Program-made: the position numbers and the translations under genes | The notes under the pieces: model-generated | Seen by the model: only the letters and a program-made list of their open reading frames with translations | The model's database searches: none | What the model was told of the DNA's origin: nothing | Source: an uncultured Rivularia sp. | Lineage (GTDB): Bacteria; Cyanobacteriota; Cyanobacteriia; Cyanobacteriales; Nostocaceae | Assembly (NCBI GenBank): GCA_963665115.1 | Contig: OY762007.1 | Span: 4,672,001-4,736,000, forward strand | Reading direction: 5' to 3' | Length of the DNA stretch: 64,000 nucleotides | Shown here: piece by piece, positions 1 through 64,000 of the stretch | Layout: each line of letters starts with the position of its first letter | Position numbering within the stretch: the first letter of the stretch is position 1

Positions 1-2
1 TA

Positions 3-473
3 GATGAAAGCGATTGTCTAGCAGAAATTAGGCAATTAATAAGACGATTGCTGGTTAATTCTTATTGGATAAAAACTCAACATCCGGAACCCGATACTAA
101 AACCGGAACTTCTGTTAAACTTTTATATGATGAGTTGGGTTTTCCTTTTACAGTACAAACCGTTACCTTTACAAAAGGAACGCAATCCAATATTCATAAT
201 CACGGAATTTGGGGAATCGTCGCAGTATTAAAAGGACAAGAAAAGAATATTATTTGGAAGCGAAATCCTACCGCAGAACATCCAGAAAAAATTGAACCCG
301 TAGCAGAAATTATCTTAAATCCTGGGGATATTGTTAGTTTCGTACCGGGTGCAATTCATAGTGTCGAAGCAATGAGTGACGAACCAACCGTAACTTTTAA
401 CTTGTACGGCGAAACTAGATCGAAAGAACGTTTTGCATTTGACACGGTTCGTCATACTGCGAAGAATTTCTAA
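3..473 (+). CDS. Cupin / cysteine dioxygenase-like metal-binding protein (5'-truncated by window edge)
   Basis: Frame is open from position 3 (DESDCLAEIRQLIRRLLVN...). Cupin motifs HNHGIWG...G.E and PGDIVSF.PGAIHSV. Confidence 0.75.
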   Translation, partial: DESDCLAEIRQLIRRLLVNSYWIKTQHPEPDTKTGTSVKLLYDELGFPFTVQTVTFTKGTQSNIHNHGIWGIVAVLKGQEKNIIWKRNPTAEHPEKIEPVAEIILNPGDIVSFVPGAIHSVEAMSDEPTVTFNLYGETRSKERFAFDTVRHTAKNF

Positions 474-524
474 ACAATGAACAATTATCAATTATCAATG
501 AACAGTTGCTATTTCTTGTTTACT

Positions 525-572
525 AGCGAGCAAGATGCTTGTCCTGACGGACACGCTGCGCTAACGCACTAC
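525..572. repeat. REP-like hairpin (agcgagcaagatgctcgcactac family) interrupted by a 25-nt insert at 540-564
   Basis: Removing 540-564 restores exactly the hairpin at 31779-31801. Confidence 0.8.
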
Positions 573-671
573 GAAAATTAGTTTAAACGACTATAAATAA
601 TAACTAGTAACTAATAACTGATGATTGATAATTGGTCATTGATAATTGATAACTGATTAGGAGCTTTTATC

Positions 672-1112
672 GTGGCAAAGGTAATATTTTACGAAAAAAC
701 TGGCTGTCGAAATAATACTAAACAGAAAACATTATTAACAGCAGCCGGACATCAAGTAGAAGCGCATAATATCTTAGAAGAAAAATGGACTAAAGAGCGT
801 TTGCGCTGGTTTTTCAACAATCGTCCCGTAGCAGATTGGTTTAACCGTTCATCACCTAGAATCAAATCTGGTGAAATAAACCCCGAACAAGTAGATGCGG
901 AAACTGCTTTAGATTTAATGTTAGAGGAACCGTTATTAATTCGTCGTCCTTTAATTCAAGTCGGTTATCGCGGTGAAGTCGGTTTCGATACCCAAGTTAT
1001 TGAAAGTTGGATTGGCTTAACTCCTAAAGATGAGACTTTACAGGAAGTTAGTCAAAAATTGATGAGTACGGATTTACAAGGTTGCGCTCATAAGCACGAG
1101 CATCATCATTGA
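672..1112 (+). CDS. ArsC/Spx family protein, nitrogenase-associated type
   Basis: FYEKTGCRNN, WFNRSSPRIKSG and PLLIRRPL motifs. AGGAG SD upstream. Confidence 0.8.
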   Translation: MAKVIFYEKTGCRNNTKQKTLLTAAGHQVEAHNILEEKWTKERLRWFFNNRPVADWFNRSSPRIKSGEINPEQVDAETALDLMLEEPLLIRRPLIQVGYRGEVGFDTQVIESWIGLTPKDETLQEVSQKLMSTDLQGCAHKHEHHH

Positions 1113-1152
1113 TTTTGGGGAATTGGTAATTGGTAAATAAAATTTAGTTTGG

Positions 1153-1185
1153 AACCGGATGTCGTGAAGATGTCCGGTTTTTTTT
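1153..1185 (+). terminator. Putative intrinsic terminator
   Basis: Stem aaccggatgtc/gatgtccggtt followed by a T run, downstream of the ArsC-like gene. Confidence 0.55.
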
Positions 1186-1201
1186 GGGTTTATATTGCTC
1201 A

Positions 1202-1257
1202 CCCGACGGGGAATGCAATTCCCCGTCTAATAGTGAAAGTCCATTAAAATGGACTAA
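1202..1257. repeat. Dispersed double-hairpin repeat (inverted second copy at 16098-16152)
   Basis: Hairpins gacggggaatgcaattccccgtc and agtccattaaaatggact. Reverse complement matches 16098-16152. Confidence 0.7.
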
Positions 1258-1275
1258 GAGTTTTTGTAAATAGTT

Positions 1276-1722
1276 ATGGAGATTACTGCTGAAGAATTGC
1301 GTATAAGAACTGCTGCTAGGGAGAAGTATTTTGCTGGGATTAGGGTTAAAGAAGGCGAGGTTCTTGATGGCATCAATTTGAGAAAAGTCATTTTGAGAGG
1401 AGCTTATCTGTGCTACGTTTCCTTGATTGGTGCTAACTTGAGTAACGCTCGTTTGAGGGGAGCTTCTCTCGATGGAGCTATTTTGGATGGTGCTAATTTG
1501 CACGGAGTTCAACTCCAAGGAGCCTGTTTGTTCGGAGCTAGCCTCCGCAATTGCACTTTGGTTGGAGCCGATTTGCATGGAGCCGACTTGAGAGGTGTTG
1601 ATTTGCAAGGATCTGATTTGAGCCATGCTGACTTCAGAGGAGCCGACATGGATAACGTTATTTTCTACGAGGTTATTCTGAAAAACACTATTATGGAAGA
1701 TGGAAGCGTTGAGAGTTCGTAG
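1276..1722 (+). CDS. Pentapeptide repeat protein
   Basis: Tandem A(D/N)LxG-type pentapeptides (GANLS, GASLD, GANLH, GADLH, GADLR). Confidence 0.9.
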   Translation: MEITAEELRIRTAAREKYFAGIRVKEGEVLDGINLRKVILRGAYLCYVSLIGANLSNARLRGASLDGAILDGANLHGVQLQGACLFGASLRNCTLVGADLHGADLRGVDLQGSDLSHADFRGADMDNVIFYEVILKNTIMEDGSVESS

Positions 1723-2040
1723 GTTGGGTTGAGGAACGTTAACGGAGTGTGTCCCGGAGGACATAACCCAACATAATCTCGAAAACTAAACAAAATAATT
1801 CAAACAACTTCAATATTCAACACCCAACTAAATAATACTTTTCAACCAAAGCTCGTAGGTTGGGTTGAACGAAGAGAAACCCAACATTATTTAGAAAGCA
1901 AAACAAAACCATTAGAACAAATTTAATATTTAACACTTAACCAAATAATACGTTTCAACCAAAACCCGGATGTTGGGTTACGACGCTTCTATACTCTTCG
2001 TCAACAACAAATATAATTCGTGCGTCTAACCCAACCTACA
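1719..2040. repeat. Array of three GTAG-type REP-like units (gtaggttgggttga...aacccaac) with repeated linkers
   Basis: Direct units at 1719 and about 1855, and an inverted unit ending ...aacccaacctac near 2039. The two linkers share aatatt.aacac..aac.aaataatac.tttcaaccaaa. Confidence 0.75.
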
Positions 2041-2627
2041 AGAGGGCTACAATTTAAAAGTTATTTTTCGCAGAAAATTTCATTCCCCAGCGGATTGATG
2101 AGCTTTTTATAAATAAATATTTGCCAATCTGGCAGTTAATTTAGTGTAAATAATGATAGCATTTGCGCTTTAGTACTTATTGTTATCGTCAATCCTAACT
2201 AAACCTATAATGTCAAATTTATTTTACTTATCTATATATTCGGTTATGTATAAAAATATGTTGCGGGGTACGGTAATCGATAAATCTTGGAGCAATAACC
2301 ATTAAACTGCTTTTTTCACCAATTCTTAAAGAAATTTCCGCAAGGTTAATCCAAAATCCAAAATTGATGAATTTATATTGTTAAAATCAAACAAAAACTT
2401 ATTGCTGATGATTTGAGTACCAAATAATGGTAATAATTTATTTGAAACGTTAATTTTATTTTTAAAGTCTAAAATCGCTGTAATTATTGCGGTATTTAAC
2501 GCCAAAATTCATGGTTTAGGGTCAAAATTTTGCATTTTAGCTAAGTAATTTACCGGCATCACATTATCATTGCCATCTACCAATAATTTAAGTGGAAAAA
2601 TAATCTCTGCGTGAATGGGGAGCAAGT

Positions 2628-5189
2628 ATGAAAAGTGATATAGCAGTAGAGAAATTACGCCGATATAAGGAGTATGCGGAATCGGTGCTTCAAAGTCTGG
2701 AGTTGGTTTCGGAGAATCCACCACCTCAAGAGGATTGGGTGCCGACAAGTATCCATGAAAACATTCAGCGTCTGGTACAGTCTGCCCGCTCTACGGTAGA
2801 GTTGGCTTCTTCTCCTGTCAAAATTGGCGTAATGGGGGAGTTTAGTAGCGGTAAAACTTTACTAATTGGTAGCTTAATTGGTTTCGCGGATGCTTTACCT
2901 GTTAGCGAAACTCCTTCTACTGGGAACGTAACCGCGATTCATTTGGTGCAGCAACCTCAGTTACAGACGACGAAGGTTAATAAGTTTAAGGTACAGTATC
3001 TTTCCCATGAAGGGGTAAAAGAATGTTTGGGTTTTATGCTCAAGGTGGTGGAAGGTAGGGCAAAGCTGGCGGAAGTACCCGCAGCTCCTTTAGCCACTTT
3101 AAAAAGTTTGTACCCCACAACTTTTGTCGATACCAATGGAATTTTAACTTGGTGCGAACAAGCTTGGAATCAAACCCAAAGTTTGGAATTACGGGCTTTG
3201 TTACGGGAAGTGGTGGTATTTGTTCGTACTTATAGCGCTTACGGGAAAGATATCTGCGGTAGAAGTTACGAAATTGACCATTTTACGGCGAATAAGGGGT
3301 TGAGATTGGCCGATCCCCCAATGAATATTTTGGAGTTAAAATTTCGGGAATTACCCGCATCTCCGAAGCGTTGGGAGACTTTCGCGCAGCCTTCAGCGAG
3401 GGATTTAAATAATAGTTTCTCGTTGATTCGACGGATCGATATTACGGTTGAAGTAGCAAAACAAATCTGGGATTTATCAGGGTTACAGGGGACGAATGAG
3501 TTTGTATTATTAGATTTTCCCGGTTTGGGTGCGGCTGATTCGGGTATCAGAGATACTTTTTTATCGCTGCGGGAATTGACTGAGGTACAAACTATTTTAC
3601 TGTTACTCAACGGTAGATATCCGGGGGGAGTGACTGCTGCAAAAATTCGCAGTATGTTGGAACGGGATAAGGGACAAGATTTAAGAGATCGGATTATTGT
3701 TGCTATGGGAAGGTTTAATCAGCTTCCTTTAACAAGTCGCGATATTTTGACGATGGATGAGGTTTTGGAGGAACCTTTATTATCGGAAGAAGCTGTTTTA
3801 GAAAAGCTGAGAATTCTGCATTTAACTCTTGCTAGTGCAAGTAATTTGACGACTGAGAAGAAAAATATTGTTTTGCTATCGCAGCTTTACGGATTAACAA
3901 AGCAAGCACAGTATTCTTCGTTAATACAAGTTTGTTCCCCAGAGTTTTTACCAGATTTAGAAAAGCCAAATCAAGCTGATGAAGTTCAGTTACGGGAAAA
4001 ATGGCGCAAGTTGGGGGAGATGTTACCGCAGTCAAGTACTTTGCACAAACAGTTGAGCGATTATGCAGAAGATGGTGGCATAAGTCGATTGCGATCGCTA
4101 CTTAAAGATCATGTGGGGCAGCATGGAATGAAGCAGCTTTTGGAAGATACCCAAAGGGCTGCGGAAACGGTGATGAAGGAGCAAAATAATTTAAAAGCTG
4201 TATTGGAAGAGATTCCGGCTTATATTCCGGTGGTGGAAAATCCGGCTTTTATGGAGTTACGGGAAAAAATTGAGAATTTAGTAACGACATATCGGCATTT
4301 TCAGGAAGATTTAGAAAAACAGCCGATGTTAAAAAATCGCACTGGATCTACTTTGAGCGATGTTGTCAAAGATGAATTAACCAACAAAATATTTTTTGAG
4401 TGGAGCGAGTGGACTTTATTATTCGATCGGACTAAAAACGGGACAATTACGTTTACTAAAAATGCCAGCATCTTTGAGGAAGACGAAGAGGAAGACGCAA
4501 TTCCCACTCAAAGCGACGATTTTTATAATTCCTTCGTTAAAACCGTTAACGAAATGCAATCTTTTGCTCATGAAAGAACTGCTGAAACGGTAAAAGATTT
4601 ATTCAACAAATTAGCCGTAGAAGTACAGTTAGAAAGAAACAAAATTAAAGAAATTATCCAACCGCAATTAGAGCAGCGAATTCAGGAGAAGTTTGGCAAG
4701 AGAGAAACTCGTTTATATAGATATCTTTTACGAGCGATCGATCCAACTAATAAATGGCAAAACTTAATTATTCAACACAGCGGATTGGCGAGTAGTGCAG
4801 TACCGATAAATGCCGATAGTTTATTTCCTTTAGCAAGAAAAGATGCACAACATCAAAAAGGACAGATATTCGATTGGAGTCCTGACAAACAATTTTCAGT
4901 ACCACCAAGACCATTTAATCATCAAATTGCCGTGTTGAGATTGCGGGATGAAATTACTGCTAGTGCTGGGTTACATTTGATTCAATACGTCAGCGAAATC
5001 ACCAAACAAGTTAAAGGTTCCTTTTCAATGGCATTGAAGGAGATAGTTGATAGTTTACAAGAACTTTTAAAATCCAAACACGAGCCTTTATTGAGATATA
5101 TAGCTTCTGCTGAGGAAACAACTTCTGCTTCTACACCAGAGTGGCTGGATACTATGAAGCGGATTACTGTTATTTCTTATCCGGAGTGA
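2628..5189 (+). CDS. Dynamin-like (SrfC-like) large GTPase, 853 aa
   Basis: G1 GEFSSGKT, G2-like LPVSETPSTG, G3 LLDFPG, variant G4 MGRFNQ, long helical C-terminal region. Confidence 0.75.
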   Translation: MKSDIAVEKLRRYKEYAESVLQSLELVSENPPPQEDWVPTSIHENIQRLVQSARSTVELASSPVKIGVMGEFSSGKTLLIGSLIGFADALPVSETPSTGNVTAIHLVQQPQLQTTKVNKFKVQYLSHEGVKECLGFMLKVVEGRAKLAEVPAAPLATLKSLYPTTFVDTNGILTWCEQAWNQTQSLELRALLREVVVFVRTYSAYGKDICGRSYEIDHFTANKGLRLADPPMNILELKFRELPASPKRWETFAQPSARDLNNSFSLIRRIDITVEVAKQIWDLSGLQGTNEFVLLDFPGLGAADSGIRDTFLSLRELTEVQTILLLLNGRYPGGVTAAKIRSMLERDKGQDLRDRIIVAMGRFNQLPLTSRDILTMDEVLEEPLLSEEAVLEKLRILHLTLASASNLTTEKKNIVLLSQLYGLTKQAQYSSLIQVCSPEFLPDLEKPNQADEVQLREKWRKLGEMLPQSSTLHKQLSDYAEDGGISRLRSLLKDHVGQHGMKQLLEDTQRAAETVMKEQNNLKAVLEEIPAYIPVVENPAFMELREKIENLVTTYRHFQEDLEKQPMLKNRTGSTLSDVVKDELTNKIFFEWSEWTLLFDRTKNGTITFTKNASIFEEDEEEDAIPTQSDDFYNSFVKTVNEMQSFAHERTAETVKDLFNKLAVEVQLERNKIKEIIQPQLEQRIQEKFGKRETRLYRYLLRAIDPTNKWQNLIIQHSGLASSAVPINADSLFPLARKDAQHQKGQIFDWSPDKQFSVPPRPFNHQIAVLRLRDEITASAGLHLIQYVSEITKQVKGSFSMALKEIVDSLQELLKSKHEPLLRYIASAEETTSASTPEWLDTMKRITVISYPE
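4091..4098. repeat. HIP1 octamer GCGATCGC (also at 7142, 26281, 40031, 51501, 60391, 63011 and elsewhere)
   Basis: Recurs throughout the window. Hallmark of many cyanobacteria. Confidence 0.9.
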
Positions 5190-5250
5190 AAAATTATCAA
5201 TTATCAATTATCAATTATCAATTAACAGGTTGGAATTCATAACTATAAGA

Positions 5251-5275
5251 AGACGTAGCACTGCTACGTCTCTAC
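5251..5275. repeat. REP-like palindrome gtagagacgtagca-N-tgctacgtctctac (variants at 16301, 20080, 34718, 37776, 42220)
   Basis: Six similar intergenic palindromes read directly from the sequence. Confidence 0.85.
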
Positions 5276-5410
5276 ATTAAAACTATTAATTCCTAACTCT
5301 TTTACCGGAAGATTACTGATTAATAAAACCGCAGAGACGCAGAGGAAACAGAGATAAGAAGTTACAGAGATATAGCCACTAACAACTAACAACTAACTCC
5401 CAGATAAAAA

Positions 5411-8400
5411 ATGCCTGTCAAAATAGAACTTTTCAGTCGTTATCAATTACGTACTAAAGAAACCGATCCGCTGCTTTTATTATTGCCGGTAGTTGAAATA
5501 AAACCAGTTGATAGTCCTAATTCTCCGTTTATTTCTTCGATTGAAATTAAGGTTTTAGGACAGCGTTCTGAGTTAGCAAAACAAATCGAATCGGCTTATA
5601 GAAGCGTTAGTTTTAGTACCGATAGATTACTTCGACTTACTTCTCCCCAGCGGTTGAGACAAAATGATTGTATTTGGACTCCACCTTTACCCAAGGGAAT
5701 TGATTTGACTTTGCGGGTGACTGCTGAGTATTTCGATTCCGATGATACGGGTACGGCAATTTTAGCGGTGAAAAAAACTGCTGCTGCTGATTGCAATATT
5801 TGGACTTTTGCTGAGGAAAATGCTCGCTGGAGAAATCCTGAACTTACAGAAGAAATTACCAATCAAAATATGATTAGCGAAACCCCTATTCTTAATCACT
5901 CTTCGTCGGTTATTTCGCAAAAGGAAAAATCTGAGATAACTTATCCCGGTTGGTTTGCGATTGATTTTGGTACTTCTAATTCTACGGTGACGCTTTACGA
6001 TCCAAAGGTGATTGTCACTCCCCATACTTTACCCAGCGAACAAGAGGAAAAGTTAAGCGAAAAATTAGCCTTTTGGTTGACGCAGCGCCCTGTTGATGAG
6101 GTACCAGGGATCGGTCGCGATGTTTGGGATGCTGAGTGGCAAAAGTTATTCTCACACCTCAGTAAAAACTTGGATAATTTTAATCCGGCGAATTTACAGC
6201 TTTTGCGCGGAGAACAGCTTTTAGAAGCAATTCGCGAAATAGAAATCTGTCTGAGCAAGCGTTTGGGCTGGTTCCGTCGTGCTGCTAGTAAAAGATTAAA
6301 TAAAATTTATCATCAGGTTTTTCGGGTTCCAGCTTTGGAGTGGCAAAGTTTGTTACCCGTTGAGTTGGATAAGGATAGACGGTTAAATGAAATTCCTTCG
6401 GAGTTGGAGGTGATTAATTTAGAGCCTTCTTTACCATCTCAAGATCCAGGAAAGGTAAAAGTGATGTTGGGAGAGCAAGCTTATCAGCATAGATTGGATG
6501 CGATTAAGCAAGGTGAAGGAATTGACGGACGATTTTTGCATTCCCCCAAACGTTATTTTGGTCAAGAGCGCAGTTTTGATATAAGTTTGGATGGTAAGGA
6601 AGATACTATTCAAGTAAATCAACTTTTGCAGGCTGCTTACGCTGAGTTGATTGAATTAACCCAGAAATATCGTCAGCGCTATCCCGGAAAATGCAGCGAT
6701 GGTAACTTTTATCGCGCAGTTTTGACATATCCGACAATTGCTTCACCATTTATCCGTCGAGAAATCGAAAGTTTAGTTAAGAAATTGGGTATCGAAGACG
6801 TACAAATGGCTTACGATGAAGCCGTTTCCGCAGCTATCTTCTTTTTATGGCAAGAATTTGGTGGCGATTTAAATTTAGGAATAGAATCTTTTAAAAGCCG
6901 TTGTCGTCACGATGGCAATAAATGGTGGCAAAATGTTTTAGTCTTAGATATTGGTGGGGGAACCACCGATTTAGCCTTAATTCGACTGACTTTAGAAGAA
7001 ATCGATCCTTTTGAACCTACCGAAGATAGAGGTGATGGAGGTCGATATTATAAACTTACACCAAAACTGTTGGGATCTTCGGGTCATTTACAGTTGGGTG
7101 GGGAATTGATTTCGCTGCGATTATTCTTGTTGTTAAAAGTGGCGATCGCCGATTCTCTATTAAGTGCTGTTGCGGATGATATTTTAGCTAAAGAAGTATT
7201 GAAAGTACAGCCAGAAGAATTAAACGAACGCTTTTTAGATAACGGTAAATATCGTAAAGGTTCGCTGTTAGCTTGTGTTGATAAAGAAATTCGCGAAGGT
7301 GATACCTACAAAGAAGCATTAAACGACGCTGAAAAAGTTTTACCTACCCGTTGGAAAAATAGTTCATCCCGTTCTCAAACATTTTACGATCTTTGGGAAC
7401 ACGCTGAAAATGCCAAGTTAGCCTTGGGACAAAAACGTTTTCTGGTAAACGATATCCCAGAAGCAATATTTGTTTTAAACGGACAGCAAATATCAGAATT
7501 ACTTTCCCAAAACGATATTCAACTACCCACAGACGTACTTGATAAAATTAGCGTCACCTTAACAGGAGAGCAATTCGAGAAAGCAGCTTCCCCGGTAATT
7601 CAAGAAGCCATCGGTATAGCTTCTGGCTTAATTGAAAATGCTTTTAAGTCAAAGTTCGTCAGCGAAATTAGTTTTATTGAACAAATACAACAAGACGAAG
7701 CGCAAACTAAAAAAGAACAAGTAGACTGGTTAATTTTATCCGGCAAAACCTGTAATTTAGAATTGGTAGAGCGGGAACTTTACCGAGTATTTAGTAAATC
7801 CGATTACTTTGTCTGGAACGAAGAAAGAGTTACCTTTGAACCAGAATATACCAAATTAGCCACATCAGCCGGAGCTTGCTTTGCTGAAAAGCTGCGTCAA
7901 TTAAGCTTCTCTCCCCAAGAGTCAAAAGATTTACTTCGGAAAGGCGCAAATCAACTTTATATAGATGTAAAAAACTTATTTTACTTTTTACCTTGCTCCT
8001 TCGTTAGAGAAGTTATTGGTGGAAGTCCAGTTCCAATTTTCCACGCGGGACAAGAACTTTACCAACTCAAAGCCGAAGAAGGAATGGCGAAATTACGCAG
8101 CAATTGGTTGGGAATGCAGTTAACCAATAATATCAGAAGACAAGACTTTGAAAAAATGAAGTTACAGCTATGGGGAAGTTTTAACGGTGACGCTTTAATG
8201 AAAAAATTAGGAATCACCGAAGACGACTTTAAAAATAATATCAAAGTTCAATTTGAAATCAATCAAAAGTTGGACATTGACTTATTACTTTGTCGCGGAA
8301 TTCCTCATTATTTAATACCTGCAAATATTCCCAACATCGACGCAGCAAAAGCAATTGGGAATCAAGAATTAATTACCGATGAATCACAAGTAATTTGCGA

Positions 8401-8857
8401 CATAGCCGTTAACGTCGTCGAAGCAGCAAACGCATTAAAAACAGACGCACATACAGTATTATATAAAGCCGGTAAAGACTATAGCAAAGAATTAAGAGTA
8501 TTCCGCTATGATAACGACACAAACCAACCGCAAACCATCGGATTAATAGCCGAACTTCCACCATTTCCAGCCAGCGGAAAACATACATTTTACTTCCAAT
8601 TCCGCAACCCCCAATCTAATACATGGGAATTAATTGGAGAATTACCACAACCACCAGTTAACAGTGAATATCCATGTCGTTATTACGTTACTTTAGACTT
8701 TAAAGGAACATTGCGCGTACATCCCTTTGAAGTACCATATTGGACATCTACAAATCCAGAATTTCTCAAACAAGAAGGATGTATATTTCGGGATACTTTA
8801 CAACCACAGTCTACTAATGTTGAAGCCGAAAGAGATCCGTTTTGTGGAATGCATTAG
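5411..8857 (+). CDS. Large Hsp70/actin-fold (SrfB-like) ATPase, 1148 aa
   Basis: Phosphate-1 FAIDFGTSNS, LTYPT, connect YDEAVSAA, phosphate-2 LVLDIGGGTTD, LGGELI, adenosine-like ILSGKTCNL. Confidence 0.8.
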   Translation: MPVKIELFSRYQLRTKETDPLLLLLPVVEIKPVDSPNSPFISSIEIKVLGQRSELAKQIESAYRSVSFSTDRLLRLTSPQRLRQNDCIWTPPLPKGIDLTLRVTAEYFDSDDTGTAILAVKKTAAADCNIWTFAEENARWRNPELTEEITNQNMISETPILNHSSSVISQKEKSEITYPGWFAIDFGTSNSTVTLYDPKVIVTPHTLPSEQEEKLSEKLAFWLTQRPVDEVPGIGRDVWDAEWQKLFSHLSKNLDNFNPANLQLLRGEQLLEAIREIEICLSKRLGWFRRAASKRLNKIYHQVFRVPALEWQSLLPVELDKDRRLNEIPSELEVINLEPSLPSQDPGKVKVMLGEQAYQHRLDAIKQGEGIDGRFLHSPKRYFGQERSFDISLDGKEDTIQVNQLLQAAYAELIELTQKYRQRYPGKCSDGNFYRAVLTYPTIASPFIRREIESLVKKLGIEDVQMAYDEAVSAAIFFLWQEFGGDLNLGIESFKSRCRHDGNKWWQNVLVLDIGGGTTDLALIRLTLEEIDPFEPTEDRGDGGRYYKLTPKLLGSSGHLQLGGELISLRLFLLLKVAIADSLLSAVADDILAKEVLKVQPEELNERFLDNGKYRKGSLLACVDKEIREGDTYKEALNDAEKVLPTRWKNSSSRSQTFYDLWEHAENAKLALGQKRFLVNDIPEAIFVLNGQQISELLSQNDIQLPTDVLDKISVTLTGEQFEKAASPVIQEAIGIASGLIENAFKSKFVSEISFIEQIQQDEAQTKKEQVDWLILSGKTCNLELVERELYRVFSKSDYFVWNEERVTFEPEYTKLATSAGACFAEKLRQLSFSPQESKDLLRKGANQLYIDVKNLFYFLPCSFVREVIGGSPVPIFHAGQELYQLKAEEGMAKLRSNWLGMQLTNNIRRQDFEKMKLQLWGSFNGDALMKKLGITEDDFKNNIKVQFEINQKLDIDLLLCRGIPHYLIPANIPNIDAAKAIGNQELITDESQVICDIAVNVVEAANALKTDAHTVLYKAGKDYSKELRVFRYDNDTNQPQTIGLIAELPPFPASGKHTFYFQFRNPQSNTWELIGELPQPPVNSEYPCRYYVTLDFKGTLRVHPFEVPYWTSTNPEFLKQEGCIFRDTLQPQSTNVEAERDPFCGMH

Positions 8858-8883
8858 TCAGTTAACAGTTAACAGTTATAATT

Positions 8884-9034
8884 TGTAGGGTGTGTTACGG
8901 CTCGGGGTAATTCGATTCAAAAATTACTATTGTAATAATGCCGTAACGCACCATTGTTTTTCAAAAACCTTTTTTTTCGATATTGTAATTTAAATTAAAT
9001 ATTTATCATATTTGTGCCGTGACAGCACCCTACA
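8884..9034. repeat. Inverted pair of GTAG REP-like elements (tgtagggtg...cacccta); related unit at 28484-28556
   Basis: tgtagggtgtgttacggc...gccgtaacgcacc and gccgtgacagcaccctaca between convergent genes. Confidence 0.7.
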
Positions 9035-9043
9035 AAATTACCG

Positions 9044-9574
9044 TTATTGCTCTTCCCAGAAACCTCTTTTAAATGGCTCGAAATCTAATGCTTCATCTTT
9101 TGAAACACCAAACTTTTCCATAAAAGAGATGTAAGCATTTTCTAGCTTGTTTTTATCGGATTCGATTATAGAAGCGATTTGCCTTTTTGGTTTTTTGATG
9201 TATCCGAATAAATCGTCGATTTCACCAGCCCAACATTTGTAAATAATAAACATCCATTCATGCTCTTGTTTTATTCCAATTTTCTTTGCAATATTATTTA
9301 CTTCTCCGATAGATGGATTTTTACTTACGTATTGTGGAATTGATATTGCAGAGCCGATAAATGGAGAATTTACCTTTTTAACTGTATATAGCGCTTCCCG
9401 GTCTATCGAGGTACATCTTAAAACCTCACCCCCAACCCCTCTCCTTATTAAGGAGAGGGGAGATAAAGAAAGCTGTACTTCACCAGATTGAGAAACGCTA
9501 TAAGGAATATCAAGAGGTACTTCTTCGGAAATCTGAAATTCTTTGACAAATATTCCAGCAAATTGATAGGTCAT
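9044..9574 (-). CDS. Hypothetical protein carrying an in-frame 38-codon MITE insertion
   Basis: Likely start MTYQFAG at 9574. ORF stays open across the element at 9387-9502. Confidence 0.65.
   Translation of the reverse strand: MTYQFAGIFVKEFQISEEVPLDIPYSVSQSGEVQLSLSPLSLIRRGVGGEVLRCTSIDREALYTVKKVNSPFIGSAISIPQYVSKNPSIGEVNNIAKKIGIKQEHEWMFIIYKCWAGEIDDLFGYIKKPKRQIASIIESDKNKLENAYISFMEKFGVSKDEALDFEPFKRGFWEEQ
9387..9502. mobile_element. MITE-like element, 29-bp imperfect TIRs, TA at both ends
   Basis: Left tatagcgcttcccggtctatcgaggtaca vs reverse complement of right tatagcgtttctcaatctggtgaagtaca (21/29). Internal hairpin cccctctccttattaaggagagggg. Confidence 0.8.
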
Positions 9575-9869
9575 TTCCACAAATGGTAAAATTGCAGTAG
9601 AAAAAGCGAACAAGAAGAAATCCTGTCCGCATATTATCAGAAGCACCTCTGTGATTACCAAGAACATCTTACATGATTCTTACAGTACCTATGTACTAAA
9701 AAACAAATGTATAAGTTAATTTTGCGCGATCGCCCGAATCGTCATAAATTAAACTTATGCGTTTCTCGTTCTCAGAGGTAGATTAACGTATCTAAGAATA
9801 TTTTTTTCTTAATTGCCCAAAATAGAAGTAAAAGAAGAATTGAGAAAAAGCGAATAAATACAATCTAAA

Positions 9870-10779
9870 ATGCACAACCGAAAGCAGGATAGCACCTCAG
9901 ATCAATTTGTAAATCCATTAGATATTTTAGAAAAGAAACCTACAATATCTCAAAGCTCGGTTTGTGTAAATGAAGATTTAATAGTTAATTATCGCCACGA
10001 TTTGCCAGGGAAATTAGAATTACCATTGGGATTAAGCCATCACTTACTAACTTTTTTTATAACTGATAATAAAAGACAAATAACACATATTAATGGTACT
10101 GGAGAGTATGACGGACAGATGAATCAAGGAGAATTTTATCTCTGTCCCCGCAGAAGTTTCTGGTTTTACTAGTTGGGAAGTAGTTGACGAAACTTTGCAT
10201 ATAGTTATTAAACCATCGTTAATACGTCAAGTAGCGATAGAAACTGAATCTCTTAATCCAGATAGAATCGAACTGCTACCAGTTTTAAAAAATTACGATT
10301 TGCAAATAGAGCAACTAGCTAAGTTATTATTTTCAGAAATGCAAAACGATGGCTTGGGAGGAAAGCTGTATTTAGAATCTCTTACTAATGTTTTAGTAAT
10401 TCATTTGTTGCGTAATTATTGTGTATTTGAACCGATATTCCGCAAGCAGAGTAAAGGATTAGCATCTTCTAAGCTGCGTCAAATACTTGATTATATTAAT
10501 GAATACTTAGACCAAGATTTGAGCTTAAAAATAATGGCTAAAGAAGTTGGGATGAGTTATGCCTATTTTGCCGATCAATTTAAACAAGCTATGGGAATTC
10601 CCCCACATCAATATGTTAACCAGCAGCGAATAGAAAAAGCCAAACAGTTACTCAAAGAGCATAAATATACAATAGCAGAAATAGCATTAGAATCTGGCTT
10701 ATCCAGTCAAAGTCATTTAAATAAACTATTTCGTAAATATGTAGGAACTACCCCGAAGAATTATCAAAAGCAACTATAA
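9870..10779 (+). CDS. AraC family transcriptional regulator (frameshifted as sequenced: one extra base at or near CCCC 10146-10149)
   Basis: C-terminal AraC double HTH (FKQAMGIPPHQY...SQSHLNKLFRKYVGTTP). Deleting one C joins 9870..10172 to 10195..10779 (CPAEVSGFTSWEVVDETLH). Confidence 0.85.
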
Positions 10780-11029
10780 CTCGATTAGTAAAAATATTTA
10801 CCGTCATTGCAAAGTAATAGCATTATGTAATTACTTTTATCCTGCTTCAAAACCAAAAATCTCTTTTTTATTTCTTTTCTCTGCGTCTCTGCGGTTATTT
10901 ATAAATAATTTTCGCGCTTAAACAAATAAATCTAAAGAATAGACAAAATTTCTAAATTCTGTAAAAGATTAGAGCGCGAGCAAAGCCATACAATTGTTTT
11001 GTCAATCTAAAAATCAATTAAGCGGAGTC

Positions 11030-11425
11030 ATGGAATTTATTAATCCCCCCGAACTCGGAGACTCATCAAAGTATGGATTTACGCAAATCGTTGTTGTACC
11101 ATCAGGATCGAGTTTAGCTTATATCGCAGGACAGAGTGGAGCCGATGAAAACGGCAACTATGGTACTTTTAGCGAGCAATTGCAACAAGCATTTGTAAAT
11201 TTGCAAAAAGCGCTTACCGCAGTCGGAGCAACCCCAGAAAATGTGGTTAAAATCACGATTCTTTCAGTAGAACATAACGAAGAAAAATTAGGTTTAATTT
11301 CTGCTCAAAGAAAGTCTTTTTGGTCAAATCACAAACCAACCAGTACTATAATTCCCGTACCGAGATTGGCAAGTGATGGAATGTTATTTGAAATTGATGC
11401 TGTTGCGGTAGTTGCCAATTCTTAA
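11030..11425 (+). CDS. RidA/YjgF family protein
   Basis: YIAGQ, NLQKALTAVGA, PTST...L...GMLFEIDAVA. GGAG SD before the ATG at 11030. Confidence 0.85.
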   Translation: MEFINPPELGDSSKYGFTQIVVVPSGSSLAYIAGQSGADENGNYGTFSEQLQQAFVNLQKALTAVGATPENVVKITILSVEHNEEKLGLISAQRKSFWSNHKPTSTIIPVPRLASDGMLFEIDAVAVVANS

Positions 11426-11443
11426 TTTTTTGGAGGTTATTAA

Positions 11444-11896
11444 ATGACATTACCCATGATTCTTCATGCAGGAGAAGGACAATCTGTCAAAATTGGTACG
11501 AGTAATTGTACTTTTAAGTTAACAGGAAAAGATACTCACGGTCACTTTGGACTATTTGAATATACCTTAGAACCGGAAACCGAAGGTCCAAGCCCTCACA
11601 TACATAAACGAATGACCGAGATATTTTATGTTATTGAAGGGGAATTAGAATTGGTACTTAGGAAAGAGAAAATAACTGCTTTCCCTGGAACTTTGATGAG
11701 CGTACCGGAGAACACACCACACGGTTTTTCTAATCGTAGTACAAAGCAATCAAAATTCTTGATTATGTTTTGTCCCGCAGATTCGCGGGAGCAATATTTT
11801 ATCGGATTATCTGAATTAAGGAAAAATGGACGAAAACCCAGTCGCGAAGAGTTATTAGAATTAGCAGCAAAATTTGACCAGTATCCAGCCACTTAA
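11444..11896 (+). CDS. Cupin domain protein
   Basis: GPSPHIH...E.FYVIEGE and VPENTPHGF motifs. GGAGG SD. Confidence 0.85.
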   Translation: MTLPMILHAGEGQSVKIGTSNCTFKLTGKDTHGHFGLFEYTLEPETEGPSPHIHKRMTEIFYVIEGELELVLRKEKITAFPGTLMSVPENTPHGFSNRSTKQSKFLIMFCPADSREQYFIGLSELRKNGRKPSREELLELAAKFDQYPAT

Positions 11897-11966
11897 TTAA
11901 CTTGTGTGTAACGTTTTGATAATTTGTGTACCTACTTACAAAATTTCTAGCATTACGCACCACCTA

Positions 11967-12078
11967 TACAGCAGATTTCATTTAAGTGAGGTACACATCG
12001 TTTCTAGAGGAAGTAGGGAGTAGGGAGTAGGGAGTAGGGAGTAGGGAAATGTACCTCATATACCTGCAAAGTGCTGTA
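11967..12078. mobile_element. MITE-like element, 29-bp imperfect TIRs of the same architecture as 9387-9502, enclosing a (agtaggg)n STRR
   Basis: tacagcagatttcatttaagtgaggtaca vs revcomp tacagcactttgcaggtatatgaggtaca (22/29). Confidence 0.7.
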
Positions 12079-12119
12079 AGTTGTGAAAATAGTGTCGATT
12101 TTATACCGGAATGGTGTAA

Positions 12120-12276
12120 TAGACATCTCCGGAAAACATTATATGGTTTCAAATTTACGCAAATACCTAACCCCCCTACCCCCTTCCCTGCGAGGGAAGG
12201 GGGTAAATTAAGCCTCTCTACGAGAAAACGCTTCGCGTTCATGGAGAGGGATCTTTTTCTTTTCGGGAGATGTCTA
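12120..12276. mobile_element. MITE-like element, 17-bp TIRs, TA ends
   Basis: tagacatctccggaaaa ... ttttcgggagatgtcta (16/17). Internal hairpin acccccttccctgcgagggaagggggt. Confidence 0.75.
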
Positions 12277-12375
12277 ATGTATAAAAGCGCAATTGGTTAG
12301 TTTATAAACACATCTTCCCACAGATGATAAACTAAGCTAAACAAGGCAAGCGTTATCGGAGAGAATAGTAAATTA

Positions 12376-12999
12376 GTGGACGGAAGAAAACGCGCCCTAG
12401 CAACCGAGCGCAATCGCGAACCGATTTTACAAGTACTTTTAGAAGTTTTGCCACCCACTGGCACGATTTTAGAAATAGCCAGCGGTACGGGAGAACATGC
12501 TGCATATTTTGCGCCACGTTTGAAACCGAGAAAATGGATTCCTTCTGACACCGATGCTTCGCTGCGTGAAAGTATCGTGGCATGGATTGAACATTCACAA
12601 AGCGAAAATCTTTATCAACCCCTCGATATTGATGCTTCTCAGCCGGTTTGGAAAGTCGAAAAGGAAATATTATCTGAAATATCTGATATTACCGCGATCG
12701 TGAATATTAATATGATTCACATTTCAAAGTGGTCTGCTTGTTTGGGATTAATAGCAGCCGCAGGTCGTATACTTTCATCCGAAGGTGTCCTGTATTTATA
12801 CGGTCCATACAAACAAGGTGGGAAACATACAGCGCCTTCCAATGCAGCCTTTAGCGAGTATTTACAAGAACAAAACCCAGAATGGGGAGTACGTAACTTA
12901 GAAGACGTAGTAGAACTAGCCAAAACCCATAATTTGATTCTACAAAAAACCGAACCTATGCCAGCAAATAATCTTTCGGTAGTTTTCAAACATTCTTGA
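12376..12999 (+). CDS. DUF938 family SAM-dependent methyltransferase
   Basis: ATERNREPIL, LEIASGTGEH, NMIHIS, LYGPY...HTAPSN and WGVR motifs. Confidence 0.9.
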   Translation: MDGRKRALATERNREPILQVLLEVLPPTGTILEIASGTGEHAAYFAPRLKPRKWIPSDTDASLRESIVAWIEHSQSENLYQPLDIDASQPVWKVEKEILSEISDITAIVNINMIHISKWSACLGLIAAAGRILSSEGVLYLYGPYKQGGKHTAPSNAAFSEYLQEQNPEWGVRNLEDVVELAKTHNLILQKTEPMPANNLSVVFKHS

Positions 13000-13160
13000 A
13001 ATTGGAATTGGCGATTTTGGGCATGGGAAAGAAGAGAGGGGGTAGAGGGGGAAGAAAAAACCTCAAATGCTTAACCACTTATTACTTACTACTCTCTACT
13101 CTCTACTCCTAACTGCTCACTGATAACTGATAACTGATAACTGTTCACTGTTCACTGATT

Positions 13161-13532
13161 ATGGCTGATGTAAACGGTACTTGGTTGGGAACTTACTGGC
13201 AATATGGAAATCCGACTCGCTTTGAAATTGTACTTTTGCAAAGCGGTAATAGTTTGACTGGCAGCGTTTTGGATGATTGCTATTTAGGAGAAGCTAAGTT
13301 AAGTGGTGAAGTTGTAGGTCGTCGTATTAGCTTTATTAAAAGTTATTTTACTAGTTCGCCGGATGCTGTGGAATACGTTGGCACAATTTCCGAAGATGAA
13401 GATTATATCCAAGGGCAATGGACGATCGGTAGTTGGGATTCTGGCCCTTGGGAAGCTAGACGCAGCGGTGAGTCTTTAAGTTTGGAAGCTAAAAATAAGG
13501 CTGAGAAAAAGGTGCCTATTAGTGTCGGGTAA
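13161..13532 (+). CDS. Conserved hypothetical protein
   Basis: 123-aa ORF with ATG and protein-like composition (GTWLGTYW...GPWEARR). Confidence 0.75.
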   Translation: MADVNGTWLGTYWQYGNPTRFEIVLLQSGNSLTGSVLDDCYLGEAKLSGEVVGRRISFIKSYFTSSPDAVEYVGTISEDEDYIQGQWTIGSWDSGPWEARRSGESLSLEAKNKAEKKVPISVG

Positions 13533-13541
13533 ATGACAACA

Positions 13542-13603
13542 AGGTTCGTAGTGAGGACTTAAGTCCTTTAAGTGAGGAGGGCTAAAGCCCTTACTACGAA
13601 CCT
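13542..13603. repeat. Inverted REP-like pair (aggttcgtagt...actacgaacct); second copy 26110-26168
   Basis: Long inverted repeat with internal aggacttaagtcct-type hairpins, present twice. Confidence 0.75.
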
Positions 13604-13812
13604 ATAACAGTTGCCTGACATGGGTAAAATTATACTTCTTTCTATCTCTTTTTTATGTATATCCCGCAAAATTATAAAGATTTGCCCTGGAATAGTTATA
13701 TATTCCGGTTTACGTATGTTTACATTAACTTTTAAGGAATAACGGTGACAAGAACTGAATCTATTTAGTATCAATCGAACAAAGATAACTTTTTAGATTT
13801 AGATAAAATTTT

Positions 13813-15825
13813 ATGTCACTCCAAGCTGGGTTTGATGCTGCGAAAGAAGGGCGCTATCAAGAAGCGATTCCATTATTAGAACAATATTGTCGTAATAGTG
13901 CCGAACAAAGTTCCGCTGAATACTGTACGGCGCAAATGTGGTTGGTAAGGGGTTATAAAGCTACTGGAGAAACTGAAAAAGCTTTGATTCTATGCCAAAG
14001 GTTGAAGCAAAGCGAGCATACGAAAGTAAGTGACTGGGCTGGCAAAATGTACCAGAAGCTGAATGAATCGGCATCACCAGCAACTGAAACTGCACAAAAT
14101 CCTGTTGCTAATAAAAAAGCTGTTGGTGCTGCTGGGGTGAAGCTAGCAATGGCAGGGGTTGGTGGAAATCTGGCTTTAGCGTCTGTCGTAACCATGTCTT
14201 TAATGTCTGGCATGGTGCTGGTATTGGCTCTGGGTATAGTATTGATTGCCGATAGCCAGAATCCAATTTTAGGTTTGGGTATTGCGATCGCGATTACTAT
14301 ACTTTTCAACGTTGCGGCTTTCTTCTTATCTCCGTTTTTAATGGATTTAACCCAAAATTGGCTGTATAAAACTCGTTGGGTTGAATTGGCAGAAATTGAA
14401 AATCTGAGTCCGGAAACGATTAACGTTATTCGTCGGGTTTGTCAACAGAAAAAAATCAAAACACCGCGTTTGGGAATCATTGAAGACCAAAACCCTACGG
14501 CATTTACTTACGGTTCATTACCTAACAGCGCTCGATTGGTGGTAAGTAGGGGTCTTTTTACTTATCTCGATGATGATGAAGTTGCGACAGTTTACGCTCA
14601 CGAACTCGGACATATTGTCCATTGGGACTTTGCGGTGATGACTGTGGCTTCAACTTTGGTACAAATCTGCTATTTGATTTACACCACAGCTAGAACAATA
14701 ATGCGTAGCATGGGTGATAACAAACTTGCAGACGCAGCGAAAACGGCTTCATTAGTCGCATACATTTTTTACTTTATTGGTACTTACTTGTTGCTGTATC
14801 TTTCTCGCACTAGAGAATACTTTGCAGATCATTTTGCAGCAGAAGTTACGGGAAATCCTAACGGTTTATCTCGCGCTTTAGTAAAGATAGCTTACGGAAT
14901 TGTTGAAGAAGGTTCGAGAGCAAAAGAACCCAGTCGCTTAATAGAAGGAACTCGTGCTTTGGGTATTTACGATGCTAAAGCCGCAGCAACTACAGGAAAT
15001 GCTTACCGCATCGCTTCCCAACCAGAAAAAGTTGGTAGAGTGTTTCTCTGGGATATGTTTAATCCTTGGGGTTGGTGGATGGAATTGAGTTCAACTCATC
15101 CTCTTACGGGTAAAAGAGTCCGCGCTTTGAGTACTTATTCCGAGCAATTGGGTTTAGAAACCGAATTCGATATGGGGAAAGTTGTTGGGGAAGGCAAGCA
15201 TTTAAATAAAAAGAAGCTTTACGGTAATTTTGTCCAAGATATTTTCCTTTATGGTGCGGAAACTATTGGTTTATTTGTTGGTATTGCCATTAGCGTTATC
15301 CTTGTAAGTTCTGGTGTACAAAATCCCGGTTTATTTATTGCTTGTCCGTTAATTGGTTTGGGAATCGGAGTATTAATAAAAGCCCTTGTAATGTATCCCA
15401 ATTACAGCAAAGCAGTTGAAACAGACGTTCTCACTTTAATGTCAGATCCTTATGCTAGTCCTTTACGCGGTCAACCTGCAAAACTTGAAGGTAAATTAAT
15501 CGGGCGTGGTGACGCTGGCTATAAATTTGGTTCCGATTTGAAAATACAAGATCCTAGCGGAATGCTTTATTTGCGTTATGCTTCTCGATTTGGTTCCCTT
15601 GGTAATTTCTTATTCGGAATGAAGCGAGTAGAAAGTTTAATTGATATGAATGTTGCTTCCGTAGGTTGGTTCCGTCGTGGTATTGCACCGTGGATGGATT
15701 TAATTGAATTAAAAAGTGAAAATGGTACGGTTGTTAATAGCTATCATCGTTTTTGGTCTTTCGTTGTCGGTGGTTTTTTGATTATTTTGGGAATAGCTTT
15801 GACGGTATTGTTAGCAGGGGTTTAG
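13813..15825 (+). CDS. M48 (HtpX-like) zinc metalloprotease with N-terminal TPR-like segment
   Basis: PTAFTYG, AHELGH, LSRTREYFAD and STHP motifs. Several TM segments. Confidence 0.9.
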   Translation: MSLQAGFDAAKEGRYQEAIPLLEQYCRNSAEQSSAEYCTAQMWLVRGYKATGETEKALILCQRLKQSEHTKVSDWAGKMYQKLNESASPATETAQNPVANKKAVGAAGVKLAMAGVGGNLALASVVTMSLMSGMVLVLALGIVLIADSQNPILGLGIAIAITILFNVAAFFLSPFLMDLTQNWLYKTRWVELAEIENLSPETINVIRRVCQQKKIKTPRLGIIEDQNPTAFTYGSLPNSARLVVSRGLFTYLDDDEVATVYAHELGHIVHWDFAVMTVASTLVQICYLIYTTARTIMRSMGDNKLADAAKTASLVAYIFYFIGTYLLLYLSRTREYFADHFAAEVTGNPNGLSRALVKIAYGIVEEGSRAKEPSRLIEGTRALGIYDAKAAATTGNAYRIASQPEKVGRVFLWDMFNPWGWWMELSSTHPLTGKRVRALSTYSEQLGLETEFDMGKVVGEGKHLNKKKLYGNFVQDIFLYGAETIGLFVGIAISVILVSSGVQNPGLFIACPLIGLGIGVLIKALVMYPNYSKAVETDVLTLMSDPYASPLRGQPAKLEGKLIGRGDAGYKFGSDLKIQDPSGMLYLRYASRFGSLGNFLFGMKRVESLIDMNVASVGWFRRGIAPWMDLIELKSENGTVVNSYHRFWSFVVGGFLIILGIALTVLLAGV

Positions 15826-16471
15826 TTAATTAAATACAATACCTACAAGTTGAAAAAGTGAGTACGATTGTAGGCATTGCTATTGGAATTGCTGCTGCTG
15901 CTGAAAGTCATAGAGCAGTAACATTAGCTAGCCAACGACAATCGGAAAATAGCTTTTAGCGTCTTCAAGTATTTTAAAATTAATCTGAGTTTACAAGTCT
16001 ACTTTAGTAGGCTTTTTTCTTGTATTAACTTTTTCCTAATATTTTTAGTATTCCACCACATTAATTCTGTGGGGTAGTAGCAAACATTTTTATTTCTTCA
16101 GTCCTTTTAAGAGGACTTTCGCTATTAGACCGGGAATTGCATTTCCGGTCGGTTTGTGTAATGCGTTAGCGATGCATTTCAGACACGCTTCGCTTAACCC
16201 AACCTACGAATTAATGCGTTACCCCACAAAACTGATGTGCTTGAATACTAATAGTTGATTGCATAAATTCTGAATGATTCGTTTTCCCAGAACCGTCGGG
16301 AGACGTAGCACTGCTACGTCTCTACAAGCAGTCATAATTAATGAAACAGACCTTATTTATGCTCTAAAAATTGGCTCTTGTTTAACAAAAGCACTATTCG
16401 ACGCAGCTTTAGATAAAATTGTTATTTTAGCCACTATTCTTATTTCAAATAATCCAAAATCCAAAATCGTC

Positions 16472-17344
16472 ATGTCTGTAATAGTTGCCACATTATATAA
16501 ATTTGTCAAATTGCCAGATTTCGCTGAAAAACAACAACCTTTATTATCTATTTGCGAAGCACAAGGAATAAAGGGAACTATTTTACTGGCACAAGAAGGT
16601 ATTAACGGTACGATTGCAGGTTGTCGTCAAGGGATTGATACGGTTATTGATTTTTTACTTTCCGATTCCCGGTTTACAGATTTGGAATACAAGGAATCTA
16701 CCGCCGAATCTCCGCCATTTCAACGAATGAAGGTTAGGTTAAAAAAGGAAATCGTAACTTTGGGTTTATCAGAAGTTAATCCCAGCGAAAATGTTGGAAC
16801 TTATGTTAACCCTAAAGACTGGAATGAAATAATTTCTAATCCAGAAGTAACTGTAATAGACACTCGCAACGATTATGAAATAAGTATTGGTACTTTCCAA
16901 CGAGCAGAAAACCCGCAAACTGAATCATTTCGCGAATTTCCCGAATATGCTAGTAAAAACTTAAATCCCGATCAAAATAAAAAAGTAGCAATGTTTTGTA
17001 CTGGCGGAATTCGCTGCGAAAAAGCCACTTCCTACCTGCTTTCTCAAGGATTTGCAGAAGTTTATCATCTCAAAGGCGGCATTCTCAAATATTTAGAAGA
17101 AGTACCATCAGAAGAAAGTTTATGGGAAGGTGAATGTTTTGTTTTTGACGAGCGTGTAGCTGTGCGTCATGGCTTAGAATCCGGTAGCTACGATATGTGC
17201 CCTAGTTGCGGACATCCGATTTCCGAAGATGACAAAGTTTCACCCAAATACGAATCAGGAATTTCCTGTCCCCACTGTTTTGACGAACTTACTGAAGAGA
17301 AGAAAGCCAAGATGCAGGAGAAGAAGCGGCAGCGTCAGGAGTGA
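16472..17344 (+). CDS. trhO: Rhodanese-related tRNA uridine(34) hydroxylase TrhO family
   Basis: [42 protein letters not shown]. Start at ATG 16472. Confidence 0.88.
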
Positions 17345-17517
17345 TGGGGAGATGGGGAGAATAAGTTAGGAGTAACAAGTAGTGAGTAGTGAATAAATGA
17401 CCAACTATTGCTTCTTATTCTCAACCGGGCTGCTCAACCATCCATTCCTTACTTGCTACTCGTTACTCACTACTTAAAGAATCCCTCTTCCCCCCATGCC
17501 CAATTACCAATTACCAA

Positions 17518-18180
17518 TTACCTTTTTCTAACCAATGTCAAACCATCTGCAATCGGTACCATGCTGAGGGTAACTCGCTCGTCTTTGTGAAGTTTTTCGT
17601 TTAAGGCGCGAATTTTCTTAGTTCTATTATCTTGAATTTTTGAATCTGCTACTTGTCCTGACCATAATACGTTATCAATGGCAATCAATCCACCGGGACG
17701 AATTAATTTTAATGCTCTTTCGTAATAATCATCGTAGCTGCTTTTATCTGCGTCGATGAAGGCAAAATCAAAGGTATCCGTTTCACCTGCTGCGATTAAT
17801 TTATCGAGAGTGGCGATCGCCGGAGCTATACGTAAATCGATTTTATGGGCGACTCCTGCTTGTTCCCAGTAACGACGGGCTATGGATGTGTATTCTTCAC
17901 TCACATCGCAAGCAACCATTTTACCTTCTGGCGGTAGTGCTAAGGCAACCACCAAAGAACTATAGCCTGTAAAGACACCAATTTCTAAAGCTTTCTTGGC
18001 TCCCATTAATTGCACCAGCAAAGCCATAAACTGTCCTTGCTCTGGGGAAATTTGCATGATATGTCTGGGATGGTTTGCGGTTTCTTGACGTAGTTTTGTT
18101 AAAACGTCCGGTTCCCGTATAGATACTGATAGTAAATAATGATATATGTGATTTTCTAATCCCAGTGTTTGCTTAGACAT
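17518..18180 (-). CDS. O-methyltransferase, caffeoyl-CoA OMT family
   Basis: MQISPEQGQF, LEIGVFTGYS, FIDADK, DNVLWSG. Confidence 0.92.
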   Translation of the reverse strand: MSKQTLGLENHIYHYLLSVSIREPDVLTKLRQETANHPRHIMQISPEQGQFMALLVQLMGAKKALEIGVFTGYSSLVVALALPPEGKMVACDVSEEYTSIARRYWEQAGVAHKIDLRIAPAIATLDKLIAAGETDTFDFAFIDADKSSYDDYYERALKLIRPGGLIAIDNVLWSGQVADSKIQDNRTKKIRALNEKLHKDERVTLSMVPIADGLTLVRKR

Positions 18181-18350
18181 CTTTCGTATTGTGGTGGTTT
18201 TAATCGTTTCTTCACTGAGAGAATATTTTAAGTTAATTATGTCTTGTTGTTATATTCCTGAAGAGATAGAGGGATTTAAGTAAAACAAACTATCTGGGTA
18301 GGTGAATGATAATTAAAGTTTGAGATTGGGAATGATAAGTATGGTTCTAT

Positions 18351-20069
18351 TTGTTACATAGTATGCAATATTTGTTTTACCCTGTTGTAATTTATGCGCT
18401 GTTAGTTGCTGTCTCATATCTCGTTACCTTTTTACAGCTTTGCAAGGTGACGGTGCAATATCCCAGCTATAGCGTGCAAGCAGTTGAGAATATGCCGTCT
18501 TATCTACAAAAGTTGTTTTTGATCCCGATTCAAGAACTTCAAGAGTTTGGTTTTGTGCCAAGCTGCTATTTACAGGTAAAGCCGATGTTAAAGGTTTATC
18601 CTAATACTGCTTGCGAGATTTTACTATATAACGAAGCTTTTAACTGTTATGCAAAAGTTGGCATACGTCATCCGATAGAACCCCTAGATTTATTCGATAT
18701 TGAATTTTATACTTTTTTTAAGGATAAAACTTGTTTAGTAACAACAAATGGTAAAGGGAATACGGTTATAGGTAAAATTCCTTTCTTTATTATGCAAGAT
18801 TATTATACTGCTGAAACATCCTCACAATGGCAGTATCATCAAGGTAGATTGAGGCAATTAAAATCGCATAAAATTCCCAAACTTTTATCACCGGAAGCTT
18901 TTACAGAAAGGCTCCAAGTATATTTCCAAAATTATATTAATTCTTTAGTCAAATTAAAATATATATTGCCAATTTCCAAAAAAGTATTATTCCGTTTAAA
19001 TGGAAAATTGGCATTAAAACTAACACAAAAAATAATTCAGGGAAATAATCAAAGCGCGAATATTATTAAACAGCGTCGAGAACAAGCAAAAAGCAAGTCT
19101 AAATTATCGGTGGAAATTCCGATCGAATTGGAAGTAGAGGGATTTCAACGGATGGAAATATTGCAGCGAGGGCTTATTGATAAAAAATTACGTCCTTGGA
19201 TATTCTTAGGTAGTTTTGTTTTATTCGTAATTACTTCCACAAAATATTTTGGCACTCAAACTTTAATTATTTTCATTGCTGCATTAATACTTCACGAAGG
19301 AGGACATTTGTTAGCAATGAAACTTTGCGGCTATCGAGATGCTTCTTTACTTTTCCTACCTTTTCTTGGTGCTGTTGCTACTGCCCGTAAAGATGATGCT
19401 ACAATAACTCAAAGGTTTTTTGTTTCTTTAGCTGGACCTTTACCGGGATTAATTTTAGGTTTAGTTTTAGCAATTATATTTAAAGATGCCAGCTATTCAA
19501 CTTGGATAAAGCAAGCAAGTTGGATATTGATTTGCTTAAATTTATTTAATTTATTACCGATTTACCCCCTCGATGGCGGACAAATAATCGATATTCTGCT
19601 ATTTTCGCGTTTTCCCTATAGTGATGTCGTCTTTAAGGCATTTGGGGCAATTATTATTAGTTTATTAGGAATTGCTCATCCGGCATTGTTTTTGCTTATC
19701 ATTCCCTTATTTTTGAATATTGTATATAGCTATCGCGCTGCTAAAGTAAATTCTAAATTACAAAAGTCTTTCAGAACAAATCCACCATCAAACCAAGAAA
19801 ATATCTTATATTCTATATTTCAATCTTTACAGCAGTTTGATTATCATTATTTGCCATTCAACAGCAGATACCTAGTAGTAAAAAACTTGATTGAACGATA
19901 CCACTGTTCTTACAGCAAGCGGATAACCAAAGTAATTTTAGCAAGCGTGTATTGTGTAAGTTTGTTAGTAGGAATTTTAAGTAGCTGGCAAGCAGTTGTA
20001 CCGAATTCGGTTGATTTTCTTCCCAAGTTTGCTAAATCATCTATTCAACAAGAAATACAAAATAAATAA
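18351..20069 (+). CDS. Site-2 (M50) intramembrane metalloprotease with N-terminal extension
   Basis: LHEGGH, SLAGPL, NLFNLLPIYPLDGG. Confidence 0.88.
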   Translation: MLHSMQYLFYPVVIYALLVAVSYLVTFLQLCKVTVQYPSYSVQAVENMPSYLQKLFLIPIQELQEFGFVPSCYLQVKPMLKVYPNTACEILLYNEAFNCYAKVGIRHPIEPLDLFDIEFYTFFKDKTCLVTTNGKGNTVIGKIPFFIMQDYYTAETSSQWQYHQGRLRQLKSHKIPKLLSPEAFTERLQVYFQNYINSLVKLKYILPISKKVLFRLNGKLALKLTQKIIQGNNQSANIIKQRREQAKSKSKLSVEIPIELEVEGFQRMEILQRGLIDKKLRPWIFLGSFVLFVITSTKYFGTQTLIIFIAALILHEGGHLLAMKLCGYRDASLLFLPFLGAVATARKDDATITQRFFVSLAGPLPGLILGLVLAIIFKDASYSTWIKQASWILICLNLFNLLPIYPLDGGQIIDILLFSRFPYSDVVFKAFGAIIISLLGIAHPALFLLIIPLFLNIVYSYRAAKVNSKLQKSFRTNPPSNQENILYSIFQSLQQFDYHYLPFNSRYLVVKNLIERYHCSYSKRITKVILASVYCVSLLVGILSSWQAVVPNSVDFLPKFAKSSIQQEIQNK

Positions 20070-20208
20070 AGATACTTATGTAGAGACGTAGCATTGCTAC
20101 GTCTCCATGAATTTTGGTTAAACCGAAAATGAATGTGATATCATTTGAGGCTACATAAAAATGGAAAAAACCGCAGAGAGCGCCGAGGAAGAGGAAGAGA
20201 GAATAATT

Positions 20209-21271
20209 TTAATCTCGTTTGTGATGTTTCCTCATAGATTTAGTGATTGTCTTCCATCGCTTTTTAGTATCTAAATAAACTTTTTGTTCTTGTTTTTGAC
20301 TGAGATAATCAAGTTCTTTGTTTAACTTTTGATAACTGTGAAACCTCGAATAATCTAGTTTTCCTTCTTGTAATGCTTGCTGTACTGCACAACCGGGTTC
20401 TTGAGCGTGTTGACAGTTACGAAAACGACATTCTTCGGCTAAAGTTTCAATATCTTCAAAAGTTGAGTTTAAACTACCTTCACTTGCCCAAATTTGAATT
20501 TCTCGCATTCCTGGAGTATCTATAATTAAGCTACCGTTTGGTAGTAAAATCAATTCGCGATGGGTTGTAGTATGTCTGCCTCTATCATCTCCTTGACGTA
20601 CAGCTTTCACTGCTTGTATTGCTTCACCTTTAAGTTGATTGGTAATTGTTGATTTTCCCACACCCGATGAACCCAACAAAGCAACGGTTTTTCCTGGTTG
20701 TAAAAAGGGTTGAAGTGCTTCTAATCCTTGAGAATTTGCAGCACTAATAGTTACGATTGGTACACCCAAGGCAATATTTTCAACTTGGTTTAAGCAGTCT
20801 TTTAAGTTTTTACACAAGTCTGCTTTATTCAATAAAATAACTGGATTTGCACCACTTTCCCAAGCCAATATTAAATAGCGTTCGATTCTTCTGGGATTGA
20901 AATCACCATCCAATCCCGAAACTAAGAATACCGTATCAACATTAGCTGCAACTATTTGTTCTTTTGTGATTCCACCTGCACTCTGACGAGAAAATTTACT
21001 TTTTCTAGGTAAAATGCTGTGGATTGTGGCGCTTTTTTCTGATTCTCTAAGGCTAATTACAACCCAATCTCCCACTGCTGGAAATTCTGCTTGGGTTGCT
21101 TGATGACGAAATTTACCCGTTACTTCACCTGAAAGTTCACCGAATTCGCTGTGAAGAATGTAGGTATTACGATGTTTCTATCGCAACTCTAGCTACCGTC
21201 AATCCTTGCTGATGCAACGGTTCAAAGTTAGAAGCAAAAAAATCATTCCAACCTAAATATTCTAAATTCAT
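20209..21271 (-). CDS. rsgA: Ribosome small subunit-dependent GTPase A (frameshifted as sequenced: extra base at 21175-21177)
   Basis: [22 protein letters not shown] and the Zn finger [13 protein letters not shown]-terminus [12 protein letters not shown]...RVAIE at 21271 joins HRNTY...PAVGDWV after removing one base. Confidence 0.9.
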
Positions 21272-21369
21272 TGTTTTCCTTGATTGGTGCTTTTTGTGTT
21301 GTACAAAGCGCAGCAACGCCGGAATTCGGTTTGATTGAGTACGATTTAGTTTTAAATTTGTTTCTTAGA

Positions 21370-21471
21370 TTATCTATTAAAGAGAAATCGTAGGGAAACC
21401 GAATATGAAAGTCTTTGCGCTTTGTGTCGGTTGTGTTGCGTGACAATCTCTTGGGCTGCAAGTTCATTCAT
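21370..21471 (-). CDS. Putative 33-aa leader peptide upstream of rsgA
   Basis: AGGAGG SD 7 nt before ATG. Translation MNELAAQEIVTQHNRHKAQRLSYSVSLRFLFNR. Overlaps the 5' arms of a long stem-loop. Confidence 0.45.
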   Translation of the reverse strand: MNELAAQEIVTQHNRHKAQRLSYSVSLRFLFNR

Positions 21472-21638
21472 ATTCAATCCTCCTTTAAACTTTTTATTTT
21501 GATACTACAATTGTAGTCGATATAGTTTCAAAATTTTGTAAAATTGGAAGTTTTTTTTAATTGCAGCGATAATCCCTACCTCTGGGAAGCACTGCGAAGT
21601 CCGTTTCACTAGTAACAACGAACATTAATATAGAAAAT

Positions 21639-22592
21639 CTACTTAATAGAGAAGGAAGATTCAAGGTTCAGATTTCTATAAATAGGAAGTTGGAAACCTT
21701 GGTTTTTTTTTATATATAAAAATTTTACCAACGTTTGCCAATTTTTAGGAAATAAACAAGACGGATACAGAAGTTTTATTCCGTCTATTTTTTTATTTTT
21801 CAATTCAATTATTCCCCAATATAAGCTCAAAAAGCTAGAAAGTTCTGAAATACTAGGTATAGAATTATGATATTTTTCATGCACTAGCTGTAAAATATTT
21901 TGCTTTAACAAAATATGATTTTCTAATTTATTTTGAATAGAGAATTTTCTTGAATAGCCTCCATTCCATATAGTTCGGTATGCTAAACATTTATTCACGA
22001 AAATAGCATCACCGTATTGAGCAATTCTAATCCAAAATTCAATATCATTACCGTAGCCATTTAAAAGTGAATGCCAACCACCTGTTTGAAGAAATGCCTT
22101 TTTTTGAAAAGCCACTTGTACGGGAGTTCCAAATGGTAGTTGATCGATTAACATTCCATAATGAATGTCTTCTTGTTGAACATAAGTTGCCGCACTTGAA
22201 CCAATAGTAGAAGTTTGATTCAATATTTTGCCATCTGCTGTTACATTTGTAGCTTGACAAGAGCAAATTACTGCTTGGGGATGTGCATTCACGGCTTTAA
22301 TAAATGTTTCAATACAGTTTGGGGCTAAATAATCATCATCATCTAATAGCTTAATCCACCTTCCATTAGCTATTTTTACTCCGGCATTTATTGCCTCGGA
22401 TTGACCCATTTTGCTAGAATTACGATGATAAATGATGCGATCGCCTAAACTTCTCAGATATTCTTCTGTACCATCACTCGAATAATCATCAGCAATCACG
22501 ACTTCGCAAGGTACAGTCTGATTCAACGCTGATTCAACGGATTGTTTTAAAAGGGACAAACGATTTTGAGTAGTAATAACAATGCTAAACAT
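21639..22592 (-). CDS. Glycosyltransferase family 2
   Basis: FSIVIT, DDYSSDGT, LDDDD motifs. Confidence 0.9.
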   Translation of the reverse strand: MFSIVITTQNRLSLLKQSVESALNQTVPCEVVIADDYSSDGTEEYLRSLGDRIIYHRNSSKMGQSEAINAGVKIANGRWIKLLDDDDYLAPNCIETFIKAVNAHPQAVICSCQATNVTADGKILNQTSTIGSSAATYVQQEDIHYGMLIDQLPFGTPVQVAFQKKAFLQTGGWHSLLNGYGNDIEFWIRIAQYGDAIFVNKCLAYRTIWNGGYSRKFSIQNKLENHILLKQNILQLVHEKYHNSIPSISELSSFLSLYWGIIELKNKKIDGIKLLYPSCLFPKNWQTLVKFLYIKKNQGFQLPIYRNLNLESSFSIK

Positions 22593-22763
22593 TTAAAAGT
22601 GTTTATTTAATAACTAATTTTTTTCAATCTACTTTTAATAAGAATTAGGTGTTGAAACCGTTTAGATCGCGTTGATAATTACTAAATCGCAACTTAGCCT
22701 AATCAAAACCGTTATAGGATAAGAAGCGTTTTTAATTTATCGTACTGCGTAATTCCGCTTTCA

Positions 22764-22866
22764 TAAGCTGATGTGCAGCTAAATTGTATAAAACAAAATT
22801 TGGTAATTATTGTAGTGCGGGCATCTTGCCCGCTAATACTATACAAATTAAGTGCGTAACAACTTA
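22764..22866. mobile_element. MITE-like element, 27-bp imperfect TIRs, TA ends, enclosing a GTAG REP hairpin
   Basis: taagctgatgtgcagctaaattgtata vs revcomp taagttgttacgcacttaatttgtata (20/27). Internal gtagtgcgggcatcttgcccgct. Confidence 0.6.
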
Positions 22867-23092
22867 ATAGATGCGATTACCTACGCATATGTTAAGTGCG
22901 ATAAATTTTATACACAATGTTATTACTACTGAAATATTTTACTCTGCCTTTAGGTCAACTATATAAAATATTGATGTATTGGCAATAAATAATCATATTC
23001 ACGAAAATCTATCTCATCAAAATAAATATAAAACTTAATAAATAAATGCTCGCAATAAGGGTTAGAGCTGCTTACTACGAACTAAATAATTT

Positions 23093-25360
23093 TCAAATTT
23101 TGGAAACTGCTACTGCATTAACATCAACTTTGCGATCGAATAAGATTCGTGGTTTGAGTAATATTTTGAAGAGTAGTATAAATGATTGTAGTTCTCCGGG
23201 GGTACATTTACGCTTCCATTGTCCGGGACGACAAAATAACATTTGTACTAAACGGCGATGCTGAGGTACGGCAACAAGAGGAAATTTGACTCGAATTGTG
23301 GGAAATTCATCTTTGATGCCGGTGTTTACAATCTCTGCGTTTAGCTGCAAGTTTTCTTCAGCTATTTCTAGTTTTACCGATTGATTGGGAGTTAATTCCA
23401 TTGGTATTTGTTGAGTTAATGCAATTTCTGCACCAACTTCGGAAATCATTGTGGTGACTCCCCAAGCTGTTTTTTCGCCAACTTCTAAACGTACTACCCG
23501 TCTCAAGTCAAACCATTCGTAAACATCGGCTTTGGGTGCATCAAGTAATATTAATAGAGCGATACCAATTAATATTAAGTTATAAATACTCCATATCCAT
23601 CCTAAATCTAAACCTTGAAAATGCTCTACTACTTGAGGAGTGCTTGATTGCTGCCATAATAGCGCCAAACACATTCCTAAGTTGCGCCACAGACTAATTG
23701 CATTGGCGATAAATAAAATAATTAAAGGTAAAGCTAAATTCCAGTTGAAATAAAATTTATTACTGGCGTTTCCTTTGGGTGTAACTTTAAATCCTTTGGA
23801 AAACGGATTTAACATTACTTTTATTACCGTTAATGCCAGGGGGAAAGCTAAGGCTATACTGTATATTTCTGATAGGATGGCAGAACGAGAACGTGAATTT
23901 AACCAGGAAAATACTGTTAATTGAGTTAGATAAAAAGGTAAAAGGAAATAAAGTGCTTCTTCTACGGTTGCCTGTACGGGAATAATGCCTAAAAATGAGT
24001 AAGCTAAAGGCATTAATAGAAATCCGACGCGGGAAATGCTAGCAAACCAGTTGAGCAATCCTTCTAGATGAGCTAATCTTTGTAATGGTCGCAATCCTTT
24101 AATTGTAAGGGGATTTGATTTAATAAAAAATGCTTGTAAAGTACCTTGCGCCCAGCGGATGCGTTGAGTTGCGTGTGCGCCGATATTTTCAGCAGCTAAA
24201 CCCGCACTAAGTTTTTCATCTAAATAAATAAGTTTGTACCCTTTAGCTGATAAATTGATTCCTGTAAAGTAATCTTCGCTGAGAGATTCAGTGACAAAAC
24301 CACCAGTTATTTCTAAAGCGCTGCGTCGAACAACAAAGGAAGTCCCCGCACAAACTACACTTCCGGCGCTATCTTTTATCGGTTGAATTTGTCTGTAAAA
24401 AACTTCTTCTTCGGGAGTGACGACGTTTTCTAAACCTAAATTATGAGCGATGGGATCTGCATTATAAAAGCTTTGAGGTGTTTGTACTAAAGCAACTTGC
24501 TCGTCTTGGAAAAAGCCGACTGTACGAGTAAGAAAGTTTGAGGTAGGAATAAAATCGGCATCAAAGACAACGATTAATTCTCCGTTGATTTGAGTAAATG
24601 CATGATTTATATTACCTGCTTTGGCATGATTATTTTGCATCCTAGAAATGTATTCACATCCCAACTCTTCAGCTAAAGCCTTCATTTCCGGACGGCGAGT
24701 ATCATCTAATAAATAAATAGTTTTATTCTTATATTCCAAAGCTTGACAACCAACGATCGTCCTTCGCAAAATAAAAGCTGGTTCGTTATAAGTTGGAATT
24801 AAAACATCGACGCTGGGATTAAATTCTCCTTCAATAACCGCAATTGATTTTCGATCTGCGTCGTGACGGCGTTCTTTAACATTCAGCATTAAAAACAACT
24901 GAATTGTGGCACTAAATAACACCATCATTTCCAAACCAAATAAACCCAAACTAAACGCTCCATTCAAAGGAGTGTCTAAATTTAGAGTTGATAAAGAGCG
25001 CCACAATATATATCTTCCAGTTAACAATAATAATATTCCAACTACCAATCTTCGCGACCAAATACGCGGTTGGGGAGAAACTTTCATCACCGCTAAGACA
25101 GTTAATAATAATGCCACAGTCGGCGCTAATAAATATTTTCCCGTCACCATTGGTGCTTCCAACCACATTGGTGGATTTCGCTGTAAAAAGTTAATTTGAG
25201 CAAAAATTGCATTGATTTGATTTTCTCCAGCAAACCAAGCTGCAACAATAACTGCCGATAATATGACAATGCTTAATAAAAATAGAGTTGCTGTTCTAAT
25301 TTTGAGTTTACTTTTACGAAGATTACGGCGATATTTAATTTCAGATGGTGTAATAGTCAT
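23093..25360 (-). CDS. bcsA: Cellulose synthase catalytic subunit (BcsA/CesA-like) with C-terminal PilZ-like domain
   Basis: PTYNEP, LLDD, HAKAGN, FDADF, QTPQ, SED, QRIRW, FKVTPKG. Confidence 0.85.
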   Translation of the reverse strand: MTITPSEIKYRRNLRKSKLKIRTATLFLLSIVILSAVIVAAWFAGENQINAIFAQINFLQRNPPMWLEAPMVTGKYLLAPTVALLLTVLAVMKVSPQPRIWSRRLVVGILLLLTGRYILWRSLSTLNLDTPLNGAFSLGLFGLEMMVLFSATIQLFLMLNVKERRHDADRKSIAVIEGEFNPSVDVLIPTYNEPAFILRRTIVGCQALEYKNKTIYLLDDTRRPEMKALAEELGCEYISRMQNNHAKAGNINHAFTQINGELIVVFDADFIPTSNFLTRTVGFFQDEQVALVQTPQSFYNADPIAHNLGLENVVTPEEEVFYRQIQPIKDSAGSVVCAGTSFVVRRSALEITGGFVTESLSEDYFTGINLSAKGYKLIYLDEKLSAGLAAENIGAHATQRIRWAQGTLQAFFIKSNPLTIKGLRPLQRLAHLEGLLNWFASISRVGFLLMPLAYSFLGIIPVQATVEEALYFLLPFYLTQLTVFSWLNSRSRSAILSEIYSIALAFPLALTVIKVMLNPFSKGFKVTPKGNASNKFYFNWNLALPLIILFIANAISLWRNLGMCLALLWQQSSTPQVVEHFQGLDLGWIWSIYNLILIGIALLILLDAPKADVYEWFDLRRVVRLEVGEKTAWGVTTMISEVGAEIALTQQIPMELTPNQSVKLEIAEENLQLNAEIVNTGIKDEFPTIRVKFPLVAVPQHRRLVQMLFCRPGQWKRKCTPGELQSFILLFKILLKPRILFDRKVDVNAVAVSKI

Positions 25361-25625
25361 TTTACTGCTCCGATAGTTGGTAGACGTACTAATTTTTGAA
25401 TTTAGATTATCTCTTTATTCTCTTTCTCAGCGCTCTCAGCGCCTAGTAAGGTTTAATCAAATCCAAGATTAACTATAGATTTATTTCTAAACTCCTGGAT
25501 TAAAACAAGATTAGAAATAAAATCAAAAATTTAGTCTAATTTTCAACAACTTCTCAGCTTCTATTAATTTATCTACTAAGACAAAGCTCTAAAGTGTAGC
25601 TATAAACGAATTAGAGGAGACTGCA

Positions 25626-26090
25626 ATGAAATTCAAGTATGTAGCCGTTTTAGGTATTGTTGCTTTATTAAGCGTAGGTTGTACAAATGTAGAATCACAG
25701 CAATCAGAAACTCAACCCCAAGCAGAAACAGTTGCAGAAACTCCTGCTGCTGGCTCGGTACAATCATCGGGTGCTTTTATCGACGCAGAACACCCAACCA
25801 AGGGAACCGCTAGTATTATTACTGAAAATGGTAAGAAATACATACAATTTGATGACAAGTTTAAATCCGATAATGGCCCCGATTTATTCGTAATTTTGCA
25901 CAAAGACGATAAATTACCAATTACCGGAATTAAAGAAGCAGATTATACAAGTATCGCTCCTTTGAAAAGCACAAACGGCGCTCAAAAGTATGAAATCCCT
26001 GAAAATGTAGATGTAGCGAACTTCAAATCTGTAGCTATTTGGTGTCGTAAATTTAATGCAACTTTCGGTTATGCAGTTTTGAAAGCATAA
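25626..26090 (+). CDS. DM13 domain lipoprotein
   Basis: Lipobox LSVGC, GPDLFVIL, GAQKYEIP, IWCRKFNATFG. Confidence 0.88.
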   Translation: MKFKYVAVLGIVALLSVGCTNVESQQSETQPQAETVAETPAAGSVQSSGAFIDAEHPTKGTASIITENGKKYIQFDDKFKSDNGPDLFVILHKDDKLPITGIKEADYTSIAPLKSTNGAQKYEIPENVDVANFKSVAIWCRKFNATFGYAVLKA

Positions 26091-26244
26091 TTAATTCTAA
26101 TAGATAAAAAGGTTCGTAGTCAGTGCTTTAGCGCTCAAATTTAGGACTAAAGTCCTTGCTACAAACCTCTTCAAATTGATGGAATTCTAATATTTCACAA
26201 TCGCTTCTCTTCAACAATTCATAATACAAGGCTTAGACAAGAAG

Positions 26245-26940
26245 ATGGAACTAACAGATTTTATTACACTCATACATCCGGCGATCGCAATTATTTTCGT
26301 GTTCCCCCTCATCGGTAATGTAGTTAACTTCGCATGGGCTGCACGTCAGCGTCGTTTGCAAACCAAAGCCAAAGTAAAAAGCAAAATTCCCGCAGTTTCA
26401 GGTGCAGAACATAAGCGTTTAGGAGATTGGTTAACTGGCTCGGTTGTCGGACTAACTTTACTTGGTGTAGGGCATCCAATTGCAGAAAATATTATTAAAC
26501 AAGAGTTGTGGAGTAAATCACCGTTTCAAGTAGTTTTTATTATTTTATTGTTTGCTGCCACAATTGCTTCTTTAGTATTTCTCTACAAAGCCAAAGAGAA
26601 GCAATGGAGAGCAATTTTTGCAACCTTGACGGGAATGGGAATAGTTATATTGGGTTGCCAAGATGGTGTTTTTCGGCGTACAAATGAATGGTACTGGTCA
26701 CACTATTATTATGGAATAGTAGCATCTTTACTGATGGTTTTCTCTTTAGCAATTGTACCGGAAATTTATCGCGACAAAACTAATAAATGGCGCATTATTC
26801 ACACAGTAGTTAATACTTTCGCTCTAATGCTATTTATCGGACAAGGTATGACAGGAGTTAGAGATTTATTAGAAATTCCTTTAAGTTGGCAGAAACCTTT
26901 TGTCTTTCAATGCGACTTTGTTAATAAAACGTGCTCTTAA
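26245..26940 (+). CDS. DUF4079 family membrane protein
   Basis: Multiple TM helices with conserved His (LIHP, EHKRLG, SHYYYG, WRIIH), GQGMTG.RDL. Confidence 0.75.
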   Translation: MELTDFITLIHPAIAIIFVFPLIGNVVNFAWAARQRRLQTKAKVKSKIPAVSGAEHKRLGDWLTGSVVGLTLLGVGHPIAENIIKQELWSKSPFQVVFIILLFAATIASLVFLYKAKEKQWRAIFATLTGMGIVILGCQDGVFRRTNEWYWSHYYYGIVASLLMVFSLAIVPEIYRDKTNKWRIIHTVVNTFALMLFIGQGMTGVRDLLEIPLSWQKPFVFQCDFVNKTCS

Positions 26941-27058
26941 CAGTGAACAGTTATCAATTATCAGTTATCAGTGAACAGTGATAGCTGATAATTAACTACT
27001 TTTTAATTATTTAACTTCTATAAAAACTAACTACTATCAACTAACAACTATCTTTTAT

Positions 27059-28450
27059 ATGAAACTTGACTTTAATTCTTTAAGATTACGTTTAACGGCT
27101 GGTGTTGCTGCTTTTTCTATTCTTGGTTTAGGTAGCCTTGCTACTTGGACTGGTTGGAGAATGCAGCAAATATTAATTGAGAGTCATAAAAAAAATATTG
27201 AAGAAATCGCTACAACTATACCCCGCGATGCCGAACTTTATAGCAAAATGGCTTCGCGAGAAAAAGCACTTTCTCAAGCAATTAAAAATTTAGATACTAA
27301 TAATACGTTTTTATGGGTGGAAAGTTCGGAAAATACAATATTAGCGAAGTCTAATACTTTGATGAACTCGTCACAAACCCAAGAGAATCAATTAATTGCT
27401 TTAAAAAATATCCCAATTAAACCTAAAGTCGTTCAAATTAATAACCGCTATTTTGTATTTTGTAGCGATTCTTTAAAAATAAATGGCAAGCAAATCGGAT
27501 ATATTTCTGTAGCTCAAGACATCACCCGCGACCAAACTATGTTTGTGTCAATGATGCAAGGTGTAGGTGTTACTAGCGTTTTAGTAATTGTCGTAATGGC
27601 TGGAGCGATCGCCTTTTATATTCAACGCTCTTTAAAGCCTTTACGACAGCTAAGTCAAATGACAGAAGTTATTTCTGCTGACGATTTAGGAAAAGCACAA
27701 CTTTATTTAGAGAAAGCACCTACTGAAGTTAAACAGTTAGCTGAAACTTGTAATATGATGCTGGCTCGTCTTTCCGATTCATGGGAGAAAGAGCGACAAT
27801 TTGTTAGTAATGTCTCTCACGAATTACGCACGCCGCTGGCAATTGTTCACGGTTACTTACAAAGCGTATTAAGAAGACAGCAAAATTTAACAGAAGTTCA
27901 AAAAGAAGCTTTAGAAACTGCGGCATCGGAAGCAGAAAGCACTATTGCTTTATTACAAGATTTACTGGAGTTAGCCAGAGCAGACCACGGTAATTTACAT
28001 CTTAATATAGAAAACTGCATCTTAAATGATGTGGTGAGCGAAGTTGTGGAAATGGCAGATAAATACAGCGAAAGAGATATTAAAGTTGATGCTTCAAGAG
28101 AGGTAATTGAAGTTAAAGCAGACTATAAACGTCTCAAACAAGTACTGCTTAACTTAATTGACAATGCTGTTAAATATTCCGAAGCAGGTACGCCGATAAC
28201 TTTAAAGTTAACTCGCAAGGAAGATGAAGGATGCGTGCAAGTTTGCGATGTGGGTTATGGGATACCTTTACAACATCAATCGCGGATATTCGAGCGCTTT
28301 TACCGAGTAGATGAAGCGCGTAATCGTGCCGGTGGAACTGGCTTGGGTTTATCGATTGTTAAGACGCTGGTTGAAGGAATGGGTGGTAAGGTTTCGGTAC
28401 GTTCTAAGTTGAGTGAAGGAAGTATTTTTACCGTTTGTTTGCCGGTTTAG
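27059..28450 (+). CDS. HAMP-domain sensor histidine kinase
   Basis: Two TM helices, SHELRTPL H-box, NLIDNAVKY, D.G.GI, GGTGLGLSI. Confidence 0.95.
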   Translation: MKLDFNSLRLRLTAGVAAFSILGLGSLATWTGWRMQQILIESHKKNIEEIATTIPRDAELYSKMASREKALSQAIKNLDTNNTFLWVESSENTILAKSNTLMNSSQTQENQLIALKNIPIKPKVVQINNRYFVFCSDSLKINGKQIGYISVAQDITRDQTMFVSMMQGVGVTSVLVIVVMAGAIAFYIQRSLKPLRQLSQMTEVISADDLGKAQLYLEKAPTEVKQLAETCNMMLARLSDSWEKERQFVSNVSHELRTPLAIVHGYLQSVLRRQQNLTEVQKEALETAASEAESTIALLQDLLELARADHGNLHLNIENCILNDVVSEVVEMADKYSERDIKVDASREVIEVKADYKRLKQVLLNLIDNAVKYSEAGTPITLKLTRKEDEGCVQVCDVGYGIPLQHQSRIFERFYRVDEARNRAGGTGLGLSIVKTLVEGMGGKVSVRSKLSEGSIFTVCLPV

Positions 28451-28634
28451 AAAATGGGTAATTGGTAATTGGTAATTAATTATTGTAGGGTGCTGTGACG
28501 GTTACGATGATTTTTCAACTTTAACGAAACAATTTGAAATTACCGTCACGCACCATCTGTTAATTTTTAAATTAATAAATGATAAACCGCAGAGAGCGCA
28601 GAGAGCGCGGAGGAAGAGAAGGAAGAGAGATTTG

Positions 28635-30296
28635 TTATTTACCGAAAAGTCTTTTCCACAAAGGGTTTTTCTTATTCTTTTTTTTCTGCATAATTTCTAG
28701 ACTTTTACGAGTTGTTTTAGTGTCGGGATGATTTTCACCTAAGATGCGTTTTCTCAATTCCAAAGCTTGGATATAGAGGGGTTCAGCCTCTTCGTACTTT
28801 CCTTGGGAATCGTAGAGTAATGCTAAATTATTCAAATTGCTTGCTGTTTCGGGATGATTTTCTCCGAGTAGCTGTTTTCTTAACTCCAAAGCTTGGATAT
28901 AAAGGGGTTCAGCTTCTTCGTGCTTTCTTTGGGATTTGTAGAGATTAGCTAAATTGTTCAAACTCCTTGCAGTGTGGGGATGATTAACTCCGAGTAGCTG
29001 TTTTCTTAACTCCAAAGCTTGGATATGAAGGGGTTCAGCTTCTTCGTACTTTCCTTGGTGATAGTAGAGAGAAGCTAAATTGTTCAAACTGGTTGCAGTG
29101 TCGGGATGATTTTCTCCGAGTAGCTGTTTTCTTAACTCCAAAACTTGAATATGAAGGAGTTCAGCTTCTTTACACTTTCCGATGCGTTCGTAGAGATTAG
29201 CTAAATTGTTCAAACTCCTTGCAGTGAGGGGATGATTTTCTCCGAGTAGCTGTTTTCTTAACTCCAAAGCTTGGATATGAAGGGGTTCAGCTTCTTCGTA
29301 CTTTCCTTGCTGATAGTAAAGAGAAGCTAAATTGTTCAAACTGGTTGCAGTGTCGGGATGATTTTCTCCGAGTAGTTGTTTTCTTAACTCCAAAGCTTGG
29401 ATATAAAGGGGTTCAAGTTTTTCGTACTTTCCTTGGGAATTGTAGAGATTAGCTAAATTGTTTAAGCTACGAGCTAATTCTTCTTCTAAACCTAATTCCG
29501 TCTGCAATTCAACCGCTTTAGAATAATACTCAACCGCTAAACCCTGCTCTTTCTGATAATCCCCAGCTTCACCTCTATCTAATCTTCTTTTATAAATATC
29601 CGCCAATTCAACATACAAAGTCGCTAATTTCTTATCTTCCTTCCCATTTTCCCTTTCTATCTGCTCAATCAACCTCTGCAAATCTTCAACGGATAAAGAA
29701 TAGGATTTATCATCATCAAATTCATCTAATTCCGTACCTTGAAAATTCAAACGTATCTGCTCTAATTCTCTAACGTCAACAAAATTTTTCGCTTTTGAAA
29801 CAAAGTGAAATACACCACTGCGCCAACTCCAAAAGTCTGGTGCTTTCTTTATTAAGTTAACTAAAAGTTGATTTGTCACCCATAGTACAATTGCAAACGG
29901 ATATTCTCGCAGTGCTTCTCTTGTCCACTGTAAGTAACCAAAAAATTTCTCTTGTTCCGATTGCTCTTCTCCGAATTTTAGAAAAAATAATTGCTGTACT
30001 CCAGTTACTGTAATTACTGCTGGTTGAGAATTACGTAAATATTCTTCTTGCTCTACTAACTGATTAATTGCAGCATTTAAACTTGGTTCGCCACGAGCTA
30101 AAGTAGTGCGATAATGACGAAAGTGTGGCTGAAGTTCGGCTTCGTATTTGGCAATAATTTCATCGCGAAAGGTTCCATTGTCGCAAACTGCAATCAACAA
30201 ACTTAATTTTCCTTCTCCTGCTTCAATGGAAACGATTAAATCGTCGTAAGCATCTTGATTTTGCTCGTCTGGATTAACTGATGATTTAGTTACCAT
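28635..30296 (-). CDS. TPR protein with an N-terminal degenerate NTPase-like domain
   Basis: Six 42-aa repeats (SLNNLA.LY..QGKYEEAEPL.IQALELRKQLLGENHP). N-terminal LQWTREALREYPFAIVLW...APDFWSWRSG. Confidence 0.88.
   Translation of the reverse strand: MVTKSSVNPDEQNQDAYDDLIVSIEAGEGKLSLLIAVCDNGTFRDEIIAKYEAELQPHFRHYRTTLARGEPSLNAAINQLVEQEEYLRNSQPAVITVTGVQQLFFLKFGEEQSEQEKFFGYLQWTREALREYPFAIVLWVTNQLLVNLIKKAPDFWSWRSGVFHFVSKAKNFVDVRELEQIRLNFQGTELDEFDDDKSYSLSVEDLQRLIEQIERENGKEDKKLATLYVELADIYKRRLDRGEAGDYQKEQGLAVEYYSKAVELQTELGLEEELARSLNNLANLYNSQGKYEKLEPLYIQALELRKQLLGENHPDTATSLNNLASLYYQQGKYEEAEPLHIQALELRKQLLGENHPLTARSLNNLANLYERIGKCKEAELLHIQVLELRKQLLGENHPDTATSLNNLASLYYHQGKYEEAEPLHIQALELRKQLLGVNHPHTARSLNNLANLYKSQRKHEEAEPLYIQALELRKQLLGENHPETASNLNNLALLYDSQGKYEEAEPLYIQALELRKRILGENHPDTKTTRKSLEIMQKKKNKKNPLWKRLFGK
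28720..29475 (-). repeat. About six tandem 126-bp TPR-encoding repeats
   Basis: Near-identical DNA units (...gggatgattttctccgagtagctgttttcttaactccaaagcttgg...) at 126-bp spacing. Confidence 0.85.
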
Positions 30297-31579
30297 TAAA
30301 TTAAACCTTCTTCGCGCAACAATTCCACAACAATCGGATGCACGTCATACCAGTTTTGCCGGTTGCGATATTCTAAAACGTAAAGTCCGTGCAGCAAATC
30401 TAAGAATTCTTGTTGTTTAGGGTCTTCGGGTTTAAAGTTATCGTATGTGGTTTTTAATATTTCATAATCTGATTTACCTAAAGGCAAAGCAAAGTCATTG
30501 CGGATATTATTAATTGCAGTTTCTAAAATTGCATCGTCAATTACTACTTTATTTCCAGCTTTGCGTCTAATCAAGCGCAAGCAAATACGACAACATTCAT
30601 TAGCAACACGAATTAATTCACGTAAAACACCACCGCTATTTAAAACAATATTTTCTGCGGTTTTTTCTATAATTAATTCCGATGCAATTCGCTTTTTGAG
30701 GATTTCGCAGAGTATCCCCGAAGTTTCAGCGCGTGGTTGAGTATTCGCAATACGACTTTGACCTTTAGTAAACAATTTCAAAACAGGCATTACTACAATT
30801 AGATCGTTAGTTTCCGTCACAATAATTGTTCTTAATACCGTTTCGCGCATCGCGGCAATTGGGATAGTATAAATAATTCTAAATCCCGGCAAACAAAGAG
30901 CTTTAATATTATCCTTATAAATTGTATTGACGACAGCTAGATCTAGTTTATCTAAATCATCAATAATAACTAGAATCTCTTGATTTACCGAATATTGAAT
31001 TGCAGCAGCTATGATATTCAATTGAGCAACTAAATCTGAAATTTTCCGTTCAAACTCTTGCTTAATTTCATAACGAATCGTCGAATCAACTTTTAACTTA
31101 GTGGTAATTGATTTAAATATTGAGCCTTTTGCTTCTGTTTCCGTTTGAATTCCTGCTGCTTCCGTGCGTGTATGTTTAGCAAACCATCGATTTAAAGTAT
31201 CTTTTGTAGATTGGGGGATTTCAACTTGACGCGCTTCTGCTTCTAACATTAAATTGACACCAATCGAAAATAAGATATTGATGTGATTTACATCCGACAT
31301 CTCAATTGTTTCGGCAATGGAAAATAAAACTACAAAATATCTATCTCTTAACCGCTTGCTAAATTCAGCCAGCAAAGTAGATTTACCACATCCCCGATGT
31401 CCTGAAAAAACAATCTTACCGTCACTGTTAGGACTATCTTCGGTTAACTGTTCTAATTCTTCGATTGTTTCTTCACCATAATCAACCCGGAATTGCTGCA
31501 AATCTTTTTCTTCCACTAGGGGAAGTAATTCCAAATTACGGTAAGCTTCTTGAAACGATTTTAATAAATCTCCAGACAT
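30296..31579 (-). CDS. P-loop ATPase (STAND/AAA-like), translationally coupled to the TPR gene
   Basis: Walker A GHRGCGKS, Walker B IIDDLDK, SGGVLRELIR, C-terminal WYDVHP. Stop overlaps the next ATG (TAATG). Confidence 0.88.
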   Translation of the reverse strand: MSGDLLKSFQEAYRNLELLPLVEEKDLQQFRVDYGEETIEELEQLTEDSPNSDGKIVFSGHRGCGKSTLLAEFSKRLRDRYFVVLFSIAETIEMSDVNHINILFSIGVNLMLEAEARQVEIPQSTKDTLNRWFAKHTRTEAAGIQTETEAKGSIFKSITTKLKVDSTIRYEIKQEFERKISDLVAQLNIIAAAIQYSVNQEILVIIDDLDKLDLAVVNTIYKDNIKALCLPGFRIIYTIPIAAMRETVLRTIIVTETNDLIVVMPVLKLFTKGQSRIANTQPRAETSGILCEILKKRIASELIIEKTAENIVLNSGGVLRELIRVANECCRICLRLIRRKAGNKVVIDDAILETAINNIRNDFALPLGKSDYEILKTTYDNFKPEDPKQQEFLDLLHGLYVLEYRNRQNWYDVHPIVVELLREEGLI

Positions 31580-31686
31580 TTAACAGCGCTCCCAAAAGTA
31601 CTATCATTATTATGAGCGCATTACCGTATAACTCAAGTATTCTCTGAGTTAAGCTTTTAGGTTAGCAGTTTGAGACATATTACTTA

Positions 31687-31801
31687 TAGAATACAGCGAG
31701 CAAGATGTAGAATACAGCGAGCAAGATGTAGAATACAGCGAGCAAGATGTAGAATACAGCGAGCAAGATGTAGAATACAGCGAGCAAGATGCTCGCACTA
31801 C
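31687..31801. repeat. Five perfect tandem 21-bp units (tagaatacagcgagcaagatg) ending in a REP-like hairpin
   Basis: Units at 31687, 31708, 31729, 31750 and 31771, followed by ctcgcactac. Confidence 0.95.
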
Positions 31802-31862
31802 TAGAAAATTAGATTTTAGAAAACAATTCAGTACGCTTTATGTTCCCTCTCCTCTATTTCCT

Positions 31863-32183
31863 TTAATCCTTATCAACCAAATTAATTCGATAACCCAAAG
31901 CATCCAAAAATTCAACTAACTTAATAATTTCTGCACCACCAGTTTCAGCCAGTATTTTATCGAGTTGTTCGTAATATTGTTGCGCTGTTTCGGATAAATT
32001 ATCGCTGCGTTTTCTTGCTTCTACTACTTCTTCTAAAGCGGAACGAAAAATTTTAGCATCATAACCTTCTTCATCTAACTCCAACATTACCGCAATGTAA
32101 CCTTTCTCGTGTTCGGAATCTTTGAGAGAATTAATGAGAGATTCTCTATAACTAGTACTTGTCGCTGCTTTCACGTCTTTCAT
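31863..32183 (-). CDS. Addiction-module antidote-like / DNA-binding protein (orphan antitoxin)
   Basis: TSTSYRESLINSLKDSEHEKGYI...LDALGYRINL resembles cyanobacterial antidote proteins. Start is ATG 32183 or GTG 32174. Confidence 0.55.
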   Translation of the reverse strand: MKDVKAATSTSYRESLINSLKDSEHEKGYIAVMLELDEEGYDAKIFRSALEEVVEARKRSDNLSETAQQYYEQLDKILAETGGAEIIKLVEFLDALGYRINLVDKD

Positions 32184-32426
32184 AATTTTCCCAATATTCC
32201 TTAAAGGAGCAATCGTAAAAAATTTAACCATACCTTCAGATATTTTACCTGCTGCAAGATAACGCTCAAAGTCGTTCCTAATACGAGATAAATCTTCTTG
32301 TTCAAATTCTGTTAATGGTTCTAAAGTTAAATAATCGATAAACAAACCATTCGGCTGCTTTTGCAATTTCAACAGACGATGAACGTCATTTAAAAATAAA
32401 GCATTGGGTTCTACTATTATTGTCAT
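32152..32426 (-). pseudogene. Deletion scar: N-terminal fragment of an HsdR-N-like protein joined to the C-terminal tail of a RelE/HigB-like toxin
   Basis: MTIIVEPNAL...ISEGMVKFFTIAPL stops abruptly at about 32203. An alternative frame at 32202-32152 reads KEYWENYERRESSDKY*. Confidence 0.55.
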
Positions 32427-32696
32427 AGCTAATATTTTTAAATCATTATTACTATTACAGCTTAAAGTTGCTTCACGATGCTTTACTAACTTATAAATAA
32501 TAAAATTCTCCCCCTCTTCCCCTTCTACCCCCTCTTCCCCTTCTCTTTCTAAATGTATCAATGTGTGTCAGTTAACTTTGTCTTTCGCTAACTCCTTGCT
32601 ATCATGCGCCACAGATATGCTTAAGGAAAATCTAAAGTTTCTCGGACATTTATCAGTTAACAATAGACTGTAACTATAACGAATTGAATACACATC

Positions 32697-34667
32697 ATGG
32701 CTGAAGCAAATATAGAATCAATTCTCCAAGAGAAGCGTTTATTTCCCCCCAGTGCGGAATTTTCGCAAAATGCCCACATCAAAAGCGCAGAAGACTATCA
32801 GCGTCTCTACGACAAAGCAAAAGCTAACCCCGAAGCCTTCTGGGCTGAACTTGCCGAAAAGGAATTAGACTGGTTTCAAAAGTGGGACACTGTGTTAGAT
32901 TGGCAACCACCTTTTGCTAAATGGTTTGTTAACGGTAAGATTAATATTTCTCACAACTGCCTTGACAGACATCTCACTACTGCTAACAAAAATAAAGCCG
33001 CGATTGTTTGGGAAGGTGAACCGGGTGACTCGCGCACCATCACTTATGCACAGTTGCACCGCGAAGTTAGTCAGTTTGCCAATGCACTCAAACAACTTGG
33101 CGTAAAAAAAGGCGACACCGTAGGCATTTATATGCCGATGATTCCCGAAGCGGCGATCGCCATGTTAGCTTGTGCCAGAATCGGCGCTCCGCATAATGTT
33201 GTATTTGGTGGTTTCAGTGCGGAAGCTTTACGAGACAGGCTCAATGATGCCAAAGCGAAGGTGGTAATTACTGCCGATGGTGGCTTTCGTAAGGATTCAA
33301 TTGTCCCTCTCAAGCCCCAAGTTGACAAGGCATTAGAAAATAACGCGGCTCCTTCTGTAGAAAATGTTTTGGTGGTGCAGCGTACCAAGCAAGATGTTGA
33401 AATGCAGTCGGGAAGGGATTATTGGTGGCACGATTTGCTTCATGAAGTTTCTGCTGATTGTCCGGCTGAACCAATGGATGCTGAAGATGTACTGTTTGTT
33501 TTATACACTTCCGGCAGCACGGGCAAACCCAAGGGTGTCGTCCACACAACTGGTGGCTACAACCTTTATAGCCACATGACCACCAAATGGATCTTCGATT
33601 TACAAGATACAGATGTATATTGGTGTACTGCTGACGTAGGTTGGATTACTGGACATAGCTATATCGTTTACGGGCCGCTTTCCAACGGTGCAACCACGGT
33701 AATGTACGAAGGTGCGCCTCGTAAATCGAATCCTGGCTGTTTTTGGGATGTGGTGGAAAAATATGGCGTAACAATATTCTACACCGCACCTACAGCAATT
33801 CGCGCCTTTATCAAAATGGGTGACGAGCATCCCAAAGCACGGGATTTATCATCTTTGCGATTGTTGGGAACTGTGGGAGAACCAATTAATCCGGAAGCTT
33901 GGATGTGGTATCACCTGGTAATCGGTGGCGAAAAATGTCCCATCGTCGATACTTGGTGGCAAACGGAAACTGGTGGAGTGATGATTACACCTTTACCCGG
34001 CGCGATTCCTACCAAACCCGGTTCCGCAACTCGTCCTTTCCCAGGTATCCTTGCAGATATCGTCGATTTAGATGGCAATGCGGTTGAAAATAACGAAGGT
34101 GGATATCTCGTAGTTCGTCATCCGTGGCCCGGTATGATGAGAACAGTATACGGCGATCCGGACCGCTTCCGCCGCACCTATTGGGAACATATAGCGCCCA
34201 AAGACGGTAAATATCTCTACTTTGCTGGCGATGGTGCGAGGAAAGATGAAGATGGTTATTTCTGGGTAATGGGACGGGTAGACGACGTATTGAATATATC
34301 CGGTCATCGCCTGGGTACTATGGAAGTTGAATCCGCCCTTGTTTCCCATCCGTCAGTTGCAGAAGCTGCTGTGGTGGGTAAACCAGATGAAATTAAGGGC
34401 GAAGAAATAGTAGCATTTGTGACCTTAGAAGGCGATCGCGAAGCTAGTGAAGAATTAAACAAAGAACTGAAAAAGCACGTTGTTGGAGAAATCGGTGCGA
34501 TCGCCCGCCCTGGTGAAATTCGTTTTACCGACTCTTTACCCAAAACTCGCTCTGGTAAGATTATGCGGCGATTGTTAAGGAATCTTGCAGCAGGGCAGGA
34601 GGTATCTGGAGATACTTCGACGTTGGAAGATATCAGCGTCTTGGATAAATTGCGAGAAGGAGCATAG
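32697..34667 (+). CDS. acs: Acetyl-CoA synthetase
   Basis: [46 protein letters not shown]. Confidence 0.98.
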
Positions 34668-34674
34668 CAATTTT

Positions 34675-34809
34675 GGCGTTGCTGAATAGAAATATGAAAA
34701 TGTGATTTCACATTGAAAGAGACGTAGCAGTGCGCCCCGTCTCTACAGAGGTTTTATATTTAATACAAAATGTAAGCAAACATAATTCATTACTCAATTC
34801 AGCAACGCC
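34675..34809. mobile_element. MITE-like element, ggcgttgctgaat TIRs, 8-bp target duplication, enclosing a REP-like hairpin
   Basis: 13-bp perfect TIR. Flanks gcaatttt (34667-34674) and gcaattta (34810-34817). Confidence 0.8.
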
Positions 34810-34919
34810 GCAATTTAGAATTTAGATTTTAACAACGGATGCTTTTGCTTTAGATTTTGGATTAATTGATTGTGGGGTAGGCATCCTTGCCTGCCTTTAT
34901 TTAATGGCAAAACAAATCA

Positions 34920-35197
34920 ATGAAAGAGGAATTTATTCTTGAAAAGAAAATAGTAAGAGTAATTTTTCATTTAAATAATGGATATACACAAGTAATTTGG
35001 CAAGACTCAGAAAATACAGCATGGGCTGGTACGGGATGGATGTTTGATATTCCCACTCATGTGATACCATTTGATTTACGTATAATTGGCTCTTATTTTT
35101 TCTTGTCTATAAAAAGTTTGATGTTGATAATTTGGAAGATATTGAATATATCCGAAATACTTGTATTGACATTTTTAACATAGAAAGATTTAAATAG
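34920..35197 (+). CDS. Hypothetical protein, possibly frameshifted in the T run near 35096-35101
   Basis: ORF 34920..35183. An alternative frame after the T run (LVYKKFDVDNLEDIEYIRNTCIDIFNIERFK*) looks more protein-like. Confidence 0.45.
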
Positions 35198-35293
35198 ATT
35201 TTCCAGCTTCTTCACGCAGAGTTTTTTGGTATCATATATAATTCTTGCGAGAATCGAAGCGATATTACTTGTTGTACTGGGGGATTGATACAG

Positions 35294-35788
35294 ATGGCGA
35301 ATGAATTAGAACAATCAGTAAAAGATATTTTCGTGGCTTTGATGACGGAAGCTCATTCAGATGATGGGGCTATTTTTAACGTTCGATTTTTAGATGATGA
35401 TATATTGCCTCATGTAGATTGTGTTGTGGAGTTACTTGGGCAAAAAGATTATCTTCCTTTTTGTTTCATACAGTTGAAAAGCACAAAAACGGGATATACG
35501 AAAAAAGATAAACGTTTGAAAGTTAAATTTTCTCAAGAATCTATAACTGGTTTATCTTTATATCCCGCACCTACTTATATAGTTGGTATTGATGAGAAAG
35601 AGGAAACTGGTTATCTTGTTTCTGCAAATGGTGACGATTTGAGTTCAATGGCGAGCATTCCTACAGATTTTCCAATCAATCCACCCAACCGAGGAAATCT
35701 TTGGAATGAAGTAAATGACTTTTGGTTCAAATCAAGAAAAATCAAGTTTAATTCAAAGTTCGTTGAGAGTGTGGAAGAGAAGGAATAA
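35294..35788 (+). CDS. DUF4365-like PD-(D/E)XK restriction-endonuclease-fold protein
   Basis: VD...FIQLKST motif, PAPTYIVGIDE. Confidence 0.6.
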   Translation: MANELEQSVKDIFVALMTEAHSDDGAIFNVRFLDDDILPHVDCVVELLGQKDYLPFCFIQLKSTKTGYTKKDKRLKVKFSQESITGLSLYPAPTYIVGIDEKEETGYLVSANGDDLSSMASIPTDFPINPPNRGNLWNEVNDFWFKSRKIKFNSKFVESVEEKE

Positions 35789-35838
35789 TTGGCGTAATTG
35801 CTAAGTTTTTACTTCTGTAAGAGAATAGTTGAAACTCT

Positions 35839-35982
35839 TTATAAACTATCGGGGTCAATATTCAATTCCCTAAGTTTATCCGCAAATTTTTGTGCTTTTT
35901 TCTCAGCTTCTTGTCTTGCAACTGATTGCTCTTTAGGATACTTAATTGGTGCAATCGGGTAATATTCTATAATAGTTGTCAC
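35839..35982 (-). pseudogene. Internally deleted Uma2-family gene (47-aa mini-ORF)
   Basis: GAGG SD plus GTG. VTTIIEYYPIAPIKYP is joined directly to the Uma2-type tail ARQEAEKKAQKFADKLRELNIDPDSL*. Confidence 0.65.
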
Positions 35983-36212
35983 AGATAATTCCTCAAATTT
36001 GCTCTTATTTAACCGATCTCTTTTACCTAAAAAGTAAATAGTTATGAAATTAGAACCGAAAATTATCAGATACTATAACAATTATACTTATTGATAATTT
36101 TAATAGACTTATACTGCCAAACTGAAGATTTATTTATAAGTAGATGAATTATTTTTTAATTTTGATTTACTTAGAAGCATTACAATATTAGATATATGTT
36201 CTACTTCCAGCT

Positions 36213-36965
36213 ATGACTACTCTGTCATCACTCACTTTACCAGACCATACTCAATTACCTGAATCCGATGGAAGTTTTGTGAAAAATTGGCAAGAACACC
36301 CTCAAAGCATCTTACTTACCGATTCAATTGAGCCAATTTTAGAACAATTACATCCTAACAGTAACTTTTGTATCGGACAAGATTTAGGTATTTATTGGCG
36401 CTTAACTGAACCACCAGAAAAAGGTGCAGAAGCTCCAGATTGGTTTTACGTACCTAATGTACGGCCGACTCTTGATGGCAAAACGCGACGTTCTTATGTA
36501 TTGTGGAAAGAATATGTTGCGCCGTTAATTGTAATTGAATTTGTGTCGGGAGACGTTAGCGAGGAACGAGATAAAACCCCACCATCTCAAGGAGAAAAAG
36601 TAGGTAAATTTTGGGTTTACGAGCAAGCAATTCGAGTTCCTTATTATGCAATTTATGAAGTTGTAAAAGAACAAGTTGAAGTCTATCATTTAGTAGATAA
36701 TACTTATCAAATACTCGCACCCAACGAACGAGGACATTATCCGATTACACCAATGGGTGTAGAATTAGGAATTTGGTCGGGTTTATATCAAAATGCCGAA
36801 TTACCTTGGTTGCGCTGGTGGGATGCGGAAGGTAATTTATTATTAACAGGTGATGAAAGAGCAAAAATTGAACGAGACAAACGAGAAAGACTTGTAGATA
36901 AACTCCGTAATCTTTCTCCCCAACAGCTTCAAGATTTAGGGATTGATGCAGAAATGTTGGAATAA
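36213..36965 (+). CDS. Uma2 family endonuclease
   Basis: LPESDG, APDWFYVP, VIEFVS, KFWVYEQ, WLRWWD.EGNLL. Confidence 0.92.
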   Translation: MTTLSSLTLPDHTQLPESDGSFVKNWQEHPQSILLTDSIEPILEQLHPNSNFCIGQDLGIYWRLTEPPEKGAEAPDWFYVPNVRPTLDGKTRRSYVLWKEYVAPLIVIEFVSGDVSEERDKTPPSQGEKVGKFWVYEQAIRVPYYAIYEVVKEQVEVYHLVDNTYQILAPNERGHYPITPMGVELGIWSGLYQNAELPWLRWWDAEGNLLLTGDERAKIERDKRERLVDKLRNLSPQQLQDLGIDAEMLE

Positions 36966-37079
36966 GAGTTAGGAATTAGCAGTTATTTAATTAAACTTTG
37001 ATAACTGCTTACTGGTTACTGTAAACTTTGCCACATCTTCGAGAGGGGCTATCTTCCCCAAAAGTCAAAATTATAGTAA

Positions 37080-37592
37080 TTAGCAGCCACCATAATAATT
37101 GCAATAGCAGGAATCGATGTGGGTATTTAAATGGATTAAGGTAGCCCAGGCATTCGGACCAACTATACCGTCGGCAAGCAAAGAATAATCATTTTGAAAA
37201 GCTTTAACAGCTATCTCCATACTGCTATCAAAACGTCCATTTATTGCACCATGATAAAAGCTGTAATCTTTCAGAGTTTGCTGTAATAACTTAACTGTAT
37301 TTCCCGTACTATTTTGTCCTAAAACAGGCAAGCTTTTCACCCCATCACAGATAAAGTTCCAAGTAGCTGCATCTGTAATTCCTGTTGTATCTAAGAAAGC
37401 CAAACATTGAAGATATTTAACCGCAAGTTCAGTTTGCGAACCATAAATACCATCAACATCTATTTGAAAAGCAGAAGTATAAATAGATGCAAATCTTTGT
37501 TGCAAGCGTTTTTGCATCTCCTTCACATCTTGCCCGCGATCGCCAATTCTCAAAGTAGGTTTAAAAGTAGGACAATCAACTGCATTAGTCAT
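37080..37592 (-). CDS. Peptidoglycan-binding domain protein (two PG_binding_1-like repeats)
   Basis: LRIGDRGQDVKEMQ..L, VDGIYG, AVKAFQ...L.ADGIVGP. Confidence 0.88.
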   Translation of the reverse strand: MTNAVDCPTFKPTLRIGDRGQDVKEMQKRLQQRFASIYTSAFQIDVDGIYGSQTELAVKYLQCLAFLDTTGITDAATWNFICDGVKSLPVLGQNSTGNTVKLLQQTLKDYSFYHGAINGRFDSSMEIAVKAFQNDYSLLADGIVGPNAWATLIHLNTHIDSCYCNYYGGC

Positions 37593-37815
37593 AAATTAAT
37601 TTCTCTATATTGAAAGTTTATTACGTTATTTAACTTCCATTACTACATCTAGTATTCCGAATAAAAATAAGTACCCTTGGGGGTGATATTTTTTAGATAA
37701 AGAGAAAAATAAAAAACGAGGTAAATCTAGAATATTCTAGAACTACCCCGCTTTATATTAGTTATTAGTTAAAGAAGACGTAGCATTACTACGTCTCTAC
37801 AATTCCTAACTTAAA

Positions 37816-39663
37816 TTAAGCAAACGCTGCTGTTTTCACATCATTGCTTGCTAATAAGTCTTGCAATTCTTCAGCGTCTACGGTTTCTTTATCAATTAAC
37901 ATTTCTGCTAATTTATCAAGAATTTGACGGTTGTCTTGTAATACTTGTTTAGCGCGGTTGTAAGCAACGTCAACTAAATCGCGGACTTCAGTATCAATGG
38001 TAGCTGCGGTTTCTTCGGAGAAGTCGCGTTCTGACATGATGTCACGACCAAGGAACATATTACCTTGCTGACGACCGAGCGCAACTGGCCCAAGGTTATC
38101 GCTCATACCGAAGCGAGTTACCATTTGACGAGCTACATTGGCTACTTGCTGTAAGTCATTGGAAGCACCAGTGGTAACTTCTTCTTGACCGTAAATTAAT
38201 TCTTCAGAAATACGTCCACCCAAAGCTACAGCCATCTGGTTTTCCAGATAAGAGCGACTGTACAAACCACTGTCCATGCGGTCTTCGCTAGGAGTAAACC
38301 AGGTTAAACCACCGGCACGTCCGCGAGGAATAATGCTGATTTTTTGTACTGGATCGTAATCGGGCATTAAAGCACCAACTAAAGCGTGACCAGCTTCGTG
38401 GTATGCTACCAATTCTTTGCGTTTTTCGCTCATTACCCGGTCTTTCTTTTCGGGACCAGCTAATACGCGGTCGATCGCATCGTTGATTTCGTCCATCGAA
38501 ATCTCTGTCAAGTTGCGTCGTGCTGCTAAAATCGCGGCTTCGTTCAGCAGGTTGGATAAATCCGCACCTGTAAAACCAGGAGTACGACGAGCAATTCTAT
38601 CTAAGTCAACATCTTTTCCTAAAGTCTTACCGCGAGCGTGAACTTTAAGAATTTCCACTCTTCCTGCGTAATCTGGACGGTCAACTACTACCTGACGGTC
38701 AAAACGTCCGGGACGTAATAATGCTGCATCGAGTACGTCTGGACGGTTTGTAGCAGCAATAATGATGATTCCGGTGTTACCTTCAAAACCATCCATTTCG
38801 GTAAGTAACTGGTTAAGGGTTTGTTCCCTTTCGTCGTTACCACCACCTAAACCTGCACCACGCTGACGACCTACCGCGTCAATTTCATCGATAAATACGA
38901 TACAAGGAGCATTGGCTTTAGCTTGCTCGAATAAATCGCGAACGCGGGAAGCACCCACACCCACAAACATTTCTACGAATTCAGAACCGGAGATGGAGAA
39001 GAAAGGAACTCCAGCTTCACCAGCTACCGCACGAGCCAACAAGGTTTTACCTGTTCCGGGAGGCCCTACTAAAAGTACACCTTTAGGAATTTTCGCACCA
39101 ACAGCAGTAAAGCGATCGGCGTTTTTCAGAAAGTCTACGACTTCGTTTAACTCAAGCTTGGCTTGATCGATGCCAGCAACATCACCGAATGTTACCTGGG
39201 TTTGCGGTTCCATTTGCACTCTGGCTTTTGACTTCCCAAAGTTCATGGCTTGGCTGCCGGGGCCGCTTTGAGCGCGACGTAGCAAAAAGAACAAACCAAC
39301 TAAAAGTAATATAGGGAAAAATAGACTGCTGAGTGCCTTAAACCAAAAACCTTCATCGGTTTGAGGCATTACAGAAATATCAACGTTGTTTTTGGTAAGA
39401 GTATTAATTAAATCCGGATCGTTTACCAAAGTGACATCTTTTTTATTCTCTTCGTTAGTCGTAGTTACCCTAGCAATAGAGCGATCCGAACTCAAACTAA
39501 CTTTTTGTACTTCGCCTTTTTCAACTTTTTGGATAAACTCACTGTAGCGCCATGTTTCGCGATTTTGCGCTTGACTGTTATCAAATAATGCTGTTCCTAA
39601 AGCGATAACAACAATAAAAAGCAGCGCATACAGCCCCGCGTTTCTCCATCTTTTATTATTCAC
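37816..39663 (-). CDS. ftsH3: ATP-dependent zinc metalloprotease FtsH (FtsH3 type)
   Basis: [13 protein letters not shown]-terminus, [37 protein letters not shown] 39663 is well spaced from AGGAGG. Confidence 0.95.
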
Positions 39664-39766
39664 CGAGGTCAATCCTCCTGTTGGTTTTCGTGTCGCGTCT
39701 CTAAAAGAGATTGAAATTTTAAGAATTATGTTAACTTATCTTAACGTATACCAGAATGCGTACACA

Positions 39767-40558
39767 TCATGCTAGTAAATATCTTCGTAATTCCTTAAAA
39801 CTATGGTGGCTAGGATCGTATTGTAGCTTCAGCACGGGGTGTATGACTTGATGTATTGGTAGTATTTCCACTACACAATTAGTGCAGGCTAGCGCTGCAA
39901 ATCCTTGAACTAATTCTGGGGTAAAGGGTTCTTCTTCAACTTGAGATTGATTACTTCGCAACATATTTATAATTTTTTCTCTCATAATTCCTGGTAAGAT
40001 TCCCGTACTTAATGGGGGAGTAAACCAACAGCGATCGCGCCATCCCCAAAGATTACCAGTAGTCGTTTCTAACCAATTTTGGGCAATGTCAGTTAATATC
40101 GCTTCTTGGGTATCTTGTTTTAAAGCATTTTTTTTCGCCAACCAAGGAGCTAAATAATTTCCCGTTTTGTAAAAAGGTAAACTGCGGTATTGTTCTGTTT
40201 CGGCAATAGTTACGCTAATTCCATTTTTTTGCTTTCTTGTCAAATCATCGGGTATTAACCTACCAATTATCCACTCCCTGCCATCGGGGAACAGGGTAAT
40301 TCTCAGAATCGGATAACTATTTATGAGAATTTCTGCACCACGACGGATATTTTGCCATGATGGTTGTTGAAAATTAAGGTTTTCTACAGAAGAAAGCAAC
40401 CGTTGTTGATGAGCTTCCCAGTGAGTTAAACGGCTATCGAGGGAGTTATCGTAAATCCGCAGAGTTGTAAAAATTGTTGCACCAAATAATAATCCCGGTT
40501 CGTTAATTGGTAATTGGATAGTTTCAGATTCAATTAATTCGCCATCGTACCAATACAT
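39767..40558 (-). CDS. Aminotransferase class IV (aminodeoxychorismate lyase-like)
   Basis: GLLFGATIFTTLR, KTGNY, ETTTGN, GILPGIMR. Confidence 0.88.
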   Translation of the reverse strand: MYWYDGELIESETIQLPINEPGLLFGATIFTTLRIYDNSLDSRLTHWEAHQQRLLSSVENLNFQQPSWQNIRRGAEILINSYPILRITLFPDGREWIIGRLIPDDLTRKQKNGISVTIAETEQYRSLPFYKTGNYLAPWLAKKNALKQDTQEAILTDIAQNWLETTTGNLWGWRDRCWFTPPLSTGILPGIMREKIINMLRSNQSQVEEEPFTPELVQGFAALACTNCVVEILPIHQVIHPVLKLQYDPSHHSFKELRRYLLA

Positions 40559-40601
40559 ATTTAGTTGATAGTTGTTAGTTGATAGTTGATAGTTATGATC
40601 T

Positions 40602-41159
40602 TTAACTTTTAACCTTATTCTGATTCATATACTTATAAATAGCGGCAATATTCCGAGCATCATCAATACCGCGATGGTGGGTACCTTGTAACTGTAATCC
40701 TAAATAATTTAAAGCCTTTGTCATCCCGAAGCTTTTTTTAGGATTTCCAAAATATATAGAAAATTCCTTTTTGATATTTCGATGTTCCGCACCAAAAGGA
40801 TAAGCTAAATTATGAAATTTACAATCTTGAATAAATTGTGTTTTATCGTAATTTCCCCAAGAACAAAAAGTATTTTTAGGATACGAATCAATCCATTGTT
40901 TAAACAGAGGAATCACATCTGTAAAACTTGCTGCTGTATCAACATCTTGCTGAGTAATAGTCGTTAATTCGGTGCAAAAATTAGTTAATATTGGATGTCT
41001 TACTGGTTTGATAAACTGCTGATACTCTGAATCAATTTTCCAAGTAGAACGATTCAACATTACCGCACCAATTTCAATGATTTCCATTTCCTCGCGGAAA
41101 ATACTACCATCATCACAACAGGTTGCTTCTAAATCTACAATCAAAAAATAGCTGGACAT
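40602..41159 (-). CDS. DEDDh 3'-5' exonuclease (ERI1/KapD-like)
   Basis: VDLEATC, EIIEIGAV, SWGNYD, HHRGIDDARN. Confidence 0.9.
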   Translation of the reverse strand: MSSYFLIVDLEATCCDDGSIFREEMEIIEIGAVMLNRSTWKIDSEYQQFIKPVRHPILTNFCTELTTITQQDVDTAASFTDVIPLFKQWIDSYPKNTFCSWGNYDKTQFIQDCKFHNLAYPFGAEHRNIKKEFSIYFGNPKKSFGMTKALNYLGLQLQGTHHRGIDDARNIAAIYKYMNQNKVKS

Positions 41160-41166
41160 TTAACAG

Positions 41167-41340
41167 TTATCAATTATCAATTATCAATTATCAATTATCA
41201 GTTAACAATTATCTACTCACTACTCCCTACTCCCTACTCCCTACTTACTACTCCCTACTCCCTACTTCCTACTCCCTACTCCCTACTTCCTACTTCCTAC
41301 TCCCTACTCCCTACTTACTACTCCCTACTCCCTACTCCCT
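41167..41340. repeat. STRR heptamer tracts (ttatcaa)n and (ctcccta)n; similar tracts near 5192, 13085, 26940, 47392, 60230
   Basis: Direct tandem 7-mers, typical of filamentous cyanobacteria. Confidence 0.9.
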
Positions 41341-41795
41341 TGAAAAGCTTTAACCCAGCCAAATTTGATGGCGCGATCGAGAATTAAAGCTGCCATAGCA
41401 AACCCCAGAATACTTTCTGATGTAAGTACTATTAAAGGAAAAATTGAGGTAGAAAAATTTAGTCCGATATCTACTTGAGCTAAACCGCGTACTAATCCAA
41501 AAGCAAATACGCCTCCTTCTTTCAAATGAGGATTTTTATCTTCACGGATAATGTAGCGATAGGTAGCACCAAATAGAAAACCAGAAAAACCGGCAATTAT
41601 AGCGCTTATCAACAATTGCCAATTAAGCGTAATTATACTGTCACTATATAGTTCTATAAAATACTCTTTCAATAGAAATTGATTAAAAATAGAACTCGGA
41701 ATAAATACCAAAGAAAACGATACGGCAGATACAATCCCAGCCTTGAGGGATTCCAAACGCTCCGCCATTAAATTCGGGTTATAAGTTTCTTTCAT
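41325..41795 (-). CDS. Conserved cyanobacterial membrane protein
   Basis: ERLESLKAG, LFGATYRYIIR.D.NPHLK.G..AFGLVRGL, TM segments. Confidence 0.75.
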   Translation of the reverse strand: MKETYNPNLMAERLESLKAGIVSAVSFSLVFIPSSIFNQFLLKEYFIELYSDSIITLNWQLLISAIIAGFSGFLFGATYRYIIREDKNPHLKEGGVFAFGLVRGLAQVDIGLNFSTSIFPLIVLTSESILGFAMAALILDRAIKFGWVKAFQGSRE

Positions 41796-41912
41796 TACAA
41801 TGCCCCATACCTAATGCCCCATCCCCCAAGCCCTATTTCCTATTCCAACTAGTAACTGATGATTGTATGATAAATATGGAGTTGTTAAGACAGGAAGTTT
41901 AAAAGTAGTATC

Positions 41913-42002
41913 ATGGCGATTTTGACTTTAGGCTGGGTTTCTCTATTGGTAGTTTTTACTTGGTCGATTTCGATGGTAGTTTGGGGTCGTAACGGGCTAT
42001 AA
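41913..42002 (+). CDS. petN: Cytochrome b6f subunit VIII (not in ORF track)
   Basis: [29 protein letters not shown]. Confidence 0.97.
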
Positions 42003-42009
42003 AATTATC

Positions 42010-42171
42010 GTGGAAGGTCCTTTTCTCAACATTTTGGCAATATCTGCCTTAGTATTACTCGTAGCTGTTACAGGTGGCGTAATTTATTTGACTTTGATGG
42101 AATGGCGCGATCGCCGTCTTCGAGAACAAGAAAAACGCGAAATGCGCCGCAGTACAACGAAACAGCGATAA
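42010..42171 (+). CDS. Small single-TM hypothetical protein downstream of petN (53 aa)
   Basis: VEGPFLNILAISALVLLVAVTGGVIYLTLMEWRDRRLREQEKREMRRSTTKQR*, starting 7 nt after the petN stop. Confidence 0.7.
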   Translation: MEGPFLNILAISALVLLVAVTGGVIYLTLMEWRDRRLREQEKREMRRSTTKQR

Positions 42172-42296
42172 TTTCACAGGTAATAGACGCTATCCTCCGA
42201 AAATCCCTCATATCAGAATGTAGAGACGTAGCATCGCTACGTCTTCTAAATTTTAGATTAAAACAGTCACAAGTTAATTTTTCTCCCCATCCCCCA

Positions 42297-45128
42297 TCAC
42301 CCCATCTCCCTCTCCAGCAATCGATTCAAATTACTTTTCACAGTTTTAGTGTAAAAATGTTCTTCCCCTAAAACAGAAAGGCAAATATCTAAAGCTTGTT
42401 GAAAAATCGGTTCGGCTTTTTGGCTTTGTTCAAGACATTGATACATTTGCGCTAAATTATTCAGAGTTGTTGCTGTGTGGGGATGCATTTCTCCAAAGTT
42501 TTGTTGACAAATTTTTAATGCTTGCTCTAGAAGGGGCTTAGCTTTCTCGTATTTTCCCATGCAGCAGTACAAGGCAGCCAAGCTATTAAGACTATTAGCG
42601 GTTATGGGGTGTTGTTGTCCAAATATTTGAGAACGAATTTGGAGAGCTTGTTTAAAATACACTTCTGAGGTGTAATACCGTTTTTGGGTTTTGTAAATTA
42701 GTCCGAGGTTGTGGAAACACTCAGCGGTTTGAGGATGTTGTTTGCTTAGAACTTTACAATTAATCTGTAGGGCTTGTTGTAATAATTGTTCTGAAAAAGC
42801 AAAATTACCTTGTTGATAAAGTAAAGAGCCGAGTTTACTAAGCTTTTGGGCAGCAGCAGGGGTTTCTTCAAAATTACTAATTTCCATGTTGGCATGGCGG
42901 CTTTGTTTAAGAAAGTCTACTGTATCGTATTCGCCACGGATGCGAGAGAAATTTATTATAGCAGTATTCAGTTGTAGAGTTTGAGGATGCGTCAAACCAA
43001 GGTTAATTTCGGCAGTTTCTAAAGCTAATTGGTACTCTTCATAGGCTTGCTGATATGTGAGATAACCCATGTTTTGGTAGATATTGCCTAGCATTCCATG
43101 ACAATAAATAGTTAAAGGATGAGTTGCAGAATCTATATCCTTTAAAGTCTGTTTAAAAAGCTTTTGCGCTAAATCATAATTTTTGTGATGAGCATTTAAC
43201 CAAGCAATTGTAAACTTTGTTTGAGCAATTTGAATTCGGGCATTTTGTTGAGATTCAAATATCTCTAAGGCTTTTTGACTCAACTTTAATGCTTCAGAGT
43301 AGCTTCCTTTAATAACAGCAATTTCTGTTTGGATATTTAACGCTTCGGCTATTTCAATCGAATTGTGACTTAAATAATTAGTGCTGAGATTTAAGGCTTT
43401 TTTTGCAGCGCTCTCGGCATCCGAAGTGCGTTGAAGTTTTAAATAACAAGCCGCAAGCTGTAAATGTAGTCTTGATGCAATATCTTGAAGATTTTCAGTT
43501 TGCCCTAACTTTTCTGCTGTTTGTAAGGCAATCACAGCTTGTTGATAATCTCCCAAAGCTAATAAAGATTTGCCTAATAGACTAAAAGTCAAAGCATTTT
43601 GTTGGTACTTAAGCAAAAATTGCAGTGCAAAAACACTAAACTCATGTCTACCTGCTTGAGAAACTAGTGTTATTTGTTCCAAAAGCCAATCAGTTAATTT
43701 TTGCTGCTGTTGACTCTTGAAACCATGTTCGATTAACTTTACGAACATACTCAACTGTGATGGCGATTGCCGATATTTTGCTTGATAGTACTCAAACAAC
43801 CAACTATGAACAGATTGCTGTAAATTATCTGGTTGATTTTTGGATAAATACTCTTCCACAAGTGGATGCAAGCGTAATCCTTCTGAATTTAATTCCACAA
43901 AAGGCGATTTGACAATTTTGTGAAACAGTTTCCTCCAACAATCGCATATCCAATTGCAGCTAGAGATTTCAAATTGACTCATCAATTTTGCAAACAGCAC
44001 TTCATCCCAACTGCGACAGTTAGATAAAATCTGCCAAATTCTTCGTTCATACCAATCCCAAGCTGCATTGAGTTTGGGTAAAATTTCTTGTAGATTGCGG
44101 GCAAAATTTTTTACTTGTGGAGCTTTTTGCTTTGCTAGATTTAGGTAAGTTTCTACTCCTAAATGTAGATACAGAGGGATACCTTCAGATGCTTGAATAA
44201 TAAGTGGTGAATACGAATTCTCAACGTTGAATTTTTGTATAATTGCTTGAGATTCGGCATCAGTCAAATTTTGGATCGGGATATTTTGGGTATTACTTGT
44301 TAGATTAACCGGCTTTTGTGCAAAAATTACCCATAATATAGAAGGATTGAGTTGAATTAAATCCTTCAACCAGTTGCACTCAGCTTCAACATTAGGTAAA
44401 AAATCGTAATTATCAATGAAAACTACTACTCTTTGACGAGTTTTTTCTAAGTGTAGCTGTAAATCTCGTGCTAAAAAGATAGGTAGTAATTCTTGAATAT
44501 CTTTTAAACTTGCACACTTTTTTAACTCTTGTAAATCATGACTACCTTTTAGCCTCCACCATTTACGTATTTCTCCCGTTTGCTGGATAAAAAACCAGTT
44601 CAAACAAGCAAATATTTTACTTCCAACTGATAATGACTTCCATTCATCCTGAGTTTGATAGTTATTTAAACACTTAGTAGCTTCCAATAATAATGGAAAT
44701 TGGTATAGCCCTTTCTTGACTATTTCAATAATTTGTAAAATGTCTATTTTTTGCACTATTGCTTCTGATAAATGTATCGCTTCAGAAGCATTTGCTAAAG
44801 CATCATACAGCAGGTAAGCAATATCAAAGCTACTCAAATCAAAATCATTTTTAACCAAATCCTCGCGTAATTTAAGTAAAGCCGCGTTCACTGGATTTGA
44901 TATTACACAATCGTTAAGTATTTCTCCCCCATTAACAACTGTGCTATTCGAGTAATATTGTCTTATCTTTTTGTACAAATACTTAGAAAGACTGGATTTT
45001 CCAATTCCTGGTTGCCCGTAAAGAATTAGCACATTAGTAGAATTACTTTTACTATTTATAATTTCAACTAATAATTCTTCTGTGTACTTTTCCCTATCAA
45101 TCCTTTCTTCGTACTTTCGCTGCAACAT
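42297..45128 (-). CDS. STAND-class NTPase with C-terminal TPR repeats (NLR-like)
   Basis: Walker A GQPGIGKS, Walker B VVFIDNYD, SEGIPLYL (GxP), LRLHPLV, TPRs (HP.TA.SLN.LA). Confidence 0.85.
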   Translation of the reverse strand: MLQRKYEERIDREKYTEELLVEIINSKSNSTNVLILYGQPGIGKSSLSKYLYKKIRQYYSNSTVVNGGEILNDCVISNPVNAALLKLREDLVKNDFDLSSFDIAYLLYDALANASEAIHLSEAIVQKIDILQIIEIVKKGLYQFPLLLEATKCLNNYQTQDEWKSLSVGSKIFACLNWFFIQQTGEIRKWWRLKGSHDLQELKKCASLKDIQELLPIFLARDLQLHLEKTRQRVVVFIDNYDFLPNVEAECNWLKDLIQLNPSILWVIFAQKPVNLTSNTQNIPIQNLTDAESQAIIQKFNVENSYSPLIIQASEGIPLYLHLGVETYLNLAKQKAPQVKNFARNLQEILPKLNAAWDWYERRIWQILSNCRSWDEVLFAKLMSQFEISSCNWICDCWRKLFHKIVKSPFVELNSEGLRLHPLVEEYLSKNQPDNLQQSVHSWLFEYYQAKYRQSPSQLSMFVKLIEHGFKSQQQQKLTDWLLEQITLVSQAGRHEFSVFALQFLLKYQQNALTFSLLGKSLLALGDYQQAVIALQTAEKLGQTENLQDIASRLHLQLAACYLKLQRTSDAESAAKKALNLSTNYLSHNSIEIAEALNIQTEIAVIKGSYSEALKLSQKALEIFESQQNARIQIAQTKFTIAWLNAHHKNYDLAQKLFKQTLKDIDSATHPLTIYCHGMLGNIYQNMGYLTYQQAYEEYQLALETAEINLGLTHPQTLQLNTAIINFSRIRGEYDTVDFLKQSRHANMEISNFEETPAAAQKLSKLGSLLYQQGNFAFSEQLLQQALQINCKVLSKQHPQTAECFHNLGLIYKTQKRYYTSEVYFKQALQIRSQIFGQQHPITANSLNSLAALYCCMGKYEKAKPLLEQALKICQQNFGEMHPHTATTLNNLAQMYQCLEQSQKAEPIFQQALDICLSVLGEEHFYTKTVKSNLNRLLEREMG

Positions 45129-45647
45129 GATTTTGACAAGTAACTACTCGTAACACTCCAACAAACTAAACTGCGAAAATTATAGACGCGAAAATTACGT
45201 TCTTTATTTTTACAAAAAAACGTTTTAACAAGATTGCTTGCTTTTAAATATAATTACTTAAAGTGTGAAAGCTAAATTCCAAAATGCAAGAATTAGAATT
45301 CATACTTTTACTAATGAAAAAGAAACTAGCCGATAGGGAAATTAAACACGCATTGTTTCTACTTACAAACTCAAACTCTCTAATTTTTGGGATGCATTTG
45401 CATATAAAAAAAATATCAGTTGAAAATGATCTTGAGCAAAAGACAAAAATACTCAAGTTATCTTTTCTGATACCGAAACTTCTGTACAGTATTACAGCCC
45501 TTATAGATACCAGTATAAATTATCGTTATCGTATCAGTTGTATATCCCGATAAACTTCATCTAATGTAAATGAAAATTTCATTATTTTTAGGTATTGACT
45601 AATTCTACGTTATGTGTATTGCTACTTAGGGTCTAAAGTTTCTAATA

Positions 45648-45809
45648 ATTCACATCTTGCACAATTGCTATTAAACCCAAATTCCCGCCTTGAAATTGAT
45701 TTCAAGGTGTGCAGGAGAATGCTGCAAGATGTCAGATTTATTAGACTTTGCATATAAGAGAGGGGAATTTATTCCAAGGCATTTATTGAAAATGGTGCAA
45801 AATATGAAT
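45648..45809. mobile_element. Degenerate MITE-like element
   Basis: attcacatcttgcacaatt vs revcomp attcatattttgcaccatt (16/19). Internal ccttgaaattgatttcaagg hairpin. Confidence 0.5.
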
Positions 45810-45909
45810 ATAAGAAACTTTTATGAGTTCGCAAAAAAGCAAAAATAACACGATTATACGAGAGTAACTCTTACTACAAATTTTTATAATTTAAACAAAA
45901 TCGTATTAC

Positions 45910-45938
45910 AAAAAAACCCGGTCGAAAAAACCGGGTTT
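45910..45938 (-). terminator. Putative intrinsic terminator of the pnt operon
   Basis: Minus strand aaacccggttttttcgaccgggttttttt. Confidence 0.6.
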
Positions 45939-45981
45939 GTAGATTATTGAAAATAGTTGGAGCTATGGAATTAAATCTATA

Positions 45982-47383
45982 TTACAACTGCTTCACTTCA
46001 GCTACTAACTTACCTACCATATCTTTAGCACTACCAAAAAGCATCGAAGTTTTATCTTTGTAGAACAAGCCATTATCAACGCCTGCAAAACCCTTGCTCA
46101 TACCGCGCTTAATCACAATCGCTTGCTTTGCCCGATCGACTTCTAAAATGGGCATACCATAAATCGGACTATTCTTATCGCTTTTTGCAGCTGGATTCAC
46201 TACATCATTTGCCCCAATAATTAAAGCAACATCAGTTTGCTCAAATTGGGGATTGACATCTTCCATATCGTGAAGCTGTTCGTAAGGTACGTTTGCTTCA
46301 GCAAGCAATACATTCATATGTCCCCGGCATTCTTCCAGCGACTGGATGAATCGCATACTTAACATCTACACCCATACGTTCCAACTGATCCCCCAATTCG
46401 CGAACGCCATGCTGTGCTTGAGCAACTGCCATACCGTAACCAGGAACAATTACCACGGAACGAGCATAGCCCAACATCATCGCGCATTCTTCGGGATCGA
46501 CGCTGCGAACAGTTCCTTCGGTTGTACCCTCACCAGCACCACCACCACCAGTAGCTCCACCAAAAGCGCCGAATAACACGCTAAACAAAGAACGGTTCAT
46601 TGCCTTACACATAATCTGTGTCAGGATTAAACCACTTGCTCCCACCAAAGCACCGGCGATGATTAACATATTGTTCATCACCACAAAACCAGCAGCAGCA
46701 GCAGCTAAACCAGAAAGCGAGTTTAACAGCGAAATTACTACCGGCATATCGCCACCACCGATAGGGATAACGAACAATACACCTAATAGCAACGAAACGC
46801 CGACTATTCCTAAAAATACGGGTAGATTATAAGGATTAACAATTAATAATCCACTACCGACTATATAAGCAACCAACAGCAAAATATTAATCGGCTGTTG
46901 CAAAGGATAAGTAATCGGCGAACCCTTGAGAATACCTTGTAGCTTGGCAAAGGCGATGGTACTACCTGTAAAAGTGATACCGCCGATAAACACATCCAGC
47001 AGCATCGAAATATTTACATCCAAACCAATCGGCTGATTCGATTCCAGCAAGCGCCAAAACTCCGCAACGGCTACTAAGGCAGAAGCAGAACCCCCCAAGC
47101 CATTAAGTAAACCTACCATCTGGGGCATTTGCGTCATCTGCACCGTATAAGCAGCGATCGCACCAATAGCGGAACCAATTGCCAAACCGAGCAAAATCAT
47201 TTGATAATTCAACACCTGCTGATTCAAGAGAGTTGCGACAATTGCCAACAACATCCCCACAGCAGCCATTATGTTACCGTTTCGCGCCGTAGCTGGGGAA
47301 CCTAATTTCTTTAAGCCCAGAATAAATAAAGACGAAGCAACTAAATACGTTATCTGAATACCAGTTGGCAGAAAATCGCTCAT
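45982..47383 (-). CDS. pntB: NAD(P) transhydrogenase beta subunit (frameshifted as sequenced: extra base at 46322-46325)
   Basis: GGGDMPVVISLLNS, CKAMNRS, VPGYGMAVAQAQH. Removing one base restores HPVAGRMPGHMNVLLAEA. Confidence 0.95.
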
Positions 47384-47579
47384 AAAATTTGATAGTTGAT
47401 AGTTGATAGTTGATAGTTGTTAGTTGTTAGTTGTTAGTTTTTAGTTGTTAGTTGTTAGTTGCTAATTTTTGAAGAAGCATTTCTACCTTGTATATCTAGG
47501 GAGCAAGATACTCCCACAACAATATATTTTTTCAAAATTGCTGATTAGCTACTAACAACTAATCACTAATAACTAATAA

Positions 47580-47867
47580 CTAACTCGCTTTCTTCTTAAA
47601 CATTTGCAGCATTCTGTCAGTAACTAAGAAACCACCGACAACATTAATAGTTGCAAGAGTTACGGCAATCAAACCAAGAATTACCGATAAATTTGATTCC
47701 TTTGCACCAGCAGCAACCATCGCCCCCAGTACGGCAATACCAGAAATAGCATTGGAACCAGACATCAAAGGCGTATGCAAAGTAGGCGGAACTTTGTTAA
47801 TAACTTCAAATCCAATAAAAGAAGCCAAAACAAACACAAACAAAGCAGCAATTAATGCTTCTGTCAT
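47580..47867 (-). CDS. pntA: NAD(P) transhydrogenase alpha subunit part 2
   Basis: VPPTLHTPLMSGSNAISG, NVVGGFLVTDRML.MF. Confidence 0.95.
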   Translation of the reverse strand: MTEALIAALFVFVLASFIGFEVINKVPPTLHTPLMSGSNAISGIAVLGAMVAAGAKESNLSVILGLIAVTLATINVVGGFLVTDRMLQMFKKKAS

Positions 47868-47952
47868 TTCAAAAAATCTCCTGTATAAATCAGTTATCAA
47901 TTATCAATGAACAGTTATCAATTGATAATTGTTCATTGTTCATTGATTATTG

Positions 47953-49113
47953 TTAGCTGTTAACTGTCAAAGCTTGTAAAGCGTCTTTAACTCGTTGATT
48001 GCGAATTTCGCCATCGTGGGTGACGCAAGCGGCGTTGACAATATCGTCTTCAAAATCTAGATTTAAGTCGTTGTCTTTTACCAGTAATTTCATCAGTGAA
48101 ACGAGATTCTTGGAATACAACTGGCTTGCGTGGACTGGTACTGATGAAGGTAAGTTGACTGGCCCGATAATTGTCACGCCGTTCTTAACTACATTTCCAC
48201 CGGGTTCTGTATAAGCTGCATTACCACCTTGATCTGCGGCTAAATCGACAATTACCGCACCGGGTTTCATTTGGGCAATCATTTCTTCGGTGACTAATCG
48301 AGGCGCTTTTCTACCCGGTACTTGAGCAGTTGTAATTACTACATCTGCATTTCTAACTCGTTCCGTAACGGCTTCTTGAGTACGCTTTTTACTTTCCTCG
48401 GAAATTTCTTTAGCGTAACCGCCAGCAGTGGCTGTTTCTTCTTCTAATTTAACTTCGACAAATTTCGCACCCAAACTTTGTACTTCTTCTTTAACTGCGG
48501 GGCGAATATCAAAAGCTTCTACCATTGCTCCCAAACGTCTCGCGGTGGCGATCGCCTGTAAACCAGCAACACCCGCACCCATGACAAATACTTTAGCAGG
48601 AGCGATGGTACCGGCTGCTGTTGTCAGCATGGGAAAATATTTTGGTAATGCCTCTGCGGCGATTAATACCGATTTGTAACCCGCAATGCTTGCTTGGGAA
48701 GATAAAGCATCCATACTTTGCGCCCTGGTGGTGCGAGGGATCATTTCCATGCTGAAAGCAGTTACTTTTCGTTGAGCTAGCTGCTCGGCAAGCGATGGAT
48801 TTGCTAAAGGATTAAGAAATCCGATGAGTACGCTTCCTTCTTTTAAGGCATCAATTTCCGCGCTACCATCTTCTCGTTGTTGCGGGGGACTTACTTTGAG
48901 CAGGATATCTGCTTCACCCCACAACTTTGCAGTATCAGAAATAATTGTTGCTCCAGCTGCTTCATAATCGGAATCGTTAAACAATGCTTTTTCACCAGCA
49001 CCCGATTCTATCGATACTTCAAAGCCTTGTTGTACCAACTTTGAAACAACATCTGGAATTAATGCTACACGACGCTCGCTAGCTTCTATTTCTTTAGCAA
49101 CTGCGATTCTCAT
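47953..49113 (-). CDS. pntA: NAD(P) transhydrogenase alpha subunit part 1
   Basis: ERRVAL.P, RAQSMDALSSQ, GAGVAGLQA, GGYAKE. Confidence 0.96.
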   Translation of the reverse strand: MRIAVAKEIEASERRVALIPDVVSKLVQQGFEVSIESGAGEKALFNDSDYEAAGATIISDTAKLWGEADILLKVSPPQQREDGSAEIDALKEGSVLIGFLNPLANPSLAEQLAQRKVTAFSMEMIPRTTRAQSMDALSSQASIAGYKSVLIAAEALPKYFPMLTTAAGTIAPAKVFVMGAGVAGLQAIATARRLGAMVEAFDIRPAVKEEVQSLGAKFVEVKLEEETATAGGYAKEISEESKKRTQEAVTERVRNADVVITTAQVPGRKAPRLVTEEMIAQMKPGAVIVDLAADQGGNAAYTEPGGNVVKNGVTIIGPVNLPSSVPVHASQLYSKNLVSLMKLLVKDNDLNLDFEDDIVNAACVTHDGEIRNQRVKDALQALTVNS

Positions 49114-49994
49114 GAATTCTCCTAATCGTTAATTATTTTTTAGAAACAGTAATTCTTGAATATTACTTTAAGGCAATCAAAGTAATGCTTGTTTGTTTTC
49201 TGGCAACAGCAAACAGGATAGGTTAAAACTCGGATTGCATTTGATGACGAAAACCTTTCTTTGCCTCTAAATGTAATATTTTGGTCTTTGAAGGCTACAT
49301 ACAAGATTTAAGTATTGTTTATCCTAAGTCGATTCCCAAACCTTGCTATCTTATCTTTAACTTTTTTTCGGGATTGAACAATACTAATTTTACTTGCTTA
49401 CATTTAGAAAACTTTAGTTACTTATACCAATATCTATGATTCGTCAAACTTTAATATTTTAATAATAATTTTGCTACATTTTTATCTATCTTCAATCTTG
49501 TAAACATAAAGTTGGCAAATAAGCAGCAATCATATTGTTGAATTAGCTCCGCCAGAAAACTTGTCTTTCTGAAGATAGCGTAATTCAATCTATAATTGTT
49601 GGATTAACTATTTCAATTTTTTTAACAAAATACTTCATTCTCGAAATACTTGTACATATTTAGAAACACTATCATATTTTCATCACAATCAAGATGCATC
49701 TAATTGCTGTATTTACTTTCCTCAAAATGAAAATTATCTATCGTTTGAAATAACTAGTAAAAGCTTCCAAATATTCACACCCACTAAATTCGATTCAAAT
49801 AAGAAATTATACTTTTAGATTAGATGCTTTAGATACTTGTTTTTTTGCAATTATTGCATATGAATACGGATAAAGACACTTTTTGTAAGTGACTTACGTC
49901 TAGTATTTGGGATTCAGTAGTAAAGTTTAGTTACGAGCCTTAACTTCGTACTGCCTTCATACAACAATTAATTTTTGCTAGAGGAGTGATTACT

Positions 49995-50519
49995 ATGCGA
50001 CGTTTACTTGGTGCTGTAGCCGTAACTGGCTTTTTACTTGCTGGAATGCCAGCTATAACATCCGCTCAAGGTTTACCTGGATTAACCTTGTTTAGCGGTG
50101 TAAAGAGCGAAAATCAACTATCATACCGATTGGACTTTGGCGGGCAAACACGTGACTGGGATCGATACCGTTTAAGAATTCCCGGTAAAAAGCTGAAAAT
50201 GGCGACTGAAAAGTTCGTCATTGCTTATCCAGATTATTACGATGGAGAATTCGATACCGACGAAGTTGAAATCAAAGTCGGAAGGGGAAAAGGCAAAAAA
50301 GTAGCCGTTTCTGAAGTTAAATGGGATAAAGAAGGGAAAGTAATTGAAATCTATCCCAAGGAACCCATCCCCGCAGGTAAGAGCGTCGAATTGCAGTTAT
50401 CCAACGTGCAAAACCCAGATTTTCCTGGAACATTCTACTTCAACTGCTTAATTCAATCTCCTGGCGATAAAACAGCGTTAACCCGCTATGTAGGAACTTG
50501 GATTATCGGGATTAATTAA
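49995..50519 (+). CDS. DUF2808 family exported protein
   Basis: Signal peptide, GLPGLTLFSGV, L.NV.NP..GTFYFN, YVGTWII. Upstream of rpmH. Confidence 0.75.
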   Translation: MRRLLGAVAVTGFLLAGMPAITSAQGLPGLTLFSGVKSENQLSYRLDFGGQTRDWDRYRLRIPGKKLKMATEKFVIAYPDYYDGEFDTDEVEIKVGRGKGKKVAVSEVKWDKEGKVIEIYPKEPIPAGKSVELQLSNVQNPDFPGTFYFNCLIQSPGDKTALTRYVGTWIIGIN

Positions 50520-50730
50520 GAAAAGTGGGCATGGGGGATTGGGGATAGTTGGGAGTCAGGAATGAGTAGTAAGTAAAGAGTAGCAAGTAGTCAGTCGTTA
50601 AGAGTTATTTTTTCTTCCTCATCCCCCCATCTCCCCCCTCTCTCATTATTTAATTTGACTTTAAAATTTAAAAACTAAATGGTATAATAGCGGATTGTAA
50701 TTTTTTATAAAGTGGTCAGGAAGGAAAATT

Positions 50731-50865
50731 ATGAAAAGAACGTTAGGCGGCACTTGCCGTAAGAGAAAGAGAACTTCTGGATTTCGTGCGAGAATGCGGA
50801 CACCGGATGGTAGAAACGTGATCAGAGCTAGAAGAAAGAAAGGTCGCCATCGTTTAAGCGTTTAA
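50731..50865 (+). CDS. rpmH: 50S ribosomal protein L34 (not in ORF track)
   Basis: [44 protein letters not shown]. Confidence 0.98.
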
Positions 50866-50901
50866 AGGTTTAAGCGCTTTATGTTGTTTGGTTAGGAGTA
50901 T

Positions 50902-51330
50902 TTGATATTGGCTTTGCCGTCTTCAAATCGACTCAAGTCCCGACACGATTTTAGGGCAGTTTTCCGGGAAGGATTTCGCTGTCATGGTTATTACATGACC
51001 TTGAGAGCATTACAACCGCTCCAGGAGAAGTTACCTTCTTCGGATACTCCCGGCGAAAATGAACTAGAAAACACAGCAACAACCCTCACTCCACCGCGAA
51101 TTGGTATATCGATTAGTACCAAAGTTAGTAAAAAAGCTGTAGTTCGCAATCGATTGAAACGGCAAATCGCAGCTGTTTTATATGAATTATTACCGAAACT
51201 AGCCCCCGAATGGCGATTAGTGGTAGTTGTAAAACCAACAGCCGCACAACAAGAGTGCGGAAGCAAACAATTTCTGCAAGAATTAGAGCAGTTGTTGCTA
51301 AAAGCCGAGGTCATTAATGGGCATCCGTGA
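50902..51330 (+). CDS. rnpA: Ribonuclease P protein component
   Basis: RLK...F..VF, GISIS.KVSKKAVVRNRLKR. Follows rpmH. Confidence 0.95.
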   Translation: MILALPSSNRLKSRHDFRAVFREGFRCHGYYMTLRALQPLQEKLPSSDTPGENELENTATTLTPPRIGISISTKVSKKAVVRNRLKRQIAAVLYELLPKLAPEWRLVVVVKPTAAQQECGSKQFLQELEQLLLKAEVINGHP

Positions 51331-51709
51331 AGAAGTTTATTATGAAGGTGGTCCTCATGTTGGGGATTTAATTATAGGTATACTGATTGGTCTTACTATC
51401 GTTGGTATACCCTTAGCTGTTGGCGCTTTTGTCAGAGCATTGTGGCTGCGTTACCGTATTTCCGATAAGCGTATATCAGTCACTGGTGGTTGGATGGGAC
51501 GCGATCGCACGGACATAATTTACTCGGAAGTTGTGAAAATAGCGTCAGTTCCCCGTGGTGTTGGCTTGTGGGGCGATATGGTGCTAACTCTTAGAGATGG
51601 TAGCCGTTTAGAATTAAGAGCGCTTCCTAAGTTTCGGGAACTTGAAAATTATATTTCTCAACAGGTAGCTGCTAGAAATCCTAAGTTTGCCGATGCACAG
51701 AAAAAGTAA
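51317..51709 (+). CDS. Bacterial PH domain membrane protein
   Basis: EEVYYEGGPH.GDL, one TM, WGDMV..L.DGSRLE. Sits between rnpA and yidC. Confidence 0.85.
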   Translation: MGIREEVYYEGGPHVGDLIIGILIGLTIVGIPLAVGAFVRALWLRYRISDKRISVTGGWMGRDRTDIIYSEVVKIASVPRGVGLWGDMVLTLRDGSRLELRALPKFRELENYISQQVAARNPKFADAQKK

Positions 51710-51990
51710 GTTTTGGTTGCATGAAAGCAGGGTTTTTCGTAGCCAGCACAAAGATGAATCAATTCAAAATACAAATTTTAAAAAACTAAAAAATTCAAAA
51801 TAATTCAAACCAATTTTTAGTTTTAGTTTTTAGTTTTGAATTGGTGCCATCTCTATCTATTTCACCGATTGCAATATCGGTACTTGAAAAAATGTGCGGC
51901 TATCCGTAGGATAGCTAGTCGCATTTTGAATCGGGATTTAGATAAATTAGATTCAGTTAATTTAGTGTTTATAGGGTTGAATTCAAAATA

Positions 51991-53142
51991 ATGGACTTTG
52001 GTATTGGGTTCCTCTCGAACAATGTAATGCTGCCAATCATAGACTTGTTCTATAGCATTGTGCCGAGTTATGGATTGGCGATTATTGCTCTAACTTTAAT
52101 CATCCGCTTATCACTCTATCCTTTGAGTGCGGGATCGATACGCAATATGCGGAAGATGAAGATTGTGCAGCCGGTGATGCAGAAGCGGATGGCGGAAGTT
52201 AAAGAAAGATATAAAGACGATCCGCAGAAGCAGCAAGAAGAGATGATGAATACTCAAAAGGAGTTTGGCAACCCACTTGCTGGTTGCGCTCCTTTGCTTT
52301 TACAAATGCCTGTATTGCTAGCACTTTTCGCAACATTGCGGGGTTCGCCTTTCGCTACTGCAAACTACAACGTCAACCTACAGATTTTGCCTAGCGAACA
52401 AATCGAACGGATTCAACCAGCTTCATTTGCTACAAAACCCTCCAGTATTTATGTCGATGAAGGCGATCGCATTAAAGTTGCTGCCGTTCTTCCTGGAGGA
52501 AATAAGCTAGCGGTAGGAGAACACACCAAGCTTCAATATCAAACAGTTGAGGGTAAACCGTTTGAAGAGGTTTTGGAGCAGCACCCAGAAAATAAGAATA
52601 AGTTACTTCCTCAGTGGAAAATAACTAAAGGAGCAGAACGAATAAGCATTGATACTGAAGGTAATATCGAAGCTTTACAGCCCGGAGATGTAACTATTCA
52701 AGGAAATATTCCTGGATTAGCAGCAGACACGGGATTTTTGTTTATTCAGGCTTTGGGTAGAGTAGGCGCATTTGATGACGATGGTGGGGTTCGTTGGGAT
52801 ATCGTCTCGATGATTGGACTGTTTGGCGTTTCGCTCTATGTGAGTCAGTTAATTTCCGGACAAGGCAATGCAACTGATAATCCACAGCAGAATACTGTAG
52901 CTAAACTCACTCCAATTCTTTTTTCCGGGATGTTTTTATTCTTCCCCTTACCTGCTGGGGTATTGATGTATATGGTAATTGGTAACGTATTCCAAACCTT
53001 ACAAACCTACATCCTTTCCAAGGAACCTTTATCGGAAGATTTGCAAAAGATTATGGACGCGCAGGAAAAAGAAGCTTTAAGCGCAGAAGCAAAAGCGCTA
53101 CCGTTTGAACCAAAAAGTACTAAAAAGAAAGCAACAAGCTGA
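51991..53142 (+). CDS. yidC: Membrane protein insertase YidC
   Basis: [37 protein letters not shown]. Confidence 0.96.
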
Positions 53143-53655
53143 TGATGAGCGACACTCGGATGCAACGTGGGGAGCAGTGGTTAAAAGAACTGCTGCAATT
53201 ATCTGGGTTCTCTGCGGAGATTAAAAGCGATAAAGAGGAAAACACCTTGGGAGAAAAAGACCCCACTTTCTCTTAATAGCTATTGGTTGACAATTGAGGA
53301 ATCCAAATTAACTGAAAATCAAATTCAAAATTTGATTGGACGCGATGGTAAAGTGCTAGATGCAATTCAGTATCTAGCAAATTCTATTCTTAACTTGAAC
53401 CAAGAAACCGAGGAACAAGCATCTTATACAGTCGAATTAAACGGCTACCGCGTTACTCGGTTAGCCGAGATTAGCGGCATGATAGAAGAAGTAATTGATA
53501 GAGTCCGTAACACCGGACAAGAAGTGGAAGTAAAATCCCTCAGTTCGGCCGAACGTCGTCAAGTTCACACTTTGTTAAAGGGTTTTGAAGATTTAGAAAG
53601 CTTCAGTCAAGGTAAAGAACCACATCGTCATCTGGTTATACGTCCAGCAGTATGA
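53142..53655 (+). CDS. jag: Jag/EloR-like KH-R3H RNA-binding protein (frameshifted as sequenced, extra base at or near CCCC 53261-53264)
   Basis: N-terminus [18 protein letters not shown] overlaps the yidC stop. KH (LIGRDG.VLDAIQYL) and R3H (ERRQVH) are in the +1 frame. Confidence 0.85.
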
Positions 53656-53763
53656 TAAGTAGATTTGAAGGTTGGGGATATATAGAAATATCTAAAAATA
53701 TATTCCCTTACCTTCTTCCTTTTTATATTATTTAAAATAAATAAACTTTGAAATAAATAAACG

Positions 53764-54276
53764 GTGAATAATATGGACGCAATTTATATCCCCCAGCTTG
53801 CTCAAGCGTCAAAACCGATAGAAGATATAGTTGTTAAAGAGTTTCTACCAGGTTTAAATACTTTAACGCCAGTTCGCGGCAATATTCGCGTTGAGCATCG
53901 CGGAAATTTCTTACAATTAACCGCACAAGCTGAAGCAATTATGACCTTGAGTTGCAACCGTTGTTTACAGCAATACAACCATCGCGTTCGACTTAATGCT
54001 TCAGAAATTATTTGGTTAGATGAAGAAGCCGTTGAAGAAGAATTTTTGGCAGAAAGAGAAGTTGCTTTAGACGAATTGGTAGAAAGTGTCTCACCACATG
54101 GATACTTTCATCCTAGTGCTTGGCTATACGAACAAATGTGTTTGGAAATTCCCCAGCGTCAGTTATGCGAAGAAAAATGTCCCGGAATTGAGCAAAATCA
54201 ACAAGAAATTGAAACAGAAGATAAACCAATTGATAGTCGTTGGGCTTCTTTACAATCTTTGAAAAAACAGTTGTAA
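53764..54276 (+). CDS. YceD/DUF177 family protein
   Basis: CNRCL, LC.E.CPGI, IDSRWASL. Confidence 0.9.
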   Translation: MNNMDAIYIPQLAQASKPIEDIVVKEFLPGLNTLTPVRGNIRVEHRGNFLQLTAQAEAIMTLSCNRCLQQYNHRVRLNASEIIWLDEEAVEEEFLAEREVALDELVESVSPHGYFHPSAWLYEQMCLEIPQRQLCEEKCPGIEQNQQEIETEDKPIDSRWASLQSLKKQL

Positions 54277-54311
54277 TGAAGAATTTTAATTTGAATAATT
54301 GTTACTGCTAT

Positions 54312-54342
54312 AAGCCCGGTTTTTTGGAAAAACGGGGTTTTT
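54312..54342 (+). terminator. Putative terminator after the yceD-like gene
   Basis: aagcccggttttttggaaaaacggggtttttt hairpin with T run. Confidence 0.5.
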
Positions 54343-54370
54343 TAATATTAACCGATTATGAGCAAAACTC

Positions 54371-54505
54371 ATGGCTGAAGAATCACACAATTCAGATGAT
54401 GAGCTTCTAGCTGAGTACAAATTTGATTACAAGAAGGCTAAGCCTAACCGCTTTGTAAATCGTCGAGACTTCGATTCAGTTTCAGATTTGTTAATTTCTG
54501 GGTAA
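54371..54505 (+). pseudogene. Truncated BrnA-like antitoxin remnant
   Basis: DDELLAEYKFDYKKAKPNRF, then unrelated sequence and a stop. Upstream DYEQN resembles a BrnT toxin tail. Confidence 0.45.
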
Positions 54506-54536
54506 CATACGTAAAAATTATATTTTGCTTGACTTA

Positions 54537-55268
54537 CTAGCTAATCACCTTATTAGTTGGTTTCGTACTTAGAACATGGTGCTGTGTCCTAGAAAGCTGT
54601 GCAACCATTTCTGCACGAGATGAAACTTCAAGCTTACGGAACATTCGCTTCAAAGCTTGCTTGACAGAATTCTCGGTAATCCAAAGTTCAGTCCCGATTT
54701 CTGCGTTGGTTCGCCCTAAAGCAACCAATTCGGCAATCTGCAACTCACGAGACGTTAAGCAATTGGTGCGAAACGGTCGGTTTTTCACTTCCTCTAGATT
54801 TGCACTTTGCGCGAATCGCACTGTTGTAGTCCAAACCGATAAGTGCAAACAGATCGCACTTAGATCGGCTAAATTGTTGGTATCAAAGGCAGGCATTGAC
54901 TTGTCACGGGTGCAGCCTATGACACCCACTAATTGACCGCGATCGATTACAGGTCCTGCCATCACATGCCAATGATCGGGACGGGGACAAATGATAGCCC
55001 ATGCCTTGGGCGATGTCACCAATCCTTCGTGAGCAGGCGTATGACGCTCGGCAACATAACGCGCCACTGGATTATGTTTGGTAGATAGTGCGATGTTCAG
55101 TATTTCCTGAAGCTTGCGATTGCCTAAAGGCTGTTTGTCAAAGAAGAAAATTCCCGATCGCTTGGCTGCAAAATACTCACCTATTTTTGGCACGAGATGA
55201 GATTGGAGGTCATCTTCATCTCTATCCCGGTCGATAGCTTCAAATAAAAGTTGCAAGGAAGTCGTCAT
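54537..55268 (-). CDS. LuxR-family regulator with GAF-like sensor domain
   Basis: LTSRELQIAELVALGRTNAEIG..L.I.ENSVK HTH, CPRPDHWHVMAGP. Confidence 0.9.
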   Translation of the reverse strand: MTTSLQLLFEAIDRDRDEDDLQSHLVPKIGEYFAAKRSGIFFFDKQPLGNRKLQEILNIALSTKHNPVARYVAERHTPAHEGLVTSPKAWAIICPRPDHWHVMAGPVIDRGQLVGVIGCTRDKSMPAFDTNNLADLSAICLHLSVWTTTVRFAQSANLEEVKNRPFRTNCLTSRELQIAELVALGRTNAEIGTELWITENSVKQALKRMFRKLEVSSRAEMVAQLSRTQHHVLSTKPTNKVIS

Positions 55269-55280
55269 AGTGTCGAAAAG

Positions 55281-55298
55281 AGTACTCGATCGAGGACT
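55281..55298. promoter_or_regulatory. Candidate palindromic operator between divergent LuxR and DJ-1 genes
   Basis: agtactcgatcgaggact is 16/18 self-complementary. Confidence 0.35.
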
Positions 55299-55367
55299 GG
55301 GCAGGGTTGGTTGCCACTTCTAGTATAAAGATAGATTTAATTGCAGTCCCTAGAAGGAGATCAATTC

Positions 55368-56039
55368 ATGACTGACTCACAAAAGCACATCATTGGTTTG
55401 GTATTTTATCCCGACATGACGGCACTTGATATTGTCGGACCACAGCAAGTTTTTAGTGGGCTTCCCGGTATCCAAATCCATCGCATCTGGAAGACGCTAG
55501 ACGCGATCAAAACCGATGATGGAATGATAATTTTGCCTGACACGACCTTTGAAGATTGCCCGCCCTTAGACGTTATTTGTGTCGGTGGTGGCTTGGGGCA
55601 GGCGGCAGTAGTAAACGATCCAGAGGTGCTTGATTTTTTCCAGAAACAAGGCAGCACTGCGAAGTTCATCACCTCTGTGTGCGGTGGCTCTGAGTTTTTG
55701 GCAAATGCAGGACTGCTTCAAGGCTATCGAGCCGCAACTCACTGGATGATGCGCGAACAACTCGCAGCGCTAGGTGTTGAGGTTGGGACAGAGCGAGTTG
55801 TTACTGACCGAAATCGTATAACGGGTGGAGGGGTTACGGCAGGCATTGATTTTGCTTTAACGATTGCTGAAGTACTTTGTGGTGAGGAAGCCGCCAAAAT
55901 TACTCAACTATTGATGGAGTACGATCCAGCCCCTCCCTTCGATGTCGGCTCACCCGAAAAAGCGGGGGCTGAGTTGGTCAACAAGGCGATGGCATATGCT
56001 GCGGGGACATTTGGTTTAGAGGTAAAACAGGCGGTTTGA
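55368..56039 (+). CDS. DJ-1/PfpI family protein (isonitrile hydratase-like)
   Basis: LDIVGP, ITSVCGGS nucleophile elbow, ATHW, GGVTAGID, EYDPAPPF..G.P. AAGGAG SD. Confidence 0.9.
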   Translation: MTDSQKHIIGLVFYPDMTALDIVGPQQVFSGLPGIQIHRIWKTLDAIKTDDGMIILPDTTFEDCPPLDVICVGGGLGQAAVVNDPEVLDFFQKQGSTAKFITSVCGGSEFLANAGLLQGYRAATHWMMREQLAALGVEVGTERVVTDRNRITGGGVTAGIDFALTIAEVLCGEEAAKITQLLMEYDPAPPFDVGSPEKAGAELVNKAMAYAAGTFGLEVKQAV

Positions 56040-56040
56040 C

Positions 56041-56553
56041 ATGACTAAAAATTTAGAACCAAATTTAGAACCAAATTTAGAAATAAATTTAGAAATTGAT
56101 TGCGATGCCGTTGGCGAAGCCCTGCCCGATCGGGTAATAACCTTTGCTTCGGAGAATCGCACTCCCTCACGTTGGATGCAAATCGGTTTTTATGCCACTG
56201 CAATCGTTTTTAATCTTTGCTTAATTGCTCAGTTATTAACAGTTGGGATAGCCTACTTCAATGATTCTACTTGGTGGGATGTTCATGTTTGGCTAGTACG
56301 AGGGTATAGTGGGCTGTCTTTAATATTACTGGGAGGGTCATTAATAGCACCATTCTCAGATAGAATCCGATCTCTCGCCGCCAGTTTACCCGTGCTGCTT
56401 GGAATACAATTTTGCAGCATTCATCTCAAGACTCTCCACCTAGAAATACTCCATCCTCTGATTGGGTTCACGTTGTTATATGTTTCTTCAAGCCTTGTAC
56501 ATCGTCTATCGCGTGAGGTGTTTAATGAGTCAGACCTTGTGACTAAATCTTAA
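56041..56553 (+). CDS. Four-TM membrane protein (DUF6220-like)
   Basis: Four hydrophobic helices with His (WDVH, LHPL). N-terminal 12-bp tandem repeat encoding (NLEP)n. Confidence 0.65.
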   Translation: MTKNLEPNLEPNLEINLEIDCDAVGEALPDRVITFASENRTPSRWMQIGFYATAIVFNLCLIAQLLTVGIAYFNDSTWWDVHVWLVRGYSGLSLILLGGSLIAPFSDRIRSLAASLPVLLGIQFCSIHLKTLHLEILHPLIGFTLLYVSSSLVHRLSREVFNESDLVTKS

Positions 56554-56645
56554 AGAGTTTCTAAATAGGCATTCCCAGCCTCCGGACTGGGAACGACATT
56601 AGAATTCATTATTTTTACTTCCCCCTTGTCTCCCCATCCCTTTCC

Positions 56646-58010
56646 TCAAAAACGATAAGCAAGAAACGGAATTAACATTTCAGCACTACTTAAACCAGCA
56701 TGAACTCCAAAATGCCCCTTATAACGCTCCTCATTTGTAATATGCTGGCGACATATCCAGTCTTTGTGAGAAATAAGCAGTAAATCGCCAATTCTATCTT
56801 CAGCTTCCTTACCCAAAGGTTTTCCCGGAAGTCCAAATAAACCTAATTTCATTGCTTCTGATTTAGTTATGGTAAAAAAGTTTTCGCTAAAATTCTGCTT
56901 TATATAATCTGCCACAACAGCTTGTTTATCGTGCTTAACGTGTAAATAACGAACCCGCGCCTCACCCGTTATCGGAGCAAATAAATTTTGGGTTAATTCG
57001 GGATGCTCTTCCAACCAAAGTGTATTTTCTAAGGGATTATACCTTTGCCCGTGGTCGGCTGTTAGTAACAAAACGGTATCATTACGACCCGCTAACGGTT
57101 CGAGAAGTTGTTTTTTAATCGCAAAATCTAACGTCGCAACTTCTGCTTTGTAAGAAGAACTCAGCGGCCCATAACGGTGAGAAACTGAATCTATAGTAGG
57201 TACGTATAAATAGGTAAAACTTTTTTGTTGACTAGTTTTTGTTAATAAACGTTCGCGCAATTGAGCAAAAGCATCCGAAGGTGTGCGATAACCTTTGAAA
57301 CCATCATTTCCAGCTTCCGAGCCAGCGCTGGTAAACCTGCTAATACTTGTTTGTTTAAACTGGTCAAAATTGATAATTTCTACATCTATTCCCGCTTTCT
57401 CCATGCGTAAATATATATTTGGAATGGGAAGCAAAGTTTCGGGATTGAATATGTTATCGGGGAAAGAGCCTCTACCCGCAGCAATTTGGGGACGAAAACC
57501 AATAAAATTAACTATAGTGCCAAGTTCGCGCATATAAAGATTAGTCGCCATCATCCCGTGTTGTGCGGGAGCATAACCAGTCGCTGCCGAAGTTAAAGCC
57601 GTTACGGTAGTGCTAGGGTAAACCGAAGTTGCAGGCATGAAAAAAGCTTCAGGGCGAACGCACGCTTGGGCGATGTTCGGAGCATCCTTAGAATTTGCAA
57701 GGGTTTGTAATTGTTCGTAACCAAATCCATCCAAAATTAACAGCACCACATGATTGATAGGAGCTTGATTTTGCCAAGATTTCCAAGCTTCCGATACTTC
57801 AGATGCTGCTAATAATTCTGGATTGAAAGCGGGTGTTGCTGCTTCCTCGCTCAAAGTCGGAGCATCGGGAGCCAGCCAGTCAATCGCTAAAGAAGCAATA
57901 TTACTCAAACCAAGTCCGTCGTAGCTGGGTTTAACTGCTTCGACACCGAATAAATCCGGTAGTTTTTGGCGAGCAAGCAATTTTTCTCTGGCTATAGCTG
58001 ATATTCCCAT
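56646..58010 (-). CDS. Alkaline phosphatase superfamily / nucleotide pyrophosphatase-phosphodiesterase
   Basis: LLILDGFG, SVYPSTT, D..SH.YGP, TADHG, G.HAGL...EM.IP. Confidence 0.88.
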   Translation of the reverse strand: MGISAIAREKLLARQKLPDLFGVEAVKPSYDGLGLSNIASLAIDWLAPDAPTLSEEAATPAFNPELLAASEVSEAWKSWQNQAPINHVVLLILDGFGYEQLQTLANSKDAPNIAQACVRPEAFFMPATSVYPSTTVTALTSAATGYAPAQHGMMATNLYMRELGTIVNFIGFRPQIAAGRGSFPDNIFNPETLLPIPNIYLRMEKAGIDVEIINFDQFKQTSISRFTSAGSEAGNDGFKGYRTPSDAFAQLRERLLTKTSQQKSFTYLYVPTIDSVSHRYGPLSSSYKAEVATLDFAIKKQLLEPLAGRNDTVLLLTADHGQRYNPLENTLWLEEHPELTQNLFAPITGEARVRYLHVKHDKQAVVADYIKQNFSENFFTITKSEAMKLGLFGLPGKPLGKEAEDRIGDLLLISHKDWICRQHITNEERYKGHFGVHAGLSSAEMLIPFLAYRF

Positions 58011-58114
58011 TATTTTAATAGTTTGCGATACGCCGCAATTATTCTATCTTCTAGTTTTGAAGCTAGGATGGGATATTGTGTTTTTCTTTATATATTTCAT
58101 CTTTTAATAAATCG

Positions 58115-58846
58115 CTAATTTTTGCTGACAAATACAAAGCCACGTGTTTTACCCGAAGTCGAATCAACAGTATTCATCGCCTTCCATAAATCTTCCGTTT
58201 TTACCCAAACTGGCGGATATTTGTAACGGGAAACATCCAAGATTAAAAATCTATCTGTTTCTTGGTTGTAAGCAGCTAAAGGAGAAATATGTCCGCCTGT
58301 TTTTTGACCAATTGCTTTACGTAAATAGTTGATAATAATGAAATTATCCGATTGTTTTAAATTATCTGCTGCAAGCTTGCGAAACTCTTCTAAGCTAGTA
58401 TTACCTGCATGATAAACTTGTGTTTTAACTTGGTAACTTTCTAATAGTTTTCCTAACTCTTGCAGCGTCATTCCTTGACGAGAAACAACACCAGGACTTA
58501 TTACTTTGACAGCGGCTTGATTGCTAAAAAAATTATCTTGAGTAAATACGCGATAGGGTTTATATTCTGGAGATTCTGGTGCGGGAATACCTAAACTATT
58601 TAATACCATTACAATACTAGCGACTCCACAGTATGCTTGATTGTCTTGAGTGACAAACTGCATAGTTAAAGGGAAAAAATCTTCTGTTGATTTACTTTTA
58701 AGTAGTAAGTTTTTTCCTTCATCTGTATCAAAACTAATCAAATTATCTGTTAGAGTAAGCGTTTGAGCAAATACAGTTCCACTAGCGATACAGGTTCCTA
58801 AGATGAAAATTATCTGGGAAAATTTTGATAGCTTTAAACGAATCAT
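58115..58846 (-). CDS. Phytochelatin synthase family protein (prokaryotic, exported)
   Basis: Q.NQAYCGVAS (Cys), GGHISP (His), LDVSRYKYPP.W (Asp), signal peptide. Confidence 0.92.
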   Translation of the reverse strand: MIRLKLSKFSQIIFILGTCIASGTVFAQTLTLTDNLISFDTDEGKNLLLKSKSTEDFFPLTMQFVTQDNQAYCGVASIVMVLNSLGIPAPESPEYKPYRVFTQDNFFSNQAAVKVISPGVVSRQGMTLQELGKLLESYQVKTQVYHAGNTSLEEFRKLAADNLKQSDNFIIINYLRKAIGQKTGGHISPLAAYNQETDRFLILDVSRYKYPPVWVKTEDLWKAMNTVDSTSGKTRGFVFVSKN

Positions 58847-58968
58847 TTTTATTAAATTATTTGAAAAATAATATCTATCATAAATTTTACACTTGGATTG
58901 ACCTTACTGTAATTTAATTTTCTTTTACTAAGCTAAGCTAGACTTATAGCACTTCTACACTTGCTAAT

Positions 58969-59853
58969 ATGTCTGTCGCCAAAGAATTAGAAACCATAGA
59001 AGAAACCGTAGATTTAGACATCCCAAATGATGTAACATTTCCTCCAGGGGATATATACAGCGATGAGCCACCTTTGGAAAGCGATTTACATTTAAAGCAG
59101 ATGATTCTGCTGATACAGTGCTTAGAATTATTTTGGCAAAACCGTAATGACTTTTATGTTGCTGGTAATTTGACGATTTATTACAGTAATCGTCAACTTA
59201 AGTCAGAAAAGTTTCGCGGGCCAGATTTTTTTGCAGTGTTAGAAACCGAACGCAAGCCGCGTAAAAGCTGGGTAGTTTGGGAAGAAGACGGTAAATATCC
59301 AAATATTATTGTAGAAATACTTTCTAATTCCACCGCAGCAACAGACAGAGAATTAAAGAAGAAAATTTATCAAAATACTTTTCGCACTCCTGATTATTTC
59401 TGGTTCGATCCTGTAAGTTTAGAATTCAAAGGATTTCATTTAGTTGATGGTGAATATCAGCCACTCGAACCAAACGAGCAAGGTTGGTTATGGAGCGAGC
59501 AATTAAGCTTATTCTTAGGAATTCATCAAGAACAGTTACGTTATTTTACACCCGAAGGTGAATTACTTCCGACTCCAGAAGAATTAGCACAACAAAAAAC
59601 CCAACGAGCAAACCAAGAAGCCCAGCGTGCCGAACAAGAAACACAGCGAGCAAACCAAGAAGCCCAGCGTGCCGAACAAGAAACACAGCGAGCAAACCAA
59701 GAAGCCCAGCGTGCCGAACAAGAAACACAGCGAGCAAACCAAGAAGCCCAACGTGCCGAACAAGAAACACAGCGAGCAGATACAGAAGCTCAGCGTGCCG
59801 AACGTTTAGCAGCAAAATTAAGAGAGTTAAATATAGATATAGATGATTTATAG
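58969..59853 (+). CDS. Uma2 family endonuclease with expanded coiled-coil tail
   Basis: SDEPPLES, RGPDFF, VEILS, YFWFDP, tandem QETQRANQEAQRAE. Confidence 0.92.
   Translation: MSVAKELETIEETVDLDIPNDVTFPPGDIYSDEPPLESDLHLKQMILLIQCLELFWQNRNDFYVAGNLTIYYSNRQLKSEKFRGPDFFAVLETERKPRKSWVVWEEDGKYPNIIVEILSNSTAATDRELKKKIYQNTFRTPDYFWFDPVSLEFKGFHLVDGEYQPLEPNEQGWLWSEQLSLFLGIHQEQLRYFTPEGELLPTPEELAQQKTQRANQEAQRAEQETQRANQEAQRAEQETQRANQEAQRAEQETQRANQEAQRAEQETQRADTEAQRAERLAAKLRELNIDIDDL
59593..59802 (+). repeat. Tandem 42-bp coding repeats in the Uma2 tail
   Basis: caagaaacacagcgagcaaaccaagaagcccagcgtgccgaa repeated about 4-5 times. Confidence 0.9.
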
Positions 59854-59926
59854 AAAAAAATTTAAAATTAAAATTTTTGAATTAAGACAGCCACTTTGGG
59901 CTGTCCTATAATTAAACTTAATTTAA

Positions 59927-60130
59927 TCAAATTTCATCGGGAATCACCCATTTAGGCGGCTCCGACAATTTTTTCATTCTGGCGATTTCAGCCATTTCGA
60001 GCATTTTGTCTAAAGAAGTATCTTGAATAAATTGTGATGCTTCTTGCCCATACTCTTTATTCGGACATTTGTCCCCTAAAACACAGCCGTTAACGCAGGC
60101 TTCAGCGCAATTGATTTTTTGTTCTTCCAT
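59927..60130 (-). CDS. Small Cys-rich conserved hypothetical protein
   Basis: MEEQKINCAEACVNGCVLGDKCPN...PPKWVIP. GAGGGGAG SD. Confidence 0.8.
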   Translation of the reverse strand: MEEQKINCAEACVNGCVLGDKCPNKEYGQEASQFIQDTSLDKMLEMAEIARMKKLSEPPKWVIPDEI

Positions 60131-60354
60131 CGTGACTCCCCTCTTAACTAATACTTTTACAAAATAGATATTAGCTTCTGGATAAATATTAACGCGCAAT
60201 CCGATTTTGGATTAAGCAGGGAATAGGAATGAGGAATTAGGAGTTAGGAGTTAGGAGTTAAGTAATAGAATAGTGTGATGATGCAATTGAGGTAAGAGAG
60301 TTTTTTATCATCTCCCAATGCCCAATGCCCCATCCCCAATGCCCAATTTAAGAA

Positions 60355-61749
60355 ATGCCTGAAACCTTTGCTACAACTGGAACTATCGCGGCGATCGCCA
60401 CTGCTGTTGTCCCCCAACAGGGTAGCGTAGGAATTGTGCGAATTTCCGGTTCGGAAGCCTTACAAATCGCCGAACAGATTTTCCACGCACCGGGAAAACA
60501 AGTTGTAGAATCTCACCGGATTCTCTACGGTTATATTCGCCATCCTCAAACGCAAAAGTTGGTAGATGAAGCGTTGTTGTTAGTCATGAAAGCCCCTCGC
60601 TCGTATACCCGTGAAGATGTTGTAGAGTTTCACTGTCACGGGGGAATTATGGCGGTGCAGCAAGTATTAAAATTATGCCTGGAAGGCGGCGCAAGGCTCG
60701 CACAACCTGGGGAATTTACCTTAAGAGCATTTTTGAACGGACGTATTGATTTATCGCAAGCAGAGAGCATTTCCGATTTAGTTGGTGCAAAATCTCCTCA
60801 AGCTGCCCAAATAGCACTTGTTGGTTTACAAGGAAAACTTGCTGATTCTATCCGTCAGTTACGCGCTAAATGTTTGGATATTGTTGCCGAAATTGAAGCG
60901 CGGATTGATTTTGAGGAAGACTTACCCCCTTTGGATGGTGAAGCAATAGTCTCGGATGTGAAAAATGTTTTAGCAGAGATTGCAAAATTATTAACAACTG
61001 CCGATAAAGGCGAGCTTTTACGCACGGGTTTAAAAGTAGCTATTGTTGGTCGTCCGAATGTGGGAAAATCAAGTTTGTTAAATGCTTGGAGTCGTAGCGA
61101 TAGAGCGATTGTTACCGATTTACCGGGAACCACTCGTGATGTTGTTGAATCCCAATTGGTTGTGGGTGGTATACCCGTACAAGTATTAGATACAGCAGGT
61201 ATTCGCGATACCGAAGATCGGGTAGAAAAAATTGGTGTTGAGCGTTCCCGAAGTGTCGCACAAGCAGCTGATTTAGTATTATTTACAATTGATGCAACAA
61301 CGGGATGGACAAAAGATGACGAAGTAATTTACGAACAAGTAAAGCATCGTCCTTTGATATTAGTAATTAATAAAATTGATTTAGTTGAAGAAGAAAAAAT
61401 AAATTATATTACATCAGAAATTCTAAAGATAGAATCTAAAATATTCACAGCAGCCGCTAAAAATGAAGGTATTGAAGCATTAGAAATTGCGATTTTAGAA
61501 CAGGTAGAAATAGGAAATATAGAAGCAGCAGATATTGAGATAGCAATTAACCAACGTCAAGCGGCTGCATTAATCCAAGCAAAAACATCTTTAGAACAAG
61601 TGCAAATCACCATTGAAGAGGAATTACCCTTTGATTTTTGGACAATTGATTTACGCGCTGCAATTAACGCTTTAGGGGAAATTACTGGAGAAGAAGCGAC
61701 AGAATCTGTTTTAGATCGGATTTTTAGTAAGTTTTGTATTGGGAAATGA
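60355..61749 (+). CDS. mnmE: tRNA modification GTPase MnmE/TrmE
   Basis: [32 protein letters not shown]-terminal FCIGK. Confidence 0.98.
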
Positions 61750-61969
61750 ATTGTAAATACTTTTGACTTCCGCTTTCGCCGCATTATTTGCTGTAGGGTA
61801 GCGGTTGATACTTCTATCTATTCCTCAGATGGGATATTTATTCTTGTAATTATGTATACAGATATTGATAATTAAACATAAAATTATTCTCTGTATAAAT
61901 ACTTTATTTTAGAACTTATTAGTTGTTTCAAATACTATCAGTGCGGAACTAAAAGAAATAAAACATCTA

Positions 61970-62062
61970 TAGGACTTACGCAATCGCAACGGTGTATTAG
62001 GTATTTCAGACGCTTAGATCCTCCCAACCCCCCTTTTTAAGGGGGGCTTTGCGTAAGTCCCG
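61970..62062. mobile_element. MITE-like element, ggacttacgcaa TIRs, 5-bp target duplication ATCTA
   Basis: taggacttacgcaa ... ttgcgtaagtcccg. atcta at 61965-61969 and 62063-62067. Internal ccccctttttaaggggg hairpin. Confidence 0.75.
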
Positions 62063-62265
62063 ATCTATTTTTGTACAGTCAAATATACCAAACAATTGTC
62101 AATTAATTTCATCCCCTAAGTGCATAAGTTGATGAAATATGAAACTATTAACGAGAAGGGATGTTTTTTAAGCTTAATATCCGTTCCATAAAAACGTATT
62201 ATTTGATACTAATAAGCAAGCCTTTGTAAATGCGTGAGAAACAGAAGTTGTAGCTGGGTGTGGTG

Positions 62266-64000
62266 ATGTCAAATCGAATCGTAATGAATTACCAAGATTT
62301 TCAAATACTAGTCGATAATAATAACAACATTCGCGCTTCTTCAGAACAAGGTGAGGTTTCGGGTGAATTGCGTTGGGAAAGGAACCAAATTAAACTGAGT
62401 TTACAATTAATCGACTCGGCACAAACAAATAGCGAATTATTCAAAGCTTTAGGAAGTCAACTTTACCAAGCACTTTTTCCCGATAAAATTAATGCTCGAT
62501 TTCACGCTACAATAGCAGCCGCACAAGCGAATCAAGAAAGCATCCGCTTGCGTTTAATATTTGAATCTCCCGAATTAGCTTCCTTACCCTGGGAATTTCT
62601 CTACGATGAAGATACCAATACCTTTTTAGGAAACAACACCGAAACTGTTGTCTCTCGTTATATTGATGTTCCTTTACAAAAGCGGGATATTAAAGCAGCG
62701 AGTTTACCGCTCAAGGTATTGTTAGTTATTTCAACTCCGACTAACTTAGCTTCCTTAGACGCTGCTGGTGAAGAAAAACTGATTCGCTCCGCACTGGCAA
62801 AGCATATAGAAGCTGGAAATATTGAATTAGATGTATTGCAAGCAGCGACTATCAGCAATATTAATCAGAAGTTACGAGAAAAACCTTACAATGTTTTCCA
62901 CTTTACCGGACACGGTGTCTTTGATAATAATAAAGGCTCTATTGCTCTTGTGGATAGCAATAATAAATCCAAATTGTTGAATGATGAGAGTTTTGCTAAT
63001 TTTTTCTTAGGCGATCGCCATGTCGATTTAGTTATTTTAAATTCCTGTCAAGGTGCGACGGTATCTTCAAGTCAAGCTATGAGCGGCACAGCACCAAACT
63101 TAGTTCGTCGTGGAATTCCCGCAGTTGTAGCGATGCAATATACGATACTTGATTCTACTGCCAAACTTTTTACAGACGAATTTTACCGTACTCTAGCGCT
63201 AGGTTATCCGGTAGACGCAGCGATTCAATCAACCCGCAATGCGATTTCGATGGAAGTTGGATTAGATAAGCGGGATTTTGCTACACCAGTACTTTTTATG
63301 CGAGCAAAAGACGGAATTATTTTGGATGTTATCAACGAAAAATCTTTAGAATCACAATCGCAAAATCAAAAATCTATAATTAATAGTACTTTTATGGAGT
63401 CGTTGGAATATCCCGATGGTGCTGTACCGCTTGATTCTCCTTTTTATTTAGAAAGGGATGGGATTGAATCTCTTTGTTATCAAACTTTAGAAAAACCGGC
63501 TGCCTTAATTCGGATTAAAGCACCAAAGTTAATGGGTAAAACAACTCTTGCGAGACGGATTATTGCCCAAGGAGAAAAGCTGAATTATCAAGCAGTGTAT
63601 TTGGATTTGGGTGGTGTGAATAAGGAATTCATTACCAATTTGGATAAATTTCTCCGCTGGTTGTGTAGTAAAGTTTCTTTGGATCTTGAACTTGAAAATC
63701 AAGTCGATAGTGCTTGGAATACTTCATTTTTAGGTAGTAACGACAACTGTACGGCTTATTTTAAAAAGCACGTATTAAAACAAATCAATTCTCCTTTAGT
63801 ACTCGTGTTAGATGAAGTAGATCGATTATTTCCCTATGGCGAAGTAGTAGAAGATTTCTTGGGGATGTTGCGCTCCTGGCATGAAAAAGGAAAGATTTCT
63901 GAAGTTTGGAAACGACTGCGGTTGGTGTTAGCTCATTCTACCGAAGTTTATATTCGCTTGGATTACCATCAATCACCTTTTAATGCTGGTGTTCCCATAG
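62266..64000 (+). CDS. CHAT (caspase-like) protease fused to an AAA_35-type STAND ATPase (runs off window; not in ORF track)
   Basis: Manual translation: LASLPWEFLYD, FHFTGHG, VILNSC, VVAMQY, then YPDGAVPLDSPFYLER, APKLMGKTT, LVLDEVD, SPFNAG. Confidence 0.88.
   Translation, partial: MSNRIVMNYQDFQILVDNNNNIRASSEQGEVSGELRWERNQIKLSLQLIDSAQTNSELFKALGSQLYQALFPDKINARFHATIAAAQANQESIRLRLIFESPELASLPWEFLYDEDTNTFLGNNTETVVSRYIDVPLQKRDIKAASLPLKVLLVISTPTNLASLDAAGEEKLIRSALAKHIEAGNIELDVLQAATISNINQKLREKPYNVFHFTGHGVFDNNKGSIALVDSNNKSKLLNDESFANFFLGDRHVDLVILNSCQGATVSSSQAMSGTAPNLVRRGIPAVVAMQYTILDSTAKLFTDEFYRTLALGYPVDAAIQSTRNAISMEVGLDKRDFATPVLFMRAKDGIILDVINEKSLESQSQNQKSIINSTFMESLEYPDGAVPLDSPFYLERDGIESLCYQTLEKPAALIRIKAPKLMGKTTLARRIIAQGEKLNYQAVYLDLGGVNKEFITNLDKFLRWLCSKVSLDLELENQVDSAWNTSFLGSNDNCTAYFKKHVLKQINSPLVLVLDEVDRLFPYGEVVEDFLGMLRSWHEKGKISEVWKRLRLVLAHSTEVYIRLDYHQSPFNAGVPI

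What the first reader, a model, noticed from the sequence alone, without database searches (positions are those of the whole stretch)
2628..8857. Dynamin-like GTPase plus giant Hsp70/actin-fold ATPase: candidate uncharacterised two-NTPase system
Seen: two large co-oriented genes separated only by repeats, with about 590 bp of free upstream DNA and a convergent gene downstream, so they look like a self-contained unit. The 853-aa protein has G1 GEFSSGKT, G3 DFPG, a non-canonical G4 (GRFN rather than NKxD), a long insertion in the G domain, a helical tail and no obvious TM segment. The 1148-aa protein keeps the Hsp70/actin nucleotide motifs (DFGTSNS, DEAVSAA, DIGGGTTD) but has large insertions, an extra N-terminal domain of about 180 aa, and a C-terminus unlike the DnaK substrate-binding domain. 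No DnaJ or GrpE gene is nearby. Established: bacterial dynamin-like proteins remodel membranes and some act in anti-phage defence; the poorly understood enterobacterial SrfB/SrfC pair has a comparable make-up. Inference: a dedicated ATPase/GTPase machine for membrane remodelling or defence in filamentous cyanobacteria, not a housekeeping chaperone.
Basis: partly seen in the sequence, partly recalled or inferred. Interest (0 to 1): 0.75.

Follow-up and report, generated by a model that had tools for sequence, protein, structure and literature searches.

The report
Dynamin, lidless Hsp70, displaced third partner
The two genes are the dynamin-like GTPase and giant Hsp70-type ATPase of an already catalogued but untested three-gene unit found in almost every genome of this family of filamentous, nitrogen-fixing cyanobacteria; the third gene sits 190 kb away in this genome, and the unit likely works as a membrane-shaping polymer with its own chaperone.

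Summary
The 853-aa protein is a dynamin-like GTPase (model matches SynDLP, Z 21). A 383-aa third gene, normally next in line, lies 190 kb away here.

The pair belongs to the 'chaperone clade' of Jilly et al. 2018 and probably equals alr1146-alr1148 of Anabaena PCC 7120, induced by nitrogen step-down. My literature searches found no functional test. This scan noted it three times before on other genomes.

Found here: the ATPase is in 244 of 250 family genomes and 0 of 383 other class genomes sampled. The three genes are lost or broken together, while nif genes stayed intact in the six such genomes checked. Family copies form two separate lineages. One relative carries a TIR fusion. Flanks show no defence-island enrichment. 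A GrpE-like role for the third protein is only a weak lead. Best reading: a chaperone-controlled dynamin for membrane remodelling (0.4); rival: domesticated defence system (0.3).

The parts
2628..5189 (+). Dynamin-like GTPase, 853 aa, no TM segment; chaperone-clade cyanobacterial DLP
   Evidence: Pfam Dynamin_N E 1.3e-6, above cut-off; Foldseek SynDLP E 4e-12; VIA Z 21.0 to the SynDLP minimal G domain, 426 aligned, rmsd 8.3
2835..2858 (+). G1 P-loop GEFSSGKT (aa 70-77)
   Evidence: G70, E71, G75 and K76 invariant in 39 rows
3708..3719 (+). G4-position motif GRFN (aa 361-364); GRF[N/D] in the family
   Evidence: reading it as G4 rests on its place after a strand in the model and on recalled dynamin motifs
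5190..5410 (.). Intergenic gap filled with genome-wide short tandem and palindromic repeats; not specific to the system
5411..8857 (+). Giant Hsp70-type ATPase, 1148 aa
   Evidence: Profile hit to DnaK E 2.4e-12; Foldseek DnaK/BiP E 4e-16; VIA Z 23.8-24.4
5411..5803 (+). N-terminal beta-rich domain (aa 1-131), dispensable in some genera
   Evidence: model; absent in 11 of 36 genomes; fold not searched on its own
5942..7900 (+). Hsp70 nucleotide-binding domain with large inserts (aa 178-830)
   Evidence: D185 115/116, K380 115/116, E470 116/116, D513 116/116, D520 116/116, G778 116/116
7949..8854 (+). Hydrophobic linker (LYIDV, aa 849-853), predicted lidless substrate-binding-type beta domain, extra beta-rich region, conserved C-terminal DPF[CS]GxH
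   Evidence: boundaries approximate; the linker equivalence is by position and a recalled DnaK motif
2043..2627 (+). Upstream non-coding region with a GGGGAG ribosome-binding-like site before the ATG; no promoter identified

Best explanation
The two window genes, with a third gene displaced 190 kb away, form a conserved three-part unit in which the dynamin-like GTPase likely polymerises on inner membranes, the lidless Hsp70-type ATPase would act as its private assembly or disassembly factor, and the third protein possibly serves as nucleotide-exchange or adaptor subunit. Shown: folds by model, intact NTP-binding residues, gene order, and joint retention and loss. Inferred: membrane binding, that the GTPase is the client of the ATPase, and the role of the third protein. 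The physiological use is likely membrane remodelling or repair during starvation-linked differentiation or stress in free-living filaments. It is helpful but not required for nitrogen fixation, and may have been domesticated from a mobile system of multicellular bacteria.
For: GTPase model matches SynDLP, mitofusin, BDLP and IniA above small GTPases. ATPase model matches ATP-state BiP/Sse1 including a beta substrate domain, with catalytic residues near-invariant in 116 rows. ATPase in 244 of 250 and third gene in 242 of 250 family genomes; the six without the ATPase also lack the third gene and a true GTPase orthologue. All three genes are broken together in G297 and G306; in G306 the third gene is unlinked and the flanking genes are intact. 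The same order occurs in metagenome locus L130. Single copy in G000. The probable orthologues alr1146/7/8 rise 9.1-, 2.5- and 8.7-fold 12 h after nitrogen step-down (PMC4365693 Table 6). Weak GrpE leads: Atlas features of the C-terminal part of a third-protein homologue gave MIEAP 0.81 and GrpE 0.77, and one GTPase homologue (P0070) carries an N-terminal GrpE-head-like stretch.
Against: No experiment exists. Nothing here shows that any two of the proteins touch. HHalign, HMMER, Pfam and PDB profile searches gave no GrpE link for the third protein. The Atlas scores are under 0.9, and P0070 scores only E 0.28 among the session's proteins. No J-domain gene appeared among the conserved neighbours, so ATPase activation is unexplained. 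No membrane anchor was found, and G4 is often Asn rather than Asp. A TIR fusion in P0277 and sporadic presence outside the family fit defence at least as well. The alr tags were not verified by sequence.
Confidence: 0.4

Rival explanations
1. A fixed anti-phage or anti-invader system of filamentous bacteria: the Hsp70-type ATPase senses a foreign protein and triggers the dynamin to seal or destroy membranes, limiting spread along the filament.
For: A TIR domain is fused to homologue P0277 (TIR_2 E 4e-21). Some GTPase homologues have variable N-terminal fusions. Homologues occur in Actinomadura and Actinoplanes and in oscillatorialean genera. There are two lineages in the family, with one-clade rejected at p-AU 1.6e-5. 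The genes decay in two small genomes. The GTPase weakly matches PADLOC LeoA at the P-loop (28 of 39 rows). B. subtilis DynA acts in phage defence (PMC12998192, search listing only).
Against: 98% retention, mostly single copy, is unusual for defence genes (established knowledge). No flank enrichment: 17 of 101 against 10 of 33. No plasmid hit among 72,556 records with two queries. No effector domain was recognised in the family members scanned. Induced by nitrogen step-down.
Confidence: 0.3
2. A core heterocyst morphogenesis machine, for example for thylakoid rearrangement or neck formation, required for aerobic nitrogen fixation.
For: Near-exclusive to the family in the genome samples; listed among heterocyst-former core genes and induced by nitrogen step-down (PMC4365693).
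Against: G147 and G297 keep intact nitrogenase-type genes, and G306, G311, G318 and G332 keep intact NifH, although all six lack or have broken the unit. G400 has no NifH-grade hit yet keeps an intact GTPase and third gene, with one frameshift in the ATPase. Homologues occur in non-heterocystous genera. Whether those strains make normal heterocysts was not checkable.
Confidence: 0.13
3. The ATPase is a specialised chaperone or scaffold for some other client and is merely co-regulated with the dynamin, or it forms actin-like filaments itself.
For: MreB, BeeR and FtsA follow the Hsp70s in the fold search (Z 18.9-21.8); operon neighbours need not bind.
Against: Hsp70s rank first and only they extend into the substrate domain; joint loss and joint decay of all three genes.
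Confidence: 0.1
4. A cyanobacterial counterpart of the SrfABC operon, acting against eukaryotes.
For: Pfam SrfB is the best family hit in 40 of 40 ATPases; public annotations say 'virulence factor SrfB'. SrfABC was reported cytotoxic (PMC6950479, passages).
Against: The hit covers about 70 of 992 profile positions around the phosphate motif and is below the cut-off for the window protein; no Srf-type family hit the GTPase or the third protein.
Confidence: 0.05

Closest known systems
'Chaperone clade' of cyanobacterial dynamin-like proteins (Jilly et al. 2018, PMC5827413)
   Same: DLP with a DnaK-domain gene downstream. The listed strains hold my loci. The listed downstream 'four helix bundle protein' of M. 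testarum BC008_02845 matches the 148-aa 23S_rRNA_IVP ORF between the two genes in L055.
   Different: The passages and supplement seen do not mention the third gene, the near-universal presence in the family, the two lineages or the lidless Hsp70 layout. The P-loop extension here is TLLIGSLI, not the INALL type the paper describes.
alr1146-alr1148 of Anabaena PCC 7120 (Simm et al. 2015, PMC4365693; Gupta and Mathews 2010, PMC2823733)
   Same: Three adjacent unknown genes in the heterocyst-former core set; alr1146 is 847 aa; outside homologues in Streptomyces and Frankia; induced by nitrogen step-down.
   Different: Listed as unknown function with no fold assigned. The equivalence is inferred from length, order and distribution, not from a sequence comparison. 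My tree puts the Anabaena/Nostoc-type copies in a different lineage (about 50% identity) from the window copy.
SynDLP, Nostoc BDLP, IniA, mitofusin
   Same: Large G domain with helical neck and stalk.
   Different: About 10-14% identity, long G-domain insert, GRF[N/D] at G4, no TM paddle detected; partnered with an Hsp70 rather than a second DLP or KGK protein.
DnaK/BiP/Sse1 Hsp70 chaperones
   Same: NBD catalytic set, hydrophobic linker, predicted beta substrate domain in ATP-like docking.
   Different: No helical lid in the model, about 290 extra residues in the NBD, extra N- and C-terminal beta regions, no J-protein neighbour.
SrfABC of enterobacteria
   Same: Three-gene operon; weak Pfam SrfB match.
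   Different: Match short and below the cut-off; no Srf family hit for the other two proteins.

Membership tests
Chaperone-clade cBDLP (Jilly 2018) | Dynamin-like gene with a DnaK-domain gene downstream | tested here: met
Chaperone-clade cBDLP (Jilly 2018) | Orthology to the listed members | tested here: met
   Homologues at 66-75% identity in listed strains (Calothrix 336/3, M. testarum, S. tolypothrichoides); L055 insert matches the listed downstream gene; third-gene homologue Riv7116_6534 lies near the listed Riv7116_6519. Locus tags were not matched by sequence.
Dynamin superfamily | Large G domain plus helical neck and stalk | tested here: met
   model pLDDT 81, pTM 0.59
Dynamin superfamily | G1-G3 motifs intact | tested here: met
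   K76, T98 and D296 invariant in 39 rows
Dynamin superfamily | Canonical G4 aspartate (guanine specificity) | tested here: not met
   Asn in the window protein; 30 N and 9 D of 39. Nucleotide specificity is open; this does not remove it from the fold family.
Dynamin superfamily | Membrane binding, self-assembly, stimulated GTPase | not testable with these tools
   needs biochemistry
Hsp70 family | Actin-like NBD with Hsp70 catalytic residues | tested here: met
Hsp70 family | Beta substrate-binding domain | tested here: met
   Predicted model only: 462 residues aligned to BiP 27-527
Canonical DnaK | Helical lid after the substrate domain; Pfam HSP70 over cut-off | tested here: not met
   No long helix after residue 943 in the model; HSP70 model hits 6 of 40 members weakly and not the window protein
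SrfB/SrfC | Full-length match to SrfB above cut-off | tested here: not met
   22.5 bits against 27.1, residues 461-529 only
SrfB/SrfC | GTPase and third protein match Srf families | tested here: inconclusive
   No such family listed for 39 GTPases or 49 third proteins; no direct profile or structure comparison with Srf proteins was made
GrpE nucleotide-exchange factors (third protein, outside the window) | Coiled coil plus C-terminal beta head homologous to GrpE | tested here: inconclusive
   Atlas GrpE 0.77 and MIEAP 0.81; HHalign probability 4% or less with a spurious segment, HMMER none; no structure model was available
Known anti-phage systems (PADLOC 2.0, Eleos/Leo) | All components match the system's models over their length | tested here: not met
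   Only P-loop-sized LeoA match (E 0.0019) and PDC-M61B (E 0.026)

The most novel reading that the evidence does not exclude
A self-contained dynamin / lidless Hsp70 / GrpE-like trio, in which a private chaperone cycle switches a bacterial dynamin polymer, arose among multicellular bacteria as a mobile defence module (TIR and other fusions in relatives) and was fixed in heterocystous cyanobacteria in two interchangeable lineages as a membrane-remodelling machine.
Probability: 0.2. Interest if true: 0.8.

Novelty: new member of a known kind. Interest (0 to 1): 0.47.

Why it matters
Few gene sets are both near-universal in heterocyst-forming cyanobacteria and still without a function. This one encodes two large NTPases with recognisable folds, so clean mutants (K76, D185/E470) and a triple knockout in a laboratory Anabaena or Nostoc strain are easy to design. 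If the best reading holds, it would be a bacterial case of a chaperone dedicated to a dynamin polymer. If the rival holds, it would be an unusually stable immune system of multicellular bacteria. The locus itself is an ordinary member of a catalogued group, which caps the score.

Tried and rejected
Complex prediction of the ATPase NBD (176-835) with the third protein (92-383): no verdict, score 0.00 against a mark of 0.32; it counts neither way. GTPase-ATPase co-folding was not run (size limit, one job).

GrpE link by sequence: HHalign with 20 GrpE rows, HMMER of the C-terminal profile against 9,288 genome ORFs, Pfam of 49 members and a PDB profile search were all negative.

Single-sequence PDB, NCBIfam and PADLOC searches were uninformative. 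Plasmid searches gave no match. The nine viral-contig hits were short, weak matches (E 2e-6 or higher).

Promoter and terminator counts were at chance level, and no GTAN8TAC (NtcA-type, recalled) site lies upstream. RNA-library contigs of relatives at about 91-93% identity cover both genes in two studies, but no silent control was laid, so expression is not shown.

Two-match genomes G363 and G328 proved to hold one gene each; G449, G388 and G400 are frameshifts; G361 is a contig break and G511 a contig end plus frameshifts; G416 is a true double and G335 has a decayed second copy. My first guess at the Anabaena tags (all1729/all1731) found no support.

Literature searches for SrfB+SrfC+dynamin (0 papers), dynamin-like+HSP70+conflict systems, GrpE+MIEAP+dynamin+HSP70, Hsp70+dynamin+anti-phage, alr1146-8 (2 papers) and bacterial dynamin-like+Nostoc+DnaK found no functional study. 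The library lacks most subscription papers, and bioRxiv supplements were closed.
Full report
OBSERVATION. The two ORFs, their motifs, the repeat-filled gap and the convergent gene are as described. Each gene is single-copy in the window's genome G000 (8.69 Mb, one contig). The closest named relatives (90-97% identity) are labelled mostly Rivularia or Calothrix.

THE GTPASE. Pfam gives Dynamin_N above cut-off, in 39 of 39 aligned homologues at E 0.01 or better. The AlphaFold2 model (pLDDT 81, pTM 0.59) has an N-terminal helical pair, a G domain at about 63-500 with a long insert, and a long helical stalk. Foldseek ranks SynDLP (E 4e-12), BDLP, dynamin, the Campylobacter pair and IniA on top. 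VIA-align gives SynDLP Z 21.0 (426 aligned, rmsd 8.3), mitofusin 2 Z 17.6 and BDLP Z 15.8, above small GTPases at about 12. K76, T98 and D296 are invariant. The G4 position reads GRF[N/D]: 30 N and 9 D in 39 rows. Among 120 homologues, those at 60% identity or more had 66 N and 2 D, the rest 30 D, 19 N and 3 other. From recalled knowledge, Asp-to-Asn at G4 loosens guanine specificity in small GTPases, so the preferred nucleotide is open. No TM-like segment was found.

THE ATPASE. A profile of 116 homologues finds DnaK at E 2.4e-12 with the four motif blocks in register. The model (pLDDT 81, pTM 0.72) matches DnaK and BiP by Foldseek (E 4e-16). By VIA-align it matches Sse1 (Z 24.4, 468 aligned, rmsd 6.5) and ATP-bound BiP (Z 23.8, 462 aligned, rmsd 4.1, BiP 27-527), against 352-363 residues for the next four Hsp70-family chains. 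The aligned range runs to residue 1133, which suggests that a late strand completes it around an insert; I could not view that alignment. No helical lid follows. Catalytic positions D185, K380, E470, D513, D520, K669 and G778 are kept in 115-116 of 116 rows, and a hydrophobic linker at 849-853 is kept. The N-terminal 131 residues are beta-rich and absent in 11 of 36 family genomes. The 'SrfB' label in databases comes from a 70-residue match below cut-off.

A THIRD GENE. Clustering neighbours of 67 loci showed one more conserved family, about 380 aa, downstream in 53 loci and in 27 of 29 more distant loci. In G000 it is intact but 190 kb away. It has no Pfam or PDB match. The Atlas places it with unnamed cyanobacterial and actinobacterial clusters. 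By eye I suspected a GrpE-like C-terminus and noted this before testing. Sequence tests failed. The Atlas search of the C-terminal part of homologue P0485 returned MIEAP (0.81) and a GrpE-domain cluster (0.77, rank 13), both below the 0.9 mark. One GTPase homologue has a GrpE-head-like N-terminal stretch. This stays a lead.

DISTRIBUTION. The GTPase lies upstream in 58 of 67 loci; the nine others end at a contig edge within 3 kb. In a phylum sample the ATPase was in 36 of 37 own-family genomes and 0 of 263 others. The GTPase orthologue was in the same 36 and always adjacent; nine non-family genomes gave only weak P-loop hits. In a family sample the ATPase was in 244 of 250 and the third gene in 242 of 250. 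The six genomes without the ATPase lack the third gene and a true GTPase too. In a class sample the ATPase was in 17 of 17 family and 0 of 383 other genomes. Named homologues do exist in Oscillatoria, Kamptonema, Okeania, Trichodesmium and Hormoscilla, so outside the family it is rare, not absent. A profile search found 272 representatives at E 1e-30 or better. Of ten looked up, two clusters are actinomycetes (Actinomadura/Spirillospora, Actinoplanes) and the rest carry no taxon. Metagenome locus L130 has all three genes in order (E 1e-67 and 4e-43 to the GTPase and third-gene profiles). These counts are samples, and kin are not independent.

LOSSES. G297 (4.8 Mb) and G306 (4.9 Mb) have all three genes broken. 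In G306 the third gene is 3.4 Mb away and also broken, while most flanking genes of the pair read intact; in G297 neighbours decay as well. G147 and G297 keep intact nitrogenase-type genes; G306, G311, G318 and G332 keep intact NifH. G319 and G334 were not checked for nif. G400 has no NifH-grade hit but keeps the GTPase and third gene, with one frameshift in the ATPase that may be an assembly error. The unit is therefore not tied strictly to nitrogen fixation.

TWO LINEAGES. Trees of the ATPase place Rivularia/Calothrix/Fischerella/Scytonema-type copies (with the window) beside Okeania/Trichodesmium, and Nostoc/Anabaena-type copies beside an Aerosakkonemataceae copy. Holding the twelve chosen family rows together is rejected (delta lnL 276, p-AU 1.6e-5). 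Caveats: I named the groups after seeing the first tree, it is a quick tree of 21 rows, and two long outgroup rows were dropped. G416 carries both types. Old duplication with differential loss and replacement by transfer both fit; no donor is claimed.

DEFENCE TEST. 17 of 101 flanking genes, taken from 36 of the 67 loci with one per family, hit PADLOC at 1e-5, mostly generic kinases, methyltransferases and TnpB-like proteins, against 10 of 33 control window genes. A few true defence-type neighbours occur (type I restriction in L056, AriA/GajA-like in L058). There were no plasmid matches. In favour of defence: a TIR fusion in 1 of the 19 long or distant ATPase homologues scanned.

LITERATURE. 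Jilly et al. 2018 (PMC5827413; passages and the whole supplement) define a chaperone clade of 11 DLPs with a DnaK-domain gene downstream, and speculate on protein sorting during membrane remodelling. Membership is supported as listed in the membership table. Simm et al. 2015 (PMC4365693; section 13 read, supplement searched without hits) list alr1146-alr1148 as heterocyst-former core genes of unknown function, induced 9.1/2.5/8.7-fold at 12 h and 5.3/1.8/7.7-fold at 21 h, with alr1147 missing in Nostoc azollae and homologues in Streptomyces and Frankia. Gupta and Mathews 2010 (PMC2823733; passage) give alr1146 as 847 aa. The alr tags and the Jilly paper came to me from earlier notes of this scan; I checked the papers but not the tag-to-sequence match. 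A 2023 review (PMC9950537; passages) has no occurrence of 'chaperone' or 'clade'. Chloroplast Hsc70 control of VIPP1 oligomers (PMC12798727) and DynA in phage defence (PMC12998192) were seen as search listings only and serve as analogies. PMC2821919 (sections 10, 12, passages), PMC6950479 (passages) and bioRxiv 10.64898/2026.10.19.760177 (passages) added nothing specific.

VERDICT. Real, a member of a catalogued clade, function untested. It works like a dynamin with an Hsp70 partner; it is not a canonical DnaK, and its SrfB match fails the family cut-off. I favour a chaperone-controlled membrane-remodelling unit (0.4) over a fixed defence system (0.3), an essential heterocyst machine (0.13), an unrelated chaperone or filament role (0.1) and an Srf-like toxin (0.05). 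Interest 0.47.

Noticed in passing
G000:C1:4486117-4487268 (-) = L098:8118-9269: The displaced third gene sits between a leucine-rich-repeat gene and the same downstream genes that follow it in close relatives where it is still a few kb from the pair. This suggests a rearrangement that split the operon. It is also unlinked in G071 and G306.
   Followed up: yes
P0277 (unnamed protein): TIR domain fused to the N-terminus of a full-length homologue of the Hsp70-type ATPase; genomic context not obtained.
   Followed up: partly
   Followed up: partly
L130:310-11697: Metagenome locus: DUF4407 membrane gene, unknown 527-aa gene, the three-gene unit with overlapping stop and start, then a second, more conventional Hsp70-like gene.
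   Followed up: partly
L042:4256-7588 and L065: An 1110-aa TPR-rich gene with a P-loop-like motif is inserted on the opposite strand between the GTPase and the ATPase in two Scytonema genomes.
   Followed up: no
G416:C1:2.70 Mb (L148) and 3.71 Mb: One genome carries both lineages; the second operon is complete and only 44-48% identical to the window proteins.
   Followed up: partly
window 28635-31579 (-): AAA_16-type ATPase ORF (427 aa) overlapping by one base a TPR-repeat ORF (553 aa); may be one STAND-like gene in two pieces. Another TPR protein of 943 aa lies at 42297-45128.
   Followed up: no
window 9870-10779 (+): AraC-family regulator apparently split into a 100-aa and a 194-aa ORF; relatives have about 303 aa.
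   Followed up: partly
window 1765-1979: Two 102-nt direct repeats (80% alike, 113 nt apart) with a third inverted arm at 2023-2042, upstream of the GTPase; probably dispersed cyanobacterial repeats.
   Followed up: no
window 48-1112: Cupin and ArsC-like genes upstream, conserved beside the unit in Rivularia-like relatives; similar gene types are listed as nitrogen-fixation associated in PMC2821919 Table 5 (orthology not checked).
   Followed up: no
window 9044-9667 (-): Convergent ORF with no Pfam hit; homologues in five related loci are about 138 aa, and the extra N-terminal part overlaps a repeat, so the start is probably later.
   Followed up: partly
G000:C1:8400855-8401253 (L100): A second, divergent GrpE-family gene in the genome (28.7 bits); several family genomes have up to five GrpE-like matches.
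   Followed up: no
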